DNA from: a virus
IMG/VR virus record: IMGVR_UViG_3300035698_006802
Span: 1 to 64,000 of that record
Strand: one strand, 5' to 3'
Length of the DNA: 64,000 bases
Under the pieces are notes generated by a model. It had not been told where the DNA came from. It saw only the letters and a list, made by a program, of their open reading frames with translations, and made no database searches. Below are positions 1 to 64,000 of the stretch, piece after piece; positions within the stretch are counted from its first letter, which is position 1; every line of letters starts with the position of its first letter. The position numbers and the translations under genes were made by a program.

Positions 1-22
1 CCGCCAAGAGTATGTGTGAAAG

Positions 23-100
23 TGGCGGGATGGACGGGACTTGAACCCGCGACCTTCTGGATGACAACCAGATATCCTAGACCTACTAGACCACCACCCC
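23..100 (-). tRNA. tRNA-Asp(GTC)
   Basis: Cloverleaf on minus strand; anticodon loop TTGTCAT; T-loop GTTCAAG; encoded CCA. Confidence 0.9.
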
Positions 101-105
101 AAAAA

Positions 106-183
106 TGGTCCCCCCGACAGGACTCGAACCTGCGACCCCTCGGTTAAGAGCCGAGTGCTCTGATCCAACTGAGCTACGGAGGG
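106..183 (-). tRNA. tRNA-Lys(CTT)
   Basis: Anticodon arm CTCGG-CTCTTAA-CCGAG; TTCGAGT T-loop; CCA end. Confidence 0.93.
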
Positions 184-258
184 TGGAGCCCCAGGCGGGA
201 GTCGAACCCGCGGCCTCTCCCTTACCGAGGGAGTGCTCTACCGCTGAGCTACAAGGGC
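184..258 (-). tRNA. tRNA-Thr(GGT)
   Basis: Anticodon arm CTCCC-TCGGTAA-GGGAG (C at position 33); CCA end; abuts tRNA-Lys with no spacer. Confidence 0.88.
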
Positions 259-263
259 AAGAT

Positions 264-340
264 TGGAGCGGCTGATGGGCGACGATCCCACTACCTCCGC
301 CTTGGCAAGGCGGTGCTCTACCAACGTGAGCTACAGCCGC
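264..340 (-). tRNA. tRNA-Gly(GCC)
   Basis: Anticodon arm CCGCC-TTGCCAA-GGCGG; atypical T-loop ATCGTCG; CCA end. Confidence 0.88.
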
Positions 341-343
341 AAA

Positions 344-419
344 TGGAGCGGAAAACGAGAATCGAACTCGCAACCCTCGGCTTGGAAGGCCGACGCTCTG
401 CCAATTGAGCTATTTCCGC
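344..419 (-). tRNA. tRNA-Gly(TCC)
   Basis: Anticodon loop CTTCCAA; acceptor stem GCGGAAA/TTTCCGC; CCA end. Confidence 0.93.
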
Positions 420-486
420 TTACTCACTTTCCTTCTAGGAATTCCTTCAGGAGCTGTGCAGACCCTCTGGGAACGAACCCCCTAAG

Positions 487-562
487 TGGAGCGGGCGACC
501 GGACTCGAACCGGCGACAGCTTGCTTGGGAAGCAAGGACTCTACCAACTGAGCTACACCCGC
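487..562 (-). tRNA. tRNA-Gly(CCC)
   Basis: Anticodon loop TTCCCAA; TTCGAGT T-loop; CCA end. Confidence 0.93.
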
Positions 563-745
563 TTAGGTTTCTGGGTCTTCTGGGTCTGAGAAGTCCCAGA
601 GGTCTTCCAGACCCCCCATGTCCTTTATGATTTTGTTGAGGCGATCCGATTCTCGCATGCCTGCTCTACCTTCCCGGGCAATGCGTCTCCGTTCTTTTGG
701 GGTCGTGGATTTGAGCCAGTCCTCGTGTGCTTTGCTATCCTTCAT
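563..745 (-). CDS. hypothetical protein (60 aa)
   Basis: ORF coupled to the upstream ORF; phage-like composition. Confidence 0.55.
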   Translation of the reverse strand: MKDSKAHEDWLKSTTPKERRRIAREGRAGMRESDRLNKIIKDMGGLEDLWDFSDPEDPET

Positions 746-975
746 TAGCCCTGGTCCTCCAGGACCACTCCCCAGGCGGCCTGGAGATTTTCATCCAGGG
801 TGAGGACAGGGTTCATCGGAATGCCGGGAAGTGGCTTTCGAGGGGACACATTGATGAGATCCAACCAGCTGCCTCGCAGCTTGACCTCAACTTGCCCGGT
901 AGCCCGGTTCTTCCTGGCTTTTGCGTTGCCTTCGTTGTCCTTGTCGAAGTATTCGTAGGTCACGATGCCCTCCAT
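745..975 (-). CDS. hypothetical protein
   Basis: Likely start MEGIVTY at 975; stop overlaps next start. Confidence 0.55.
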   Translation of the reverse strand: MEGIVTYEYFDKDNEGNAKARKNRATGQVEVKLRGSWLDLINVSPRKPLPGIPMNPVLTLDENLQAAWGVVLEDQG

Positions 976-1027
976 AACGCCCCTATAGTACCCGTAAAGT
1001 AGTCGCAACCTCCCCACGGGCACTAAA

Positions 1028-1594
1028 ATGACTTTCTCAGAAGCCTTCGAAACAGCGTCCACGGATGAAGAGCGTGCTCTCGTTGTCCAGGATGAGCGGA
1101 GGGAAGTCAATCGGTCGCAGAGCAAAGTGATTGAGCTGGCACCTCAATTGAAGCAGCCCACATGGCGCACCCGGCTCTGGAGGTCTATGATTACGGACAC
1201 AGAGAGCGGTGAGACCGTCCTGTTTGCTCTCAGTGTGTTTTGGTGCATCCTCCTGTTCTCTGACCAGAGTTCGTTTGAAACCTCTCCGGGCCTCTATGGT
1301 GGGATGCAGGCAGCAGCTTCCGAGTGGGTCTGGGCTTCCCTTCTTTCTGTTGGGACCGTCTGTCTAGCTCTCGGGCTTCTCACAGACAGGGCAGATGTTC
1401 GTGGGCACGGTCTGTTGTTCCTTGGTGCTACTTGGGGTGTTGCCGCTATTTCCCAGCTAGACTCTGATGTGTTCTCTGCTACGCCTGCGGTCATGGCAGT
1501 GATGGCACTCTGGTTCTACTTCACCCCCCGTCAGGGGGAATCCCAACAGGCAGGGCGGTGGCTGAACTCCTTGAAATCTTGGCTCCATATCTAA
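1028..1594 (+). CDS. multi-pass membrane protein (holin-like candidate)
   Basis: About 4 hydrophobic helices in the C-terminal two-thirds. Confidence 0.6.
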   Translation: MTFSEAFETASTDEERALVVQDERREVNRSQSKVIELAPQLKQPTWRTRLWRSMITDTESGETVLFALSVFWCILLFSDQSSFETSPGLYGGMQAAASEWVWASLLSVGTVCLALGLLTDRADVRGHGLLFLGATWGVAAISQLDSDVFSATPAVMAVMALWFYFTPRQGESQQAGRWLNSLKSWLHI

Positions 1595-2031
1595 AGGACC
1601 ATCTCACTGCCGCGATTCTGTTTGAACTGCTCGTATTGATCCTGGTTTTCTGGGTCGTGCGGGGAATCGGACAGTACCTGTTGCAGTGGTATCAGGCACG
1701 CACTGCTGCTGGCAGCGGTGTCGAGGAGACTGTCCGCAAGTACTACGACAACCTGTCGGAGCGGAATCAGGAGCTGTCCAGGAAGTACGGAGAGGTGTCG
1801 GAGAAGTTGGAGGCGAGTCTTCAGCTTTGCCATGATCTGCGGGATAAGAAAGGGAATCTCCGAAACAACTTCCGCATCAAGTACAACCAAAGCCTCGGAG
1901 AGATCCGGTATGCTGTGCAGCATCACCGGGAAGGGTGTGACATCGAACCTTGCCTGTTGAGGGAGCACATCTTGGATGTGGTTGAAGGGGTTCGTGACGA
2001 TCTCGATACGCAGGAGGAAGACAAGCCATGA
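1558..2031 (+). CDS. membrane-anchored coiled-coil protein
   Basis: One N-terminal TM segment followed by a coiled-coil-like region. Confidence 0.6.
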   Translation: MAELLEILAPYLKDHLTAAILFELLVLILVFWVVRGIGQYLLQWYQARTAAGSGVEETVRKYYDNLSERNQELSRKYGEVSEKLEASLQLCHDLRDKKGNLRNNFRIKYNQSLGEIRYAVQHHREGCDIEPCLLREHILDVVEGVRDDLDTQEEDKP

Positions 2032-2261
2032 TGTACGGTGCAATTGGCGTCCCCCACTTGCAGCCCTCTGATGGCAAGTGGAGAGGCTTTGCGAAAACAT
2101 GGGCCCTGGCGGGGATGTTCTTCCCGAACAGGGGTCTCCTGGTGAGTTTCGGGATGAGCCGCCTACGCCCGGTGCTGGGCATCTTCCCCTATGGGTTCTA
2201 TGTCGGGACCGCTGGGGGAATCTTCGTGCTCGGGTTCCCTCACAAGGATCTTCTCCCCTGA
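2028..2261 (+). CDS. small hypothetical protein
   Basis: ATGA overlap with the previous gene. Confidence 0.45.
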   Translation: MMYGAIGVPHLQPSDGKWRGFAKTWALAGMFFPNRGLLVSFGMSRLRPVLGIFPYGFYVGTAGGIFVLGFPHKDLLP

Positions 2262-2264
2262 ATG

Positions 2265-2341
2265 TGGGGTGATCGACGGGGCTTGAACCCGCTTTAACCA
2301 GGACCACAACCTGGTGCCTCGACCTCTTCGGCATCGACCAC
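2265..2341 (-). tRNA. tRNA-His(GTG)
   Basis: Anticodon arm CCAGG-TTGTGGT-CCTGG; C73 and CCA; no genomic G at -1. Confidence 0.85.
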
Positions 2342-2352
2342 AGCGTGTTGAC

Positions 2353-2408
2353 GATGGGGCGAGGGGCTCGACCCCCCACCAGAAGGGAGCCCAACTCGCC
2401 GTTTCATC
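2353..2408 (-). pseudogene. possible degenerate tRNA-like hairpin
   Basis: T-arm-like GGGGG-GTCGAGC-CCCTC and GATG/CATC end pairing; no clear D arm or anticodon arm. Confidence 0.25.
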
Positions 2409-2416
2409 AGAAATGA

Positions 2417-2493
2417 TGGCGCCCCCAGCAGGACTCGAACCTGCGGCCCCTTGCTCCGGAGGCAAGTGCTCTAATCCACTGAGCTATGGGGGC
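2417..2493 (-). tRNA. tRNA-Arg(CCG)
   Basis: Anticodon loop CTCCGGA; canonical arms; CCA end. Confidence 0.93.
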
Positions 2494-2498
2494 GGATG

Positions 2499-2558
2499 GG
2501 CCGAGAACACGATACACAGATAGGGTCTGACGCCACTCTGGCGCATCATGTCTCGGCC
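2499..2558 (-). ncRNA. structured RNA element between the two Arg tRNAs
   Basis: GGCCGAGA/TCTCGGCC closing stem, CATGAT/ATCGTG stem and two internal hairpins. Confidence 0.35.
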
Positions 2559-2638
2559 GTTTAAGCCATACATATTCGTGATGTCAAAGAGTTTTCCTGC
2601 CTTTCCTCGGGTGGCCGCCCTTGGGAAGGTGGGAAATA

Positions 2639-2714
2639 TGGCACGCTCGGAGGGGTTCGAACCCACGACCTTCTGGTCCGTAGCCAGACGCTCTGTCCAC
2701 TGAGCTACGAGCGC
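2639..2714 (-). tRNA. tRNA-Arg(ACG)
   Basis: Anticodon loop CTACGGA; TTCGAAC T-loop; CCA end. Confidence 0.93.
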
Positions 2715-2735
2715 GTGTGAGATTTTTCTGTTCCC

Positions 2736-2779
2736 GAAACAGCGAAGCCCCCGGCTCCTTTTGGGGGCCGGGGGCTTCG
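2736..2779 (-). terminator. intrinsic terminator / attenuator hairpin upstream of the tRNA cluster
   Basis: Perfect 13-bp inverted repeat (2743-2755 / 2767-2779) followed on the minus strand by CTGTTTC. Confidence 0.7.
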
Positions 2780-2799
2780 TTCGGGGGTTTCGTTTCCTT

Positions 2800-2937
2800 C
2801 TACCCCTTGTGCCTCCCGACCCTTCCGGTATCCACCGGCTGACCGCCTCCGCGCTTTGCAATCCGCTCATCACAGACCACTGCGCGGGCAATGGCGGGCA
2901 TTGCGGTCGCAGGATTGTAATGATGGATGGCGTACAC
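2800..2937 (-). CDS. putative 45-aa attenuator leader peptide (MYAIHHYNPATAMPAIARAVVCDERIAKRGGGQPVDTGRVGRHKG)
   Basis: GGAG RBS 9 nt before GTG; TAG stop 20 nt before the terminator; below the ORF-track size cutoff. Confidence 0.55.
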   Translation of the reverse strand: MYAIHHYNPATAMPAIARAVVCDERIAKRGGGQPVDTGRVGRHKG

Positions 2938-3160
2938 GGTGTAGATCTCCGGGGGCTCATCTTCCGAGCCGGTGCCATATGATTACCCCCCTCGCGGAGG
3001 GCTGTAAAGCAGTTCGGAAAACTTTTCTGTGAAGTGGGGGTTGAACGGGGGCTTTTAGTGGGGTGTTGTGGAAGGGGTGTGGCGGGCACCCTGCGGTGCG
3101 CGGAGTGCTGGGGCCGGGAGAAGGTCACGGTGTAGGAAGCTCCCTTGGACCCAGGAACGT

Positions 3161-3433
3161 TCTTGCACCCGTTGGGATCGGCAATCCAGGAATAGGTCAA
3201 GGATACCCCTTCGTCACTCCCCGACGTCCCAAGCCCCGATGTCTTTGAGGGCATTGCCCGTGAGCACGGCATCGGGGCCGGGGTCTTCAATGGGGGTCTT
3301 CAAATGGGGGTCTTCAATGGGGGTCCTCAGCCAGTGGCGAACAGCCCTGACACCTTCACGCAGCCCGCTCCAGAACCAGTCTGGGGGTTCACCCTCTTGC
3401 ACCCGTTGGGATCGGCAATCCAGGAACAGGTCA
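3161..3433. repeat. 39-nt direct repeat (3161-3199 / 3395-3433, 1 mismatch) plus short GGGGGTCTTCAAT tandem units at ~3280-3329
   Basis: Direct sequence comparison. Confidence 0.85.
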
Positions 3434-3678
3434 GAGCGCAGGTAGTTCATGAGAGGATCAGGGTAAGGGAAGAAGCCATCCTCCGGCTCCCCTTGCTCCT
3501 TAACCCATGCCTCTTGCCATTCCCCAGCCCTGTCTGTTGCTTCGAAGGCTGCCTTGAGGCTGCCCCAATGCGTGTAGGCATTGAAAGTGTGGGCAAAATT
3601 CCACAACTCCCAATTCTCTGCTGTGTCCGGATCCGGGACCATCTCTAGGGTCAGGTCCTCAGAGGGGATGTGTTCCAT
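3214..3678 (-). CDS. hypothetical protein
   Basis: ORF with RBS-like AGAGG upstream. Confidence 0.6.
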   Translation of the reverse strand: MEHIPSEDLTLEMVPDPDTAENWELWNFAHTFNAYTHWGSLKAAFEATDRAGEWQEAWVKEQGEPEDGFFPYPDPLMNYLRSDLFLDCRSQRVQEGEPPDWFWSGLREGVRAVRHWLRTPIEDPHLKTPIEDPGPDAVLTGNALKDIGAWDVGE

Positions 3679-3688
3679 GGTGCTGCCT

Positions 3689-4099
3689 CTAGCCGGGGTC
3701 TACGTCGGACACCTTGAGGCTGGCGGTGACCTTGCCCTTGCAGGTGATCGTGGTCTGCGCCTTGAGAGCTGCAGCCTGCTTCTCTGCCTTTTTCTGAGCT
3801 GCCTTTGCCAAGCCGGGGTCAAGGGTGTCTGCCATGGCAATGATCTTGTCGAGATCGATGCCCACAGCACCAGCAGCCTGTGACATCTTCTCGTTCTCTG
3901 CCAGGAGAACTGCGATGATGTTCCAGGGCTTGGCCTTGTTCACGGCCTTCTGGTCGTAGTCTGCTCCGATGCGAACGGTGCCCTCAACGTGGCAGTCGAA
4001 GTTCACGTCGTACTCGCCGGGCTCCAATTCCTTCCGAGCGGTCTTGGCAGTTGCGGTCTTGATCGCCTTTGTGATGGCGAGGGTTTCGATGTCGAGCAT
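3689..4099 (-). CDS. hypothetical protein (Ala/Lys-rich)
   Basis: Strong codon bias; AGGAG RBS; preceded by a promoter-motif variant. Confidence 0.75.
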   Translation of the reverse strand: MLDIETLAITKAIKTATAKTARKELEPGEYDVNFDCHVEGTVRIGADYDQKAVNKAKPWNIIAVLLAENEKMSQAAGAVGIDLDKIIAMADTLDPGLAKAAQKKAEKQAAALKAQTTITCKGKVTASLKVSDVDPG

Positions 4100-4122
4100 T
4101 GGAGTCTCCTAGGGTTCATCCC

Positions 4123-4152
4123 CTACTTACGCCTGGGGTTCAAACTTGAGCC
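4123..4152 (-). promoter_or_regulatory. class I promoter motif, variant (GGCTCAA-N13-GCGTAAGTAG)
   Basis: Same TCAA-to-GCGTA spacing as the six near-identical copies. Confidence 0.55.
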
Positions 4153-4164
4153 CCCCTGGGGCAT

Positions 4165-4407
4165 TTACCTGTCTAGGATCTCCCGCAGCCTGTTGACCTC
4201 GTGTTCGGATCGGTGCTCCTCCCAGAAGGCCCAGGCATCGATCCCCAGGTCTTTGGCAACGGATATCACGTGGGCGACTTCCTCAGGGAGGATGGTGTTC
4301 CGGTCACCATCATCAATGATTCCGATGACACAGGAGGGGTCATCCGCCACTGCTTCAAGGAAGCTGTTGAACAGGCCTGTGAGGAGATCCTGTGTGTCTT
4401 TCTTCAT
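4165..4407 (-). CDS. hypothetical protein
   Basis: ORF coupled to upstream gene. Confidence 0.6.
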   Translation of the reverse strand: MKKDTQDLLTGLFNSFLEAVADDPSCVIGIIDDGDRNTILPEEVAHVISVAKDLGIDAWAFWEEHRSEHEVNRLREILDR

Positions 4408-4823
4408 CGCTGCACCTGGTGTGAGAGAGGTATGACTCTGCCGGCTCCAGTGGGTGGGCGGAACATCAGAGATCGTTGGAGGGGGTGGTGTTGAAACCCA
4501 TGCTTTTCATAGAAGGCGTACAACATTGCATTCGTGTACCCGGGGTATGGGAGTGCTTCTAACACCGCCCAAAAACCCTTCTCATCGAAATGTTGGAGAA
4601 TGGGCTCTAACACAGCAGACCCTCCCCCTTCACCCCGGGGTTCAGAAACCACCCTGGAGAATCGAAATGTCTTGTTGAGTGGGATCCGCAAGGGGACCCC
4701 ATATTCCGAAGGGGGGTAGCCACACAGTTCAGCACTTGCTGATGCCCTGCTGAACTGTTGGGACCCCTGGGCATTAGCAGAAATGCAATGCTCTGCACTG
4801 TGTAGCTTCACGTCCCATTTCAT
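4404..4823 (-). CDS. GNAT-family acetyltransferase-like protein
   Basis: Motif A-like RGEGGGSAVL and C-terminal FYEKHGF. Confidence 0.6.
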   Translation of the reverse strand: MKWDVKLHSAEHCISANAQGSQQFSRASASAELCGYPPSEYGVPLRIPLNKTFRFSRVVSEPRGEGGGSAVLEPILQHFDEKGFWAVLEALPYPGYTNAMLYAFYEKHGFQHHPLQRSLMFRPPTGAGRVIPLSHQVQR

Positions 4824-5392
4824 TCTGCCTCGTTCCCGAAGGGGGGTCTCCAGGTCTTCTCAGCCATGAGGGCCTTGACCTGCTCGTAGGAGTATGGGGT
4901 TGCAAAGGGTGTTGCCGTGTCCACCCCCACATCCATCGATCTGGAGCAGGGGTCATCTGGAAGTGCCCCATGGGAGTGCCCGTAGAGCTGCCAGGAGCCA
5001 TAATGCTTGCTGTTCCAGGTTCTCATGGCGTAGTGGCACATGACGATGAGTTGCTGCCCTGCGGGGGCATCTTCGTCAGGGACACGAATCTCCAGGATAT
5101 CAGAGATCGAGGCAAACCGGGTCCGACAGGCAGGCTTGAGTGCTATCTTGTCGTGGTTGCCTCGAATGAAATGGATGGTCCCATTGAGTCTGTCGAGGAT
5201 GGCACGCATCGACTTCGGGTTCCCCCACACGATGTCGCCCAGGTGGTACACGGTGTCTTCGGGCTCCACAACAGCATTCCACGCAGCAACCATGGCCTTG
5301 TTCATCTCGTGAACTTCCGTGAAGGGTCTCTTGGTGTAGGTCATGATGTTCTTGTGGCCACAGTGGTGGTCCGAGGTGAAGAAAATAGCCAT
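4820..5392 (-). CDS. calcineurin-like metallophosphoesterase
   Basis: SDHH, LGD, GNHD, CHY and GHSH motifs. Confidence 0.9.
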   Translation of the reverse strand: MAIFFTSDHHCGHKNIMTYTKRPFTEVHEMNKAMVAAWNAVVEPEDTVYHLGDIVWGNPKSMRAILDRLNGTIHFIRGNHDKIALKPACRTRFASISDILEIRVPDEDAPAGQQLIVMCHYAMRTWNSKHYGSWQLYGHSHGALPDDPCSRSMDVGVDTATPFATPYSYEQVKALMAEKTWRPPFGNEAE

Positions 5393-5802
5393 TAGTACAG
5401 CATCTCACTGGTGAGGCCCGAGGCCTTGTAGGAAATCTGACCTGCCCGGAAAGCGATCCTGGCCGCCTCGGGTCGTCGCACGAAGCGTCCTGTACTCGTG
5501 AGGAATCCCTGGTAACGCCCTTGGAGCACTTCTTCCCCGATGTCATCCTGTTCTTCTTGGGTCAGCCGTTCTGCCCAGGCATTGAGTGTCACATAGCAGT
5601 CGCTGTGTCTCCATCCGGTGAACACGAGTCCGGTCTTGGGGTAGCCCTCTGACATCCGTGGGGTGTGCTGGTGCAACCGGGCGTGGGCACGGGCCGGCTT
5701 TCGGAACATGGCACGAACCCACACACCGAAAATCGGGATTGCCGCGAGACCCTGTGCAATCCAGAGCCATTCCCCGTGGCAGTTGTAGAAAAGATGCTCC
5801 AT
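5392..5802 (-). CDS. phage hypothetical protein
   Basis: C-terminal QGFLTSTGRFVxRxEA...LTSE motif resembling a common phage family; N-terminal hydrophobic stretch. Confidence 0.6.
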   Translation of the reverse strand: MEHLFYNCHGEWLWIAQGLAAIPIFGVWVRAMFRKPARAHARLHQHTPRMSEGYPKTGLVFTGWRHSDCYVTLNAWAERLTQEEQDDIGEEVLQGRYQGFLTSTGRFVRRPEAARIAFRAGQISYKASGLTSEMLY

Positions 5803-5804
5803 GA

Positions 5805-6137
5805 CTATTCCCCCCAAGCGGAACCTTTTGATTCCCGGTGTTTGTCCACACTAAGCCAGCGGCCTTCCTCAACTCGGTATCCCGCCATGACCGTCCGAGT
5901 GTAGACATCACCGGGACGGATCTCCTGGGGAGTTCCCTGGAGGTGAATCTTGCGGGCAACGTGCTTTGTTGCGGTGTGCAGGGTCGTGATGCGGTCACCT
6001 GTTGTGCGGGAATCATCTTCCCCACCTTCGTTTGATGTCTCACACTCGCAATCAGGAATGCCTGTGTCAGACCATCCCCGGAAGCCGCAAGTGTGGCATC
6101 GCACGATCTGGTAGCCATGATCATCTGCCCAAGACAT
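5805..6137 (-). CDS. Cys-rich (Zn-finger-like) hypothetical protein
   Basis: CxxC...CxC; AAGGAG RBS; directly after a class I promoter. Confidence 0.65.
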   Translation of the reverse strand: MSWADDHGYQIVRCHTCGFRGWSDTGIPDCECETSNEGGEDDSRTTGDRITTLHTATKHVARKIHLQGTPQEIRPGDVYTRTVMAGYRVEEGRWLSVDKHRESKGSAWGE

Positions 6138-6153
6138 TGTCTCTCCTTCACTT

Positions 6154-6183
6154 CTACTACGCGGCTGCGGGCAAATTGAAACC
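6154..6183 (-). promoter_or_regulatory. class I promoter motif GGTTTCAA-N11-CCGCGTAGTAG
   Basis: Conserved motif with fixed spacing upstream of a gene start. Confidence 0.8.
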
Positions 6184-6184
6184 C

Positions 6185-6787
6185 CTAGCAGCGGCACAAT
6201 CGGGGCCCATACCCCAGGCTGATGCTACCCGGAACAGTGAGCTTGCGACCGCAGGCTCCACAGCGACCTTCATGCCAAAACTCGATCTGTTCAGGAAGTG
6301 CTGTCTTCGAGGACAGGTGGTTGTTCCAGAGCCATGCGAACACCTTCTGCTTCATGTCGATGTAGGCGATGGTGGACATTTGGATCTTGTGCTCTGCCAG
6401 ATTTTTGCGGAGGCAGTTCTCCTGGCGTGCTGTCAGGCCTTTCTCCTTCTGGAACCTCTGGAGGACGGACTTGCAGAATCCCTGAAGCCAACCATCCTTT
6501 TCCTCTGTGGCAGCTGCCAGAAGCTCACCGGCTGCGACGGGCAGACCTCGGAAGTGGTACTCACCCTTTCGGATGGTGCCCATCACCGAGTAGTGGGCCT
6601 TCGTGGAGTTGTCAGATCCGGTGAAGGCACGAACCTCGAACAGGTCCTCCCCTTCTTCTCCTGCAGAGTCCACGCGGTAGGTGACGCGGTTGCCGGTCTC
6701 GGTGTTCATCACGGTGAAGATTGCACGCCCTGCCAGAATGAAAGTGGCGGCGTGGTCGATGTCTTCGATGAGGTGACTGTGAGCCAT
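6185..6787 (-). CDS. DUF6011-like Zn-finger protein
   Basis: C-terminal CGACGRKLTVPGSISLGYGP motif. Confidence 0.7.
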   Translation of the reverse strand: MAHSHLIEDIDHAATFILAGRAIFTVMNTETGNRVTYRVDSAGEEGEDLFEVRAFTGSDNSTKAHYSVMGTIRKGEYHFRGLPVAAGELLAAATEEKDGWLQGFCKSVLQRFQKEKGLTARQENCLRKNLAEHKIQMSTIAYIDMKQKVFAWLWNNHLSSKTALPEQIEFWHEGRCGACGRKLTVPGSISLGYGPRLCRC

Positions 6788-6800
6788 GGTCTCTCCACCC

Positions 6801-6830
6801 CTACTACGCGGATCCGGAGAGGTTGAAACC
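6801..6830 (-). promoter_or_regulatory. class I promoter motif
   Basis: Plus strand reads CTACTACGCGG-N11-TTGAAACC. Confidence 0.8.
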
Positions 6831-6846
6831 TAAATCCTGCACAATC

Positions 6847-7167
6847 TCATCTGCGGTACCCGGGCTTGCTCTGGACTTCGCGGAGTCGGGTGGTGGGGTT
6901 CAGGAGGACAGCTCCCTGAATCTCGAATCGCTCTCCAGTGAATGGATCCGTCCCCCTTGTGTGCCAGAGGAATAGAGGCCAGTCGGGATGTTCCAATGCT
7001 CTTGCCAGGAGGTACACATTCCTGCCCCTGAGCCGCTGCTGTCTGTGTTGCAGCCTTCGTATAAGGGTAGCCATCGAGTATGGGTGGACGGTGTAGTAGA
7101 CGCCTTCAGCGTCTCGTGTGGGCCTGTAGATTGTTCCCGGTGTAGCTTCGGATGCAGTGATTGCCAT
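6847..7167 (-). CDS. hypothetical protein
   Basis: GGAGG RBS before MAITASE. Confidence 0.6.
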   Translation of the reverse strand: MAITASEATPGTIYRPTRDAEGVYYTVHPYSMATLIRRLQHRQQRLRGRNVYLLARALEHPDWPLFLWHTRGTDPFTGERFEIQGAVLLNPTTRLREVQSKPGYRR

Positions 7168-7210
7168 TGGCGACCTCCGCATACAATCTAACACCGGAAA
7201 AACCAGCTAC

Positions 7211-7249
7211 AAACTCTACTCTCGGGAGACGTACCCGAAAGTAGAGTTT
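7211..7249. repeat. 16-bp inverted repeat (terminator or operator)
   Basis: AAACTCTACTCTCGGG-N7-CCCGAAAGTAGAGTTT, 1 mismatch; intergenic, downstream of the XRE gene. Confidence 0.65.
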
Positions 7250-7308
7250 CAACCGTGGTTGTAGCCACCCGTTACGGGGTTTCTAGCGTCCAACCAAACT
7301 TTCTTGAT

Positions 7309-7635
7309 CTACCAAAGGAAGATCACGTGGTTTTCCGACCCATCTGGGTTGACCACGATGATTTTGGACCCCTTTTCTACCGCGTTCCTCACATAACGGT
7401 AGAGCCGAACGGCTTTGCGAACATCCTCATGGGAGAGGACATCGAGGCCTTTCTTTTGACCCAGGAAAGCTCGGATCCTGTTGACCGTATCTTGGGGTGG
7501 GTTCTTCACCTTGCCCTGGAGCAGGCGTGAGATCACAGACTGGCTCAAGCCTGTAATCTTCGCCACATCGGTCTGTGTGAACCCATCGGTCTCCATGACT
7601 GCCCGGAGCTGGGCTTGTATTTCTTCGTTCGTCAC
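7309..7635 (-). CDS. XRE/Cro-C1-type HTH transcriptional regulator
   Basis: TQTDVAKITGLSQSVISRLLQG HTH; GTG start overlaps upstream TGA. Confidence 0.85.
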   Translation of the reverse strand: MTNEEIQAQLRAVMETDGFTQTDVAKITGLSQSVISRLLQGKVKNPPQDTVNRIRAFLGQKKGLDVLSHEDVRKAVRLYRYVRNAVEKGSKIIVVNPDGSENHVIFLW

Positions 7636-8138
7636 TTGGGGGGCTCCCACCAACCGAGCAGGTTGTCTAGCTCTTTCCACATACTAACAGTGGCGGCTGA
7701 CCCTGGGACGGCACGGAGAGCCTTGCGGAATCCCTTGTGCTCTTTCTTGTACATGAACAGACGATGGTCTCGGGAGTCCCAGCAGTTGCGGACATTGGCG
7801 ATGCGATCCGCCAGCTTGAGGGTGATGGCTTCGAGGCTCTTGGCGATCTTCGGGTAGGTCTTGGTGTGCCGCTCCTGGCGATTCTTACCGGGTTCATCTG
7901 TGACGCAGAACACTACCTCTGCAACCTTGGGGCCGAACTTGGACCTCAGGTCTTCCATAGAGGTCTCTGTGTCCTCCAGGGTGTCATGGAGCCACGCTGC
8001 AATGAGAAGATCCCCTTGGATGTTGAATTCCCCCAGCACCCGCACGACATCTGCAAGGTGCTTGGTGTAGGGATCATCCATGTACTTCTGCCCCTTGTGG
8101 GCATTGGCAGCAAACCGCTTGGCATCTTCCTGTGTCAT
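7632..8138 (-). CDS. HD-domain small alarmone hydrolase (SpoT/Mesh1-like)
   Basis: AHxGQ..PYxxH, AAWLHDTLEDT and KLADRIAN motifs. Confidence 0.85.
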   Translation of the reverse strand: MTQEDAKRFAANAHKGQKYMDDPYTKHLADVVRVLGEFNIQGDLLIAAWLHDTLEDTETSMEDLRSKFGPKVAEVVFCVTDEPGKNRQERHTKTYPKIAKSLEAITLKLADRIANVRNCWDSRDHRLFMYKKEHKGFRKALRAVPGSAATVSMWKELDNLLGWWEPPK

Positions 8139-8276
8139 CAGGTCTGTTCCTGGGGGCTCATCTTGGACACTGAGTGCTCCAGGGCGAGGGTTGTGATGAG
8201 GGACACTGTACGCGGGGCGGCTCGAACATGTTCACGAAGTACGGGGAAGGCCGGTATGGGATTCTGCCCCGCTTGC

Positions 8277-9398
8277 TCATGCAGCATCCCGAAGGGTCTG
8301 GCAGAGGGTGGTCAGGTACTCGACTGCTCTGTCTTTTCCCCATGCGTGGATTTCCAGGGCATGTGCGACGGGGCGGTCATCCTTCCAACCACCTTCACGG
8401 GTCTGCTCACCGTCCGGGTGCTTCGTTCGGTGGTTGGCCACGATGCTCTGCAACATACTCTCTGTGATGTTTTCGGGCCGCAGAAGGCACTCCACATCTT
8501 CTGCGGTTCGCGTGATGAGGGGCCCCTCTGCGATGTACGTCGTCTTGTCCCTGTCCGCGAGGGTCTTGATCTCCGCAGTGAGGATACCCTTGGGACAGAC
8601 TACCTGGATGGACACGACCCGCTTGCGCCAGCCAGCGGTGATTGTGGCTCCGTATGCGTTGAAGGTGTACCAGGGTGCTTTCCCTCCATACTGGTTCTTG
8701 ATCTCCTCTCGTTCAGGGATCGGGTCTCCGACTGCGGTTCCGACAGCTGCCCACACCTCGGAGAAGAAATTCCGATTGTTGACGAGGATGGGATCCTCGG
8801 GGGCTTTCAGCGTCTGTGAGAACTCGGGGCTGACCATCAGCCAAACCGTGCCCTTCCAGTAGGTGGTTTGGACACCTTCGATGTCAGGCATCTGTGGGGG
8901 GTAGGGCTGCTCCTGAAGATCCTCTGGGAGCGGGAGGTACTCTCCGATCTTCTGGGGTCCCTGTGTGCCCCCGAACACCTTGTCGATGGCAGCCTGTGCA
9001 TCCCCAGACAAGTCGTAGTAGCTCATGTTGTTCTGGCGGAAATCCACGTACTCCGGGAATTCCTTGTTGAACACTTCCTCTACCCACTTGCTCCATTCGA
9101 GCTTTTCGTGGGCTTTCACCTCTGCCCGGTGATGCCGCCATGTGGGGAGCAACGTGGAGTTGGCCCAGTCCATGTACTCCTTGGGGAAGGTGTGATCCCC
9201 GTCTGGGCCCTCGATGAGGCTTGACGGGTGGAAGAACGTCGCGAGCTGGCACTTGCCCATGCTCATCAGTTCGACGTGGGTGCCACACTGGACACATCGG
9301 AATCCCTGCTGGGAGAGCCCTGGGGAGATGTGGCTACCCCCGGGCTTGAATTCAGAGCAATTGCAGAAGGGGCAGAGGGGAACTTCAGAGGGCAGCAT
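8277..9398 (-). CDS. hypothetical protein with N-terminal Zn ribbon
   Basis: CPFC...CVQC; coupled to the AAA gene. Confidence 0.7.
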   Translation of the reverse strand: MLPSEVPLCPFCNCSEFKPGGSHISPGLSQQGFRCVQCGTHVELMSMGKCQLATFFHPSSLIEGPDGDHTFPKEYMDWANSTLLPTWRHHRAEVKAHEKLEWSKWVEEVFNKEFPEYVDFRQNNMSYYDLSGDAQAAIDKVFGGTQGPQKIGEYLPLPEDLQEQPYPPQMPDIEGVQTTYWKGTVWLMVSPEFSQTLKAPEDPILVNNRNFFSEVWAAVGTAVGDPIPEREEIKNQYGGKAPWYTFNAYGATITAGWRKRVVSIQVVCPKGILTAEIKTLADRDKTTYIAEGPLITRTAEDVECLLRPENITESMLQSIVANHRTKHPDGEQTREGGWKDDRPVAHALEIHAWGKDRAVEYLTTLCQTLRDAA

Positions 9399-10642
9399 CA
9401 GAATCCACCGAGGGGGTCAGGGTTAGTGCCAGTACTCACGCCGGCACCAATGGCGCCGCCTTTTACGAAGGGGTCAATGAGATGGAGGGCAGCCATCCGC
9501 GTCTCTGCATCTGGCATTCCGTCGAGCCATGCCCGTGCAGAGCGTAGAGTGATATCGTCGGGGACCTTCCCAGTCATGGCGATGATGTCCTCAGCATGCC
9601 CGAGCCATGCACACACAGCCCGGTGAGAGAACTCTGCGTAGAGCTTCTGCTGCATGATGGAGCTACGCAGGGCTTCAGTGGCATTCCCGACCTGGGAGAA
9701 CATCCCGGGGCACTTCTCTGCCAGAAGGGGGAACTTGGCAAGGCAGATGGGGCCTTCGTCTCCCCACTCCAGCCAGTGGAATTCAAACTTGCGCTCGAAA
9801 CGGTCCAGGATGGAACCGTCGATCACATTTGCAGAGATCATCCGGCCTCGTTGGTCTCCACCACCGGCGGTGTTGGCAGTGACCACCACCTGAGTGCCGG
9901 GGAACACGTTGTAGATCTTGCCACCAGGACCCTCGACACGACCCGAGATGGAGTCGAGAACCAGACGGAGTGCCTCTGCCTGACTCTTGGTCGCACGGTC
10001 GAAGTCGGTGATCAGAATCAGGTATGGGATCTTGCGTCCTGTCGTGGTGGTGTACCCGTCACGGAGGGCGCGAAGCAGTTCCCCCTCTTCCCAAGAGGTG
10101 CCGTCCTTGTCGAAGGAGCGGTGGAAGAACCAGCTCTGGATATCAGCACTGGGCTGTACCTGCTTGATCAGTGCTGGCCTTCGTTGGATGTAAGACACGG
10201 CATGAATCAGAGCATCCTTACCTGTTCCGGGAAGACCGTAGATGTACAGGTGACGCCCCCGGAACAGGGCGATCAGAGTCTCCACCACATCAACGGCAAG
10301 GTCCCCGTGCTCGGGGAACTTGTAGTGCTCGGGGAGAGGGAGGCAGTCGATCCTGGGGACATCGGGGTTCACCGGAACCGGGAACCCCCGGATTTCCACC
10401 TTCAGGTCTTCCGGCTGAGGCGGACCTTCCCTCCGGGCATTTTTTTGGCGCTTCTTCTCAAGAGCATCGAGAGACTCCTGGGATGCCGTGGGGGCCCCCG
10501 GGTGTGCAATGAGGTAGTCCACCACGGACACACCATGGACTTCGGACAGGTGTTTGGCCAGAACGTGGCTGCGTACTCCGCAGATACGGCACTGTGGGCA
10601 CGTCTCAGGGGTGCTCTCAGGGATCGTGGGAAGGTCAGTCAT
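9398..10642 (-). CDS. MoxR/CobS-like AAA+ ATPase with N-terminal C2H2 Zn finger
   Basis: Walker A GLPGTGK; atypical Walker B LILITDFD; TAN sensor; ILDRF arginine finger; CxxC..H..H. Confidence 0.85.
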   Translation of the reverse strand: MTDLPTIPESTPETCPQCRICGVRSHVLAKHLSEVHGVSVVDYLIAHPGAPTASQESLDALEKKRQKNARREGPPQPEDLKVEIRGFPVPVNPDVPRIDCLPLPEHYKFPEHGDLAVDVVETLIALFRGRHLYIYGLPGTGKDALIHAVSYIQRRPALIKQVQPSADIQSWFFHRSFDKDGTSWEEGELLRALRDGYTTTTGRKIPYLILITDFDRATKSQAEALRLVLDSISGRVEGPGGKIYNVFPGTQVVVTANTAGGGDQRGRMISANVIDGSILDRFERKFEFHWLEWGDEGPICLAKFPLLAEKCPGMFSQVGNATEALRSSIMQQKLYAEFSHRAVCAWLGHAEDIIAMTGKVPDDITLRSARAWLDGMPDAETRMAALHLIDPFVKGGAIGAGVSTGTNPDPLGGF

Positions 10643-10662
10643 CAGGTACTCTCTCCTCTCCT

Positions 10663-10692
10663 GTACTACGCGGAACCGGGGGAGTTGAAACC
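10663..10692 (-). promoter_or_regulatory. class I promoter motif
   Basis: Plus strand reads GTACTACGCGG-N11-TTGAAACC. Confidence 0.8.
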
Positions 10693-10693
10693 C

Positions 10694-13675
10694 CTAGATT
10701 GCCGTTTTCAGCGGAGTGCCACGCCGCAGCCCCCGGAAGTCGAGCAGGGTTGCCAGCTTTCGAACCAGCTCTTGGGGCAGTTCCGAGACAGTCTGTGTGT
10801 ACACAGAGTCCGGGAAGACCTGTGTCACATAGGACGCACCGGAACCGATGCCCACACCGACCACATGGATTCCAGATTCCTTCGCCAGCCTGATTTGACG
10901 CTGGATGACTTCTTTGTGCCCACCGTTGGGCTGCCCGTCGGTCACTACGAACATGATTCGGTGTGCCTCTCGACGCTCTGAAAGGGCCTCTAGGCCAAAC
11001 TGCACACCGTCTGCCATGGGAGTCCCGCCGACCGCACGGGTGTTGGCAAACCTCCACTTGGTTGCGGTGAATCGCTCCTCGAAGGTCTTGAAGATGTCAA
11101 TGTGGATGTACTGGCACCTGTGGAAGTGGCGGGTGCTGGTCTCTCCTGGGCGGGTGTTGCTATTCCAACCACCAATGCCATCACGGAATCCAATTGCCAT
11201 GACAGGGCAGCCCAAGGCATCGAGGGGTTCCGTCAGTGACAGGAATACCTTGGTGGCTATCTTGAGGCGCTCTCCGATCATGGAGGAGGACTCGTCCATG
11301 ATGATCACAGCCGCTAGGGAAGTGTCGATCTGGGCCTCTTCATCGAAGTATGCCCGGTTTGGCATCCTTCCGCCCCGCAGGCATGCCACGTCATCCACGA
11401 ACATCCGCTCGGACAAACCACGACCCCTGCGTGTGCCGTGGTCGATTGCGGTCTGTTCTACGGACTTGACCAGTGTGCGGAGCCTTGCCCTCAGGTATGC
11501 ACACTGTGTCTTGACCGAGTCCAGGATATCCTGTGCTCGGGAGATGTCTCCCATACGCCCTGCTGTTGAAGGGGGCACCATTGCCACGGTGTCCTGTGTG
11601 GTGTCATAGGGGCGGTACGGTTTTTCTCCGGGCTTGCAGGTTGAATCTTCCTTGTCGAAAACCTCATCAAACCCATTTGCAAGGGCTTCCTCCAGTTCGA
11701 GGAGTCCAGTGTCTTCCTGGTTCTCTGCACCGTCGATGAAGTCCTGTGCAGCACCACTCCAGTCTACGGGGTCCGGGTCCCACTGGTGGCCACCACCAAT
11801 CGGGGAGTCTCCTTCCTGCTGCTGACCATCACAATCTCCTTCCTCGGGGTCATCGTCTCCATCGTCTCCATCGCCGGAGTCTTTGTCGCCGGAGTCTTTG
11901 TCGCCGGAGTCTTTGTCGGAGTCGTCGTCGGAGTCGGAGTCGTCGTCGGAGTCGTCGGAGTCGTCGGAGTCGGAGTCGGAGTCGTCGTCGTCGGAGTCTT
12001 CATCGTCGGGGTTGCAGTCATTGTCGTCGCTGTCGTCGTCGGCACAGTCGGAGTCGTCGGAGTCGTCGGCACAACCGTCGTCCCCTTCGTCGGACTCGTC
12101 GTCGGAGCCACCTTCGTCGGAGCTACCTTCGTTATCATCGGAGTCTTCGTCGGAGCTACCGGAACTTTCGGACTCATCCTCGCCATCGGAGTCCTTGTCA
12201 TCGGAGCTACCAGAGCCTTCAGAGTCATCGTCGGAGTCATCGTCGGAGTCGTCTTCACCCTTGGAGCCCTTGGAGCCCTTGGAGCCCTTGGAGCCCTTGG
12301 GCTTGTCATCGGACTCCTCGCCTTCGGACTCCCCGCCTTCAGACTCCTCGCCTTCGGACTCCCCGCCTTCAGACTCCCCGCCTTCGGACTCCCCGCCTTC
12401 AGACTCCCCGCCTTCGCCACTCTCGGAGCCCTCGGAATCGTCGTCGGACTCCGCACCACTCTCGGAACCTTCAGACTCGTCATCACTCTTGTTGTCGTCG
12501 GAGTCTTCCCCGTCATCACTCTTGTTGTCGTCGGAGTCTTCCCCGTCAGAATCCGAGGGGTCCTCGGGGTCCGAGGGATCCTTAGGCTCATCGTCATATT
12601 CTACAGCATCATCATTGTCTGCGGCCTTGCCCTTGCCTTCAGTCAGGTCTACATCTTCCTGATACTCACAGACCGTACACACCAGGACGCCCTTTCCCTT
12701 GACGGTGCCCCCAGCACCATCACTCTTGGGGTGCACCTTCAGCTTGGAATTTGGGGCACCGCAGTTTGGGCATCCCTGTGGAGGTCCACCCTTGCCGGCA
12801 TCAGGCTCTTCCTTGTCTGCCTCGTTCTGGATGACGCCCAGCACTAGCATCGCAATGCGCAGGGAACCCGAGTCGTCCCGGGGAGTCAGGGCAATCGCTT
12901 CTCGCAGGAGATCCGACAGCGGGCCCTTGAGAACGAAATCTGCCGCTTTGCTGTTCTGTTCCCGGTATTCATCCAGTGCCTTCCGCTGGCGGGTGGTGTT
13001 GTACCCGAGTCCCACATCCCGGAAAACAGCCGTGATGATGGACTGGGTACTGTTGAGGCGTTCTTCAGACACACCCTTCTGGAGTGCCTTCAGGCGGATA
13101 TCCTTCTCTTGATCGAGGATGTATGCCTGAAGCTGGTGCATCTTGGGGCTGATGCCCGGGTATTCACGGCAACCGCACCGCTCAATGCGGATGTCCTCTA
13201 CGATGTTGCTCCAGGACAGGATCGCCCCGCTCAGCTTTGCCCAGTTGGGAGATGCGGTCCAGACCTCATTCACGAGATCCCACATCTCGCGGGCTCCCAC
13301 ACTCCGACGCCGGCTGTACTTCGTGTGGAGAGCTTCGTGGTCTGCCCCTCCGATCAGTGCCATTGCGAGCGGAAGGGGTAGCTTCTCGGGAGTGCCCGCG
13401 ATTACGATGTGGGGCTGGCTGACATCCTCAGCGTTGGAACGCTTGCACCACTCCTTCACATCTTCGAGTGTCGGCTTGTTTCCAGCGTTCCGGCTTGCCC
13501 AGGAGCACAGGTGCTTCACGAAAAAACGAAGAACCCAGCGGTCGCGATTGAAGAATCTGCCACCATAGGAGTAGACTCGACGGACGTTCGGCCCCAGGAT
13601 CGCATCTACGGATCGCTGGTGGGCCATGCGGTAGCGTGACCCTTGGAGCATTGGCATTGTGGGGTTGGGGATCAT
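10694..13675 (-). CDS. CobT-like protein: HExxH domain, Zn ribbon, long acidic linker, C-terminal vWA
   Basis: DHEALH and NIVEDIRIE; MIDAS DESSSM, GGTP, VTDG; start reassigned to ATG 13675 (GGAGA RBS). Confidence 0.85.
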   Translation of the reverse strand: MIPNPTMPMLQGSRYRMAHQRSVDAILGPNVRRVYSYGGRFFNRDRWVLRFFVKHLCSWASRNAGNKPTLEDVKEWCKRSNAEDVSQPHIVIAGTPEKLPLPLAMALIGGADHEALHTKYSRRRSVGAREMWDLVNEVWTASPNWAKLSGAILSWSNIVEDIRIERCGCREYPGISPKMHQLQAYILDQEKDIRLKALQKGVSEERLNSTQSIITAVFRDVGLGYNTTRQRKALDEYREQNSKAADFVLKGPLSDLLREAIALTPRDDSGSLRIAMLVLGVIQNEADKEEPDAGKGGPPQGCPNCGAPNSKLKVHPKSDGAGGTVKGKGVLVCTVCEYQEDVDLTEGKGKAADNDDAVEYDDEPKDPSDPEDPSDSDGEDSDDNKSDDGEDSDDNKSDDESEGSESGAESDDDSEGSESGEGGESEGGESEGGESEGGESEGEESEGGESEGEESDDKPKGSKGSKGSKGSKGEDDSDDDSDDDSEGSGSSDDKDSDGEDESESSGSSDEDSDDNEGSSDEGGSDDESDEGDDGCADDSDDSDCADDDSDDNDCNPDDEDSDDDDSDSDSDDSDDSDDDSDSDDDSDKDSGDKDSGDKDSGDGDDGDDDPEEGDCDGQQQEGDSPIGGGHQWDPDPVDWSGAAQDFIDGAENQEDTGLLELEEALANGFDEVFDKEDSTCKPGEKPYRPYDTTQDTVAMVPPSTAGRMGDISRAQDILDSVKTQCAYLRARLRTLVKSVEQTAIDHGTRRGRGLSERMFVDDVACLRGGRMPNRAYFDEEAQIDTSLAAVIIMDESSSMIGERLKIATKVFLSLTEPLDALGCPVMAIGFRDGIGGWNSNTRPGETSTRHFHRCQYIHIDIFKTFEERFTATKWRFANTRAVGGTPMADGVQFGLEALSERREAHRIMFVVTDGQPNGGHKEVIQRQIRLAKESGIHVVGVGIGSGASYVTQVFPDSVYTQTVSELPQELVRKLATLLDFRGLRRGTPLKTAI
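11855..12590 (-). repeat. low-complexity coding repeats (DSD, EGGES, KGS, DKDSG)
   Basis: In-frame tandem units within the vWA gene. Confidence 0.9.
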
Positions 13676-13692
13676 CGTCTCTCCGTTCACCC

Positions 13693-13722
13693 CTACTACG
13701 CGGAACCTGTGGGTTTGAAACC
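13693..13722 (-). promoter_or_regulatory. class I promoter motif
   Basis: Exact consensus match. Confidence 0.8.
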
Positions 13723-13732
13723 TCCAGGTTTA

Positions 13733-13749
13733 CGGTATCTGCTCTATAG
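13733..13749 (+). promoter_or_regulatory. class II promoter motif CGGT-N7-CTATAG
   Basis: Recurs about 25-45 nt upstream of five plus-strand gene starts. Confidence 0.55.
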
Positions 13750-13780
13750 GGAAAGGGGTGTAGCACCATAAGGCTCCCAC

Positions 13781-14233
13781 ATGTCTCTACGCTCTCGTAT
13801 CGCCAAGACCGCCCTGGACAATCCGGGGGAGCTTCGGGATCACCTTGTGCATCTCCTTCAAGCATCTTCCCCTAAGAGGTCTAGCCTCGACATTCCGACC
13901 TTGAGGAAGATCCTGCGCCCGTATGGGCCAGCGAGAATCACCCCTGCCTTGGTCAAGGCAGCAGATGAGTTTGCTCGATCTGTGTCCAAGATGCTCTCCG
14001 TCTGGGTGCAGAAGTACCCGTCCGAGAATGGGGTGAATGTTGCAGGCATGATGGACATGGGCGCCCCCTATCTGGTGTTTGAGACTCTGGAAGGGACAGG
14101 GCCCGGAGTGGCTGCGAAGGCCTGGAAGCCTCTGTATGAAGACACACGAGAGCTGAAGACTTTTCTACAACGAGCCCTACGAAAAGACTATGCAGATTTC
14201 AAGAGTGAAATCCTGAATTCCGCACAGGAGTAG
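13781..14233 (+). CDS. hypothetical (putative virion) protein
   Basis: N-terminal SLRSRIAKTALDNPGELRDHL motif shared with other genes here. Confidence 0.7.
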   Translation: MSLRSRIAKTALDNPGELRDHLVHLLQASSPKRSSLDIPTLRKILRPYGPARITPALVKAADEFARSVSKMLSVWVQKYPSENGVNVAGMMDMGAPYLVFETLEGTGPGVAAKAWKPLYEDTRELKTFLQRALRKDYADFKSEILNSAQE

Positions 14234-14237
14234 ACCG

Positions 14238-14717
14238 ATGCCCTACGATGCAGACAAGCCTGCTGACATCACCGAAATGACGGACAAGCTGAAGAAGACC
14301 TATGCCAATGTGAGTGCCACTGCAGCTCGACAGGCAATCGCTGTCTTCAACTCCGTAATGAAAGAGCACAGCGATGAGGGCCGTGCATGGGCGGGTGTCT
14401 ACTCACAGCTCAACAAGCGGGGGATCTCCAAGAAAGCATCCGTCCGACTTGCAGAGGACATCATCAAGGTTGCAAACCTGCACCCGGCACACAGGGAAGC
14501 ACTGTTGGCCATCGCCAAAGAGGCTGCTGCCTGGGTCCCTGGTCAGCTGAAAGAGGAGACCTGGACGCCCGGGGAAATGGATGTCAACTCCCCTTCTGTT
14601 GAGGACGCACCCACAGGTTCACAGATGCCCCCAGCCAGTGACAACAACAATGAGGACCTGGACGAGGAGTGGGGGGAGCTGGCTGCTCGGAATGCTCGGA
14701 TGCGTGAAGACCGCTAG
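14238..14717 (+). CDS. ChaB-like domain protein
   Basis: AARQAIAVFNS...DEGRAWAGV resembles ChaB; AGGAG RBS. Confidence 0.55.
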   Translation: MPYDADKPADITEMTDKLKKTYANVSATAARQAIAVFNSVMKEHSDEGRAWAGVYSQLNKRGISKKASVRLAEDIIKVANLHPAHREALLAIAKEAAAWVPGQLKEETWTPGEMDVNSPSVEDAPTGSQMPPASDNNNEDLDEEWGELAARNARMREDR

Positions 14718-15466
14718 TGCCTGTTGAACTTGTAGACCTTCGCAGGGCGTGAACTGGTCAGCCTCTTGCCCGGGGCTTCCTCGATCACACCATCGGTGCA
14801 CATTCTCTTGAACCTACGCCTGAAGCTGGAGGGTTCGTAGGTCTTGCCCTTGATCGCCTCATAGACAGAGCGAAGCTCGGCCACGGTGAAGGTGGGAGGA
14901 ACCAGTTCGAAAGCGATGGGGGCGTAGTCGATCTTGCCCCTGATACGCTCGACTCCAACCCGCAGGATCTCTACATGATCGAATGCGAGGGGCATCTTGC
15001 CCACAACCTCGTGTTCCACAGAGAACCACTGGGCGTCAGAGGCATCGTCCCCGGCGTGTACCCTGTGTACCTTGTCGGGAGAAATCAGGGCGTAGAACGC
15101 CACCGTGATGATCCGCAACCGGGGATCCCGGTTGGGCTTCCCAAATGTGTAGAGCTGTTCGAGGAAGCAGGAGCCCCGAGGGAGCCCCGTTTCCTCTGAA
15201 AGCTCCCTGTGGGCAGCTTCCTCGACACTCTCCCCCTGACACTCGAAGCCGTCTCCGACCTCCACAAAGCCACCTGGGAGAGCCCAGGAGCCCTTGTGGG
15301 GGTGACCCTTGCGTCGGATGAGCAGCACCTTGAGATCGGTGTCGGTGACCGTGAAGATCACCAGATCGGCGGTCACTGACGGCTTGGGGTATTCCTGCTT
15401 CTGATAGCCCTTCAGGAATTCTTCTTCGGTCATGTCTGCCGTGTGGTCAAGCTTGCCAGTCATCAT
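14714..15466 (-). CDS. nrtR: NrtR-family regulator (Nudix + winged helix)
   Basis: PSVTADLVIF, WALPGGF, RELSEETG, LEQLYTFG..RDPR, LAFDH; wHTH FTVAELRSVYEAI...FRRR...RPAKVY. Confidence 0.9.
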   Translation of the reverse strand: MMTGKLDHTADMTEEEFLKGYQKQEYPKPSVTADLVIFTVTDTDLKVLLIRRKGHPHKGSWALPGGFVEVGDGFECQGESVEEAAHRELSEETGLPRGSCFLEQLYTFGKPNRDPRLRIITVAFYALISPDKVHRVHAGDDASDAQWFSVEHEVVGKMPLAFDHVEILRVGVERIRGKIDYAPIAFELVPPTFTVAELRSVYEAIKGKTYEPSSFRRRFKRMCTDGVIEEAPGKRLTSSRPAKVYKFNRH

Positions 15467-17157
15467 TTCATCCTCAGGCTGAAGACATCCTTGCCCCTTG
15501 GGAACACCACCCTACCGCCTTGCTGGGTCAGATGCATGTCGCCACCGAGGACAGGGTCGTCTACCACCTTCAGTGCGGGGGAGCCCTTGCGGGCAGAGAA
15601 CAACTCCAGCTTCTCATCCTCTGTCATGCAGATGCACACCCCGGAGTCGAGAAGAACGAAGTTCAGTCCCGAGAGGTTCACATCTTCGATGACACGCACA
15701 TCGTAGGACTTGTAGTCACTGCTGAAGCGGAGCACGAGCCGGTCGTACTTGCCATTCTTGGAACCGACGACCATGAGCACCCCGGCTGTGGGGGTGTTGT
15801 CGAACTTGGCATCCAGGATGCGGTAGTCGTCCAGCTCTTGGATGTGAAGCTGGTGTGCCATCCCTGTCTCGGGAAGCAGTGACACCCATTTGGATCCCAG
15901 GAGATCCTGAACCACGATGCCCTGGTAGAGCTTCGTGGCGTGCTCCAAGCAGGTGGTCACGGGAAGGCTGCTTGCTAGGACCCTGGAGCCTACATCGTTG
16001 AGCATGATTTGGAGAATCTGATCCTGGTTGCGAACGTAGATGCGACCCCCGTGGGCCATCACTGCATCTGCACGAAGGATTACGGGGATCGGCAGTCCTG
16101 ATGACACATCGAGCAGCTTGAGCATCCCCTGGGAGGAACCCGCAACTATGGGCCGTCCCATCCTCGGAGTGAAGCCCACCCCAGAGATCCCATGGACGGG
16201 CCCATGAAGGCGCCGCTTGCCATGGTAGATGCCCTCGTCTGTCCAGACGAGGAGATCCCCGCGGTGGTCCCACATGCCACGAACGGCACCCTCGAATTCC
16301 AGCAGCTTCGAGATGTCCAGCTTGTTGGTGCCCTTGATGAGGCGCACAGTGGGTAGCACCACAAGGGTGCCCTGGAGGGACTGCGGTGGGGGAAGTCGCT
16401 GGCCCCGCTCAAGGACAGCCTCGTACCATTGCCTGTAGACGGGGGGAATGACATCGAAGGGAAGCACGACCCTCGGGACTCGAACGGAAGTGTTGAACAC
16501 GGAGACCCCAGCGGCCATCCTGTGCTCCATACCCTTGATGGAAGGGTGTTTTCCCTTGTAGGGGTGGATGCCTGTGAACAGGTTGAAAGTCACACATGCA
16601 AAGGAGAACCAGTCCGACAGCTCTGTCCAATCCAGGTTGGACACCTGGGGGTCTCGGATGGACGCCATGATGACTGTGGCTGGGTAGTGGGGGGTCTGGT
16701 AGCTGTCCACGTCGATGGCGTAGACTGTCTGGAACGCAGGGTCGACCAGAAAGTTCATCTCGTTGAGGTCTACTGCCAGGATTCCGGCCTTGTGGGTGTT
16801 GCCCACCCTCTCCTGAAGGGACCTCACCAGATCGAGAGTCATCTGTGGGGAGACGTTGTTTCGCTGGCGGAACACAGGGGGGAACAGCTCACAGAGGGTG
16901 TGGGTGTCGGGGAGGAACCGCATGGTGTAGCCCAGGGGTGTCCCCTGCTTGTCGTTGACTACACGTTCGGGCTTGATGATATCGGGGTCGGTGAGTGCCT
17001 GCAGTTCTCGGATTTTGCCCACTGCCAGCATCTTGGTACGGTCATGGTAGATCTTGTATGCCGTGGTGCCCTTGACGTAGACGTTCCCTTCTCCGCCACC
17101 ACCAACGTAGTCAGCCTTTGACAAGTTGACGGCTGTGCCATGGACGTAGACTCTCAC
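15463..17157 (-). CDS. Ser/Thr protein kinase (YegI/TerY-P triad type)
   Basis: GGGGEGNVY, AYKIY, DLNEMNFLV, IDVDSYQ, GIHPY. Confidence 0.85.
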   Translation of the reverse strand: MRVYVHGTAVNLSKADYVGGGGEGNVYVKGTTAYKIYHDRTKMLAVGKIRELQALTDPDIIKPERVVNDKQGTPLGYTMRFLPDTHTLCELFPPVFRQRNNVSPQMTLDLVRSLQERVGNTHKAGILAVDLNEMNFLVDPAFQTVYAIDVDSYQTPHYPATVIMASIRDPQVSNLDWTELSDWFSFACVTFNLFTGIHPYKGKHPSIKGMEHRMAAGVSVFNTSVRVPRVVLPFDVIPPVYRQWYEAVLERGQRLPPPQSLQGTLVVLPTVRLIKGTNKLDISKLLEFEGAVRGMWDHRGDLLVWTDEGIYHGKRRLHGPVHGISGVGFTPRMGRPIVAGSSQGMLKLLDVSSGLPIPVILRADAVMAHGGRIYVRNQDQILQIMLNDVGSRVLASSLPVTTCLEHATKLYQGIVVQDLLGSKWVSLLPETGMAHQLHIQELDDYRILDAKFDNTPTAGVLMVVGSKNGKYDRLVLRFSSDYKSYDVRVIEDVNLSGLNFVLLDSGVCICMTEDEKLELFSARKGSPALKVVDDPVLGGDMHLTQQGGRVVFPRGKDVFSLRMK

Positions 17158-17957
17158 GTCTCATCTCCCAGGTAGAGGGTGGCAACTGCGAGATCATCGT
17201 AGTGCTGCCAGCCGTTCTTGACGCAGAACCGATTGAGGAACCCATTGCGGATTCTCCGCACGACGAATTCCCCTGTGGTGTTCTTCACAGCCATGATCTG
17301 TTCCACCACTTCCCCCACAGGTACCCGAACAAGCTCTGTGGGGGTCTTCTTCTGGAAGGACTGTGCACCATCCGAGATGAGGGTGACCATGTCGAATTCA
17401 GCCACCGGGAACCGGAACACCAGAGGATCGAACCCCCGGGCGATCTCCCAGGATGGCTCTTCCTCGTCCTTCTCCGTGTCATAGAAGTAGATCGTGCGGT
17501 AGCCCGAGTCAGTCAGCTCGTTGTAGGTGTCGAGTCGGTCGGGGTCAAGCTGGTAGGACAGGTAGTTCGGGGCACCTGCTGCAAACTCAATGCTGTGGTA
17601 CTGCAGGAACCCGTGCCGATTCCGAGCAGCCACTACACCGTCTCCCCAGACCCTGACCACTACCTCATCTCCTTCCACGACAGCAATGAGCAACGTGGCG
17701 TCGAGACATTGGAGGGGGAGTCCAGTCGGAACAGACATAGCGAAAGCTTTGAGAGCAATCTGCAGGGGTGTGGGCTTCTTCCCCTCCCGCACCTGTTTTG
17801 CTGCTGCCAGACACATGAACCGGGACCCGAAGTCAGTGGCCGGAGAACTGGAGCAACCATCCGACAGGAACGCTGCTTTCAGGTCGATGTCGACAACGGC
17901 ATAGTCCTGGCACACGGTGTGCTGGCTTCCCATGGCAAAGTAGCGGTCAACGTTCAT
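17154..17957 (-). CDS. PP2C-like phosphatase (YegK/TerY-P triad type)
   Basis: GSQH..CQD, SDGCSS, ATLL, GDG, SDG, DD motifs. Confidence 0.88.
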   Translation of the reverse strand: MNVDRYFAMGSQHTVCQDYAVVDIDLKAAFLSDGCSSSPATDFGSRFMCLAAAKQVREGKKPTPLQIALKAFAMSVPTGLPLQCLDATLLIAVVEGDEVVVRVWGDGVVAARNRHGFLQYHSIEFAAGAPNYLSYQLDPDRLDTYNELTDSGYRTIYFYDTEKDEEEPSWEIARGFDPLVFRFPVAEFDMVTLISDGAQSFQKKTPTELVRVPVGEVVEQIMAVKNTTGEFVVRRIRNGFLNRFCVKNGWQHYDDLAVATLYLGDET

Positions 17958-18150
17958 GGGATGTTCCTTCATTTCTTCGAGCCTTGATGGCGGCCCGCAG
18001 TTCGCCCACAACGGCAGCAACGATGGGGTCCGCATAGACCCCATACTCAAGCCGGTCCTGAATCAGGCGGTGGAAATCGTCGGATTCCAGCAAGGAATCG
18101 ATCATCTCAGCGACAACGGGAATCTTGCCGTTCATGGGATGCTTTTCCAA
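17947..18150 (-). CDS. small hypothetical protein
   Basis: ORF overlapping both neighbours in the operon. Confidence 0.45.
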   Translation of the reverse strand: MEKHPMNGKIPVVAEMIDSLLESDDFHRLIQDRLEYGVYADPIVAAVVGELRAAIKARRNEGTSHER

Positions 18151-18458
18151 TCAGGCTGCGGGTTCTTTGCTACCCACTGCTTCACAAGCTCTCGGGCTTC
18201 TGCGGCATAGATCTGGGCTTTCTCGTTTCTGGTGTGTTTCCAGGACTGGTGCTCGGTCAGAATCCGCTCGGTACGGTGCGTGCAGAGGCCTGAGCTGCAG
18301 ACCAGAATCCGACCCCCGGCATCGATGTGGTGCCATCCAGTCGGGATGGTCTCGACCTGCTCGTAGTTGGAGTGCCCCAAGTAGCGGCCATACCCCGTGC
18401 CCGCGGGTGCTGAAATGCCACAAAGGTCACAAATGTAGGAAGCAGACTGTCGTCCCAT
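18132..18458 (-). CDS. Cys-containing hypothetical protein
   Basis: CDLC...CSSGLC; GGAGG RBS. Confidence 0.6.
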   Translation of the reverse strand: MGRQSASYICDLCGISAPAGTGYGRYLGHSNYEQVETIPTGWHHIDAGGRILVCSSGLCTHRTERILTEHQSWKHTRNEKAQIYAAEARELVKQWVAKNPQPDWKSIP

Positions 18459-18474
18459 GGGAGAATCCTCCGAG

Positions 18475-18621
18475 CTAGAACAGGTTTCCCTGGCTGTCGA
18501 TCATGCCCTCATAGCCACACCACAAGCACCGGGCGTGGACTGAGCACCCATCAAACCCCGTGGTATCGAACCCCGCGAAGATGGAGTGCCAACCAATCCA
18601 ACAAAGGAAGTGCTTGACCAT
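18475..18621 (-). CDS. 48-aa Cys/His protein (MVKHFLCWIGWH...CLWCG...DSQGNLF)
   Basis: GGGGAG RBS; fills the operon gap; not in ORF track. Confidence 0.6.
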   Translation of the reverse strand: MVKHFLCWIGWHSIFAGFDTTGFDGCSVHARCLWCGYEGMIDSQGNLF

Positions 18622-18634
18622 GAGGGCACTCCCC

Positions 18635-19378
18635 CTAGAAGGTGAGAGACTGCGAGGGGCCTCCTGTGCCCAGCGACTGGGACTGAGAACTCACCGATTT
18701 GGACATGAAGGACGCGAGCCTTGCCAGCGTCTTCGTGTCTGCCTTGTCCACAGCGATGTACTGGGAGAACCCCGCATCCTTGTGGAGCTGATCGAGGTAG
18801 TGGTTGAGACCCGTGGTGGAATCGACGTTGACTCCTACGAGGATGCTGACCAGGGACTCCAGGTTCTCACCCTTCACGGCGTCGGTCAGGGCTTCCTTGA
18901 GGGAGTTGACCGTCAGCTTCGAGGCGTTCTCCTGACCATCGGTCAGGACGAAGACGATGCCGTTGGCCTCGAAGTCCTGGTCGATGAGGTCCTTGCCATA
19001 GCGTGCCACGGACTCGACTACGTTGACCGAAGCATCGTAGAGGGCTGTGGTGTAGCCGGGGGACACGATGTCCTTGTAGTCGTCCTCGTTGCACTGGCTC
19101 AACGGCTTGAAGCCGTGAGCCTCCTTCACGTGGTTGTCGAAGGTGACGAGACGCAGCATGAGATTGTCAGCTCGGGGTGACAACCGGCACGCCTTGACCA
19201 CTTCCTGGATGCAGCGGTTGAGATCCTTCTGGAAGCCTGAGATCGAGCCAGAGGCATCCGCCGTGATTCCGACGAGGGTGTACTCCGAAGCGCCCAGGTC
19301 TTCGACACGGGTGGCACTGAAGCCGTACCCTGTGCCGTCGGTGTGGGTGCTCATGTTCTGTGAGTTCAGGACGGGCAT
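18635..19378 (-). CDS. TerY/YegL-like vWA domain protein
   Basis: MIDAS DASGS, TALYDA, LTDGQENAS. Confidence 0.88.
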   Translation of the reverse strand: MPVLNSQNMSTHTDGTGYGFSATRVEDLGASEYTLVGITADASGSISGFQKDLNRCIQEVVKACRLSPRADNLMLRLVTFDNHVKEAHGFKPLSQCNEDDYKDIVSPGYTTALYDASVNVVESVARYGKDLIDQDFEANGIVFVLTDGQENASKLTVNSLKEALTDAVKGENLESLVSILVGVNVDSTTGLNHYLDQLHKDAGFSQYIAVDKADTKTLARLASFMSKSVSSQSQSLGTGGPSQSLTF

Positions 19379-19381
19379 GGT

Positions 19382-20194
19382 CTACTCCTTCAGGAAGTCG
19401 GTGGTGAGGGCGGTGCGAGCACCCATGGCAGTCAGGTCAGCGATGAACTGCTTGCCAAAGTCGGAGAACATCGTGGTTCCGGGGGGATCCGGAACATCGG
19501 ACATGGCGTCGGTGAGCAGCACGAGCTTGCTGACCGATGCGGGGTCGAAGTTGGTGGCGATATCGCGGACGGTGTGGGCCACGCAGTGAGAGCGAGCCTG
19601 ACCCGCGAGCAGAACGATGTCTGCTGCTTCCAAGGTCTCGATGAGCCTTGCGTTGAGCTGTGTGGTGTGGTCGGACGGGTCCGGAACCTCTGCCTGGACT
19701 GCGGAGAAGTGCTCCGTCCAGATGTTCGAACCCTTGGTCACGTAGTCGGTGGTGGCGAACCGGGACTCCCAGTCTGCCAGAGCTTCGTAGAGGACGGGCA
19801 GCACGTTGTGACCCGAAGACCCGATGAGGCAGTGGGGAGGCCAGATGCAGTGCGGGTAGCGACCGCTGGCTTCCAGGTCTTCGAGGTACTTCAGGGTCTT
19901 GGTGAAGAACGACGGGACAGTGGTTGTCCAGACTCCGCTCTTCAGATCGGCTGCGGTCATGATGGTGAAGGGTGACGGGTTGTTCCCGGCGGAATCCTTG
20001 TACCAGATCGGGTGGGCGATATCCACGAGACGGTGGCTGTCGAGGGTAACATGGATGTCATCGATCTTGCCCTTGAGGCGGTTGATCATGGCAGCCAGAC
20101 GCTCCATGTCCTCGGTGGCACCGGGGACGAAGAGGGAGCCGTCCTTGTGGCAAAAATCATTCTGGGGGTCAATTGCCAGCAGATGAATGTTCAC
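19382..20194 (-). CDS. pncA: nicotinamidase (PncA-like cysteine hydrolase)
   Basis: IDPQNDFC..GSL.V.GA, DSH, WPPHC, KG, GQARSHCV. Confidence 0.85.
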   Translation of the reverse strand: MNIHLLAIDPQNDFCHKDGSLFVPGATEDMERLAAMINRLKGKIDDIHVTLDSHRLVDIAHPIWYKDSAGNNPSPFTIMTAADLKSGVWTTTVPSFFTKTLKYLEDLEASGRYPHCIWPPHCLIGSSGHNVLPVLYEALADWESRFATTDYVTKGSNIWTEHFSAVQAEVPDPSDHTTQLNARLIETLEAADIVLLAGQARSHCVAHTVRDIATNFDPASVSKLVLLTDAMSDVPDPPGTTMFSDFGKQFIADLTAMGARTALTTDFLKE

Positions 20195-20209
20195 GATGTT
20201 CTCCTAGAG

Positions 20210-20434
20210 CTACTTGAAGCAGTTTCCAGTACAGGTGAGTTTCCCGCAGAAGCCACAATGGCCCTGCGAGGAGTCGAAGGTTGTGAACCCCGAAATGGGG
20301 TCCGGGAGGGTTTCAGGTGGGCCAGGGATGCGGTCTCCGCTGGCATCGTGGATGATGTTGCCGCTGGCATCAGTGAGCCAGGTGTTGCCGTCCCTATCGG
20401 TCGTGTGTCGGACATCTCTGCCGTCCCGTCCCAT
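20210..20434 (-). CDS. small Cys-rich hypothetical protein
   Basis: C-terminal CGFCGKLTCTGNCFK. Confidence 0.6.
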   Translation of the reverse strand: MGRDGRDVRHTTDRDGNTWLTDASGNIIHDASGDRIPGPPETLPDPISGFTTFDSSQGHCGFCGKLTCTGNCFK

Positions 20435-20437
20435 TGC

Positions 20438-21550
20438 TTAGATCTCCGGGAGGGTGTCAGTGAGGATGCCAGCCTTGACGAGGTCTGCCCGGGTACCCAT
20501 GGTGGGGATGTTGGGGTTCATCTTGTGTCGTGTCTGGCGTTCGATGCGACGGGCAGCTGTGAGGAGCTTGTTGACCAGCTTGGTGGGGATGCCCTTGAAG
20601 GGGTTGTTCTTGGGGCCCCGCGGTCCATCCATGTGATAGGCCATAATATCCTCGAAACGGGCACGGACACCGGGCTCATCAAAGAGCCATTCCTCCTGGG
20701 TGAACATGGTGGTCGTTCGGCAGCGAGGATCTGCGCTCGCCCCAGACCCTGCCTCAGCATCCAACCACCGGCTCACCCGTTCGATGAGACCCACACTCGT
20801 GTAGGCACCAGTTTCCGTGTCGATGTAGCTGTAGAAGGTCTGCCCGTACTCCTGGGCGTCGAACCCGAAGTAGTTGGCAAGCTCACTCTCATCTGTCATG
20901 GGGTTTGAAGTGCCCCAGAGATCCGCAGTGGGCTTGGTGTTGATGATGTCCTTGGGGACACCGAGGGCAAGTGCGAGCTGATAGACCTCACCCTTGGACA
21001 GCATCGCGAGGGGGTTGGTATCTACCTCACCATCGCCACCCTTCTGGTAGTAGCGGAGCCACCGGTCCTCACATTCATTCCCGGTGCCATGTCGGATGCC
21101 ACCGCCCATCATGCGGTTGAAGCCACGACCCACAGGGGCACGGAGACAGGAGCGGATGGACCCCAGGATGGTGGGGTCAGCCAGAGCCTTCTCATGCAGC
21201 CGAACCCGAATGATTGGGTCCGACTCCCCATAGGCAGCTTCGATGCCTGCAAGCATCGTGTCCACCAGGGACTCGTAGATCTCGGTCAGGTCTACCTCGA
21301 TGAGCTTGACATCGAAGGTCTTGGCTACCTCACGGGCAGCTTCCAGCGATTCCGGGCTGCTGTTGATGCCCTGGTAGGCAGTGGTGACGTTCTCCGCCCC
21401 GAGAGCCTGAACGAGGAGTCCCAGCATGACAGCGGAGTCCACGCCACCCGACAGATCGAGTTCTGCACGTCCAAGCCCTGTCTCGATGTGGTACTTGCGG
21501 ATTGCCTGCACGCGGTTGTGGAGGAGCTTCTTGGGGTCAAGTACGGGCAT
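20438..21550 (-). CDS. nadE: NH3-dependent NAD(+) synthetase
   Basis: LSGGVDS PP-loop, GTGNxxE, YYQKGGDG, KGEVYQLA, PTADL, TDE; no glutaminase domain. Confidence 0.92.
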   Translation of the reverse strand: MPVLDPKKLLHNRVQAIRKYHIETGLGRAELDLSGGVDSAVMLGLLVQALGAENVTTAYQGINSSPESLEAAREVAKTFDVKLIEVDLTEIYESLVDTMLAGIEAAYGESDPIIRVRLHEKALADPTILGSIRSCLRAPVGRGFNRMMGGGIRHGTGNECEDRWLRYYQKGGDGEVDTNPLAMLSKGEVYQLALALGVPKDIINTKPTADLWGTSNPMTDESELANYFGFDAQEYGQTFYSYIDTETGAYTSVGLIERVSRWLDAEAGSGASADPRCRTTTMFTQEEWLFDEPGVRARFEDIMAYHMDGPRGPKNNPFKGIPTKLVNKLLTAARRIERQTRHKMNPNIPTMGTRADLVKAGILTDTLPEI

Positions 21551-23043
21551 CAGTGCATTCCTCGTCGGAGGTTGGAGTAGAGAGTGTCCACGAGGGCTTG
21601 GGTGTCCTCGCTGTAGGCGGGACGTGTCTGCCGCACTACCCACGCCAGAGCTTCGGCGGGGGTAGTGCGGAGACTGAGGGGAAGCTCTGGGAGTCCTGTG
21701 AGGATGACGCCCTGGTCGTGCGGGGCTTTCTCGCCGTCCTGGAGGATGACTCCAGTGGGGCCGTTGTAGGCGGCCTGTCCTAGGAAGGGGCGAAACACTA
21801 CTGGCAAGCCGGGGATGCTCTCTTTTCCTGCACCGGGTTCGTCCCCGAATTTCATGGTCGGGGTATCGCCGGTCTGTGTGACCTTCCAGACGGCGGCAAC
21901 GCGGTCTCGGGTCAAGGGGTCCCCGGGGGCCTTTACGATGTAGCCACCGTAACCATACAGCTGGTCCTCGGGCTTGACGCCCGTGAACTCCCGCAGTTTC
22001 TCGAAGTTGTGGGTCTTGGCCTCGGTGAACCCATCTTCCAGGATGAAGCGGGGATCGATGTCACAACTTTCCGCCATGGAGCAGGCAATGAGGTACTGGC
22101 TTTTGATGTCGCCGGAATCGAACCGCACACTGTCACCACGGTCCGGGTCTTCTGCGATGAGCTTGAACGCCTCGGGAAGTCCCGACCGGATGGTGTCGAA
22201 GGTGTCGAGCAGGAAGCTGCTTGCCTTGGGGACGCGATCTCGCATGGCTCGGAAGGCGGCTTTGTCGCTGCCGTACCGTTGAACGTGCTCGTGACCCATT
22301 GTGCCCACGGGCACCAACCCGAGTTCTTTGGCCAGGGCGACATTGCTGGTTGATCGGAGACCAGCCTCCCTGGCAGCCTGGAGAGCGATGCGGTGCTGTT
22401 CAATGCAGGTGGCAGCACGCATCCCGACCTCGAAGATGCGGGTAGGGTCTCCACCCACTGCATCGATGAGGCGGGTGACCCGATTGAACACATGCTCGTG
22501 GTAGGCCGCGTAGTTGACGGTGATTTCAGGTGCCGGGACACCAATGGCATCCAGAGTCTGCAGCACGATGTCCTTCTGCTCCTGGCAGGTGACGTTGTGG
22601 ATGAGGATGGGCAGCCGCTCGGGCTCCAGCTTGGCGAAGGTGGCGATCTGAATGCGGTAGTGGAGTTGGAGGGCCAGGGGCTCCAACCAGGAGACAAGAG
22701 CAGAGGGGCCGGTCACGGTGAAGACGGGCTCACGGTCGAAGAACCACGACCCCTTGGGGAGAGCATTGACCACCAGCTTGTCCTGCTGGCTCATTGCCGC
22801 CCAGTAGCCACCACCCATCCCGTAGCCACAGGCAGTCAGGTAGTCCTGGGATGATCTGGACTCACGGGAGTCTTCCCACTTGGCGGGCAGCAGGGACCGG
22901 ATCATCTCCTCGACATCGAACGGGAGGTAGTGTGAGCCGCCCCTGCGATGGGAGTAGTAGAAGGTTTCCTCACGGAGCGGCCAGCCTGCCTCAGCCATCG
23001 AGAATTTGTAGGCATCAGTCGAAAGTATGGAATGGGAATCCAT
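21550..23043 (-). CDS. pncB: nicotinate phosphoribosyltransferase
   Basis: TDAYKFSM, EVGMR, GTMGH (phospho-His motif), LLDTFD, VRFDSGD: PncB-type rather than Nampt-type. Confidence 0.85.
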   Translation of the reverse strand: MDSHSILSTDAYKFSMAEAGWPLREETFYYSHRRGGSHYLPFDVEEMIRSLLPAKWEDSRESRSSQDYLTACGYGMGGGYWAAMSQQDKLVVNALPKGSWFFDREPVFTVTGPSALVSWLEPLALQLHYRIQIATFAKLEPERLPILIHNVTCQEQKDIVLQTLDAIGVPAPEITVNYAAYHEHVFNRVTRLIDAVGGDPTRIFEVGMRAATCIEQHRIALQAAREAGLRSTSNVALAKELGLVPVGTMGHEHVQRYGSDKAAFRAMRDRVPKASSFLLDTFDTIRSGLPEAFKLIAEDPDRGDSVRFDSGDIKSQYLIACSMAESCDIDPRFILEDGFTEAKTHNFEKLREFTGVKPEDQLYGYGGYIVKAPGDPLTRDRVAAVWKVTQTGDTPTMKFGDEPGAGKESIPGLPVVFRPFLGQAAYNGPTGVILQDGEKAPHDQGVILTGLPELPLSLRTTPAEALAWVVRQTRPAYSEDTQALVDTLYSNLRRGMH

Positions 23044-23064
23044 TGCACGGCTCCATCGGAGTTT

Positions 23065-23108
23065 GTGTCCCCGTGGACTCTTTCTAGCACGGGGAGCCCT
23101 TTAGTCAA
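23065..23108 (-). promoter_or_regulatory. sigma70-like promoter (TTGACT-N16-TAGAAA with TGn extension) and overlapping palindrome GAGTCC-N4-GGACAC (candidate NrtR operator)
   Basis: -35 at 23103-23108; -10 at 23081-23086; palindrome 23065-23080 over the expected TSS of pncB. Confidence 0.5.
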
Positions 23109-23205
23109 ACCCCGAAGGAGAGATTTTTTCAAAGTACCTTTAATCCCAAGGTCGGGAGTACTCTTTGGTTCGGATTTTCTTTCTCTGCCGGGGGTAGAGT
23201 GCCCC

Positions 23206-23616
23206 ATGCCTGAAGTGCCCCCGCGTCCCTGGTTGAAGGGCGAACAAGAAAGCTACTCCAGCCTCGTGCTTGAGGTCAGCATCTGCCTGGATGAGCACGG
23301 GCGTGTGTTCTCTGCCCACGGCCTACAAGACAAGCAGGACGTATCCACTGCAATGAAGTGGTCTTCTGGCGGTCAGGAGCAGGTGGCACATGGGATGTTG
23401 ACTGAGGCAGTGCGACGGGAAGCCCTTCTGGACTTGCTGATTCAGATGAGTCGGGATCCCGAATTCTTGCCTCGACTCAAGGCAGCTTCCCCTGAGGAAA
23501 GAGAGACTGCCCTCAAGAAGATGGCAGTCTCTCTGCATGTCCAGATGGCGAACACCATCAGCCGTATCGCGGCGGCAGCCCTTGGTGAGGCATACCTGAC
23601 GGTCTCTGAAGACTAG
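23206..23616 (+). CDS. hypothetical protein
   Basis: ATG 5 nt after GGGG-TAGAGT (possibly leaderless). Confidence 0.65.
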   Translation: MPEVPPRPWLKGEQESYSSLVLEVSICLDEHGRVFSAHGLQDKQDVSTAMKWSSGGQEQVAHGMLTEAVRREALLDLLIQMSRDPEFLPRLKAASPEERETALKKMAVSLHVQMANTISRIAAAALGEAYLTVSED

Positions 23617-25073
23617 ATCTGGAGTCCTCTGCTCGAACGCACTGAGCGGATCCGGTCCAACAGCACAGTCTTGCCACCGGGGATCTTGCTGGCTCTCGGA
23701 ATCCCGAGATCGTGAAGGGCATACTTCCGCAGGAGGGTCAGGCTCTGGCTCCGAAGCTCTGTGAATGCCATGGAGCGGAGAGGTGCCCACATGATTGCTG
23801 GCTCGACAATCACCACGGGCTCGACCACCACGGGCTCGACCACCACGGGTGCGACCACCACGGGCTCGACCACCACGGGCTCGATCACCAGGGTTGCGGG
23901 TGTTGAGAACGTTGCAGGTGTGGTAACCACCGGAGCAACCTTGAGAGGGTTGGCCACCAGAGGGTTGGCCACCAGAGGGTTGGCCACCAGAGGGTTGGCT
24001 GTGAGGGGCTTTGAGGTGTCCCGGCTTTCCAGCACTCCCCTGATGCTTTCCAGCAGAGCTGGTTTTCCACCCGGGAGCTTGCTTGCCTTCTTGATCCCCA
24101 GCTCTCTGGCTGCGAACTTCCTGAGAAGCAAGAGGGTCTGCCCTTCAAGCTCGGAGAAGGTCATGGAGCACAGGGGAGCCCAGATGTTGAGCCCTTCGGT
24201 CTTTGGTATCTTGAGAGGTTCGGGGGTGGCCGTCCCCAGGACGATGGGCTCAGGGGCTACAACCTGGAGGGGTTTCTGGTTGCGGGTCTTCCTGCGTCCA
24301 GAGCGGCGCTCGTAGTTGGCCCTGGCGGTCTTCTTCCGACAGCTGTCAGAGCAGTACTTCCTGCCTTCCATGGGGGGCAGAGGGCAGCCCTCACGAGCAC
24401 AGGTGACCCCTTCCACGATAGGCACGGGTACCACAGGGCGAATCCCTCTGTTGTTGACCACCTTCCATGCAGCGCTCTTGGCAACTTCGATGTGCATGAG
24501 GATCTTCGCCACCCGTGCTGTGATCTCGCGAGAACGCTCCATGGCCTGCCGGAAGCTCTGGAGTGATGCTGTTGCCCCCTGCCTCAAGATGGAGTGTACG
24601 AGGCTGTCGAGAAGGCGTGCATCATGATCTACGCCTGCAACCTCCACGTCGACCACATTGCGCTTCCAGCGGGCTTCATGTTCACCAGAAGGCACTGAGA
24701 GCTTGTCCCACAGGATCTCCACTTCCTTCTTCTGTTTCTGCACTTGTGTTGCCAACTTGTTGGCACTCTCTGTTGCCTGTGCGATGTCACGACGCCGCTG
24801 CTCCAGGTAGGCATCCCCTTTTTGTACGGGCTTGTTCTTCTGGAGGAGGGTCTTGGCACTGGGTCGCTTGTCGGGGGTCTTGACTCGGTGGTTCTCCCAC
24901 TCAATCTCTTGAGCGATGACGAACTTGTTGACTGAGTCCCCGTAGATACGCTTCCCACAGACTTTGCAGGAAAACACAGCCTGTTGAACGTGCCCTCCCC
25001 AAGGGTTGTCCAGAAAGATCTCGATGTTTGTGGCACTGCATTTCGGGCATTTTGGCTTGAACGTTGTGTTCAC
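23613..25073 (-). CDS. hypothetical protein with Zn fingers and a duplicated helical motif
   Basis: CPKC..CKVC; C..EGC..KYCSDSC; two ELxxQxLxLLRK..LGI..ASK.PGGK copies; LVANP and VVEP repeats. Confidence 0.75.
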   Translation of the reverse strand: MNTTFKPKCPKCSATNIEIFLDNPWGGHVQQAVFSCKVCGKRIYGDSVNKFVIAQEIEWENHRVKTPDKRPSAKTLLQKNKPVQKGDAYLEQRRRDIAQATESANKLATQVQKQKKEVEILWDKLSVPSGEHEARWKRNVVDVEVAGVDHDARLLDSLVHSILRQGATASLQSFRQAMERSREITARVAKILMHIEVAKSAAWKVVNNRGIRPVVPVPIVEGVTCAREGCPLPPMEGRKYCSDSCRKKTARANYERRSGRRKTRNQKPLQVVAPEPIVLGTATPEPLKIPKTEGLNIWAPLCSMTFSELEGQTLLLLRKFAARELGIKKASKLPGGKPALLESIRGVLESRDTSKPLTANPLVANPLVANPLVANPLKVAPVVTTPATFSTPATLVIEPVVVEPVVVAPVVVEPVVVEPVVIVEPAIMWAPLRSMAFTELRSQSLTLLRKYALHDLGIPRASKIPGGKTVLLDRIRSVRSSRGLQI

Positions 25074-25103
25074 GTGAACTCCTCTCCTGGCGTCTATATA
25101 CCC

Positions 25104-25120
25104 CGGTAGTCAGCCTATGC
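25104..25120 (+). promoter_or_regulatory. class II promoter motif CGGT-N7-CTATGC
   Basis: Same spacing as other copies; upstream of 25165. Confidence 0.5.
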
Positions 25121-25164
25121 ACCCCACGAAGTAGGAAGCTGCCGTTCTACCAGGGAATTCATGG

Positions 25165-26025
25165 ATGCCCGTAAAAACCGCCAAGGCTGACGTTTCTCCA
25201 GTACGACAGCGAACCCAGTACACATGTATGAGCACATCCATGGCGATGTGCCTCAATGCAGTGGGTGTCGACACGGACGAAGACGAGGTCAACAAAGTCA
25301 TGGGGGCCCGCCCGATGAAGGGTGCTGCGTGGGAACAGGTCTTGGCGTGTGCACAGCACTATGGATGTCGAGCCACCCTGACGGTCCCATCCACGCTGCG
25401 GCAGGTCAAAGAGTGGACTGACCGTGGTGTCCCGGTGATGATTGCGTGGAATCCCGAAGGGCGAGAGTGGAGCCATGCCTCTGTCATCTACGATGTGGAC
25501 GAAGATTTCAACGTCTTCGTAGCTGATCCGAACATCCCTGATCCCGATGAGACATCCAGAACCGTCCCCAAGGGTGAGTTCTACGGGAAATGGTATGAGA
25601 AATGGCCCCGATATCTCGTCCGACGGCCAGCTTGCGCCATTGAACGCGAGGTAACTCGGGAAGGGAGACAGGTCATGGCTTCTACAGGTACCGCGACTCA
25701 GATTCGCAGGGAACTCACTCGGGTCGCAGACTTCTACGAGGCTGCCCGGAAGAAAAGGCCCACCCATGAGGTCCGAGAGAAGAAGGACCCCAATGCCCCG
25801 ATCAGGGTGCCGGGTTCCAGGCAGCGGAATGACGCCGCCCGAGATCTGGCAGAAGGTCGGGTCAACATCCGTAGCGGTCCCCACAAGAACAAGGGCCAGC
25901 AGGGCCAGGGCCAGAAGGGCAAGGGCAAGCCCCAACGGCATCCGAAGCACAAGCGGGATCTACGGCCGCACATGGCCTCTCGGGTTGCGACCCGGTTCCT
26001 GCTCCAAGGAGACACCAATGAGTAA
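25165..26025 (+). CDS. C39-like (papain-fold) cysteine peptidase with basic C-terminal tail
   Basis: Q..Q.TC...S.AM, HASVI, VADP catalytic pattern. Confidence 0.75.
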   Translation: MPVKTAKADVSPVRQRTQYTCMSTSMAMCLNAVGVDTDEDEVNKVMGARPMKGAAWEQVLACAQHYGCRATLTVPSTLRQVKEWTDRGVPVMIAWNPEGREWSHASVIYDVDEDFNVFVADPNIPDPDETSRTVPKGEFYGKWYEKWPRYLVRRPACAIEREVTREGRQVMASTGTATQIRRELTRVADFYEAARKKRPTHEVREKKDPNAPIRVPGSRQRNDAARDLAEGRVNIRSGPHKNKGQQGQGQKGKGKPQRHPKHKRDLRPHMASRVATRFLLQGDTNE

Positions 26026-27652
26026 GGGTCTGAGCATCGACAACTACACGGAGCTATTCCGCAACGCCAAGCACCCGAAGGGCAAACCCGTTGACGTGCC
26101 TGCCTATCTGGAGGGCCACGGGAATCCCGAGGCTGCAGAGCGTTGGCGCGAGGAGCACGAGAAGAACAAGAACAAGTTCAAGGGTGCTTCCGATGAGTCC
26201 GACTCCGAAGCTCGCTTCGAGAAGGGCAAGCCCGCAGATCCCTGCCAGAACATGAGTGAGGCAGAGTGCGCGGAGTGGAAGAAGCAGAATGAACAGCACC
26301 GAGATCAGTTCAAGGGTGCTGCTGAGTCTGACTCCGAAGCTCGCTTTGAAGAGGGCAAGCCCGCTGACCCCACGAAGAACATGAGTCCTGAGGACAAGAA
26401 GAAGTGGAAGGAGGAGAACGACAGGAACCGTGACAACTTCAAGAGCGGGGGAGCTGACTCTGACGATGAGAAGGCAGAGGGTGCAGAAGATCGTGCAGAG
26501 GCTGATGAGGAGAAGGCAGAGGCAGAGCGTCACGAGTCCGATGCAGATCGGTCGGATGCTGCTTCCAAGGAAGCAGGTCAGCGCCAGCGCCTCACCTGGA
26601 CAAACCGAGAGGCAGCTACAGGGCTCTACGGCTACACGAAGGCCACACAGCGGGATGTTGAATCCAGCATCCGCAAGGTGCAGGGTCGTGCAAGCAAGGT
26701 CGCCCGCCGAATCTGGGCCACTGATGAGCGGGTGGCAGAATTCCTGACGACCCACTCCAAGAGGGGCAAGTCTGCTTCAGCAAAGATCCTCTTGTCTGCT
26801 CTCAAGAGTGTGGGCCCCAAGGTTGCCTCCGAGAAGGAAGCACGGAATGTCACACATGATGGTGCTTGGGATGCGTTCAGTGCCATGCGTAAGCTGCTCC
26901 GCTCGGAGCGGGGTCCCGCAGCTAAGGCGTTCGTTCGTGCAGTGACAGAAGACCCTGATGTGTACCTCCCGACACAGCGTGACTTCAGCAAGCTGTTCCA
27001 GATGCTGCTGTCTGTCGAGGATGAGCTTGGCGAAGACTCCATGGTGTTCTCGAAGCTCCAGAAGCTCTGGATTGTCTTCATGGACTACAAGAGGAGTGCA
27101 GAGATTCTTCAGCGTGGTGGGATCGAGATCCCTGTCAACTGGCCCAATTCCAGTGTCAGTGCTGTTGGGAAGGACAAGGGCAAGTACTATTCCCTCATAC
27201 ACGGGATGCGAACGAGCTACCGGAGTCGTGAACGGTTCATCTATGTCATGAACAACGAGGCACAACTTCCGACCCGCATGGTGGAGACGTTGCTCAAGCA
27301 GCTCGACTCCGGCAAGAGGGCATCCGAGACCCACACAGCATCCGACAAGACGGCGGAGTACAGCTGCTACGGCTACGCCCGCAAGACTGCGACCCTGGGT
27401 ATCAATGCCTGTGCAGAGGTCCGGGAGTATGCAGGACACGTCGCATCATCCCTGCACCACCGCAGAACTGCCAAGTACGACAAGATCACCGGGTTCCTCA
27501 AGGAGCACGGCAAGGCGGGGCGTTGCCGCTACAGCAAGCTCCTGCTGTCGAACTACCCTGATGCCCCTGCTGCACTGGGTAAGGCAGCTAGTGAGGAGTC
27601 TCGGGAGGCTTCTTCACCTTCGTCGGTTGACGACTGGCTGGCTTGGGAGTGA
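26018..27652 (+). CDS. large putative virion protein with three ~44-aa repeats
   Basis: Repeats ARFE.GKPADP..NMS....W......R..FKGA; start MSKGLS after AAGGAG. Confidence 0.75.
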   Translation: MSKGLSIDNYTELFRNAKHPKGKPVDVPAYLEGHGNPEAAERWREEHEKNKNKFKGASDESDSEARFEKGKPADPCQNMSEAECAEWKKQNEQHRDQFKGAAESDSEARFEEGKPADPTKNMSPEDKKKWKEENDRNRDNFKSGGADSDDEKAEGAEDRAEADEEKAEAERHESDADRSDAASKEAGQRQRLTWTNREAATGLYGYTKATQRDVESSIRKVQGRASKVARRIWATDERVAEFLTTHSKRGKSASAKILLSALKSVGPKVASEKEARNVTHDGAWDAFSAMRKLLRSERGPAAKAFVRAVTEDPDVYLPTQRDFSKLFQMLLSVEDELGEDSMVFSKLQKLWIVFMDYKRSAEILQRGGIEIPVNWPNSSVSAVGKDKGKYYSLIHGMRTSYRSRERFIYVMNNEAQLPTRMVETLLKQLDSGKRASETHTASDKTAEYSCYGYARKTATLGINACAEVREYAGHVASSLHHRRTAKYDKITGFLKEHGKAGRCRYSKLLLSNYPDAPAALGKAASEESREASSPSSVDDWLAWE

Positions 27653-27785
27653 CCAAAGAAGGGCGTTTGGCCTGACCGGCCGTTGCGTTCTTCTCGATTT
27701 TCTTCTTCCGGCGCCGCATTCTATTTCTGCCCTTACCCATCGGTGGGAATCTCCTCTGTGGTTGCACTGTACACGGCAGGTGCCG

Positions 27786-28271
27786 CTAGGAATCATGGGG
27801 TCTTCTGAAAGAGACTCTAGGGGTTTCTGGAGTCTCTTTCAGAGATGCTAGCAGAAGGCTTCTAGCAGCACCGGGGGGAAGTGCCGCAACCAGATCTCCT
27901 GCCCCTTTGCAGGGGGTGTGGGTGATCTTGGTGGTGAAGAACTTTGAGAATTCAACCCCTAGGGTGCTTTGAAGGGCACCGATGTCAGCATCCTTGACGA
28001 GCTTCAGCTTTGGGTTTGGGACAGTGACTGTGGCTTCACCTTCAGCGTCACCGTTGAAAAATGCTTGCCCCGGAGTGCGGTTCAATTCCTCCAGGGCATC
28101 TTCCCTGAGTACAGTCTTGACCTCATTGAGGGTGCCTGTTGCTGAGGTGATGACAGCAAAGAACACTGTCCCCACTTCGACGTACTCCTCAACAGTGGAA
28201 TCCTCACACAGACCCACAGTCATCCTGTCTAGGATTTGGCGGATCCGGGTGAGCCCTTCCACTGGTGTCAT
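27786..28271 (-). CDS. hypothetical protein
   Basis: ATGA coupling with upstream gene. Confidence 0.65.
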   Translation of the reverse strand: MTPVEGLTRIRQILDRMTVGLCEDSTVEEYVEVGTVFFAVITSATGTLNEVKTVLREDALEELNRTPGQAFFNGDAEGEATVTVPNPKLKLVKDADIGALQSTLGVEFSKFFTTKITHTPCKGAGDLVAALPPGAARSLLLASLKETPETPRVSFRRPHDS

Positions 28272-29152
28272 TTGGGAGCCGTGTAGCAGCCAGGGTGGTA
28301 CATCCCCGTGCCACGAAGCCACTTGGACGGGTCTCCGCGCGAGATCTTGCCCTTACATTTGGTGCACAGGACATCAGCGGACGCGATCATGTCTTGTGCA
28401 GGATCTGTGGCACTGGGTGCCGGTTCTGACTCATTCTCGATGGCATTGAGAATGTCCTCGATGTCGAGGTCATCTTCAGGCTCAGCCTCAGGTGCAGGTG
28501 CAGGTTCCGGTTCCGGTTTTGGTTCCGGTTTGGGCCGTCTTGCTTCTGCATCTCTCTTGTCGAGCTGATCCCCGATCTCAGAGAGTGTTGTCATGAGGGT
28601 GGCCTTGCAGGCTCCAGAGATCTGGCAGCTCTTGCAGACATCAGAGCGAGAGGACCACTCCCCGAAGCAGCGGGTGGCACTGATTGCAAGCCCCTGGATG
28701 TAGGGGTCTACGTTGTAGTTGTTGACCTGTTCTCCCACAGTCCAACAGACGCCTGTACCATCACCGTGGATGCCTACAGGGGTGGATGTTTGTGCTGGGG
28801 CGGGTTCGGGATCCTTGGTGGATTCTTCCACAGGCTCTGGGGTGGTGCCGGGAGAGAGGGTCTGCACCACACCGACCCCTTCATCGGTGAGGTACCAGTT
28901 ACCCCGCGACCGCGAGCCGGTGAGGCCCCGCTTCTTCAGGTTTTTGTTGAATGCCTCGTTCAACCAGAGGCGTGTCTTGGGGCGCCCATTCTGGTCATCA
29001 CCGAACTGATCTTCCTTGAGCCCTAGATCCTTGAGCACCCAATCGAACACTTCCCCGAAAGGAACCTCCTTGCCCGCGATCCCCCCACTAAGGGCGCCCA
29101 GGGCTTGGAGAATTGGGTCTCTGAAGATGGAAGCTGTGGGGGATCGAGTCAC
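28268..29152 (-). CDS. Mrr N-terminal wHTH domain protein with Cys clusters (no nuclease domain)
   Basis: FRDPILQAL...LKKRGL....RGNWYLTDEG. Confidence 0.7.
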   Translation of the reverse strand: MTRSPTASIFRDPILQALGALSGGIAGKEVPFGEVFDWVLKDLGLKEDQFGDDQNGRPKTRLWLNEAFNKNLKKRGLTGSRSRGNWYLTDEGVGVVQTLSPGTTPEPVEESTKDPEPAPAQTSTPVGIHGDGTGVCWTVGEQVNNYNVDPYIQGLAISATRCFGEWSSRSDVCKSCQISGACKATLMTTLSEIGDQLDKRDAEARRPKPEPKPEPEPAPAPEAEPEDDLDIEDILNAIENESEPAPSATDPAQDMIASADVLCTKCKGKISRGDPSKWLRGTGMYHPGCYTAPK

Positions 29153-29179
29153 GCTGTCTCCTGGGGATCCGGTTCACCC

Positions 29180-29209
29180 CTACTACGCGGAATCGAGAGG
29201 TTTGAAACC
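29180..29209 (-). promoter_or_regulatory. class I promoter motif
   Basis: Exact consensus match. Confidence 0.8.
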
Positions 29210-30726
29210 TAAAGCGTGAGGCTCTCGATGATGTTTTCCGAGCTTGAGGTGCCATCGTCAAGGAAGGTCGTACCTTCTGTTGAGATCCAGTAGGTGGGCA
29301 CAGGATCCTTACCGCGTTCAACAGCCATGTCGCGGATTTGCACTCGCCCAGAAGCAGCCAGACGCTTGAGGAGCTTCTTGGTGGCCTTGGGCGTGAGGGC
29401 ATTGGTGCTCGTGAGCTTCGTCCAGGGCTTGTCCTCGATGTAGGGGCCAAGGTTCTGGAAGTCCTCGATGACCTCATCCCTGGTGGGTCCCCAGGTATTT
29501 TCATTCAGGTAGGTGAGGATGCGAAGGGCATCCAGGTAGTCCTGACGGGCTGCACGAAGTGCTGCTCGGACTGCACCCATAAGATTTCCAGCTCGATTTG
29601 GGCTCACTCCCATCTCCTTTGCGATCTGCAGCTTGCTCTCTCCGCGGACCATCATCTTCCAGATGTTGACGTAGCGTTCGGGGTTGCCACCCTTGTAGCG
29701 GCGAATCGCATCCTCGATCTTCGTGCCACCTTCAAGCCAGTAGCAGTCATTGGTCATCCGATCGGTCGCAGAGAAGTCACAGAGCACGAAGATGGAGTCG
29801 GTGTCTTCTTCACCGTGGAGCAGGACTCTCTGATAGTCGGATGCCACCATGGCCTCGGAACCGATACCCCGGACGTTGCCAGCGGCATCTTTTGCCCGCT
29901 CAACAGATGTGCGGGCACCACGCATCACACGGCCGTGTGCATCATGGGAATTCTTGCGGTAGGTCGTATAGGCAGACCGCAGGCACCAGTTCTTCAGCTG
30001 GTAGAGCGTAGGTGCATTTCCGGCTGCCAGGCGGGTGCAGAAAGCATCGCGGTGGATGGCGAGTGTGAGGTAGTTCTGCACACAATCCCACACCTGCCCG
30101 ACCTCGCGCTCCTTGGAGACACCGGGCTCGTACTGGATGGCATCGTAGAGCTTCTTGTGCAGATGTTCACCGCCCCACTTCGATGCGATCCACTCTGCTG
30201 TGACATTGCGGACTGGCTGGAATTCACTGCGGACGAGAGTGGCTGCTGCTACACCCTGCTCGGTCAGTGCCCAGACGGGGCTCTGCCGCCTATTGAACCG
30301 GGTGAACAGGGGCACACTGTTGGTCTTGGGGCGCTTCTTGCCGCCGGTCATGTACTCGACGGAGAAATCCCGATGGATGTACCAGATCCTTCGGTACATG
30401 CTCTCGAACCCATCCCGGTCCATACGACCCCAGAGAGGTACAGGGAGGCTGGCAGGGATGTCGGGGTTGAAGCCTGCAATTCGAAGGATCTCGTCCCGAG
30501 GGGCATCCCGCTTCTTCTGCTTATGCATCACCATAGGGAAATCTACGGGGACTCCGGGGCGGTACCCGGCCTGCTCTGCCATGTAGTAGAGGACAGGCCC
30601 CAAGAGCCGACCACGCAAAACGATCTTAGGTTTTGGTGGTGCTTCCGCTTCTTCTCCTTCAGGAACCAGGTTTTCCAGAGAGTACGGCAGGTCACAGCTA
30701 GGGCTGACACCCTCGAATTCCGCCAT
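29209..30726 (-). CDS. sigma-factor-like / multi-wHTH DNA-binding protein
   Basis: Region-4-like GESKLQIAKEMGVSPNRAGNLMGAVRAALR; WALTEQG and YWISTEG wHTH wings; start uncertain. Confidence 0.55.
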   Translation of the reverse strand: MAEFEGVSPSCDLPYSLENLVPEGEEAEAPPKPKIVLRGRLLGPVLYYMAEQAGYRPGVPVDFPMVMHKQKKRDAPRDEILRIAGFNPDIPASLPVPLWGRMDRDGFESMYRRIWYIHRDFSVEYMTGGKKRPKTNSVPLFTRFNRRQSPVWALTEQGVAAATLVRSEFQPVRNVTAEWIASKWGGEHLHKKLYDAIQYEPGVSKEREVGQVWDCVQNYLTLAIHRDAFCTRLAAGNAPTLYQLKNWCLRSAYTTYRKNSHDAHGRVMRGARTSVERAKDAAGNVRGIGSEAMVASDYQRVLLHGEEDTDSIFVLCDFSATDRMTNDCYWLEGGTKIEDAIRRYKGGNPERYVNIWKMMVRGESKLQIAKEMGVSPNRAGNLMGAVRAALRAARQDYLDALRILTYLNENTWGPTRDEVIEDFQNLGPYIEDKPWTKLTSTNALTPKATKKLLKRLAASGRVQIRDMAVERGKDPVPTYWISTEGTTFLDDGTSSSENIIESLTL

Positions 30727-30871
30727 GTAATGTAGCTCCAAAAAGCCGTTTAAAGCTCGCGAGCGAGCAGGACGACTGTGGACAAGGGGGGTGTGTCGCG
30801 ACGGGGACAAAGAAGGTCAGGACGCGACATCAGGAGTCTATGGGCAGCAATCTCAAAAATCAATCCCTGCT

Positions 30872-30888
30872 CGGTGTTTTTTCTATAG
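30872..30888 (+). promoter_or_regulatory. class II promoter motif CGGT-N7-CTATAG
   Basis: Upstream of 30926. Confidence 0.55.
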
Positions 30889-30925
30889 ACCCTGTGTGAG
30901 TGAGACCTCAACCTGAGAGAAATCC

Positions 30926-31861
30926 ATGAATTCCCGATCACAGACCCTCTTTGCGGTGCGGGTGGCATACCGGTACCTCATGAAGATCGCGGGCAGCGAT
31001 CTCGATATGGATATCCAGGCACGGGGGAGAATCCTTGAAGCTGCAGCGGGGCTTCAGAAGTGGTCCCTCTCCCGCAACCCCAGGGTATTCCTGTCAATGG
31101 GCCCTGCTACCTTCCCCGATGCAGATCCCAAGTGGTTCTCCCCTCGGAACGAGGGAGTCTATGATGCAGTGCGGCGAGGGGCCCTGCGTGTTCTCAGAGG
31201 CGGTGGGGGTGCCGGTGCGGGCACTGTGGATGAGGTGGTGCAGCACGCCATCGGTCTGAAAGACGTTTTCGGGTATGCCGGGAAGAACGATGCAAAGAAA
31301 ATCCTGAATGGGACGATGCTCCCCAAGGGTGTGCTGGGAGTTCTCTACAGGGCAGGCACGCAGGTTGCCATAGATGTGAAGAAGCGGAACACCACCGAGA
31401 AGAAAAACCGGGAAGACGGGCACCCCGTCTTGGTCTCCCCAGGTCAGGAGGGGTCTCCCGGAGTGGGGAGGCACAACCGACGCCCAGAAGACTACTACAT
31501 GGATCTGATGAACAATCCGAAGGGGCAACCTTTCAGGGACTGGGCATCCAGGGTCTTGGGTCTGAACACCTCAAGAGAACAGCGCACACCGATGCAGTCC
31601 GTGATGAGCGCGTGGTTCAAAGACCCCGCCATCACAGGAAAGCAGATGGTGAATGCCATCGTGCAGGACGGTGGGAAATCAATCTCGACTGCCATGGCAG
31701 GGAAGCATCGGGATGCTGCACTCGGAATCCTGGCCAAGGCAATGCGGTCGGATTCCCGGATGCAGAACTGGGTCAACACTTTCCTCGACACACAGCTCAT
31801 GAGTGACCGCCGCGCAAAGAAGCTTGCAGACCGCTACCTAGAGACACGAGAAGTGGCCTGA
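30926..31861 (+). CDS. hypothetical protein, possibly a divergent ECF-like sigma factor
   Basis: VDEVVQ...LYRAGTQVAIDVKKR (region 2-like) and a C-terminal HTH-like segment. Confidence 0.6.
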   Translation: MNSRSQTLFAVRVAYRYLMKIAGSDLDMDIQARGRILEAAAGLQKWSLSRNPRVFLSMGPATFPDADPKWFSPRNEGVYDAVRRGALRVLRGGGGAGAGTVDEVVQHAIGLKDVFGYAGKNDAKKILNGTMLPKGVLGVLYRAGTQVAIDVKKRNTTEKKNREDGHPVLVSPGQEGSPGVGRHNRRPEDYYMDLMNNPKGQPFRDWASRVLGLNTSREQRTPMQSVMSAWFKDPAITGKQMVNAIVQDGGKSISTAMAGKHRDAALGILAKAMRSDSRMQNWVNTFLDTQLMSDRRAKKLADRYLETREVA

Positions 31862-32412
31862 GGGGAGTCCGAGGATCAGTTTGATCCCGACCCTGCTTGA
31901 CAGACTCTGCCGCACCCTCTAATTTCTTGGGGCTGTCTCCCCTCATTCAGAGGAGAGCCTTCGGGGTCTGTGATGCTTTTGGCCGGTTGTCTGGACTGGA
32001 GCTATCCGACTGAGCAGACCGTCGTTGTCTGGGAAACCAGGGCGGAAGGGAACCACCGCTTGGGACAGTGGACACTAGGAAGTGATCAAACAAAGGCACC
32101 TATTATGGGAGGAGCCCTCACCTGCTTGCAGGAAGGACCCTCGGGAACAACATCGACATGGCCCCCTCGGGGCGAGCTATCAGAGTTGAGTCTCTATCCT
32201 TTAGACCCAGTCCCCCTATTCCTCATCCATTCAGACAGAGAAGAGGATCTATATAGGGGAGAGAAGGAGTCCGAAGGACGACCTAATGAAAAAGTTGAGC
32301 GAAGCGAAACGAACAGTGAACGACAAAGCCACCTACATGAGAACTGATAGTAAGAACGACACCAGAGCTAAACGATAAAGAGTCAATGAGATATCCCCTG
32401 GTAGGGGGATGA
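31862..32412. other. long, probably non-coding region with strong purine skew (candidate replication origin)
   Basis: A-rich GAGCGAAGCGAAACGAACAGTGAACGA tract; precedes the replication module. Confidence 0.3.
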
Positions 32413-32799
32413 ATGGATCACCGAAGAGGAAGAGGCCAGATCCGCACAGCTGATGAGCTACAAGCCCTATTAGCTGTTCCTCTCTACTACATCCTCGAAG
32501 GATCTGCCCAGGCAGCTTTTCCGGGGTCATCTACACCAGCACCATCTCCATTTGTACAGGTGGTGCGTGTTGGAAGGATTCATCCTCAACACACGGCTGC
32601 ATTCCCCGTCTATGTGAACTGGAGACAGTGGAATGAACTGGTAGTCCCTGTGCTGTCCAACGACAAGTGGGCAAAGGGATCCCTGATGTTCGTGGGCGGC
32701 ATGTACGAGAAGATCGCCTTGATCGGGAAAGACCTGTGGGGGAGAGCAGTGGCAGACGGTTATGGGTCTCCTGATCAGGAGTTCCCCGAATCCTGCTAG
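32413..32799 (+). CDS. hypothetical protein
   Basis: ORF only. Confidence 0.5.
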   Translation: MDHRRGRGQIRTADELQALLAVPLYYILEGSAQAAFPGSSTPAPSPFVQVVRVGRIHPQHTAAFPVYVNWRQWNELVVPVLSNDKWAKGSLMFVGGMYEKIALIGKDLWGRAVADGYGSPDQEFPESC

Positions 32800-32849
32800 G
32801 TGCCTATGCCGAAAAGTGGGGTATATGGCTTCCGAGGCAAGGAGCCTTG

Positions 32850-33044
32850 ATGGCAAGAACACCCCCCAAGCCTGCACCTAAATGTAAGGATGCAGGGAAG
32901 ATCGTCTGGATAGCCTGTCGTGCAAAGAGCGGTTGTCCGGGGCAACAGGCAGCATTGGTGTGGAGAAACAAATCTGGGGGCGGCGGCTACAATGCCCGCT
33001 ACCGCTGTCAGGTCTGTGGTGGTGCATTCCACATCAACACCTGA
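32850..33044 (+). CDS. small Zn-ribbon protein
   Basis: C-x5-C...CQVC; AAGGAG RBS. Confidence 0.6.
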   Translation: MARTPPKPAPKCKDAGKIVWIACRAKSGCPGQQAALVWRNKSGGGGYNARYRCQVCGGAFHINT

Positions 33045-33058
33045 GGAGGGCTTCCCCT

Positions 33059-33673
33059 GTGAGCTGCATCATGTTCCATGGCCCCAACGCTCGTGAAATG
33101 GTCCTGAAAAGGGCACATGAGTTGGGTCGCCTTCTTGCGAAGCCCTACGGGGATGACGGCTTGAAGGTGGGTACGTCACGACAGATCGTGGAGATGTTGT
33201 CTGCTGTCCCTGTGGGGGACAAGCTGGGTGTTGTTGTGATCGGCCCCATGGACAAAGCTGCATCGTCCGAAGCAGTCGACGCCCTGCTCAAGACATTGGA
33301 GGAGTTCGATAGCAGATACCTGCAACCTCTCCTGTGGGCAACGGATGCTGCCGCTGTGATTGGGACAGTGAGGTCCCGGTGCCTGGAGGAATGGTGTCCA
33401 CAGGAAGGGAATGTCACCCCGGAAAACCCCTACCTGCCAGCAGCAACAGCTCTGTGTGAGGCTGCACTCCGGCGCAGAGTGTCTTCGGTGATCTCTCTCC
33501 TGAAGGAGAACGAAGGCTCGGAAGACATGATCCTGAGAGCAGCTGCTGAAGTGCTTGCCACGAAACAAGATTGGTCGTTGAAAGCCCGGTTGAAGCTTTG
33601 GGAGAACCTAAGGCCCTACCTGAAAACCCCCCGCCCAAGTAGCCGCATGGCTCTTGCGGCATTCCTGGTGTGA
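33059..33673 (+). CDS. holB: DNA polymerase III delta-prime-like clamp loader subunit
   Basis: AVDALLKTLEE and TVRSRC (SRC motif); degenerate P-loop; GAGGAGG RBS. Confidence 0.7.
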   Translation: MSCIMFHGPNAREMVLKRAHELGRLLAKPYGDDGLKVGTSRQIVEMLSAVPVGDKLGVVVIGPMDKAASSEAVDALLKTLEEFDSRYLQPLLWATDAAAVIGTVRSRCLEEWCPQEGNVTPENPYLPAATALCEAALRRRVSSVISLLKENEGSEDMILRAAAEVLATKQDWSLKARLKLWENLRPYLKTPRPSSRMALAAFLV

Positions 33674-33885
33674 CGATGCCTGTGACAAGCATGACGATTA
33701 AGTGCGGCCCCACCCCGAAGCGGCGTCCGCAGATTGGTGATACAAAGGTAGCCAAGGACGGCACGATCCTGGAGCGCCGGCAGTGCTACGCCTTCGCAGG
33801 TGGTCAGTGGTGTGGGATTGTGCAAAACAGTCGAGACGTTGCAGAGTGGGTACCTAAGGAGTCTCTCTGGCCTTGGGAGGAATAG
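33670..33885 (+). CDS. small hypothetical protein
   Basis: Fills the gap between holB and holA. Confidence 0.5.
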   Translation: MTMPVTSMTIKCGPTPKRRPQIGDTKVAKDGTILERRQCYAFAGGQWCGIVQNSRDVAEWVPKESLWPWEE

Positions 33886-34908
33886 GTGGCAAAGGCGACT
33901 GTAGGTTGGCACAACCCACCACCTGTGATGGTGATCTCTGGCAACGAGGGTTTCCTTCGAAGGCAACAGCTGTCCAAGGCCCTGACTGCTGCACGGGTTA
34001 CCGGACGCAGGGTTGAAGACATTGAGGATCCCGAGTCTGGTGCAGTATCTGCCATCTTGGATGCAGGGTTCTTCTTGTCCGAGCCGGTTTTGGTTCTCGT
34101 GAGGAACCCCGACAAGATGGACATGAAGGTCGTCCTAGACCACAGTGAGTCGGGCAGTAAGGAGATCTGCCTTGTCCTCTACTATGAGGGCAAAATCCGC
34201 AGCAACTCCGCACTGGGTAAGGCTTTGGAGGCACTGCCCAAGAGGTTCAAGCTCACATTCCTCAAGCCTGACAAGGACCACCTGATCATGGATCGGGCAA
34301 TCAAGTTCGTCTGCACAGAATCCCAACAGCGTGGCAAGCAGATTGGGACTGGCCTTGCGGAGTCTTTGGTGAAAGGGGTTGGGGATGACCTTGGTATTCT
34401 GTACTTCGAGGTCCTGAAGGCAGCTACCTATGCAGATGCAATGGGGTCTCCTGATGTAATTGAACCCCTGCATGTACGGGCAACGGTTGCGAGGAACAAG
34501 GAAGCTGACATCATCCCCATTTCGGATGCAATGGCACGGGGGTCATCCTTGAGGGTTCTTCGGGAGATGCAGAAGGTCAGGGAGAGGTCAATGGTTCCAA
34601 TTCCGAAGTTGACCTCAAATGTTTGTGCTCTGGTTGGAAGCCAAGCTGCCCGTTGGCTTCATGCTGCAATTATCCACAAACAGGGTGGTGACATGAGTGA
34701 GGGTGCTTCTCGATTGGGTGTCACCCCATATGTCTATAGGCAATACATTCTGCCCCCAGCCCAGCTTTGGGGGCATCGTTTCCTGAAGGGGCTCATTAAG
34801 AAATGTGCCCGCGTCGAAATATCCGCTAAAACGGGGCATATCGATCCTTGGATCGAATTGGAATGTGCTCTCGTGTCGTCATGTCAAAACCTGGCTGCAC
34901 GCGGGTAG
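33886..34908 (+). CDS. holA: DNA polymerase III delta-like subunit
   Basis: ISGNEGFL, FFLSEPVLV, VGDDLGILYFEVLK, C-terminal KTG...LE. Confidence 0.75.
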   Translation: MAKATVGWHNPPPVMVISGNEGFLRRQQLSKALTAARVTGRRVEDIEDPESGAVSAILDAGFFLSEPVLVLVRNPDKMDMKVVLDHSESGSKEICLVLYYEGKIRSNSALGKALEALPKRFKLTFLKPDKDHLIMDRAIKFVCTESQQRGKQIGTGLAESLVKGVGDDLGILYFEVLKAATYADAMGSPDVIEPLHVRATVARNKEADIIPISDAMARGSSLRVLREMQKVRERSMVPIPKLTSNVCALVGSQAARWLHAAIIHKQGGDMSEGASRLGVTPYVYRQYILPPAQLWGHRFLKGLIKKCARVEISAKTGHIDPWIELECALVSSCQNLAARG

Positions 34909-34987
34909 TGTCTTCCCCTCGGGTGTCGGTAGCTTCCCGATAGGCACCCCCTATTGCGAGTCTTCTCCACTCCCCCACCCCATCCGG

Positions 34988-37057
34988 ATGTCTTCAATCA
35001 TGCGTGAGCTGTCGATGTACCCCTCTCCCGCCGATTCTGGTGCCTACACCCCGTCCCAGGTGCCAACCCTTCCCACCAACGAGGTGGAGCAAACGCCCTT
35101 CCCGAACCTGCTGAGCCAATTTGTTTACACCCGCACATACTCCCGGTGGCTGGAGGAAGATGGTCGTCGTGAGACGTGGGCTGAGACAGTCAACCGTTAT
35201 GTGGACTTCCTGACGACCGAGCGTGAGGTTCCAGGGCACATCACGGCACAGATCCGCAGGGCTATTTTGCGTATGAAGGTACTCCCGTCCATGCGGGCTC
35301 TCTGGTCTGCCGGGGATGCCATGTTGAGGGACAACACCTGTGCGTACAATTGTGCGTTCGTGCCTCTGGATTCCCTGCGGTCCTTCGCAGAGCTGCTGTA
35401 CATCCTGATGATGGGCACTGGGATTGGTTACAGCGTCGAGAAGCAGTTCGTGAACAATCTGCCCTGTGTAGCAGAGACCAACGGTGAGGTGCTGGACTAC
35501 GTCGTCCCGGACTCGACCGTGGGGTGGGCAGATTCTCTGTACTACGGGCTGTGCCGATGGTTTGAAGGCTACCAGATTCGGTTCGATTTCAGTCTTGTGA
35601 GAGAGGCAGGTGCCCCCCTCAAGGTCAAGGGTGGGCGTGCCAGTGGTCCCGACCCTCTCCGCAGACTGTTGGAATTCTGTGAGAAGACTATCCTCGCAGC
35701 AGCAGGCAGGAAGCTTCGCCCCATCGAGGCACACGACATCGCCTGCATGATCGGTGAGATCGTCATGGCTGGTGGGGTTCGCCGTGCGGCTCTCATCTCC
35801 ATCAGTGACATCGAAGATGAGGAGATGCGTCACGCAAAGGACTGGAGCCGGGGAGAGTTCCCGACCATCCGCTACATGGCGAACAATTCAGCTTTCTACG
35901 CTGAGCGTCCTGCCCAACAAGTGTTCGAGAGTGAGTGGGATGCCCTCAAGGCGTCGATGTCTGGAGAACGGGGACTGTCGATTGACTCTTGGCATCGCAG
36001 GTCGGATAGGCCAAAAGGTCAGGTTCGACCGAATCCGTGCGGAGAGATCAGCCTGCGGTTCCTCCGGTCTACGGATGGTGTGACAGGTGAGGGCGGGTCT
36101 GGGCAATTTTGCAACCTTTCTGCAGCAATCATGCGACATGACGACACCATCGAGACCTTCTCGGAGAAGGTGCGCCTTGCTGCATGGATTGGGGCTGTCC
36201 AGTCGAGCTTCACCCACTTCCCGTACCTGAGGCCCGGATGGTCACAGACTTGCGAGGAAGACCGCCTTCTGGGCGTCGACATCACAGGGCAGTGCGACAA
36301 TCCGACACTCTCTGGTGATCCCGAGGCGATGCGACACTTCAACAAGGTCGCACTGGATGCAGCAGCCGAAGCAGCGGCATACCTCCAGATCAACATGCCA
36401 GTGGCAGTCACCTGCGGGAAGCCCAGCGGCAACAGCTCCCAGCTTGTGGACTGTGCCAGCGGATTCCACAACAGGTTCTCTCCGTACTACATCCGGCGTG
36501 TTCGCATTGCGTCTACGGATCCCCTGTTCCATCTGGTTCGTGACAGTGGCATCCCTGTCCACAAGGACAACCAGTTCACCGACTGGGCGGATGAAGATTG
36601 CCCCACCTGGGTGGTGGACTTCCCCGTCAAGGCTCCCGTGGATGCAGTGTTCCGGGGCAGTGAGACTGCTCTGGATCAGTGTGATCGGTACCTCCATGTG
36701 CTGAGCACCTGGTGTGGGCGTAGAGGGCACAACCAGTCTGCCACCATCTATGTTCATGAGCATGAGTGGGATGAGGTTGGTGCTTGGGTGTGGAAGCACT
36801 TCGATGAGATCACCGGCCTGTCCTTCCTCCCGTTCGATAACGGGGGCTATGATCTCACCCCCTATGAGGAGATCACTGAGGAGGAGTATCTCGTGTTGGA
36901 GGCAGCAATGCCCAACGTGGACTTCTCGTTGCTTGCGCTCTATGAAAAAGAGGATCGGGGGGAGGGCTCCGTAGAGCTTGCATGTTCCGGTGGCGGGTGC
37001 GAAGTCGATTATGACCGGGAGTCCTTGGAGCAGGGGAAGCTGGAGCTTCCCAGCTAG
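34988..37057 (+). CDS. nrdJ: class II (B12-dependent) ribonucleotide reductase
   Basis: RTYSRW..ETW.ET..R, LPSMR, YNC, GGVRRAA, NPCGEI, FCNL, KPSG, C-terminal ACSGGGC; start uncertain. Confidence 0.92.
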   Translation: MSSIMRELSMYPSPADSGAYTPSQVPTLPTNEVEQTPFPNLLSQFVYTRTYSRWLEEDGRRETWAETVNRYVDFLTTEREVPGHITAQIRRAILRMKVLPSMRALWSAGDAMLRDNTCAYNCAFVPLDSLRSFAELLYILMMGTGIGYSVEKQFVNNLPCVAETNGEVLDYVVPDSTVGWADSLYYGLCRWFEGYQIRFDFSLVREAGAPLKVKGGRASGPDPLRRLLEFCEKTILAAAGRKLRPIEAHDIACMIGEIVMAGGVRRAALISISDIEDEEMRHAKDWSRGEFPTIRYMANNSAFYAERPAQQVFESEWDALKASMSGERGLSIDSWHRRSDRPKGQVRPNPCGEISLRFLRSTDGVTGEGGSGQFCNLSAAIMRHDDTIETFSEKVRLAAWIGAVQSSFTHFPYLRPGWSQTCEEDRLLGVDITGQCDNPTLSGDPEAMRHFNKVALDAAAEAAAYLQINMPVAVTCGKPSGNSSQLVDCASGFHNRFSPYYIRRVRIASTDPLFHLVRDSGIPVHKDNQFTDWADEDCPTWVVDFPVKAPVDAVFRGSETALDQCDRYLHVLSTWCGRRGHNQSATIYVHEHEWDEVGAWVWKHFDEITGLSFLPFDNGGYDLTPYEEITEEEYLVLEAAMPNVDFSLLALYEKEDRGEGSVELACSGGGCEVDYDRESLEQGKLELPS

Positions 37058-37488
37058 ACGGCCCGCAGGATGTTGTGGGGGTTGGCATAGACACCCCTCG
37101 GGAAATCCGGGATGTCGGTGATGGTGACGCGCTTCTGGTTGATGCGCGTCACGCGCCCCTGGTACGAACTGCCTCGGAAGGTGAACTCGACGGTGTCCCC
37201 AGACCGGATGCCCTTGGCAGCGAGGATCTCGCGGGGGCTCTGCAGGAAGCCGCCTGTCAGGGGGCGCTGTTGGACCACGGGGGTTGTGGAATCCGCGGGG
37301 CGGCACAGGGTAGGGGGGACGACCCACATAGTGCCCACGGGATGGGCCTTCATGGTGCCACGGGCTTCCAGCTGCTTCACCTTCAGCTTCACCCTGTTGA
37401 CCTTCATGACCTCACCGAGGGTCTGTTCGCCGCGACCCTTACCAAAAAGAACCCTCTGACCGACATGGAAATCACTGATTGTGTGCAC
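37054..37488 (-). CDS. hypothetical protein with two SH3/KOW-like repeats
   Basis: Two G..V.F...G.V.(K/R)(V/I)N units. Confidence 0.7.
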   Translation of the reverse strand: MHTISDFHVGQRVLFGKGRGEQTLGEVMKVNRVKLKVKQLEARGTMKAHPVGTMWVVPPTLCRPADSTTPVVQQRPLTGGFLQSPREILAAKGIRSGDTVEFTFRGSSYQGRVTRINQKRVTITDIPDFPRGVYANPHNILRAV

Positions 37489-37509
37489 TGTGTGCTCCTT
37501 TGTTCACCT

Positions 37510-37539
37510 CTACTACGCGGAACTCAGGAAGTTGAAACC
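37510..37539 (-). promoter_or_regulatory. class I promoter motif
   Basis: Exact consensus match. Confidence 0.8.
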
Positions 37540-37685
37540 TCTTGTGGGATTTTTCTTGGCGGGGGTTCTTATCAGTAGAAAGGTGGTAGTTGGGGGTATG
37601 CAAGACTCCACAACTTGTCAGCCGGAAGACTGGTGTTCTTCCTACCGAGGCAACCTCTGTGGGAGTTTGAGGGGAGATCTGCGAA

Positions 37686-40145
37686 ATGGCTGAATATCAC
37701 TCAGGCCGCGTCAACGTGGTGGTGTTTTCTAATGAGGCCCAGGATTTCTATGTCCTCCGCATGGTGTTGGATAGGAAATCCGGTGTTGAGGAGATGTTCG
37801 GATTCGACTCAAACCGATCTTCCAAGATTGTGTCGGTTCGGGGGAATGTCCCTGGCATGTCTCTGCAGATTGGTTCATGGTTCGGATTTGAGGGCCGCTG
37901 GGAAGAGCACAGCAAGTACGGCAGCCAGCTCGTGATCACGAAGGCCCCTGTGGTGAAAGGGGGTTGGACACCTGATACAGCCATGTCGACTCTGGCATCC
38001 CACGGTGTGGGGGAGCAGGTGTGCCAACGCCTGCTGGCAGAGTTTGGTGACAAGCTCGTGGACGTTCTGGATGCAGGAGACCCCCTTCCACTTCAGGTCG
38101 TCCCAGGGCTCACACCCTTTGCGGCTGCCCACGTCATGGATCGCTGGGCAACCATCATTGCGTACTTCAAGACCTTGGAGTTCCTGTCGGATGCAGGTGT
38201 GCCGAAGACAAAGGTCAGTCAGGTGTGGTCGCATTTCAAGGAGGATGCACAGGAGGTTCTGTCCAAGAATCCCTGGGCTCTCGTTGAGATCGAGGGCATC
38301 CGATTCGATCAGGCAGATGAGGTTGCACTAAAGCTCGGTCTTGATCTGGAGAGTCCACTCCGGGTGGAAGGGGCAACCCTCTTTGCATCCAAGGGCAGGA
38401 GGGGGATGGGACACCTGTTCCTGTCGTCTGGGGAGATGGTAGCCGAGACACAGAATCTTGTGCCCGGTACGAGTGGTCCGGAAATCGCCCAGGCCCTTGT
38501 GACATTGCACAAGAGAAAGAAGCTCATCATCGACAGGAGCACTCGGAAGGGGACAGTTGCAATCTATGAGCCCTGGCTCCATCACGTTGAGCTGGAGGGT
38601 GCTGCCCTCTTGCATGAGCGGACACAGTCTGCGGATCCTGATGCACCGGCCCCAGTGAGAGCACCCGTGGGTGACAGTGATGGGCTGGCTAACTACCTGA
38701 GGGATATCTCGGTCAAACCCTACACCGAGAGCCTGTCAAGGCTGGGTCCGAAGGCAACTGCTGCATTCGAGAAGGATCCCAAGGATCTGGAGAGCATTGC
38801 TCGTGCAGCACTGGTGGATTGGAGTGAAGGCAGTCGCATCACCCTGACAGCAGCCCAACTCAAGGGTGCTCTCAACGCCCTGACCACTGCTGTGAGCATC
38901 CTTACCGGACTTCCGGGCACGGGTAAGACCACAAGCTGTCGAGCCGTTGTGGGCGTTCTGAAGGATGCAGGCATCCCCTTTTTGCTCTGTGCTCCGACAG
39001 GGATTGCTGCAAAACGCCTATCAGCTCTGGCAGGGGCCCCGGCTTCCACCATCCACAGGGCATTCAAGGCGAAAGGGTGGGGCAGCGGGGAGGAGCGCAA
39101 GGCAACCTATGCTGGAGTGGTGGGTGAATCGAAGGACCCATCAGCTGCGGACGGTCTACAGGAGGCATGGGGCTACAGCCAGGACAACCCACACCCTGCA
39201 CGGGTCGTTCTGGTGGATGAGTCCTCGATGGTGGATCAGCACCTGCTGTTCCGTATCCTGACCTGCACGTCCCCTGGAACCCGATTGGTGTTCGTGGGGG
39301 ATGCAGCACAGCTCCCCTCGGTGGGTCCTGGGAATGTCCTGCGGGATATGGTGCGGTCGAAGCTGTTCCCCACCGTGGCTCTGACAGAGATCTTCAGGCA
39401 GGAGGAAACCTCTGGCATCGTGCTGGCTGCACATGCCATTCATCGTGGGGACATCCCAACCTACGGTTCTGGCAAGGGCTCTGACTTTGTGTTCCTGCCC
39501 TCTGCATCTGAGGACGGGATTCTCAAGCTCATCCTGGGGCTTGTCGGGAAGCTGTACGCAAAGAAGGTGAACTTCCAGGTGCTGTCTCCACGACATGCAG
39601 GAACACTTGGTGTGACGAATCTGAACCAGAGGCTTCGTGAAATCCTCAACCCAAAGGCCCCTGGTCTACAGGAAATGCGGTTGGGTCGTGAAGTGGTGCG
39701 TGAACATGACCGGGTCATGGTCGTGAAAAACGATTACAAGTTGGGCGTCTACAATGGGGATACCGGCAAGGTGATTCGCATTGATCGAAAGGCCCGCACG
39801 GTTGTGGTCAAGCTCCACGGGGTTCCCGAGGTACAAGTTTCGATTCCATTCAAGGATGCACCGAAGTACCTCCGGTTGGCGTATGCCATCACGATTCACA
39901 AGAGCCAGGGATCCGAGTACGGCATGATCATCCTCCCCTTGGTAAAGGAGTTTGGGGGTCAGCTTCAAAGGAACCTATTCTACACAGCGATCACACGGGC
40001 AAAGGATCGCGTCGTCCTAATGGGACACCGGGACGCCATGGTGAAAGCGGTGTTCAACAACAGGGAGGACGTGAGAAACACGTTGTTCCCAGAACGGCTT
40101 ATCCAAGCTGCAGGTGGGGGGTCTTCTCCCAGTGCTGTGGGGTAG
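37686..40145 (+). CDS. recD2: RecD2-like SF1B helicase
   Basis: HSKYGSQ N-domain, HhH, TGLPGTGKT, APTGIAA, DESSMVD, GD..QLPSV, YAITIHKSQGSE, YTAITRAK. Confidence 0.95.
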   Translation: MAEYHSGRVNVVVFSNEAQDFYVLRMVLDRKSGVEEMFGFDSNRSSKIVSVRGNVPGMSLQIGSWFGFEGRWEEHSKYGSQLVITKAPVVKGGWTPDTAMSTLASHGVGEQVCQRLLAEFGDKLVDVLDAGDPLPLQVVPGLTPFAAAHVMDRWATIIAYFKTLEFLSDAGVPKTKVSQVWSHFKEDAQEVLSKNPWALVEIEGIRFDQADEVALKLGLDLESPLRVEGATLFASKGRRGMGHLFLSSGEMVAETQNLVPGTSGPEIAQALVTLHKRKKLIIDRSTRKGTVAIYEPWLHHVELEGAALLHERTQSADPDAPAPVRAPVGDSDGLANYLRDISVKPYTESLSRLGPKATAAFEKDPKDLESIARAALVDWSEGSRITLTAAQLKGALNALTTAVSILTGLPGTGKTTSCRAVVGVLKDAGIPFLLCAPTGIAAKRLSALAGAPASTIHRAFKAKGWGSGEERKATYAGVVGESKDPSAADGLQEAWGYSQDNPHPARVVLVDESSMVDQHLLFRILTCTSPGTRLVFVGDAAQLPSVGPGNVLRDMVRSKLFPTVALTEIFRQEETSGIVLAAHAIHRGDIPTYGSGKGSDFVFLPSASEDGILKLILGLVGKLYAKKVNFQVLSPRHAGTLGVTNLNQRLREILNPKAPGLQEMRLGREVVREHDRVMVVKNDYKLGVYNGDTGKVIRIDRKARTVVVKLHGVPEVQVSIPFKDAPKYLRLAYAITIHKSQGSEYGMIILPLVKEFGGQLQRNLFYTAITRAKDRVVLMGHRDAMVKAVFNNREDVRNTLFPERLIQAAGGGSSPSAVG

Positions 40146-40151
40146 GTTGGT

Positions 40152-41768
40152 ATGAATTCGGGGGTTGGTGTGGTCGAGCTGCCTATTGTCAATCAGGATC
40201 TGTTTCGTTCGATCTTCAAGCGGTTGGAGGGTATGGAGGTTCTTCTCGATGCAGATCCTCTCGTGTTTGGCCCTAAGCGGCTGAACCTGAAGGTCAGCCA
40301 GGTGCGGAGTCTGTTGAGCCAGTGTGAGCGGATCTTCCTGCAGGTGGCGAGTGATCTGCATGAGTACAAACATGCTCATCGCAAGGGTCAGCTGACATTT
40401 GACCTGGAGATGCAAGACCTCCTGGCAAACGACCCCGAGGTGCGTGCTGGTCGCAATGTGAAGGACCGTGATGCCCTGGGCACGATGAAGCTGCGGGCGG
40501 GTCGTGAAGCACTGATGACATTGGAGATTGCCATTCAAGATCTTGAGATGGTCCAGACCGTCATCAAGGCGAAGCGGGCTGATCTCCGCGACATGCAGGG
40601 GCGTCTACGGGACCAGCTCAAGCTCTGTGAACATGAGATCGGTCTGGGTGCTCCGTGGGGTTCACGTGCTCCTCCAGGGGTGGAGTATCCGGACATCGAC
40701 AATGCTCCTCGGATTGACCCCCAGGCGTTGAAGGAAGCACAAGACCTCCTTCTTGAGAAGGAGGAGGTGCACCTAGTCGCCGGGGATGTGGACTGGATGG
40801 AGGAATCCCCCCTAGAATCACTGGAGAAGGTCGGGTACTGCGCAGTCTGTGGGGAAGAGCAGTACAACACCCCCTCGGGTTCGACCTGCAAAAACGGGCA
40901 TGGTGGGGCACTCACCCTGTCCGAATTCCCTGGAGGAGACGAAGAACCAGAACCCGATGAAGACACAGATGAAGTGGATGTCGCTCTTGGCTCAATCGAT
41001 TCCCCAGAGGGTATCGAGGGCTCTGCATCCCGTGGACGTGTGAGCGAACCCGAATCAGAGCCCGAACCCGAACCCGAACCCGAATCAGAGCCCGAACCCG
41101 AACCCGAACCCGAACCCGAACTGAATGGCACCGAAGAATTGGATTCCCTGTTCGACGCTCTGGGTGCATCGGATCCGGATCCCGAACCGGATCCCGAACC
41201 GGATCCCGAACCGGATCCCGAACCGGATCCCGAACCGGATCCCGAACCGGATCCCGAACCGGATCCCGAACCCGAGCCAGAGACTGTTGACCCGTCTGAC
41301 ATCTCAATTGACGACCTGCTTGAGACGTTCGGAGGTCCCGACCCCGACCCCACACCCAAGAGAGAGATCGAGGACCTGGGTGATGTCGAGCTAGAGCCAG
41401 AAGTTGCCACCCGTGTGGAGGCGACCATTGAGCAGGCTGAGGCAGACATCGCAGAACCTGAACCAACCCCGGAACCTGAACCGGAACCAACCCCGGAACC
41501 CGAACCGGAGCCCACTCCTGAGCCAGAACCCGAACCAGAACCCGAGTTGGACATTGGGGACCTGTTCGAGGATAGTGAGTTGGGTGAAGTTGATCAGGAT
41601 GCAGACTCGATCGACGCAATGCCTGCAGTGACATCGGACGAAGAAGTAGATGACATCTTCGCCCGGTTGGATGCAGGTCCCCTTCCCAAACCTAAGGCAA
41701 AGTCCCTTCCGGAAGCAGAGCTTAGAGGGGAAGACCTAGAGGACATCTTTAATTTCTTGGCCTCCTGA
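40152..41768 (+). CDS. coiled-coil protein with long Glu/Asp-Pro repeat tail
   Basis: Helical N-domain, C-x2-C...C...H motif, (EP)n and (DPEP)n. Confidence 0.75.
41046..41545 (+). repeat. coding tandem repeats (GAACCC)n and (CCGGATCCCGAA)n
   Basis: In-frame 6- and 12-nt units. Confidence 0.9.
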
Positions 41769-41861
41769 TTCTGGGGGGTTCGTTTGTGAAACCTGGGGGT
41801 ACGTCCCCATAGCGGCACCTGTCGACATCCACATGACTTTTTGTGCCGCTCGGAGAATGCG

Positions 41862-42575
41862 ATGAGTAACGATGGCTACATGGAGTTTGGCTTTGACTCC
41901 GGTGACGAGAACATTGGCAAGAAGGCAAAGCGTTTCAAGGGCAAGGAGGGTGAGACCTACCGCACCAGCTTCGTCTGGACCCGGAAGAACAAGGACGGCG
42001 ACAAGGTTGTCCGGTTCCTCGGGTGCGAGCGCAACTACCTCGCGGGTGTGGGCTACTTCCTGAACAAGGGTGCCGAGTACAGCCGTCTGGCTGGACAGCC
42101 CGCCAAGCAGGCTGTGTCAACCATCATCGTCTCCTGGCCGATGAACTCCCGTGGAAGGCTCGATGCAGAGCGCTTCAAGAAGGGAGAGGGTTGGGAAGTG
42201 ATGCCCTGGGTCTTCTCCGCAACGCGGTACGACCAGCTTCGCCGTCGCAACGATCAGTTCCCCCTGACCGAGTTCGACCTGTCCATCAAGTGCGAAGACA
42301 CGCAGTACCAGAAGATGGATCTCTCCGCCTGCAAGGAGAGCCTGTTCCTGCGCCTCCGCAAGTCGGAGAAGGACAACATTCGTGCCATGGTCGATGCCAT
42401 CAATCTGGAAGTCGAGGAGCTGGCCAAGACGCTTCAGAATGACATGGCCCGTGACATGACTCTCGATCAGATTCGTGAGAAGATGGGCGGTGCTGGTGGC
42501 AGTCCCGTGACTTCGTCCGGGTCGGTGGAAGACGTAGACGGTCTCCTCGATGATCTGCTTGAGGATGAGGACTAG
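41862..42575 (+). CDS. putative single-stranded DNA-binding protein
   Basis: Position before RuvC/RecA; strong codon bias; acidic C-terminal tail DVDGLLDDLLEDED. Confidence 0.55.
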   Translation: MSNDGYMEFGFDSGDENIGKKAKRFKGKEGETYRTSFVWTRKNKDGDKVVRFLGCERNYLAGVGYFLNKGAEYSRLAGQPAKQAVSTIIVSWPMNSRGRLDAERFKKGEGWEVMPWVFSATRYDQLRRRNDQFPLTEFDLSIKCEDTQYQKMDLSACKESLFLRLRKSEKDNIRAMVDAINLEVEELAKTLQNDMARDMTLDQIREKMGGAGGSPVTSSGSVEDVDGLLDDLLEDED

Positions 42576-42600
42576 ACATCCCCAGTGACGGGGGTGGTTA

Positions 42601-43236
42601 GTGAGAGTTTTGGGCCTCGATCCCAGCCTGACGAATTTCGGTTGGGCAGTTCATGACACCGATGCGACGGGAAGGGACCGTTGCCCCGCAAGGGGCAGAT
42701 ACCAGACCGCCGCAAAGATGGGCTTTGTAGACCGGTACGTCTACATGCGGGAGTCTCTACGAGAGACCATCCGTGAGACAAAACCGGACTGCATGGGGAT
42801 CGAGTTCCCTGTGTTCGGGAACAACTACTCAGAAGGTATGTACGGGCTGTTCCTGTACAGCTGTGAGGCAATCAAGTTGGAGAGGCAGAACGTTGTGTTC
42901 TGGTCCCCTCTCCAAGTAAAAGCCCACGCCAGAGACACCCTGACCCTTCCTCCAGGGTGGAAGATGGCAAAGACCAATATGGTGGATGCAGCCAAGGCAG
43001 ACACCGGTGGCACAGGTAGGTGGAACCACAACGAGGCAGACGCCTACCTTGTCGCCCGACTAGCAGCACGTTTCTGGCTCCTGCACGGGGATGCCATTCG
43101 AGAGCGGGACTTGACCCCCACAGAGCGCAAGGCTTTCCTGAAAATCCATAGGTACATCCGTGGAAAGAAGGCAGGGAGGGTTGTGAAGCAGGGGTCCATG
43201 TACCGCGAAAATGACCGTTTTTTCCTTTGGAAGTGA
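42601..43236 (+). CDS. ruvC: RuvC-like Holliday junction resolvase
   Basis: VLGLDPSLTNFGWAV, GIE, NEADA. Confidence 0.85.
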   Translation: MRVLGLDPSLTNFGWAVHDTDATGRDRCPARGRYQTAAKMGFVDRYVYMRESLRETIRETKPDCMGIEFPVFGNNYSEGMYGLFLYSCEAIKLERQNVVFWSPLQVKAHARDTLTLPPGWKMAKTNMVDAAKADTGGTGRWNHNEADAYLVARLAARFWLLHGDAIRERDLTPTERKAFLKIHRYIRGKKAGRVVKQGSMYRENDRFFLWK

Positions 43237-43241
43237 GACCT

Positions 43242-44540
43242 ATGCCCAGAAAGAAGACACCCGCAGCAACAGCCTCAGTCAGAAAGAAGACAGCCGGGAA
43301 GAAGGATTCAAAGGCTGATGCCCTCCGCAAAGCGAGGATGAAGCTGTTCCTCACGTCGGGTGAGAAGGCATTGGGTAAGTCCTCACGAGAGTGGCAGGTC
43401 CTCCTGGATCCGGATCAGCTCAAGGAATCGCTGCCCCACATCCCCACAGGCTCCCTGGTCATCGACTACCTCATTGGCGGTGAGCCCAACATGCATGGTG
43501 TGCCTCCGTGCCCTGGTCTCCCAAGGGGTCGTGTATCCCAGGTCTGGGGGCATGAGAGTGCAGGCAAGACGACTCTTGCCCTGACGGCAGCAGCTACGGT
43601 CTGCAAGCGGAATGGTTCTGTTCTCTACATCGACTGGGAGAACGACATTGTCCCTGACTATGCAGAGGCACTGGGTGTGCCCGTCTCTGATCCCGAGCGG
43701 TTCATCCTGGCACAGCCTGACACCCTGGAAGATGGGCTCAAGCTGGCTATGGTGGCTGCCGCCGCCGGTCTTGACCTGATCGTGTTCGACTCTGTAGGTG
43801 CAGCAGTGACTGCCCGCATTGCGACCCGAGGCATGGAGGAAGTGGGTGAGCAGTCGAAGGTGGGCGATCTGCAGGCAGTGTGGTCACAGGAGCTGCCCAA
43901 CCTGAAAGGCAAGATCGCCAAGAGCGGTACACACGTCATGGGCATCTCCCAGATCCGAGCCAAGATCAGCACAGGTGGTGGTGGTCATGGCCCCAAGACG
44001 CAGCCCCAGGGTGGCAATGCCTGGAAGTTCTACTCCTCGGTGCGCCTGGAGCTTCGCAGGATCAAGATGGAGAAGAGCAAGGAGTACAACACCCTGAAGC
44101 ACCGGTCAGATGACCGTGTCACTGGTGGAATCATCAACTGCAAGGTGGTCAAGTGCAAGCTCTCCAAGAGCCAGGGTCGTGAGGAGACGTTCTACATTCG
44201 ATGGGGAGAGGGGATCGATGACATCCGCTCTGTCATGGAGATCGGAAAGGCACATGGTGTCATCAAAAAGAGTGGTGCATGGCTTCAGTGGGAGGGTCCC
44301 GGTGGTCTGTCGCTCAACCAGAATGGCACCAATTCTGCCCGCAAGTACCTGAAGGAGAACAAGGAAGTGTTCCAGGCGCTCTACAACGCAGTAATCCCGT
44401 TCCTCGGAAGCCGTCAGGTGGCTGAGGAGGAGCTGGAAGACCTTGAGGGGCTCGTGGAGATGCTTGCATCGGAGGCAGACGAGTTGCAGGACGGCCCTGA
44501 CCTGTCTGAAGTGGAAGTGGAAGTGGAAGTGAAGGCCTAG
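43242..44540 (+). CDS. recA: RecA-family recombinase
   Basis: IPTGSL.ID, GLPRGR, GHESAGKTT, VFDSV, SQIR.KI, GGNAWKFYSSVRL. Confidence 0.95.
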   Translation: MPRKKTPAATASVRKKTAGKKDSKADALRKARMKLFLTSGEKALGKSSREWQVLLDPDQLKESLPHIPTGSLVIDYLIGGEPNMHGVPPCPGLPRGRVSQVWGHESAGKTTLALTAAATVCKRNGSVLYIDWENDIVPDYAEALGVPVSDPERFILAQPDTLEDGLKLAMVAAAAGLDLIVFDSVGAAVTARIATRGMEEVGEQSKVGDLQAVWSQELPNLKGKIAKSGTHVMGISQIRAKISTGGGGHGPKTQPQGGNAWKFYSSVRLELRRIKMEKSKEYNTLKHRSDDRVTGGIINCKVVKCKLSKSQGREETFYIRWGEGIDDIRSVMEIGKAHGVIKKSGAWLQWEGPGGLSLNQNGTNSARKYLKENKEVFQALYNAVIPFLGSRQVAEEELEDLEGLVEMLASEADELQDGPDLSEVEVEVEVKA

Positions 44541-44549
44541 GGGGCAGAG

Positions 44550-45785
44550 ATGGCGATCACCGTTCGAGTCCAGAATTTCCAGTCAGTTGTGGATGCCACC
44601 ATCGTGATCGATGGCTTCACGGTGATGACAGGGGGGAACAACAGCGGCAAGACCGCCCTGATGCGAGCCATCCAGGGGGTCTTCACCAACGCTGCTGCAG
44701 GCCCTCTGGTTCGCCATGGGTGTGCCCACCTGACTGTGACCATTGACTTCGGAGATGGGAACGTCGTTAAGTGGGAGAAGGGTTGGAACAAGCCTGGGAA
44801 GAAGGGGGGCACCATCAATGCCTACACCCTCAACGGCAAGCTTCTTGAGAATGTGGGGGCAAAGTGTCCCCCCGAGGTGCTCAGTCTTGGTGTCGAACCC
44901 ATCAGGGCTGGATCGTCCACTATGTGGCCCCAGGTGGCAGACCAATTCAAGGGTGTGTTGTTCCTCATAGGTTCTGCCGGTTCCGCAACTGCTGAAGCCA
45001 TCGCAGATGTCAAGCGTGTGGGCAAGCTGTCAGGTGCCCTGAAGATCGCAGAAACGGACAAGCGGGCTGTGGTTTCTACGTTGAAGGTTCGTCGCAAGGA
45101 CGAGGAATCCCTGGAGAAAGAGCTGGGGAGCTACGAGGGTCTTGACGATGTGGGGATCCTTGCAGACCGCACTGAAGCTGCCCTCAAGGGTGCCCGTGTA
45201 GCAGCCGTGGGGGTGGTCTCTGCCAGTGCCCTGAGGGACCAGCACACCACCTTCACCAGTCTGATTGGGGGGCTTTCTGGCATTGCAGATGTGGAAGTTC
45301 CGGGATCGGGCAGGGTGGCAACCTGTGTCACACAGAAGGGGAGCTTGAGAACAGCTCGCCGTCTGCAGAAGGACTACAACCTAAAGTCCTCAATCGTGGA
45401 GAATCTGTCGGGTATCTCTGATGTCCCTGTGCCCGCTGCATCTAAGGTGGTGGAAGCACAGGAGGCACGGGTATCGGAAAGGGAAGCTCTGGGTCTTCGC
45501 AAGAGGGTCGCTGCTTGCCAGTCATCGTTGACTGCCGCAGAGGCGGCAGCTGATGTGGCTTCCACGCTGAGTTTGTCCAGCACGTCCAAGGCATCCAAGA
45601 CAAAGAGGCTGTTGTCCTCCTTGGGGGATCTCAGGGATCGGATGGTCAAGGCTTCAAGGCTGGTTGGAGGCCTTGAAGGCAAGCTGGGCAAGGCAAAAGA
45701 GGCTCTGGAAAGCTCCCGGGTTTCTGTGAAGGAGATTCTAGGGGATATGGGCGAGTGTCCAACCTGTGGGACGGTGACAACATGA
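44550..45785 (+). CDS. SbcC/Rad50-like ATPase, N-terminal half ending at the Zn hook
   Basis: VQNFQS, GGNNSGKT, Q-loop, coiled coil, terminal CPTCG; no Walker B. Confidence 0.85.
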   Translation: MAITVRVQNFQSVVDATIVIDGFTVMTGGNNSGKTALMRAIQGVFTNAAAGPLVRHGCAHLTVTIDFGDGNVVKWEKGWNKPGKKGGTINAYTLNGKLLENVGAKCPPEVLSLGVEPIRAGSSTMWPQVADQFKGVLFLIGSAGSATAEAIADVKRVGKLSGALKIAETDKRAVVSTLKVRRKDEESLEKELGSYEGLDDVGILADRTEAALKGARVAAVGVVSASALRDQHTTFTSLIGGLSGIADVEVPGSGRVATCVTQKGSLRTARRLQKDYNLKSSIVENLSGISDVPVPAASKVVEAQEARVSEREALGLRKRVAACQSSLTAAEAAADVASTLSLSSTSKASKTKRLLSSLGDLRDRMVKASRLVGGLEGKLGKAKEALESSRVSVKEILGDMGECPTCGTVTT

Positions 45786-47101
45786 AGCCAGTAATTCTCT
45801 CTCCTGGGATCGGTGATGATCGCCCAGAGGCTCGCCTCTACTATGGGCAGGATGTCAGGAAGACCTTGAGAGGGCTTCCCGAGGGGTCTGTCCACACGGT
45901 CTGCACTTCTCCCCCCTACTGGGGTCTCAGGGACTATGGTTCTGATGGTCAGCTAGGTTCTGAGCCTACTCCCGAGGGATTTGTGGAGAACATAGTTGAA
46001 GTGTTCAGGGAGGTTGCACGTGTCTTGAGGACTGATGGCACTGTCTGGCTCAACCTTGGGGACAGCTACACATCTGGTGGAAGGGTGGGGCACGGGACAA
46101 GGGTAGGCTTCAAACAACAGACCAACCGTGGGATGAATGGCACGAACGACCCACAAGGACCTGCCCAACCCCCGGGGCTCAAGCCCAAGGATCTCGTCGG
46201 GATCCCCTGGCGTGCAGCCCTCGCCCTCCAGGCAGACGGTTGGTATCTCCGGTCCGAGATCATCTGGTACAAGCGAAACGCGATGCCAGAGAGTGCAAAG
46301 GACCGCTGCACAGGGTGCCACGAACATGTGTTCATGCTGGCACACCCGAAGTCCAAGGGTCGGTATTTCTACGACAACGAAGCTGTGCAGGAGCGTGCCA
46401 TCTGGGCAGGTGATGACCGAGGGTCCCGACCTGATGCTCGCCGTGGAACAGAGTGCAATGCCATGCACTCCAAGACGGGGGATTGGAAGAACAAGCGAGA
46501 TGTGTGGGATGTCCCCACTTCTCCCTACGGGGGAGCCCACTTCGCAGTCTGGCCTACGAAGCTCGTTGAGCCGATGATCAAGGCGGCTACGAGTGGGCAC
46601 GGAGTGTGCTCTGACTGTGGTGTTCCCTGGGCACGAGTCACCGGACGCCCCTGCCAATCCTGTGGGGAGTTGATTCGCACTCAAGGCAATTCGTGCACCC
46701 ACTGTAAACATGTCAACGACTGGAAGTCCGAGCGGACTCCACCAGAGGCTCTGGGTTCTACGGAATGGTCTGGTAAAGGGCGCACCACACCCCGAAAGGT
46801 CAATGTAGATTCTGGCAAGGAAGCAACCCTTGGGTTGAGCAAGACCATCTCTGTAGGCTGGGAGCCTACTTGTGCCTGTGAAGGTGCTGGGCTGTCCAGA
46901 GCTGTCGTCCTGGATCCCTTCTCTGGATCAGCCACCACGGGGCTGGTTGCCCTGAAGTTGGGTAGGGACTACATCGGTGTAGACCTGCAGACCGACTACC
47001 TCCCTTTGGCACAGTCCCGGGTTCGGGGAGAGAAGGCTCCAAAGCCACCTGAAGACGTAGATGGTGAAGACGTGCTCGATTTCTTTGGGGGTGGTGAGTG
47101 A
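45782..47101 (+). CDS. N4-C/N6-A DNA methyltransferase (beta class), copy 1
   Basis: TSPPYWGLRDY, WLNLGDSY, HFAVWP, LDPFSGSATTG. Confidence 0.93.
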   Translation: MKPVILSPGIGDDRPEARLYYGQDVRKTLRGLPEGSVHTVCTSPPYWGLRDYGSDGQLGSEPTPEGFVENIVEVFREVARVLRTDGTVWLNLGDSYTSGGRVGHGTRVGFKQQTNRGMNGTNDPQGPAQPPGLKPKDLVGIPWRAALALQADGWYLRSEIIWYKRNAMPESAKDRCTGCHEHVFMLAHPKSKGRYFYDNEAVQERAIWAGDDRGSRPDARRGTECNAMHSKTGDWKNKRDVWDVPTSPYGGAHFAVWPTKLVEPMIKAATSGHGVCSDCGVPWARVTGRPCQSCGELIRTQGNSCTHCKHVNDWKSERTPPEALGSTEWSGKGRTTPRKVNVDSGKEATLGLSKTISVGWEPTCACEGAGLSRAVVLDPFSGSATTGLVALKLGRDYIGVDLQTDYLPLAQSRVRGEKAPKPPEDVDGEDVLDFFGGGE

Positions 47102-48396
47102 AGCCAGTAATCCTGTCACCAGGGCTTGGGGACGAGCGTCCTAAAGCCCGTCTCTACTACGGGCAGGATGTTCGGGAGACCCTGTGCGAGCTTCCTGAGG
47201 GATCTGTCCACACGGTCTGCACCTCACCTCCCTACTGGGGCCTTCGGGACTACCAAGTGGAGGGTCAGATTGGCCTTGAACCTTCCCCAGACAGGTATGT
47301 TGAGGAAATCGTGCAGGTGTTCCGAGAGGTTGCACGTGTCTTGAGGACAGACGGCACCCTTTGGTTGAATCTGGGTGACAGTTACCAGAACAGTAAGGGT
47401 ATGGCAGGGGGTGCAAAGAAGTATCAGACAGGGGAGCACACAGTCGACAAGAAGAACGCGGCCCGGCGTTTTGGGCTTCGACCCAACGATGTTCCGATTC
47501 CCGGACTCAAGCCCAAGGATCTCGTTGGGATCCCTTGGCGTGTTGCTCTTGCCCTCCAGGCAGATGGTTGGTACCTCCGGTCAGACATCATCTGGACCAA
47601 GACATCCGTGATGCCAGAGTCTGTGCGGGACCGCCCCACGAAGGCACATGAGTACGTGTTCCTGTTTGCCCATCCCGACAGTGGTGGCAGGTATTTCTAC
47701 GACACAGAGGCGGTGAGGGAACCTTGCACACAGGGGTCTATCCTGGATATCCAGCGGAGATCTCCCGAGTCTCGCAAGACGGATCATGGGGGGTCCCGTG
47801 TGGACATGGGTGATCGTCCTCGCACTGCATATGTTCGGCAGGATTACACCCGGAACAAGCGGACGGTCTGGAGCGTGAACCCCACTCCCTATGCGGGGGC
47901 CCACTTCGCCGTGTGGCCTCCGAAGCTCGTGGAGCCCATGATCAAGGCAGGGACATCCGAGAAGGGTGTTTGTTCAAAATGTGGTGCTCCTCACAGGCGG
48001 GTGCTGGAGAAAGGGGCAGTCGTGAGTACAGGAGGCTCTGACAAGGGCTCTCGTGCTTCGAACATGGGGCAGGTCTCCCCCCTTGGCCAAGACCCCTCCT
48101 CAGGGGCATACAACACCGGGAACATGGTTCAACGAGAGCACATCACCACAGGATGGGAACCCACCTGTGCATGTGAAGGTGCTGATCTGTCCAGAGCTGT
48201 GGTGCTCGATCCCTTCTCTGGATCAGCTACCACGGGCATGGTCGCTCTGGATCTGGGTCGGGACTATATCGGGATCGACTTGCAGGAAGACTATCTCCCT
48301 CTAGCACAGGCCCGAATTCGAGGGGAGAGGGCTCCACAGGAGCCTGAAGACGTAGATGGAGACGACGTGTTCGATCTCTTTGGGGGTGGTGAGTGA
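47098..48396 (+). CDS. N4-C/N6-A DNA methyltransferase (beta class), copy 2
   Basis: Same motifs; paralog of copy 1. Confidence 0.93.
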   Translation: MKPVILSPGLGDERPKARLYYGQDVRETLCELPEGSVHTVCTSPPYWGLRDYQVEGQIGLEPSPDRYVEEIVQVFREVARVLRTDGTLWLNLGDSYQNSKGMAGGAKKYQTGEHTVDKKNAARRFGLRPNDVPIPGLKPKDLVGIPWRVALALQADGWYLRSDIIWTKTSVMPESVRDRPTKAHEYVFLFAHPDSGGRYFYDTEAVREPCTQGSILDIQRRSPESRKTDHGGSRVDMGDRPRTAYVRQDYTRNKRTVWSVNPTPYAGAHFAVWPPKLVEPMIKAGTSEKGVCSKCGAPHRRVLEKGAVVSTGGSDKGSRASNMGQVSPLGQDPSSGAYNTGNMVQREHITTGWEPTCACEGADLSRAVVLDPFSGSATTGMVALDLGRDYIGIDLQEDYLPLAQARIRGERAPQEPEDVDGDDVFDLFGGGE

Positions 48397-49355
48397 TCAA
48401 GCTTGTGTGGCGTACCGATGTGCATCTGTCGGATCAGTCCCCAGTGTCCAGGAAGGATGACTGGGTAGAGGCGGTGTTCCGCAAGCTAGAGCAGGTTCGT
48501 CTTGTTGCAACCAAGGTGAATGCTCATGCTGTTCTCGACGGGGGAGACTTCTTCCACGTCAAGAGTCCCAGCCGGAACTCTCACCGCATTGTGGAACGGG
48601 CTGCAACTCATCATGCGAACTACCCGTGCCCTGTCTACTGCACGCCGGGAAACCACGACTCTGTGTACGGGGACTATGGGTTCTTGGAGCAGCAGCCTCT
48701 CGGGGTCCTGTATGCCGCCGGTATCTTCAAACGGCTTTACGATGCACATGAGGCTGTGTTTGAGGAGGATGGCGTCAAGGTCCGTGTCGTAGGTGTTCCC
48801 TACCACGGCACTTCCTACGACATGGAAAGGTTCTCCTCGATCAAGAAGGGGGACGAAGACCACCTCGTAGCTGTCGCCCATGTGTTGGCTTCCCCTCAAG
48901 GGGGATCCATGTACGAGGGTGAGGACGTGCTCAAGTACAGTGACCTCGCCCAGTTTGCCCCCGATGTTTGGCTGACGGGCCACTGGCACAAGGATCAGGG
49001 CATCCAGAGGGTCGGCGGGAAGCAGTTCGTGAACATCGGAGCATTGACCCGAGGGTCCCTGTCAAAGGATGACCTGGAGCGTCGTCCGGGCATTGCTTTG
49101 CTGTCGTTCACTGCAGATGATTGCAAGGTTCAGATTGCACGTCTGCGGGTGAGTCCTGCTGAAGACGTGTTCGACCTGGATGCCAAGGTCCGTGCAGAGG
49201 CTCGGACAATGACGGTGGATGCCTTTGTTGCGTCTGTTGAGAGTGCCCTGGGGAAGAACAACACCGGATCCCTGACGGATCTGGTGGACGGCATGGCATC
49301 AGTGCCGGAGAAGGTGCGGGAACGTGCCCTCCTCTGTCTGGAGAAGGCACCGTAG
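48393..49355 (+). CDS. SbcD/Mre11-like nuclease
   Basis: TDVH, GGDFF, GNHD, GHWH, NIGAL.R. Confidence 0.88.
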   Translation: MIKLVWRTDVHLSDQSPVSRKDDWVEAVFRKLEQVRLVATKVNAHAVLDGGDFFHVKSPSRNSHRIVERAATHHANYPCPVYCTPGNHDSVYGDYGFLEQQPLGVLYAAGIFKRLYDAHEAVFEEDGVKVRVVGVPYHGTSYDMERFSSIKKGDEDHLVAVAHVLASPQGGSMYEGEDVLKYSDLAQFAPDVWLTGHWHKDQGIQRVGGKQFVNIGALTRGSLSKDDLERRPGIALLSFTADDCKVQIARLRVSPAEDVFDLDAKVRAEARTMTVDAFVASVESALGKNNTGSLTDLVDGMASVPEKVRERALLCLEKAP

Positions 49356-49457
49356 TTCGGAATGGAAGACCAACACGTTCTCAAAATTGGAGACAAGCAC
49401 TGGCTACAAGGCTCTGGTTGACCTTGTGTCGGTATACTGTCCTGCTAGGAGTTTCAC

Positions 49458-50417
49458 ATGGCCCGCAAGTTCACATTGTATTGGAGCAGCCTGGACAGAT
49501 ACGAGCATTGCCCCCTAGGGTTTCTTTGGAATCGAGGGTGGGGGAACATTGATGTGGGTGGTGGCCCTGGAAAGGGCAAACCGAAACCCCTCCGATCAAG
49601 CCGTCACCATGCAGTGATGGGCATCGTGATTCAGGGTGTCATCGAACGCATGTACAACGATGAGCTGTGGCGTGAGCCCCGGGGTCTGAAGGACCGCCTT
49701 CTCAAGATGGTGGATAAGGAGTGGGAGTACCAGACCCGAAAGAAGTGGAACTGGATCGACTACCGCGTTGCGGGCACCAAGAGGGAGATGCTCAAGGTGT
49801 GCAAGGACGGTGTCGGTGGCTACCTGCGGACGATGAAGCAACACAAGCTCCTGGGAGAGTACAGCCGGGGCGAGGTCGAGCTGCTGGGTTGGGTCAACCA
49901 GTACAACCCTGTGGGGGGTCGTGCTGATGTGATTCTCCGGAGAAAGGACACAGGGATCACGATCCTGGACGGCAAGAACGCCAAGTCCAAAGGCAAGTAC
50001 ACGCACCCTGACCAGCTCCGTTGGTATGCCCTCCTGTTCCATCTGGCATACCGCCAGCTTCCTGACCGGATCGGGTTCAACTACTTCCGCTACCCCTACG
50101 GGGAACCCATTCTCGGTGAGGACGGCAATCAGCTCATCGGGGAAGATGGCAAGCCCGAGATCGAGGAAGGGGTGGAGTGGGTTGAATTCACGAAGGACGA
50201 CTTGCGTGGCTTGGCTCACCGTGCCGTGGAAGCCCGTAGAGGGATGGACAAGGAAGAGTTCAACCCGACACCGAAGCCCGCATATTGCCGGTGGTGTGAC
50301 TACGAGACGATCTGTGAGGCACGGCAGGCACAGAAGGAGAAGAATCGTGGGCGTAGGAAGGCAAAGACCGTCGAAGGCGTCACAGGCGCAGGGGGTTTTG
50401 TTGACCTGGAATTCTAG
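49458..50417 (+). CDS. PD-(D/E)XK nuclease (RecB/Cas4-like, possible Fe-S)
   Basis: YEHCP, GRADV, ILDGK, QLRWYA, CRWCDYETIC. Confidence 0.85.
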   Translation: MARKFTLYWSSLDRYEHCPLGFLWNRGWGNIDVGGGPGKGKPKPLRSSRHHAVMGIVIQGVIERMYNDELWREPRGLKDRLLKMVDKEWEYQTRKKWNWIDYRVAGTKREMLKVCKDGVGGYLRTMKQHKLLGEYSRGEVELLGWVNQYNPVGGRADVILRRKDTGITILDGKNAKSKGKYTHPDQLRWYALLFHLAYRQLPDRIGFNYFRYPYGEPILGEDGNQLIGEDGKPEIEEGVEWVEFTKDDLRGLAHRAVEARRGMDKEEFNPTPKPAYCRWCDYETICEARQAQKEKNRGRRKAKTVEGVTGAGGFVDLEF

Positions 50418-50468
50418 GGGGGCTCCCTTTCAAGTGGTGGGGGTATCTCCAACGAGGAGGACAGCATC

Positions 50469-50738
50469 GTGCAGACCCTAGACGAACGCTTGGACACTGC
50501 CATCCAGGCCAGGAACGACGTGGAGGCATCTGTTCAGCGGATTGGGGGCAAGCTCGAAGCAGCCCGCACATCCCTGGCAGCAGTCGAGACAGAATGCAGA
50601 GAGAAGGATCTTGATCCCGACAAGCTGGATGAGATCGTGAAGAAACTTGCGGAGCGGTACCAGTTGCTGGTTGAGCAGCTGGAAGAAGATGTTGAGAAAG
50701 CCAACGTCGCCCTCTCCCCCTTTTTGACGGAGAACTGA
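50469..50738 (+). CDS. small coiled-coil protein
   Basis: GAGGAGG RBS; heptad pattern. Confidence 0.7.
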   Translation: MQTLDERLDTAIQARNDVEASVQRIGGKLEAARTSLAAVETECREKDLDPDKLDEIVKKLAERYQLLVEQLEEDVEKANVALSPFLTEN

Positions 50739-50739
50739 T

Positions 50740-51915
50740 ATGCGGATCGTGATTCCGAGGAAGAACCTGGAAGCTGCCCTGCGTGTGGCTGACATCAGTG
50801 TCAACAGTGGTGAGGGGTCGGAAGTGACATCTCACTTCCTGTTTCGCATCTACAAGGGTGTGGCCCAGGTTCTGAGTCAGAGCCAAAGTGTTTGTGCGTT
50901 GGTCCCTCTCGTCTGTGAATTTGAGGGGGAAGAAGGAGATGCCTTCACCATGGAGGCCAAGCGCCTCATGGGGTGGGTGAAGCCGGGCAAGGAGCGGGAC
51001 ATCACCCTGGAGACCACAAAGGATCCCGGAGAGGTGAGGCTCGGTTGTGCCCAGAACACGATTCACTGCCAGAGCCTGAGTCCCACAACCTTCACCACCT
51101 GGGATGGCACTCTTGCGAAAGCAGATGTCGTTGCAGAGGGTGTGGATTCCGGGCGTCTGACCATGTCCTTCGGCTACGGCCAGCACTTCGTCTTTGACGG
51201 GCAGACCACGATGCCCCAGGTCTCACAGATCGAGGTCATGGATGGTACCATCTGGAGTACGGACCGCAAGGCCGTCTCACTGGTGACCCTGGCTGATGCA
51301 GTGGGTGAGGATGCGGAGGGAGATCCCACGGTGACCCTCGCCAAGGCAGAGAGCCGCATTATCGGCAAGGATGTCGCATCCGTAGTCAAGTTCTTCTCCC
51401 TGAAGGAGACTGAATTTGTGGATGTGCTGCAGCATGAAAGGGCTGTCTACTACCGGCGCAAGTCTGATGGTGCCACCTTCGGAGCTACACGCCCCCTGAA
51501 CCCCTTCCCGACTCTGAATGTCCCGAAGGACGGGGAAGATGAGATCACCTGGGAGATCCCCTCCGCTGAGGTGACTGATGGCATTCAGTACCTGTGCTCT
51601 GCTGCCGCATGGGGGAATAGCCGTATGCGATTCACCTATGATGCAGAAACCAACAAGGTCATCCTTGGGGTGGAGTCTCTCACGGGAAGGATCGATGTCC
51701 ACTCTGTGAGCGTCCTGAAGCAGAGCAATGCGGACAAGCTTCCCTCTGGAGGCTTCTGGATGGACTACATCTACGTCAAGAAGATCATCCAGCACTTCAA
51801 GGAGAAGAAGTCCATCATCTTCGGTGTCAACCAGCGTGCCGGCAAGGGCTACGTCCGGTTCCGCCATCACGAAGGTGAGGACGTGTACCTAACCGTGGTG
51901 GTGTGGGTCTCCTGA
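50740..51915 (+). CDS. dnaN: DNA polymerase III beta clamp-like protein
   Basis: 391 aa; MRIVIPRKNLEAAL start, STDRKAVS, FP motif; context with holA/holB/dnaX. Confidence 0.65.
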   Translation: MRIVIPRKNLEAALRVADISVNSGEGSEVTSHFLFRIYKGVAQVLSQSQSVCALVPLVCEFEGEEGDAFTMEAKRLMGWVKPGKERDITLETTKDPGEVRLGCAQNTIHCQSLSPTTFTTWDGTLAKADVVAEGVDSGRLTMSFGYGQHFVFDGQTTMPQVSQIEVMDGTIWSTDRKAVSLVTLADAVGEDAEGDPTVTLAKAESRIIGKDVASVVKFFSLKETEFVDVLQHERAVYYRRKSDGATFGATRPLNPFPTLNVPKDGEDEITWEIPSAEVTDGIQYLCSAAAWGNSRMRFTYDAETNKVILGVESLTGRIDVHSVSVLKQSNADKLPSGGFWMDYIYVKKIIQHFKEKKSIIFGVNQRAGKGYVRFRHHEGEDVYLTVVVWVS

Positions 51916-52559
51916 TGCTTTCCCCTCTCCCAACCGCTGCTGTCCAAGACTTGCGATCCCGGCTCTCAAAGGCACAGGGTCATCGAGACTCTGTGAGCAC
52001 GCGGTTGGGGAAGGTGAAGACGGAGATTCAGGGGCAGGAAGCAGAGAACGAGCTGTTGCAGCTCGTTTGTGAGCTGTTCCGTGCCCTGATTGACAACGAG
52101 GTCACAGAGAACGCTCAAGCCGTAGAGCGTCTGCTGACTGAGGGACTCCAAGCTGTCTACGAGGACATGGACCTTCAGGTGAAGGCCAAGATCGAAGTAC
52201 AACGGGGCAAGGTCTCCGTGGACTTGATCACGGTACAGACAGAGGGTGACGGCACAGTCACAGAGGGTAGTGCCATTGACGCCTATGGCGGGTCTGTCTC
52301 TACAATGGAGTCGATCCTGCTTAGGATTATCGTGGTTCTCATCCGAGGGATGCGCCCGATACTCCTCCTTGATGAGTCTATGGCTGCTGTGGCAGACCAG
52401 TACGTTCCGAATGTTGGGAAGTTCCTGTCTCTCCTGTGCAACAGGCTCAACATGGACGTTCTAGCAGTGACCCACAATCAGGTGCTTGTCGAGGCAGCAG
52501 ATCGGGCATACCGGATCCGCAAGGTGGCAGGAGCTGCAACGTTCAAGGAGCTTCGATGA
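51915..52559 (+). CDS. SbcC/Rad50-like ATPase, C-terminal half
   Basis: Coiled coil, signature-like YGGS, Walker B ILLLDE, H-loop VTH, ADRAY. Confidence 0.85.
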   Translation: MLSPLPTAAVQDLRSRLSKAQGHRDSVSTRLGKVKTEIQGQEAENELLQLVCELFRALIDNEVTENAQAVERLLTEGLQAVYEDMDLQVKAKIEVQRGKVSVDLITVQTEGDGTVTEGSAIDAYGGSVSTMESILLRIIVVLIRGMRPILLLDESMAAVADQYVPNVGKFLSLLCNRLNMDVLAVTHNQVLVEAADRAYRIRKVAGAATFKELR

Positions 52560-53248
52560 AAGATCCAGGGTCCGTTCGGCAACAGATCAAGCAGGTTCAG
52601 TTTCGGTACCTCAAGCAGCGCCTGAAGGGCCGCCTTCGGGTTGTCCCCCAAAACTGCACCCACAATGCTCTCATTCAAAACCCGCCTAGAAGGATCTGCA
52701 CCAAGCTGCTCAATGAGGGTGCATCCGATGTGGGGTGTGAGGAGTGTGAGGGCATGAACCGGGCTCCCACATGCGAGTGGTTCAAGGTTCGGCGCACGAA
52801 GGAAGACCTCAAGGAGGGCTTCAAGACGTTTCTGACATCTGCTACGTTGGCAGAGATTGCAGCAGAGTACCCCGACATCGCAGCTCTCTTGTGGGTCCTG
52901 CAAGAGGATGCTCCGAACCGGGACATCGAGATTGAGATCGAGGGTGAGGAGATCCATCTTCCCGAAGTTCAGATCAACGGGGTGACGGTGCAGGTGCGAG
53001 ACATCGAAGCACAGGCACATCTGGAGAAGTACCTCGTAGAGCAAAAGCAGCTCCAGGGGCGGACAGAAGGTGCCCTCCTGAAGGCGACTGCTATTGTTCA
53101 GGCATCTGAAATCAGAGTGAAAGCCCTAGAGGGAACCCAGAGCGACCTGACAGCGCGGCTCGTGTTGGCGACAAACCCTGTGTCCCAGCCCAATGCACCT
53201 GTTGAAGTGGTCAAACCCGTGAAGACATGGTGGTGGCCCTTTGAGTGA
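52556..53248 (+). CDS. hypothetical protein (Cys cluster, coiled coil)
   Basis: ATGA coupling. Confidence 0.65.
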   Translation: MKDPGSVRQQIKQVQFRYLKQRLKGRLRVVPQNCTHNALIQNPPRRICTKLLNEGASDVGCEECEGMNRAPTCEWFKVRRTKEDLKEGFKTFLTSATLAEIAAEYPDIAALLWVLQEDAPNRDIEIEIEGEEIHLPEVQINGVTVQVRDIEAQAHLEKYLVEQKQLQGRTEGALLKATAIVQASEIRVKALEGTQSDLTARLVLATNPVSQPNAPVEVVKPVKTWWWPFE

Positions 53249-53831
53249 TCTCTCTAGCAGCCTGTTGCAGGTGATTGTGAATGAGGACCGGGCTTCGAAG
53301 CGGGGACAGCCCCTCCTCATTGAGTTTCCGGTGAACCGGAATCTTGAGCCTTTCCTGGTCACGTCGTCCCAAGCAACCCTGTGGGTCAAAGCATTCCCCA
53401 ACGGGAAGGTGCGTTCAGCTTGGCGGAAGCTGGAGTCCCTAGATGCATACTTCCTGGAGGTAGTGAAGGCGGTTGTCGGTGAAGGTGTCCGCAGGGGTTG
53501 GGGGAATACTCACCCCTTGACGAAGGCCGGGGTGACGGCTGCTGTTGAGTACGTCCGAGGCTATGGCTTCGAGGAACTGGAAATCCTGGCTAATCCCGAA
53601 CTGCCCTGGCAGGAAGTAGACCCCGAGTGGGCAGTTGAGGACAACGGTCTCGTGTTGGCGGCCTTGGGTCTCCCCGTCCAACCTGCCCTGTGGCTCCCAC
53701 CCAACACCGTGGTGGTGGTTCCTCGAAACCGGGAGTATGTCGGATTCGTGCTCCTCCTCCAGCAGAGGATGGCATCCCTGGTACACAACGCAGCCCGTGG
53801 GATCGGGATCTCCACCTGGGGGCTTGAGTGA
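53241..53831 (+). CDS. hypothetical protein
   Basis: Coupled ORF in operon. Confidence 0.65.
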   Translation: MSDLSSSLLQVIVNEDRASKRGQPLLIEFPVNRNLEPFLVTSSQATLWVKAFPNGKVRSAWRKLESLDAYFLEVVKAVVGEGVRRGWGNTHPLTKAGVTAAVEYVRGYGFEELEILANPELPWQEVDPEWAVEDNGLVLAALGLPVQPALWLPPNTVVVVPRNREYVGFVLLLQQRMASLVHNAARGIGISTWGLE

Positions 53832-54550
53832 GGGCTTGGGTCCAGAGTGCTCTGGACACAGGCAGGGATCTGCCAGAGGAAGCTGAAGGCTACCTCCTCG
53901 GTAGGGGGATGCAGGAAGCCACTATCCACAGGCTGGGGATAGCTCTGTGGAAAACCCCACCAGGGACTGCCCCTGATCCCGTGTTCCGGGAGAAGTACAA
54001 GAAGGGCAGGTTCCTGCAGGACCGGCTTGTGTGCCCATTCCTGTCACCTCGTGGAGACCTTATCGGTTTTGAGGCACGGGCATGGGAAGGGAAGAAGCGG
54101 ATCAGCGGGTACCAGCTACCGAACACCGGGTGGAACCCTTTCTTCTTGGGCCTGACCCAAGAAGCTATGCAGAAGCTGTGGGATGGTGGGGATGTCTGGA
54201 TTGTGGAGGGGCTCTTTGATCTCGCCCCCCTGGAGCGTGTGGTCCCCGAGAAGGATGTCGTGCTAGCTACAGTGCGTGCCCGGCTGTCCTGGGATCATGT
54301 TGAGTTTCTACGTCGCATCCTCCAGCCCGGTGCCACTGCCCACATGGCTTATGACAACGATGAGACCGGGCAGAATCAGACACATGGGTGGACTGATGAC
54401 ACGGGGAAGTGGCGTAGGGGGGCTCTGGAAGCATTGCAGTGCGTAAGAGTGCCGTGTCGAGCCATCCGGTACACGGGTGGCAAGGATCCCGGTGAGATCT
54501 GGGACAGCGGCGGAATCCAAGGGCTGCGCAAGGCGTTCGCCCACATCTGA
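53828..54550 (+). CDS. DnaG-type primase catalytic/TOPRIM core (no Zn-binding domain)
   Basis: YLLGRG, DRLVCP, IGFEAR, IVEGLFD, YDNDETG, KDPGE. Confidence 0.85.
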   Translation: MRAWVQSALDTGRDLPEEAEGYLLGRGMQEATIHRLGIALWKTPPGTAPDPVFREKYKKGRFLQDRLVCPFLSPRGDLIGFEARAWEGKKRISGYQLPNTGWNPFFLGLTQEAMQKLWDGGDVWIVEGLFDLAPLERVVPEKDVVLATVRARLSWDHVEFLRRILQPGATAHMAYDNDETGQNQTHGWTDDTGKWRRGALEALQCVRVPCRAIRYTGGKDPGEIWDSGGIQGLRKAFAHI

Positions 54551-54559
54551 GGGAATTCA

Positions 54560-55027
54560 ATGGCAGTGGAATACTGGAAAGCAAAGAAGGACATCATGGA
54601 TGCAGTGCTGGCTCTTGTGGGTCAGAACCATCCGGATCTGGCACTGGTCAGCAGTGAGATCGTGGTCGTGTTCCGTGAGAAGGCCAGCAAGGCAGGCGGA
54701 ACCGTCGTTCTGGGTGCATCCAAGAAGGCAACGGCTCTTGCCAACGCCCTGGCGAATGCTGACTACAAGTTCATCCTGGAGCTGGCAGCAGATCAGTGGG
54801 AGGAGTTGGACTCCACGAAGCGTGAAGCCCTTCTTGACCACCTGCTCTGCGGGTGCCGTGTCGAGGAGGACCCCAAGTCGGGCAAGGTCAAGTACTTCAT
54901 CGCAAAGCCGGATGTGATGGCATACCACGACAATGTGGAGCGCTACGGCATGTGGTTCCCTCGTGGCGAGGACGATGATGCCGGCCCGAGTCCCGTGGAC
55001 GAGGTTTTCGGGGAAGACGAAGAGTAG
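54560..55027 (+). CDS. phage metallopeptidase-like protein (degenerate active site)
   Basis: W..L....REALLDHLLC...PDV......VERYG. Confidence 0.6.
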   Translation: MAVEYWKAKKDIMDAVLALVGQNHPDLALVSSEIVVVFREKASKAGGTVVLGASKKATALANALANADYKFILELAADQWEELDSTKREALLDHLLCGCRVEEDPKSGKVKYFIAKPDVMAYHDNVERYGMWFPRGEDDDAGPSPVDEVFGEDEE

Positions 55028-55042
55028 CCCCAGGAGCAATAG

Positions 55043-56488
55043 ATGGCACTGGATACCAAGTATCGACCGCTCACCTTCAATGATCTGCTCGGGCAAGACG
55101 CAACCGTGCAGGTGCTCAGAGAGTTTGTGCGATCGGGTGCTGGGTTTCACCAGAGTTACATGTTCGCAGGGCAGCACGGGTCGGGGAAGACCACCGCAGG
55201 TCGGCTCCTGGCTCGTGCTCTGCTTTGTGAGGACAACCAGAATGGAGATCCCTGTGACAAGTGCCCGTCTTGTAGAGCACTTCTAGACCGGGGGTCCCAT
55301 GAGTGCTTTGTAGAGTTTGATGCTGCCACGCATTCAGGGACGGCAGACATCACCCGAATCGTGGATGGGCTCGGGTACAGCACATTTGCGGGCAAGCAGG
55401 TGATCTACCTGTTTGATGAATCACACCAGCTCTCCAAGAAGGCTCTGGACGGCCTGTTGAAGTCCATGGAGGACAATCGTCCGGGAAGTGAGAACAAGAT
55501 GCTGGTGTGCATCTTCTGTACGACTGAACCGAACAAGATGCGTAGCACCATCTTGTCGCGGTGTGCCCCTGCGTTCATGGTTCGGATTGTGCCCCCGGAG
55601 AAGATTGCAGACCGGTTGGTGTACGTCTGTGAGCAGGAAGGGATCACTTATGAGAGGGATGCCCTTGTAGCGATTGCTGCTGCCAAGGAGTGCCACATTC
55701 GGGACGCCCTGAAGGCTGTCGAGGGTATCTCGATGCTGGGGGCTGTCACCTGGGAGACGACCAACAGGTATCTCCGGCTGGATGCCAACGACTCCATCCT
55801 CAAGATCCTGGCATACCTGGGAACGGATCTTCCTGCGGCCCTGGCACTTCTGGATGGACTTGTGGAATCGATCTCTCCTACAAGCTGCTACGAGCGGCTC
55901 GGTAGTGCATGCATGTTGGCCTATCGTTCCTATATCAAAGCGGGGAAACCACCCCTCTTTTGGAATTCCGATTCCCTACAGAAGCTAGGCAACCACCACA
56001 GAGATTACCTGCTGGTGTTTGCACAAACCTTCTCCTCACGCCCCAGGAACGTGTCTGCATCGATGCTCGCAATGGATCTTGCTCGTGTGCATCAGGTTCG
56101 CTGTGGGCTCCTTACGGTGCCTACAGCGGCACCCCAAGTTCTATCAAACGGTACATCAACAGAACCGAGTAAAACTCCGGTACCCGCAGGGGGTAAGGTT
56201 GATGTCTCGGTACCCCCACCTGTGCCCTCTACGGAGGAACCAGAAAGAACCACCGCATGGGAGACGTCCACAGGGCGCCACATTGATCCTAGGGGTATCA
56301 AGAAAAGGCGTAGTTCTAATGCTCGAACGAAAGAAAATGGTGCCGATCCCCTGTCACCACAGGATTTCAACAGTCTTTTGCATCGCAAGCTCTCGGAGAT
56401 AGATGCAGATGGCAGCTCAGGACCAACGGGACAATCTCACTTGGGTGGTGCTGGAACTCACCCGGTTGGGGGAGACTCGGGCAAATGA
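55043..56488 (+). CDS. dnaX: DNA polymerase III gamma/tau clamp loader
   Basis: KYRP.TF.DLLGQ, GQHGSGKTT, C-x8-CxxCxxC, DESHQLS, TILSRC, IRDAL. Confidence 0.93.
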   Translation: MALDTKYRPLTFNDLLGQDATVQVLREFVRSGAGFHQSYMFAGQHGSGKTTAGRLLARALLCEDNQNGDPCDKCPSCRALLDRGSHECFVEFDAATHSGTADITRIVDGLGYSTFAGKQVIYLFDESHQLSKKALDGLLKSMEDNRPGSENKMLVCIFCTTEPNKMRSTILSRCAPAFMVRIVPPEKIADRLVYVCEQEGITYERDALVAIAAAKECHIRDALKAVEGISMLGAVTWETTNRYLRLDANDSILKILAYLGTDLPAALALLDGLVESISPTSCYERLGSACMLAYRSYIKAGKPPLFWNSDSLQKLGNHHRDYLLVFAQTFSSRPRNVSASMLAMDLARVHQVRCGLLTVPTAAPQVLSNGTSTEPSKTPVPAGGKVDVSVPPPVPSTEEPERTTAWETSTGRHIDPRGIKKRRSSNARTKENGADPLSPQDFNSLLHRKLSEIDADGSSGPTGQSHLGGAGTHPVGGDSGK

Positions 56489-56966
56489 GGGCGTCCTGGC
56501 GGACGTGCTCCTAGACGCCCTGGGAGCACCCCCAGACCATCCCATCTTCATACCTGCAATCACATACGCCAAAGCAGAGCAGCGTGTCACGATCCATTTG
56601 ATGGAAGGCTATGCCTTTGTGGCATCCGGTCTCAACGGCGTGGCATTCTTCGGGCTGGAGCGCAGTTGCCCCTATGTGAAGAGGGTCTTGGCATCCGGCG
56701 GTGGGGAAACCCTCCCTGTACTGTCCGTTATCCAGGATCAGGATGTGGAGGACATGCGGCAGAGTCTTCGGGAAGCTGTTTCCCAGGATATCGAGGAAGG
56801 CATGAAAGTTCGCATTAGCCACGGCACCTATGCCAAACTGGAAGGTGAAGTTGTTGGGCTGGAAGGCAACACCGCCTTTGTGCATGTAGTGCTTCGGTCA
56901 TTCCAGGCGATTCAAACCGTCCCTCGGATTTTCTTGGATCCGATTGAAGACGAAGAAGACGAGTGA
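56409..56966 (+). CDS. nusG: NusG/RfaH-like transcription factor
   Basis: NGN (WVVL..., LMEGYAFV) plus KOW GMKVRISHGTYAKLEGEV. Confidence 0.8.
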   Translation: MAAQDQRDNLTWVVLELTRLGETRANEGVLADVLLDALGAPPDHPIFIPAITYAKAEQRVTIHLMEGYAFVASGLNGVAFFGLERSCPYVKRVLASGGGETLPVLSVIQDQDVEDMRQSLREAVSQDIEEGMKVRISHGTYAKLEGEVVGLEGNTAFVHVVLRSFQAIQTVPRIFLDPIEDEEDE

Positions 56967-57592
56967 CAGTGGAGGCTTGCATGCAAGGTTATTGGTCTGG
57001 GCACAAAGTTCTTGATCCAACGGAGCTGGAATCCCGGTTCAGCATTGAAGATGGGATTGCGTTCCTCGATGTGACGGGGAATGAGTCAATCTCTGAGGAA
57101 AGCGAGGAACTGTTAGATCAGGTTCGTAAGGTTCTTCCACGCCTCCCAGACCGGGAGGCTGATTTCGTTGAGCTGTACCACTTCAAGAAGATGAAGCAGA
57201 CCGACATTGCAACGATCTTCCGCGTGAGCCAGCCCACGGTTTGCTACCGGCTCCAACGAGCCGTGAATCGAATCAAGTTCCTGTTGTCTCTCCCGGATCT
57301 TGCAGACGACGAGCTTGCAGAGGCAATGCAAAGCTTCTTGACAGACGCCCTGGACATTCGGATCATGCTCCTCATGTATGAGACCACCTGTCAGAGTGAG
57401 GTAGCCAAACGTCTCGGTGTCACTCAAGGTCTTGTGCGGCATCGGTTCATTCGCAGCATCGACAACATGCGTGAGCAGGATGGGCTGGAGAAGTATGTCC
57501 GCATGTTTGATGCTGTTTCGAAGAACCTGAACATCCTTCGTGAAGTGCAGAGGGCAGCTTGGGGCCCCCGAGTGTTGTATCTGGTGGAGTGA
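56963..57592 (+). CDS. sigma70 region-4-like protein with two HTHs
   Basis: LPDREADFVELYH...QTDIATIFRVSQPTV and QSEVAKRLGVTQGLV. Confidence 0.75.
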   Translation: MTVEACMQGYWSGHKVLDPTELESRFSIEDGIAFLDVTGNESISEESEELLDQVRKVLPRLPDREADFVELYHFKKMKQTDIATIFRVSQPTVCYRLQRAVNRIKFLLSLPDLADDELAEAMQSFLTDALDIRIMLLMYETTCQSEVAKRLGVTQGLVRHRFIRSIDNMREQDGLEKYVRMFDAVSKNLNILREVQRAAWGPRVLYLVE

Positions 57593-57607
57593 GCACGGGG
57601 CTGATGT

Positions 57608-57624
57608 CGATAGTTCGTCTATGG
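57608..57624 (+). promoter_or_regulatory. class II promoter motif, variant CGAT-N7-CTATGG
   Basis: At the start of the putative virion gene block. Confidence 0.45.
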
Positions 57625-57651
57625 GATCCGGCTGGTAGACCAGAGGACTGC

Positions 57652-57963
57652 ATGAGCGACAAGGCATCAAAACGCAGAGTGGTGATGGCCAAGCTTGTGG
57701 CCCTCCGTTGGGTTGAGGGACGCACTACCCCAGAGTACCGACTGAAGGTGCTCTATGGTGCCAAGGAGATACGGAAGGTCCCGCAACTCCTTCGGTCTTT
57801 CCGGGATGGCAAGATCAAGCTCGGATCCGTAGAGCCTATCAGAGACCTGGGGATCCAAGAAGGCTTTGACCACCTTATCGTGTGGTCCTCCCAACGACAG
57901 GGGATGATCGAACTCCAGGGGTGGTTTGAGAGCCGTGGTTGTGAAACATCAGGGGTCTGGTAA
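57652..57963 (+). CDS. hypothetical protein
   Basis: GAGGA RBS before MSDKASK. Confidence 0.7.
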   Translation: MSDKASKRRVVMAKLVALRWVEGRTTPEYRLKVLYGAKEIRKVPQLLRSFRDGKIKLGSVEPIRDLGIQEGFDHLIVWSSQRQGMIELQGWFESRGCETSGVW

Positions 57964-58391
57964 TGGCTGGGACATTGCTTCTCTCTGAATTCACCTACTC
58001 CTCTGGGGTCTCCCCAGACGTGTACTACTACACCATCGTGATTGACCAAAACGACCTCCTGTCCGTGCGGAATATCCAGAGCCCCTATGGGCTCATTCTC
58101 GATTCCATGACCTCTGTGCCTGAGTCGGTGGTTGCAGACATCAACACATCAATCACACAGGTGGAGAGCATCATGGCGGCAACTTCTGCCATTAACGGCA
58201 CTCTGGTATTTGCAGCAGAGACCTCCAAGACCGTGACATTTGCTACAACACTGTCGAGCACCACTTACCGTGTGCAGTTGTCTTCCGACACTTTTGTGCC
58301 CCTTCGCATCTCGGGCAAGACCACCACGGGGTTCACTGTGCAAGCTGCAGCGACCTTCACTGGTAACGTCGGCTACGACGTGTTCATCTAG
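57963..58391 (+). CDS. putative virion structural protein
   Basis: Thr-rich beta C-domain (VTF...Y.V....KTTTGFTV), similar to the C-terminus of 58825. Confidence 0.65.
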   Translation: MAGTLLLSEFTYSSGVSPDVYYYTIVIDQNDLLSVRNIQSPYGLILDSMTSVPESVVADINTSITQVESIMAATSAINGTLVFAAETSKTVTFATTLSSTTYRVQLSSDTFVPLRISGKTTTGFTVQAAATFTGNVGYDVFI

Positions 58392-58401
58392 GGGGAGTCC
58401 C

Positions 58402-58821
58402 ATGTTCTACCAGAAAGTTCGTGATCAGATTCTCAAGAAGCTGAAGGCAGCTGGAATCCCAGCTCGGAAGGATTCTGCGGGTCACAAGTCCATGGAAGTC
58501 GGGCTTTCGATTCGTGGCCCTTACGCAGCGGTTGTTTCTGTCCTCGATTCCCTTCCGTTCAAACAGCTTGACGAAGATGAATACCGGGAGAATGCACACT
58601 ACGTTGTGAAGGCTCCTGTGAAGCCCGGAGGGCGTGTTGGGTACGCCGTGATTGAGCTGGAGGGTTACAGTGAATCCGAGAGTGAGATCACCGTTAAGCT
58701 GTCCGGTACCCCCCGTTGGGCAGCCACATCTCTCCGTGTCCGCACCCTCCGATTGGCATCTCGCTTCCCTGTGGGAAGTGTGGAACGTCGCCAGCTTCTA
58801 GCAGTAATCAAGGAACGGTAG
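58402..58821 (+). CDS. hypothetical (putative virion) protein
   Basis: C-terminal SLRVRTLRLASRFP..ERRQLL motif. Confidence 0.65.
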   Translation: MFYQKVRDQILKKLKAAGIPARKDSAGHKSMEVGLSIRGPYAAVVSVLDSLPFKQLDEDEYRENAHYVVKAPVKPGGRVGYAVIELEGYSESESEITVKLSGTPRWAATSLRVRTLRLASRFPVGSVERRQLLAVIKER

Positions 58822-58824
58822 CCG

Positions 58825-60384
58825 ATGGCACAAATCCCACTGCAAGTAGATCAGGTTCAAATTGAGCCGGGAACCTCAACCTATGGCACTCGTGTAGTCG
58901 ACCGTGACTCCACTGATGGTGGTCTTCGTTTCGCTGACCCGAACGTCACAGCATCACTGTTGGCGTTGGTGGGACTCCGCAATGTCACGGGTGTCTACCT
59001 TGTGGGCCAGGGTGGTGACGGGGCACCGTACACGACCATCCAGTCAGCCATCAATGCTATTCCAGACACAGCATCTCGTTCTGCACCGGGTCTGGTGGCA
59101 GTTTTGGGGGGAGAGTACTCCGAGAACATCGTGATCGATAAGGATGGTGTGTCCATCGTGGGGCTCGGCACCACGGTGTTGACCAATGCTGCTGCAGACG
59201 CCACGATCAAGATTGAGGATGCCGCCACCACAACTCCAGAGTGGGTTGAGCTTCGAGGACTCACCATTCGGAACACCACCGACGCAGAGGAGTGTATTCT
59301 GGTCGAAGGTGCCGGCACCTATGCTTCGGGGACTGTGACAGCTACGGCTGCACCCCTGGCAGTGGCGGACACCATCACCATCGGAGGCACAGCTCTGACA
59401 GGGGTAACTGGGGCTCGGGTGTCTGGTAGCGACAACTTCTCTGTGGATGGCACTACAGTGTCAGCTCTTGCTGTGGAGATCCTGGCTGCCATCAACGATG
59501 TTGCCAATTCCTTCGCAGCAACCGTGGAGGCAACCTACCTGCTAGGTGTGGTCACCATCACGGCAGTTTCCCCTGGAGCAGGTGGCAACGCCATTACTCT
59601 GGTGGTGTCCACGACCCCTGTCGGCACACTGACGGTGTCTGGGGCGACCCTGACGGGTGGTGGTGCAGCGGGTTCTCGTGTTGCCTATGATGAGATTGCC
59701 ATTCTCGACTGTGACCTTGTTGCATCGGGGAATGGTGGATTCCAGATTCAAGCAGATACCGTGAACAATGTTCGTGTCCATGGGGGGACCTGGCGTGGGT
59801 CATCTTCCACATCCTCCTGTGTGGTGACGAACTGTGCAGCTTTCCGCATGTTTGATGTCGAGTGGGCATCTGACCTGGAGCTGGCATACAACACAGGCAA
59901 TGACCAACCTGCCACTACAACCTCTGACTACAGGGTGCAGAATTGCGGGCGTCTAGGAGATGTCCTGTCCAGTGAAACGGGTGCGGGATCTCTGTCTATT
60001 GACTACTGCCCCGCTGCAGGGGATGTCACACAGGGTGGAGACCGAGACCTTCTGGTGTCCCACAGTAATGCGGGAGACATAGCTCTTTCCGGCACAGCCG
60101 TGGCAACCCTCATAGGGTCGACCCGAGGGACAGTCACTGTCCCATCAGGCACCCCCACTCTGGCAGAGTCCTCCCAAACAGGGTCCGTGGCATTTGCTGC
60201 ATCGGCATCAGAGGCCGTGGCTTTCGATGCCACCCAGCCTGATGCGGTGTACGCAGTGCTTGTGGACGTGCCCACTGCGGGCATCACAGCGAATGTGACC
60301 GCCAAGGCGGCTTCCGGATTCACCATCACAACTTCGGCCCCTGTCACAGGAACGGTTTACTACACCGTCCTGCGGCAGATGTAG
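58825..60384 (+). CDS. putative tail/fibre structural protein with beta-helix-like region
   Basis: YTTIQSAINA...GEYSENI (pectin-lyase-like start); A/T/G/V-rich. Confidence 0.7.
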   Translation: MAQIPLQVDQVQIEPGTSTYGTRVVDRDSTDGGLRFADPNVTASLLALVGLRNVTGVYLVGQGGDGAPYTTIQSAINAIPDTASRSAPGLVAVLGGEYSENIVIDKDGVSIVGLGTTVLTNAAADATIKIEDAATTTPEWVELRGLTIRNTTDAEECILVEGAGTYASGTVTATAAPLAVADTITIGGTALTGVTGARVSGSDNFSVDGTTVSALAVEILAAINDVANSFAATVEATYLLGVVTITAVSPGAGGNAITLVVSTTPVGTLTVSGATLTGGGAAGSRVAYDEIAILDCDLVASGNGGFQIQADTVNNVRVHGGTWRGSSSTSSCVVTNCAAFRMFDVEWASDLELAYNTGNDQPATTTSDYRVQNCGRLGDVLSSETGAGSLSIDYCPAAGDVTQGGDRDLLVSHSNAGDIALSGTAVATLIGSTRGTVTVPSGTPTLAESSQTGSVAFAASASEAVAFDATQPDAVYAVLVDVPTAGITANVTAKAASGFTITTSAPVTGTVYYTVLRQM

Positions 60385-60392
60385 GAGAGCCC

Positions 60393-60866
60393 ATGTCGAC
60401 CCCTATTCAGAAGCTCGCAAAGCTGGCTTACGAACACCCTGAGCTGCGTCCTGATCTTGTTCCTATCCTCAAGGCAGCAGTAGCTACGACTGACATCTAC
60501 CCCGTGGAGATCGACCACGGGTACGAGCAGCCCCTTTCAGGTGGCACCGACGTGATGAAGCGTCTGCAGGATCAGTTCCTCATTGAGCAGGGCCGCCCGC
60601 CTCGGGAGAAGAATCCCCGTCTGGCAACTGAGGATGCGAGGCTGGCGTTCTGCCAGAGTGTTCAGAAGAAGCTCATCGCTCATGTGCAGAGCCCCACGGG
60701 GAAGGCCATGGTGCGGGAGTCCCTGGTGAAGTACGCAGAGGACACAGCAGATGTTCTCGTCATCAATGCCGCTGTGAACGACATCATTTCGGATGCTGTG
60801 GCTGTAGCACTTGACCCCCAGAAAATGGGTAAGATCGTGGGCAAGTACACAGCCCCGAAGGAGTAA
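60393..60866 (+). CDS. hypothetical (putative virion) protein
   Basis: N-terminal KLAKLAYEHPELRPDLVPILK motif. Confidence 0.7.
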   Translation: MSTPIQKLAKLAYEHPELRPDLVPILKAAVATTDIYPVEIDHGYEQPLSGGTDVMKRLQDQFLIEQGRPPREKNPRLATEDARLAFCQSVQKKLIAHVQSPTGKAMVRESLVKYAEDTADVLVINAAVNDIISDAVAVALDPQKMGKIVGKYTAPKE

Positions 60867-60868
60867 CG

Positions 60869-61669
60869 ATGCCTGGTTTCAATGACTTCTGGGACACCCT
60901 GTTGAAGGAAGCGGACCTCTCCACCGGAGGCACCGAATCCGTGGACTCATACCTATCCGAAGGAACTCCCCTGGAGGGAGAGCAGTTCACGTCCGTCCGT
61001 CAACTGACGGAGAAGCACCGTGCGGCACATGCCTTGAGCCTTCCGGTTGAGGCAGGGGCTCGGGTGTCCTTTGCTTCCAACGTGGGTGCTGTCCTCAGCT
61101 ACCCGGATCCCCCAGAGCCTAAGATGCTGGGGTCCGTGGTGACCGTGAAGTCTGCCAACGGCGACATCACAGAGCACAACGGGGTCGTGTTCGTGGCCTG
61201 GGATGACGGCAAGTTCCGGGGCATCCATGCAGAGCACCTGCGTCCCACAAATTCACGACAGGCTGCTTCCCAGAAGTGGTTTGTGACCAAGCGTGGGGAT
61301 CAGCCTTATGGGGGGCCTGCTTGGAAGGGGGACAAGCCTCGCTGGTTTGATTCCGAGAAAGCTGCCAAAACTATGGCAGCAAAGCTGGGCGAGCGGAACC
61401 CAGCGGGCTTCAGCGTCAAGCAGGTTCCTGCAGGCTACAGTGCAGGGAAGTATCCTCTCATGAAGAAGGCTGGCCAGCAGAAACGCGGTGATGCTGTTCC
61501 TGCTCAGATCCGTGTGGCAAGCCTCGGAGACCTCGGGGACTTCCTGAAGGTCGCCAATGACACACTTATCCACAAGAGCACTCGTGATCTCTGGAGTTTC
61601 CGCTCGGAGGGTCCTGAGTATGTCATCGAGAGGCTGTTCAATGGACAAGGCGAGCCCGTCAAGGGCTAG
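60869..61669 (+). CDS. hypothetical (putative virion) protein
   Basis: AAGGAG RBS; SH3-like VFVAWDDG; FLKVANDTLIHKSTRDLW. Confidence 0.75.
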   Translation: MPGFNDFWDTLLKEADLSTGGTESVDSYLSEGTPLEGEQFTSVRQLTEKHRAAHALSLPVEAGARVSFASNVGAVLSYPDPPEPKMLGSVVTVKSANGDITEHNGVVFVAWDDGKFRGIHAEHLRPTNSRQAASQKWFVTKRGDQPYGGPAWKGDKPRWFDSEKAAKTMAAKLGERNPAGFSVKQVPAGYSAGKYPLMKKAGQQKRGDAVPAQIRVASLGDLGDFLKVANDTLIHKSTRDLWSFRSEGPEYVIERLFNGQGEPVKG

Positions 61670-61672
61670 GCT

Positions 61673-61689
61673 CGGTGTCTTCTCTATAC
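61673..61689 (+). promoter_or_regulatory. class II promoter motif CGGT-N7-CTATAC
   Basis: Upstream of 61700/61715. Confidence 0.55.
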
Positions 61690-61699
61690 TCTCCCACGG

Positions 61700-62359
61700 A
61701 TGAAGGGGGACGCAGTGCCTCGACCAAATGCAACTAAAGTAGCAGACCGCTTCCTGACGGGGAGCACCATAGACCAACGGCGTTCAAAAACCGCTGGTGA
61801 AGTGCGTTTCATCAAGGATCGCAGCGGTGACAAGAATGAGTGGGGTTGGGGAACCCCGGGACCTTCCGAACGTGCGATCGGTAAGGATTTCGTGTTCAAT
61901 CCCAAGTTCCTCAAACCCTTGGCCAGCTCGCTCCGTTCAGCTCTCATGGCTCTCGGACACGCTCATTCTTCCTACGCCACATTCACGAAGCTCAAGAGCC
62001 GCAATGTCAGTCCAGATGGAAATCTGGGAGGCAAGGGGTACATTCAGAAGATCTCTGAGCAGCGGCGTCAGATGATGAACTGCATCGAAGCTCTGTCCGC
62101 GTTCACAGACACTGTCTATGACGAGATCAAGGCTCCCCATTGGGACCCCGCAGAGGACAAGCTTGACCCCCGCGACCGCGACGAAGTTCGTGAGATCGTG
62201 CAGGACGCAGAGGAGATCAAGAAGGATCCCGAGGGTTGGGCAGAGGACGAAGAAGCAGAGTTGGATGAGGACGGCAAATCCACAGAGAAGAGGGCGTCCC
62301 GCAACAAGGTCGCAAATCTGTGGGTGAGCACCCAGGTGCAAGACAGGAGGGCTCTATGA
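61700..62359 (+). CDS. hypothetical (putative virion) protein
   Basis: True start may be GTG 61715; ATKVADRFL motif. Confidence 0.75.
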   Translation: MKGDAVPRPNATKVADRFLTGSTIDQRRSKTAGEVRFIKDRSGDKNEWGWGTPGPSERAIGKDFVFNPKFLKPLASSLRSALMALGHAHSSYATFTKLKSRNVSPDGNLGGKGYIQKISEQRRQMMNCIEALSAFTDTVYDEIKAPHWDPAEDKLDPRDRDEVREIVQDAEEIKKDPEGWAEDEEAELDEDGKSTEKRASRNKVANLWVSTQVQDRRAL

Positions 62360-64000
62360 GCAAGAAGGGCAAGCAAATGGATGTGCTCGGAGAGACCATC
62401 CTCCCTGCAGACCTGTTCACTCCCACTTTGGGAAGCAACTGGGGTCTCGATGGTTACCCGGATATGGATTATGGGATGGGTGTCCTTGAGGGGCTGTTCC
62501 CTTCGGACACTGCAGGTATCCCAGAGGGTCTGACTCCGAAGGAAGCCTCAGAGAGGGAAGCCGCCACGTTCATGGACACTGATTCGAGTCGGGGGATGGA
62601 CCTCTCAGAGATGATGAAGGAGGGAGGTCTTGCAGACCTTTCTTGGCTTGATCTGAACGAGCAGGATCCTGACCGCCTTCCCAAGAATCCCGTCAATCTG
62701 GCAATTCCCGAGCTGGAGGAAGCCTGGGGTGTCAATCGCCGCACTGATGGTGTGCATCTCGTAGCCAATGTGGACATCGAGAAGGCCCGGTACGACGAGG
62801 GCATCAAGAACGGTTCGAAGCCTTCCCACAAGTTCTCACAGACAGATCTCCTTCGTGTGGTCCGCAAGGCCATGCGGCGTTCCACTGTCGGACATGACCT
62901 GACAGCAATCCTGAAGGAAGCCGCTGAGACCCTTGGTGCGGAAGCTCCTCGCATCCGGCGTGCAATGCAGGTGGTCAAGGCTGAGCACGGTCTTGTGGGC
63001 AACGTGTTCATTCGGGCAGCTGCGTTTCCTGGTATCGAGCAGGGCAAGTGGGCGAAGACTCTCAAGGGTCTGAACGCCAACTACATCATCATGGATGGGC
63101 GCACCCTCACTGGGTCTGTCAACGTCCACAACAGCTACTTCAAGGGAAAGAAGGCTGTCCTCCAGGTGCCCTGGAAAGAGGCCCTGGCACACTACAAGCC
63201 TTACCTGGAAGCATCAGGACACAAGGTCGCAGAAGGGGACCCCAAGAGTTCTCTCCGTGCCGCTTTCCTGTCGCACTCCACGAAGGTGTCAACAACCAAC
63301 ACTCCTCGCCCCACCCACAAGGCACCTGCACAGCGGATCAGCGGGAAGCAGGCACGCAAGGAGCTGAGGGCAGCAGCCAACACTCCTCGTCGGGTCGTAG
63401 ACCCCGCGGTCAATCGGAAGTTCAAGGCTCGTCAGGCAGCAATGTCGAAGATCAACGCCTGGGCTTCCTCTGGGTTGCTGGCAAACGATGAAGCACAGAA
63501 GGTGATTCAGTCGGGTGCAGGCCCTCTCCATATGCTCAGTGCAGCAGCAGACATGGTGCTGGGTGCAGAGACTGCCAAGTATTCGGGAATCGAGAATGAC
63601 CTGAGACCCACGGTGGAAGCCTCGGTGGAGAAGGTCAAGGCAGCGATTGCTTTTGCAAAGAAGTTCAATGCCGGCCAGCAGGCAAAGGTCGATGGTCTTG
63701 TTGCAGAGCGTAAGCAGTCCACAACTCGTGAGGCCCGCCAGATCAAGGCTGCTCGGGTGTTGGTTGCCAAGATCACGAATGCCATCGACAAGGGTGTTCG
63801 AGGTCAGCCTCTCCGGGATCTCATCCTCCGCACCATCCCTCGGGATCAGGTTCGTGTAGCTTCGAAGCTTCTGAACCCCGTGCTGAAGAAGACAGGAGCC
63901 TTGGAAGACTCCCCGGGCTCGCACAATAGCTACACTGGTAGGCAGTACCGGCCCGCCCCACAGCGGGTCAGCTCGGTGACTCCACACGCCAATGAGACCA
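62356..64000 (+). CDS. large hypothetical protein, 3' truncated by window end
   Basis: ATG 62356 with AGGAGG RBS and ATGA overlap; frame appears open to 64000 (MSKKGKQMDVLGETIL...); absent from the ORF track. Confidence 0.8.
   Translation, partial: MSKKGKQMDVLGETILPADLFTPTLGSNWGLDGYPDMDYGMGVLEGLFPSDTAGIPEGLTPKEASEREAATFMDTDSSRGMDLSEMMKEGGLADLSWLDLNEQDPDRLPKNPVNLAIPELEEAWGVNRRTDGVHLVANVDIEKARYDEGIKNGSKPSHKFSQTDLLRVVRKAMRRSTVGHDLTAILKEAAETLGAEAPRIRRAMQVVKAEHGLVGNVFIRAAAFPGIEQGKWAKTLKGLNANYIIMDGRTLTGSVNVHNSYFKGKKAVLQVPWKEALAHYKPYLEASGHKVAEGDPKSSLRAAFLSHSTKVSTTNTPRPTHKAPAQRISGKQARKELRAAANTPRRVVDPAVNRKFKARQAAMSKINAWASSGLLANDEAQKVIQSGAGPLHMLSAAADMVLGAETAKYSGIENDLRPTVEASVEKVKAAIAFAKKFNAGQQAKVDGLVAERKQSTTREARQIKAARVLVAKITNAIDKGVRGQPLRDLILRTIPRDQVRVASKLLNPVLKKTGALEDSPGSHNSYTGRQYRPAPQRVSSVTPHANET

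Follow-up and report, generated by a model that had tools for sequence, protein, structure and literature searches.

Classical leader-peptide attenuators are exemplified by trpL, hisL and pheL, with thrL and the ilvGMEDA leader as multivalent members of the group. T-box riboswitches, which regulate synthetase and amino-acid genes, bind uncharged tRNA directly and do so without an ORF, and an attenuator-like leader is said, in an old report, to lie before the E. coli tRNA genes pheU and pheV. For the control of phage tRNA expression, to our knowledge, almost nothing is known. The literature that we searched describes no leader-peptide attenuator for tRNA genes; likewise, none was found there for a phage tRNA array, in agreement with the original prediction made from this DNA, which knew of no such case. 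Current discussion of phage tRNAs treats them either as supplements to codon usage or as substitutes for host tRNAs that defence nucleases have cleaved (PMC10264068, PMC11464382). Among published modes of control, the closest is found in the Anabaena trn operon, a silent tRNA array that is induced by translational stress via the repressor TrcR (PMC8421152, PMC10272220).

The locus considered here lies in a window of 64,000 nucleotides (the whole stretch of DNA analysed), which forms the first 64 kb of a 98.7-kb IMG/VR record with a G+C content of ~58%. The CheckV completeness of the 98.7-kb record is 19%, which implies a very large phage, and its encoded proteins include RNR, RecA, a RecD2-type helicase, a clamp loader and CobT/AAA5-like proteins. 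On the minus strand, positions 3008–2715 may constitute a leader-peptide attenuator unit for tRNA genes, a reading to which we assign a probability of about 0.45. All nine tRNA genes of the record are found on the minus strand at the record start, in two blocks: block 1 (2265–2714) consists of Arg-ACG (2639–2714), Arg-CCG (2417–2493) and His-GTG (2265–2341), and block 2 (23–562), which reaches the contig end, consists of Gly-CCC, Gly-TCC, Gly-GCC, Thr-GGT, Lys-CTT and Asp-GTC. No leader or terminator belongs to block 2 itself, whose tRNA-Gly directly adjoins the stop codon of an ORF at 563–745. The array is interrupted by a plus-strand cassette (1028–2261) of three overlapping genes encoding 188, 157 and 77 aa (coding scores 0.13, 0.35 and 0.21), which appears membrane-like by eye and converges on tRNA block 1 and on a hairpin at 2743–2779. 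A search with the 157-aa cassette protein returned itself alone, and two small minus-strand ORFs are located between the cassette and block 2.

The gap between the gene for a 154-aa protein (3678–3214) and tRNA-Arg(ACG) spans 499 nt (3213–2715) and contains, in order, a promoter candidate, a GGAG, a 45-codon ORF (ORF45), 20 nt, the hairpin and a further 28 nt before tRNA-Arg(ACG). The short elements named in the original prediction are all present on the minus strand, namely GGGGGTAAT at 2990–2982, GGGTCGGGAGGC at 2822–2811 and GCCCCCGGCCC at 2775–2765. The first of these is contained in the promoter candidate TTTACA-N18-AATCAT (2979–3008, minus strand), which is sigma-70-like with 9/12 matches, represents the sole promoter-like match in positions 1–6000, and differs from the phage's own class I motif. 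As a repeated phage signal, GGGGGTAAT was rejected, its 8 matches with at most one mismatch comparing with 10.3 expected. No class I or class II phage promoter precedes the leader or lies in the interval from the hairpin to tRNA-Arg, and a search with the class I motif gave 0 matches in IMG/VR and two chance bacterial matches in metagenomes. Elsewhere in the gap, a 39-nt internal piece of the 154-aa gene (3395–3433) is duplicated at 3161–3199, and residual coding signal in another frame follows the duplicate. The upstream 154-aa and 136-aa proteins have no match in IMG/VR, no homologue of the 154-aa protein was found among 5.8 billion proteins, and GenBank phages match the locus via tRNA sequence alone.

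ORF45 (2800–2937, minus strand) extends over 45 codons from a GTG start at 2937 to a TAG stop at 2802–2800, with a GGAG (SD) at 2950–2947, 9 nt 5′ of the start. Its length alone is at chance level: 85% of dinucleotide-shuffled versions of the gap contain an ORF of at least 45 codons, and 24% contain one equipped with an SD-like motif. The codon usage of ORF45 scores 0.287 bits per codon, a value typical of real genes (0.30 ± 0.21) and above that of random ORFs (–0.11 ± 0.12; P < 0.002); this score was reached by 0 of 1655 random ORFs with the base composition of the gap and by 0.14% of those with whole-genome composition, and the coding signal peaks in the first 30 codons. Three metagenomic homologues emerged from a profile search and a full HMMER scan covering 1.84 billion proteins, namely P0002 (46 aa) and P0003 and P0006 (69 aa), with identities of 57–67%; the contigs that encode them measure 512 bp (P0002, ENA), 3264 bp (P0003, JGI) and 2018 bp (P0006, ENA). 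All three end at the same residue as ORF45, and similarity begins at the SD; every indel separating the four sequences, of which there are at least three or four, preserves the frame. With three homologues sharing its stop and its 154-aa neighbour lacking any, ORF45 therefore represents a conserved unit. Of the conservation that the original prediction proposed to look for, that of the ORF is seen in these three sequences, with the same stop and in-frame indels only. Given the gene-like codon usage, the shared stop and the in-frame indels, ORF45 is probably translated.

The replacements between ORF45 and its homologues are radical, with a mean BLOSUM62 score of –1.03 compared to –0.48 for random single-base changes. 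Residues 12–27 are conserved, codons 1–11 form the least conserved part, and Asp23, His43 and Lys44 are changed in homologues. For an open frame with the same stop and radical replacements, selection acting on translation itself would be no poorer an explanation than selection acting on the product. The family profile gave no match in IMG/VR or in species genomes, and no paralogue of ORF45 was found in the genome; Pfam and PHROG gave no match for ORF45, P0002 or P0003, and for P0006 a sub-threshold match to Bbp19 alone (E = 0.06). The Atlas model of P0006 is of low confidence (pLDDT 0.47), with no confident fold. An origin of ORF45 from a longer, frameshifted ancestor was also considered but received no support. 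At the level of RNA, codons 1–30 are spanned by a long hairpin of 96 nt (2845–2940, minus strand), with an energy of –42.1 kcal/mol, z = –3.73 and an MFE frequency of 0.69, compared to z = –0.38 for the complementary strand. The basal stem takes in the GUG start, which is thereby buried, and an additional helix partly buries the SD; the whole 286 nt has z = –3.74.

The terminator-like hairpin (segments C and D; 2743–2779, minus strand) comprises a 13-bp G+C stem with two inner pairs and has an energy of –33.0 kcal/mol, making it the most stable 50-nt fold of the minus strand across the 98.7-kb record; read on the plus strand it reaches –39.8 kcal/mol, the top stability of the whole record. It starts 20 nt past the ORF45 stop and ends 28 nt before tRNA-Arg(ACG), with the word GCCCCCGGCCC (2775–2765) in its 5′ arm and GCCGGGGGC as its 3′ arm. 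The tail CUGUUUCGGGAA (2731–2742, minus strand) carries a weak U-tract (CUGUUUCG), 4 of its first 8 nt being U, much as the original prediction had cautioned, and part of it pairs in a small hairpin downstream. The U tails of other gene-end hairpins in the genome are no better, and the plus-strand tail of the same hairpin has 2 U in the first 8 nt. A simple terminator scan did not call the hairpin on the minus strand, canonical terminators show no enrichment in the genome, and the exact hairpin sequence has no match in IMG/VR. Among the Rfam covariance models, those for tRNAs alone pass the gathering score, and no T-box match was obtained at the locus; the candidates sbcD (24.6 bits versus 40) and Actino-pnp were rejected, each matching the terminal hairpin only. 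In other large phages, as judged from loci reached via a nearby phosphoesterase gene, a tRNA block is commonly preceded by a hairpin.

Because the 28 nt that follow the hairpin contain no phage or sigma-70 promoter, tRNA-Arg(ACG) must be transcribed through the hairpin, which is therefore leaky, conditional, or no terminator. A TTGACA at 2587–2582 may provide an internal promoter for the downstream tRNAs. Transcription from this site, the alternative named in the original prediction, is thus possible for those tRNAs and does not extend to tRNA-Arg(ACG), which is reached only via the hairpin.

The candidate antiterminator has as its 5′ strand segment B (GGGUCGGGAGGC; 2811–2822, minus strand), which occupies ORF45 codons 38–43 and is a near-copy of the terminator 3′ arm. 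The duplex between B (2822–2811) and C (2775–2765) has an energy of –23.4 kcal/mol (P = 0.015–0.03 versus shuffled or genomic sequence), equalled by 2–3% of shuffled upstream sequences and by 1.5% of random genomic segments, and the MFE fold pairs B with C if the 3′ arm of the hairpin is left out. The mutually exclusive antiterminator that had been proposed thus corresponds to a real pairing, above chance and of minimum energy without the hairpin 3′ arm. All full-length MFE folds retain the hairpin, the terminator (–33) being far stabler than the antiterminator. A further element, AGCCCCCGG (2949–2957, minus strand), exactly repeats the word in the 5′ arm of the terminator, overlaps the SD GGAG (2947–2950) and may represent a ‘segment 1’; the reverse complement of this word, CCGGGGGCT, has just two plus-strand occurrences in the 98.7 kb, at 2768 and 2949. 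This element pairs with B in one full-length MFE and is unpaired with B in another fold, and it overlies the SD rather than sensing codons, with no clear 1:2 pause hairpin.

With respect to the tRNA set, the 3′ half of ORF45 was originally claimed to have codons read by each of the nine tRNAs. All nine are indeed covered in that half (P = 0.003), where 61% of codons are cognate compared to 31% genome-wide (P = 0.007), but coverage by the whole ORF has P = 0.07, consistent with the accompanying caveat that 45 codons cover many by chance, and the cognate codons are scattered, with no tandem or dense run. In the best 18-residue window of ORF45, which is C-terminal, 14/18 residues belong to the array's six amino acids, R, H, G, T, K and D (78%, P = 0.003), and the same tail scores 12/18 at the codon level (P = 0.02), both P values allowing for the choice of the best window; 8 of 686 small genome ORFs score equally well. 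The figures for the 3′ half and for the tail are post hoc, having been picked after looking, and they are linked to the G-richness from which segment B arises. Over the whole of ORF45, 20/45 residues (44%) belong to the array set compared to 35% in the proteome (P = 0.13), and a hand count gives 6/45 codons for the tRNAs directly downstream (Arg, Arg and His). The first 27 codons bear no relation to the tRNA set. Up to ~codon 33, the ORF offers codons for eight of the nine tRNAs in the window (CAT CAT, ACC, CGC, GAT, CGG, AAG, GGA and GGC/GGT); two Arg codons in segment B are AGG, which no window tRNA reads, and a ribosome stalled on codons 34–45 would itself mask the antiterminator.

As an attenuator, the leader unit would combine three elements: a promoter of weak sigma-70-like type, the conserved ORF45 in translated form, and the very stable hairpin as a conditional terminator 5′ of tRNA-Arg(ACG). 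Before the 3′ arm of the hairpin is made, B (2822–2811) could pair with C, which would favour read-through into the tRNAs. A ribosome that reaches the TAG (2802–2800) smoothly would cover most of B, such that C would pair with D and transcription would stop; a ribosome stalled at or before ~codon 33 would leave B free, and tRNA transcription would rise. Termination at the hairpin, coupling of translation to transcription, and an effect of stalling on read-through are inferred. In this form, ORF45 and the hairpin would act as a multivalent, ribosome-read gauge of the phage's tRNA decoding capacity that gates transcription into the array, and would represent a G+C-rich, long-leader variant of a widespread unpublished class, a proposal that we advance tentatively and at slightly less than even odds. 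If true, the phage would gauge decoding speed directly and make tRNAs on demand. The attenuator interpretation is upheld in part, by the ORF, the alternative pairing, the need to transcribe tRNA-Arg(ACG) through the hairpin, and the precedents in other phages described below. It is weakened by the buried SD and start codon, the dominant terminator, the weak U-tract, the scattered codons, the lack of such a leader at block 2, and the hairpin itself, which could just as well halt transcription of the converging plus-strand cassette. The interpretation is plausible, and for this locus it depends on statistics that are moderate and partly post hoc.

Several of these features could instead belong to an ordinary small, fast-evolving phage gene followed by a hairpin that serves as a leaky terminator or 3′-end stabiliser, and that may also insulate in both directions against the converging plus-strand cassette. 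The tRNAs would then be expressed constitutively via read-through and freed by RNase P, and both the alternative pairing and the codon enrichment would be by-products of a G-rich, Gly/Arg-rich tail. Such an arrangement is consistent with the gene-like codon usage of ORF45 and its full-length homologues, with the position of the hairpin 20 nt past the stop, which is the usual gene-end layout, and with the equally weak U tails on the genome's other gene-end hairpins. The small ORF at 563–745 likewise runs directly into tRNA-Gly, the hairpin is stabler on the plus strand, from which three genes converge on it, and other large phages often have a hairpin ahead of a tRNA block. However, the homologue replacements are non-conservative, the P0006 model is poor (pLDDT 0.47) and without a family match, and the B:C pairing and the tail composition are each above chance; in other phages with the same layout, moreover, leader composition follows the array. 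Overall, we consider an ordinary gene with a leaky or stabilising hairpin to be an unlikely, albeit serious, explanation of the locus.

The well-defined, strand-specific 96-nt fold (z = –3.73 versus –0.38; MFE frequency 0.69) raises the further prospect of a structured non-coding RNA, composed of this hairpin and the terminal hairpin and freed by RNase P at the tRNA 5′ end, to which the ORF would be incidental. Such a molecule would resemble the stable small RNAs of the T4 tRNA cluster, and it would be in keeping with the overall z of –3.74 for the 286 nt and with radical amino-acid replacements, which fit constraint at the nucleotide level. It is nevertheless improbable: all indels among the four sequences are in frame, the codon usage of ORF45 is gene-like, no Rfam family extends beyond the terminal hairpin, and conservation is lowest in the 5′ arm of the long hairpin (codons 1–11), although both arms would be expected to persist in a conserved helix. 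We find it very improbable that the gap (3213–2715) is recombination debris, in which ORF45 would be a gene remnant and the hairpin would mainly end transcription of the plus-strand cassette, with no regulation. The 39-nt duplicate of the upstream gene at 3161–3199, the residual coding signal in another frame after it, and the splitting of the tRNA array by the cassette do point in this direction, but the ORF45 unit recurs in three other contigs with its SD, start and stop unchanged, its 154-aa neighbour in the present record is an orphan, and the plus-strand tail has 2 U in its first 8 nt.

The leader-attenuator design is much clearer in an unrelated phage family (L004/L030–L039) than at the ORF45 locus. 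In L004, a 36-codon ORF (MNLTVTTYQPKQYTQGGKPSVAGLLCLTTNGIDELS) is located just 5′ of a 15-tRNA array, with a textbook terminator, including a U7 tract, 22 nt past the ORF. A scan of IMG/VR for this type of leader identified nine loci, of which six are distinct; L040 and L041 were rejected as false matches, since both fall within an unrelated open reading frame of 954 aa whose surroundings contain no tRNAs. The leaders of this family have 29–36 codons and an invariant core, YQPKQYTQG(G)KP, that is built solely from the six amino acids of the array, and the 27 nt encoding T-YQPKQYTQ are invariant, third codon positions included. The array behind the terminators is always Pro-Gln-Tyr-Thr-Gly-Lys, with L031 lacking a Gly tRNA within the fetched stretch. 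Within windows of 16 residues, the leaders contain 14–16 in-set residues, and 0 of 7463 background windows reach 15. The stems of the U7 terminators exhibit compensatory changes at positions 7–8 (AT/CG, TA/CG, AT/TA and AT/AT, from anchored pair lists), and the 3′ part of the ORF pairs with the spacer and terminator 5′ arm at –18.6 to –27.6, compared to approximately –10 to –13 for shuffles, such that the antiterminator has P ≤ 0.01 in 6/6 distinct loci. A conserved GTTCTTTGACAT motif, which follows the terminator and precedes the first tRNA, could represent an additional promoter. The L004 type shares with the ORF45 locus the order of a promoter (a candidate at ORF45), a mini-ORF, an in-ORF near-copy of the terminator 3′ arm, a terminator or terminator-like hairpin, and tRNAs, and amino acids of the array are frequent in the L004 leaders and in the tail of ORF45. 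The two differ in that the L004 type, from AT-rich large phages, has a shorter leader with a pure run of 12–16 array amino acids, U7 terminators, and an antiterminator that is stabler than the terminator; there is no sequence similarity between them.

A comparable layout is present in the Caulobacter phage phiCbK (JX100813), where the depositors' annotation gives gp083 (45 aa), a predicted terminator, 22 nt and a Pro/Lys/Leu/Ser tRNA block. The product of gp083 is annotated as a hypothetical protein, and 23 of its 45 residues (51%) are S, L, P or K; two further annotated terminators precede other tRNA blocks, at 11 nt and 128 nt from the first tRNA. Like the ORF45 locus, phiCbK thus combines a G+C-rich phage genome with a 45-codon ORF that is enriched, in ORF45 at its tail, in the amino acids encoded by the tRNA genes behind it and is followed by a terminator or terminator-like hairpin, but it possesses a proper U-tract (UUUUCUUUUU), and sequence similarity is absent. 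A crude test of alternative pairing in phiCbK gave P = 0.09, which is not significant. Judged by this analysis, the L004 family and the phiCbK layout would be clearer members of a phage tRNA leader-attenuator class than the ORF45 locus, which by itself is suggestive only; they are also cleaner systems, being clonable or already cultured.

In comparison with trp- and his-type attenuators, the ORF45 locus shares a short ORF, in our case probably translated, 5′ of a hairpin, in our case terminator-like, and an alternative pairing via the terminator 5′ arm. Common to both is also a stop codon placed such that a finishing ribosome would cover the antiterminator strand, and the stop-to-hairpin distance is similar. 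Unlike in the classical systems, the regulated genes would be tRNAs rather than biosynthetic enzymes, there is no tandem run of a single codon, the antiterminator strand lies inside the ORF with no clear 1:2 pause hairpin, the U-tract is weak, and the peptide, at 45 aa, is longer and shows partial conservation. The match to classical attenuator geometry that had been asserted for this locus holds for the short ORF with its SD and for the antiterminator; it is less clear for the sensing codons, which are enriched in the tail but form no tandem run, and for the terminator, where an outstanding hairpin is joined to a weak U-tract. If the attenuator reading is true, attenuation of the trp/his type would be extended to tRNA genes themselves. 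T-box riboswitches resemble the proposal in that a choice between terminator and antiterminator is coupled to tRNA status. The Anabaena trn operon, located on a bacterial megaplasmid, differs in relying on a ribbon-helix-helix repressor at the promoter, with no leader peptide or terminator, but corresponds to the switch proposed here in the outcome, namely an accessory tRNA array that is turned on by impaired translation.

The clearest example of a candidate leader-peptide attenuator found in this analysis is the L004 family, whose leaders are hosted by AT-rich large phages unrelated to the present one and occur in six distinct units, located at L004:2290-2603 (identical to L030), L031:3040-3268, L032:3058-3278, L033:3001-3265 (identical to L034-L037), L038:2992-3257, and L039:965-1175. 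The leader ORFs span 29-36 codons around an invariant core, YQPKQYTQG(G)KP. Each has a U7 terminator on its 3′ side together with an alternative pairing, which is significant in 6/6 (P ≤ 0.01), and a Pro-Gln-Tyr-Thr-Gly-Lys tRNA array lies downstream. The amino acids that spell the leader are exactly those of its array. An 11-mer, TCTTTGACATC, is conserved in this family in the stretch that separates the terminator from the first tRNA (L030:2582-2592 and relatives), and the identical 11-mer occurs in the window at 2580-2590 on the minus strand, between tRNA-Arg(ACG) and tRNA-Arg(CCG); it could represent a promoter element of the -35 type, or the match could be coincidental. A separate, phage-specific promoter-like motif, GTTTCAA-N13-CCGCGTAG(TAG), was confirmed in seven copies, all on the minus strand (window 6182, 6829, 10691, 13721, 29208, and 37538; record 97429), with a variant near 4123 and no copy in front of the tRNA leader.

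The surroundings of the tRNA genes were also considered. A 60-aa ORF (563-745, minus strand) has its stop codon immediately next to base 1 of tRNA-Gly(CCC); therefore, the mRNA and the tRNA block must be co-transcribed and then parted by RNase P. The minus-strand tRNA array is interrupted midway by an inserted plus-strand cassette (1028-2261) of three overlapping genes encoding 188, 157, and 77 aa, membrane-like by eye, which converges on tRNA-His; any read-through from this cassette would be antisense to three tRNAs as far as the large hairpin at 2743-2779. Upstream of the leader, a 39-nt direct repeat (3161-3199 and 3395-3433; 97% identical, spaced by 234 nt or 78 codons) corresponds to a segment from within the 154-aa gene (3678-3214, minus strand) copied to just past its stop, and is followed by a residual coding signal in another frame (about 3210-3120). 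Together these suggest that the end of the gene was replaced or duplicated. The same gene also contains a tandem 15-18-nt repeat of the CCCCCATTGAAGA type (~3283-3330), encoding PIEDPHLKTPIEDP. Farther along, a PHROG 547 metallophosphoesterase gene (4820-5392, minus strand) lies less than 10 kb from the tRNA array in the same orientation, an arrangement found within 10 kb in 6/24 unrelated large-phage loci (L004, L005, L010, L015, L020, and L023), which may indicate that these genes are connected with the processing or repair of tRNAs. The hairpin ranking second in the record for stability (21626-21675; plus strand -36.7, minus strand -32.4) carries no U tail, and is positioned where ORFs 20438-21643 and 21550-23043 meet, within a minus-strand block that the original prediction had named an NAD-salvage operon.

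Caulobacter phage phiCbK (JX100813, 49540-49791; L043:2541-2792) presents gp083, an annotated rho-independent terminator, 22 nt, and a tRNA-Pro/Lys/Leu/Ser block in succession, with S, L, P, and K making up 51% of the 45-aa gp083. Two further annotated terminators precede other phiCbK tRNA blocks, one (L043:1121-1167) at a distance of 11 nt from the tRNA and the other (L043:4466-4503) at 128 nt.
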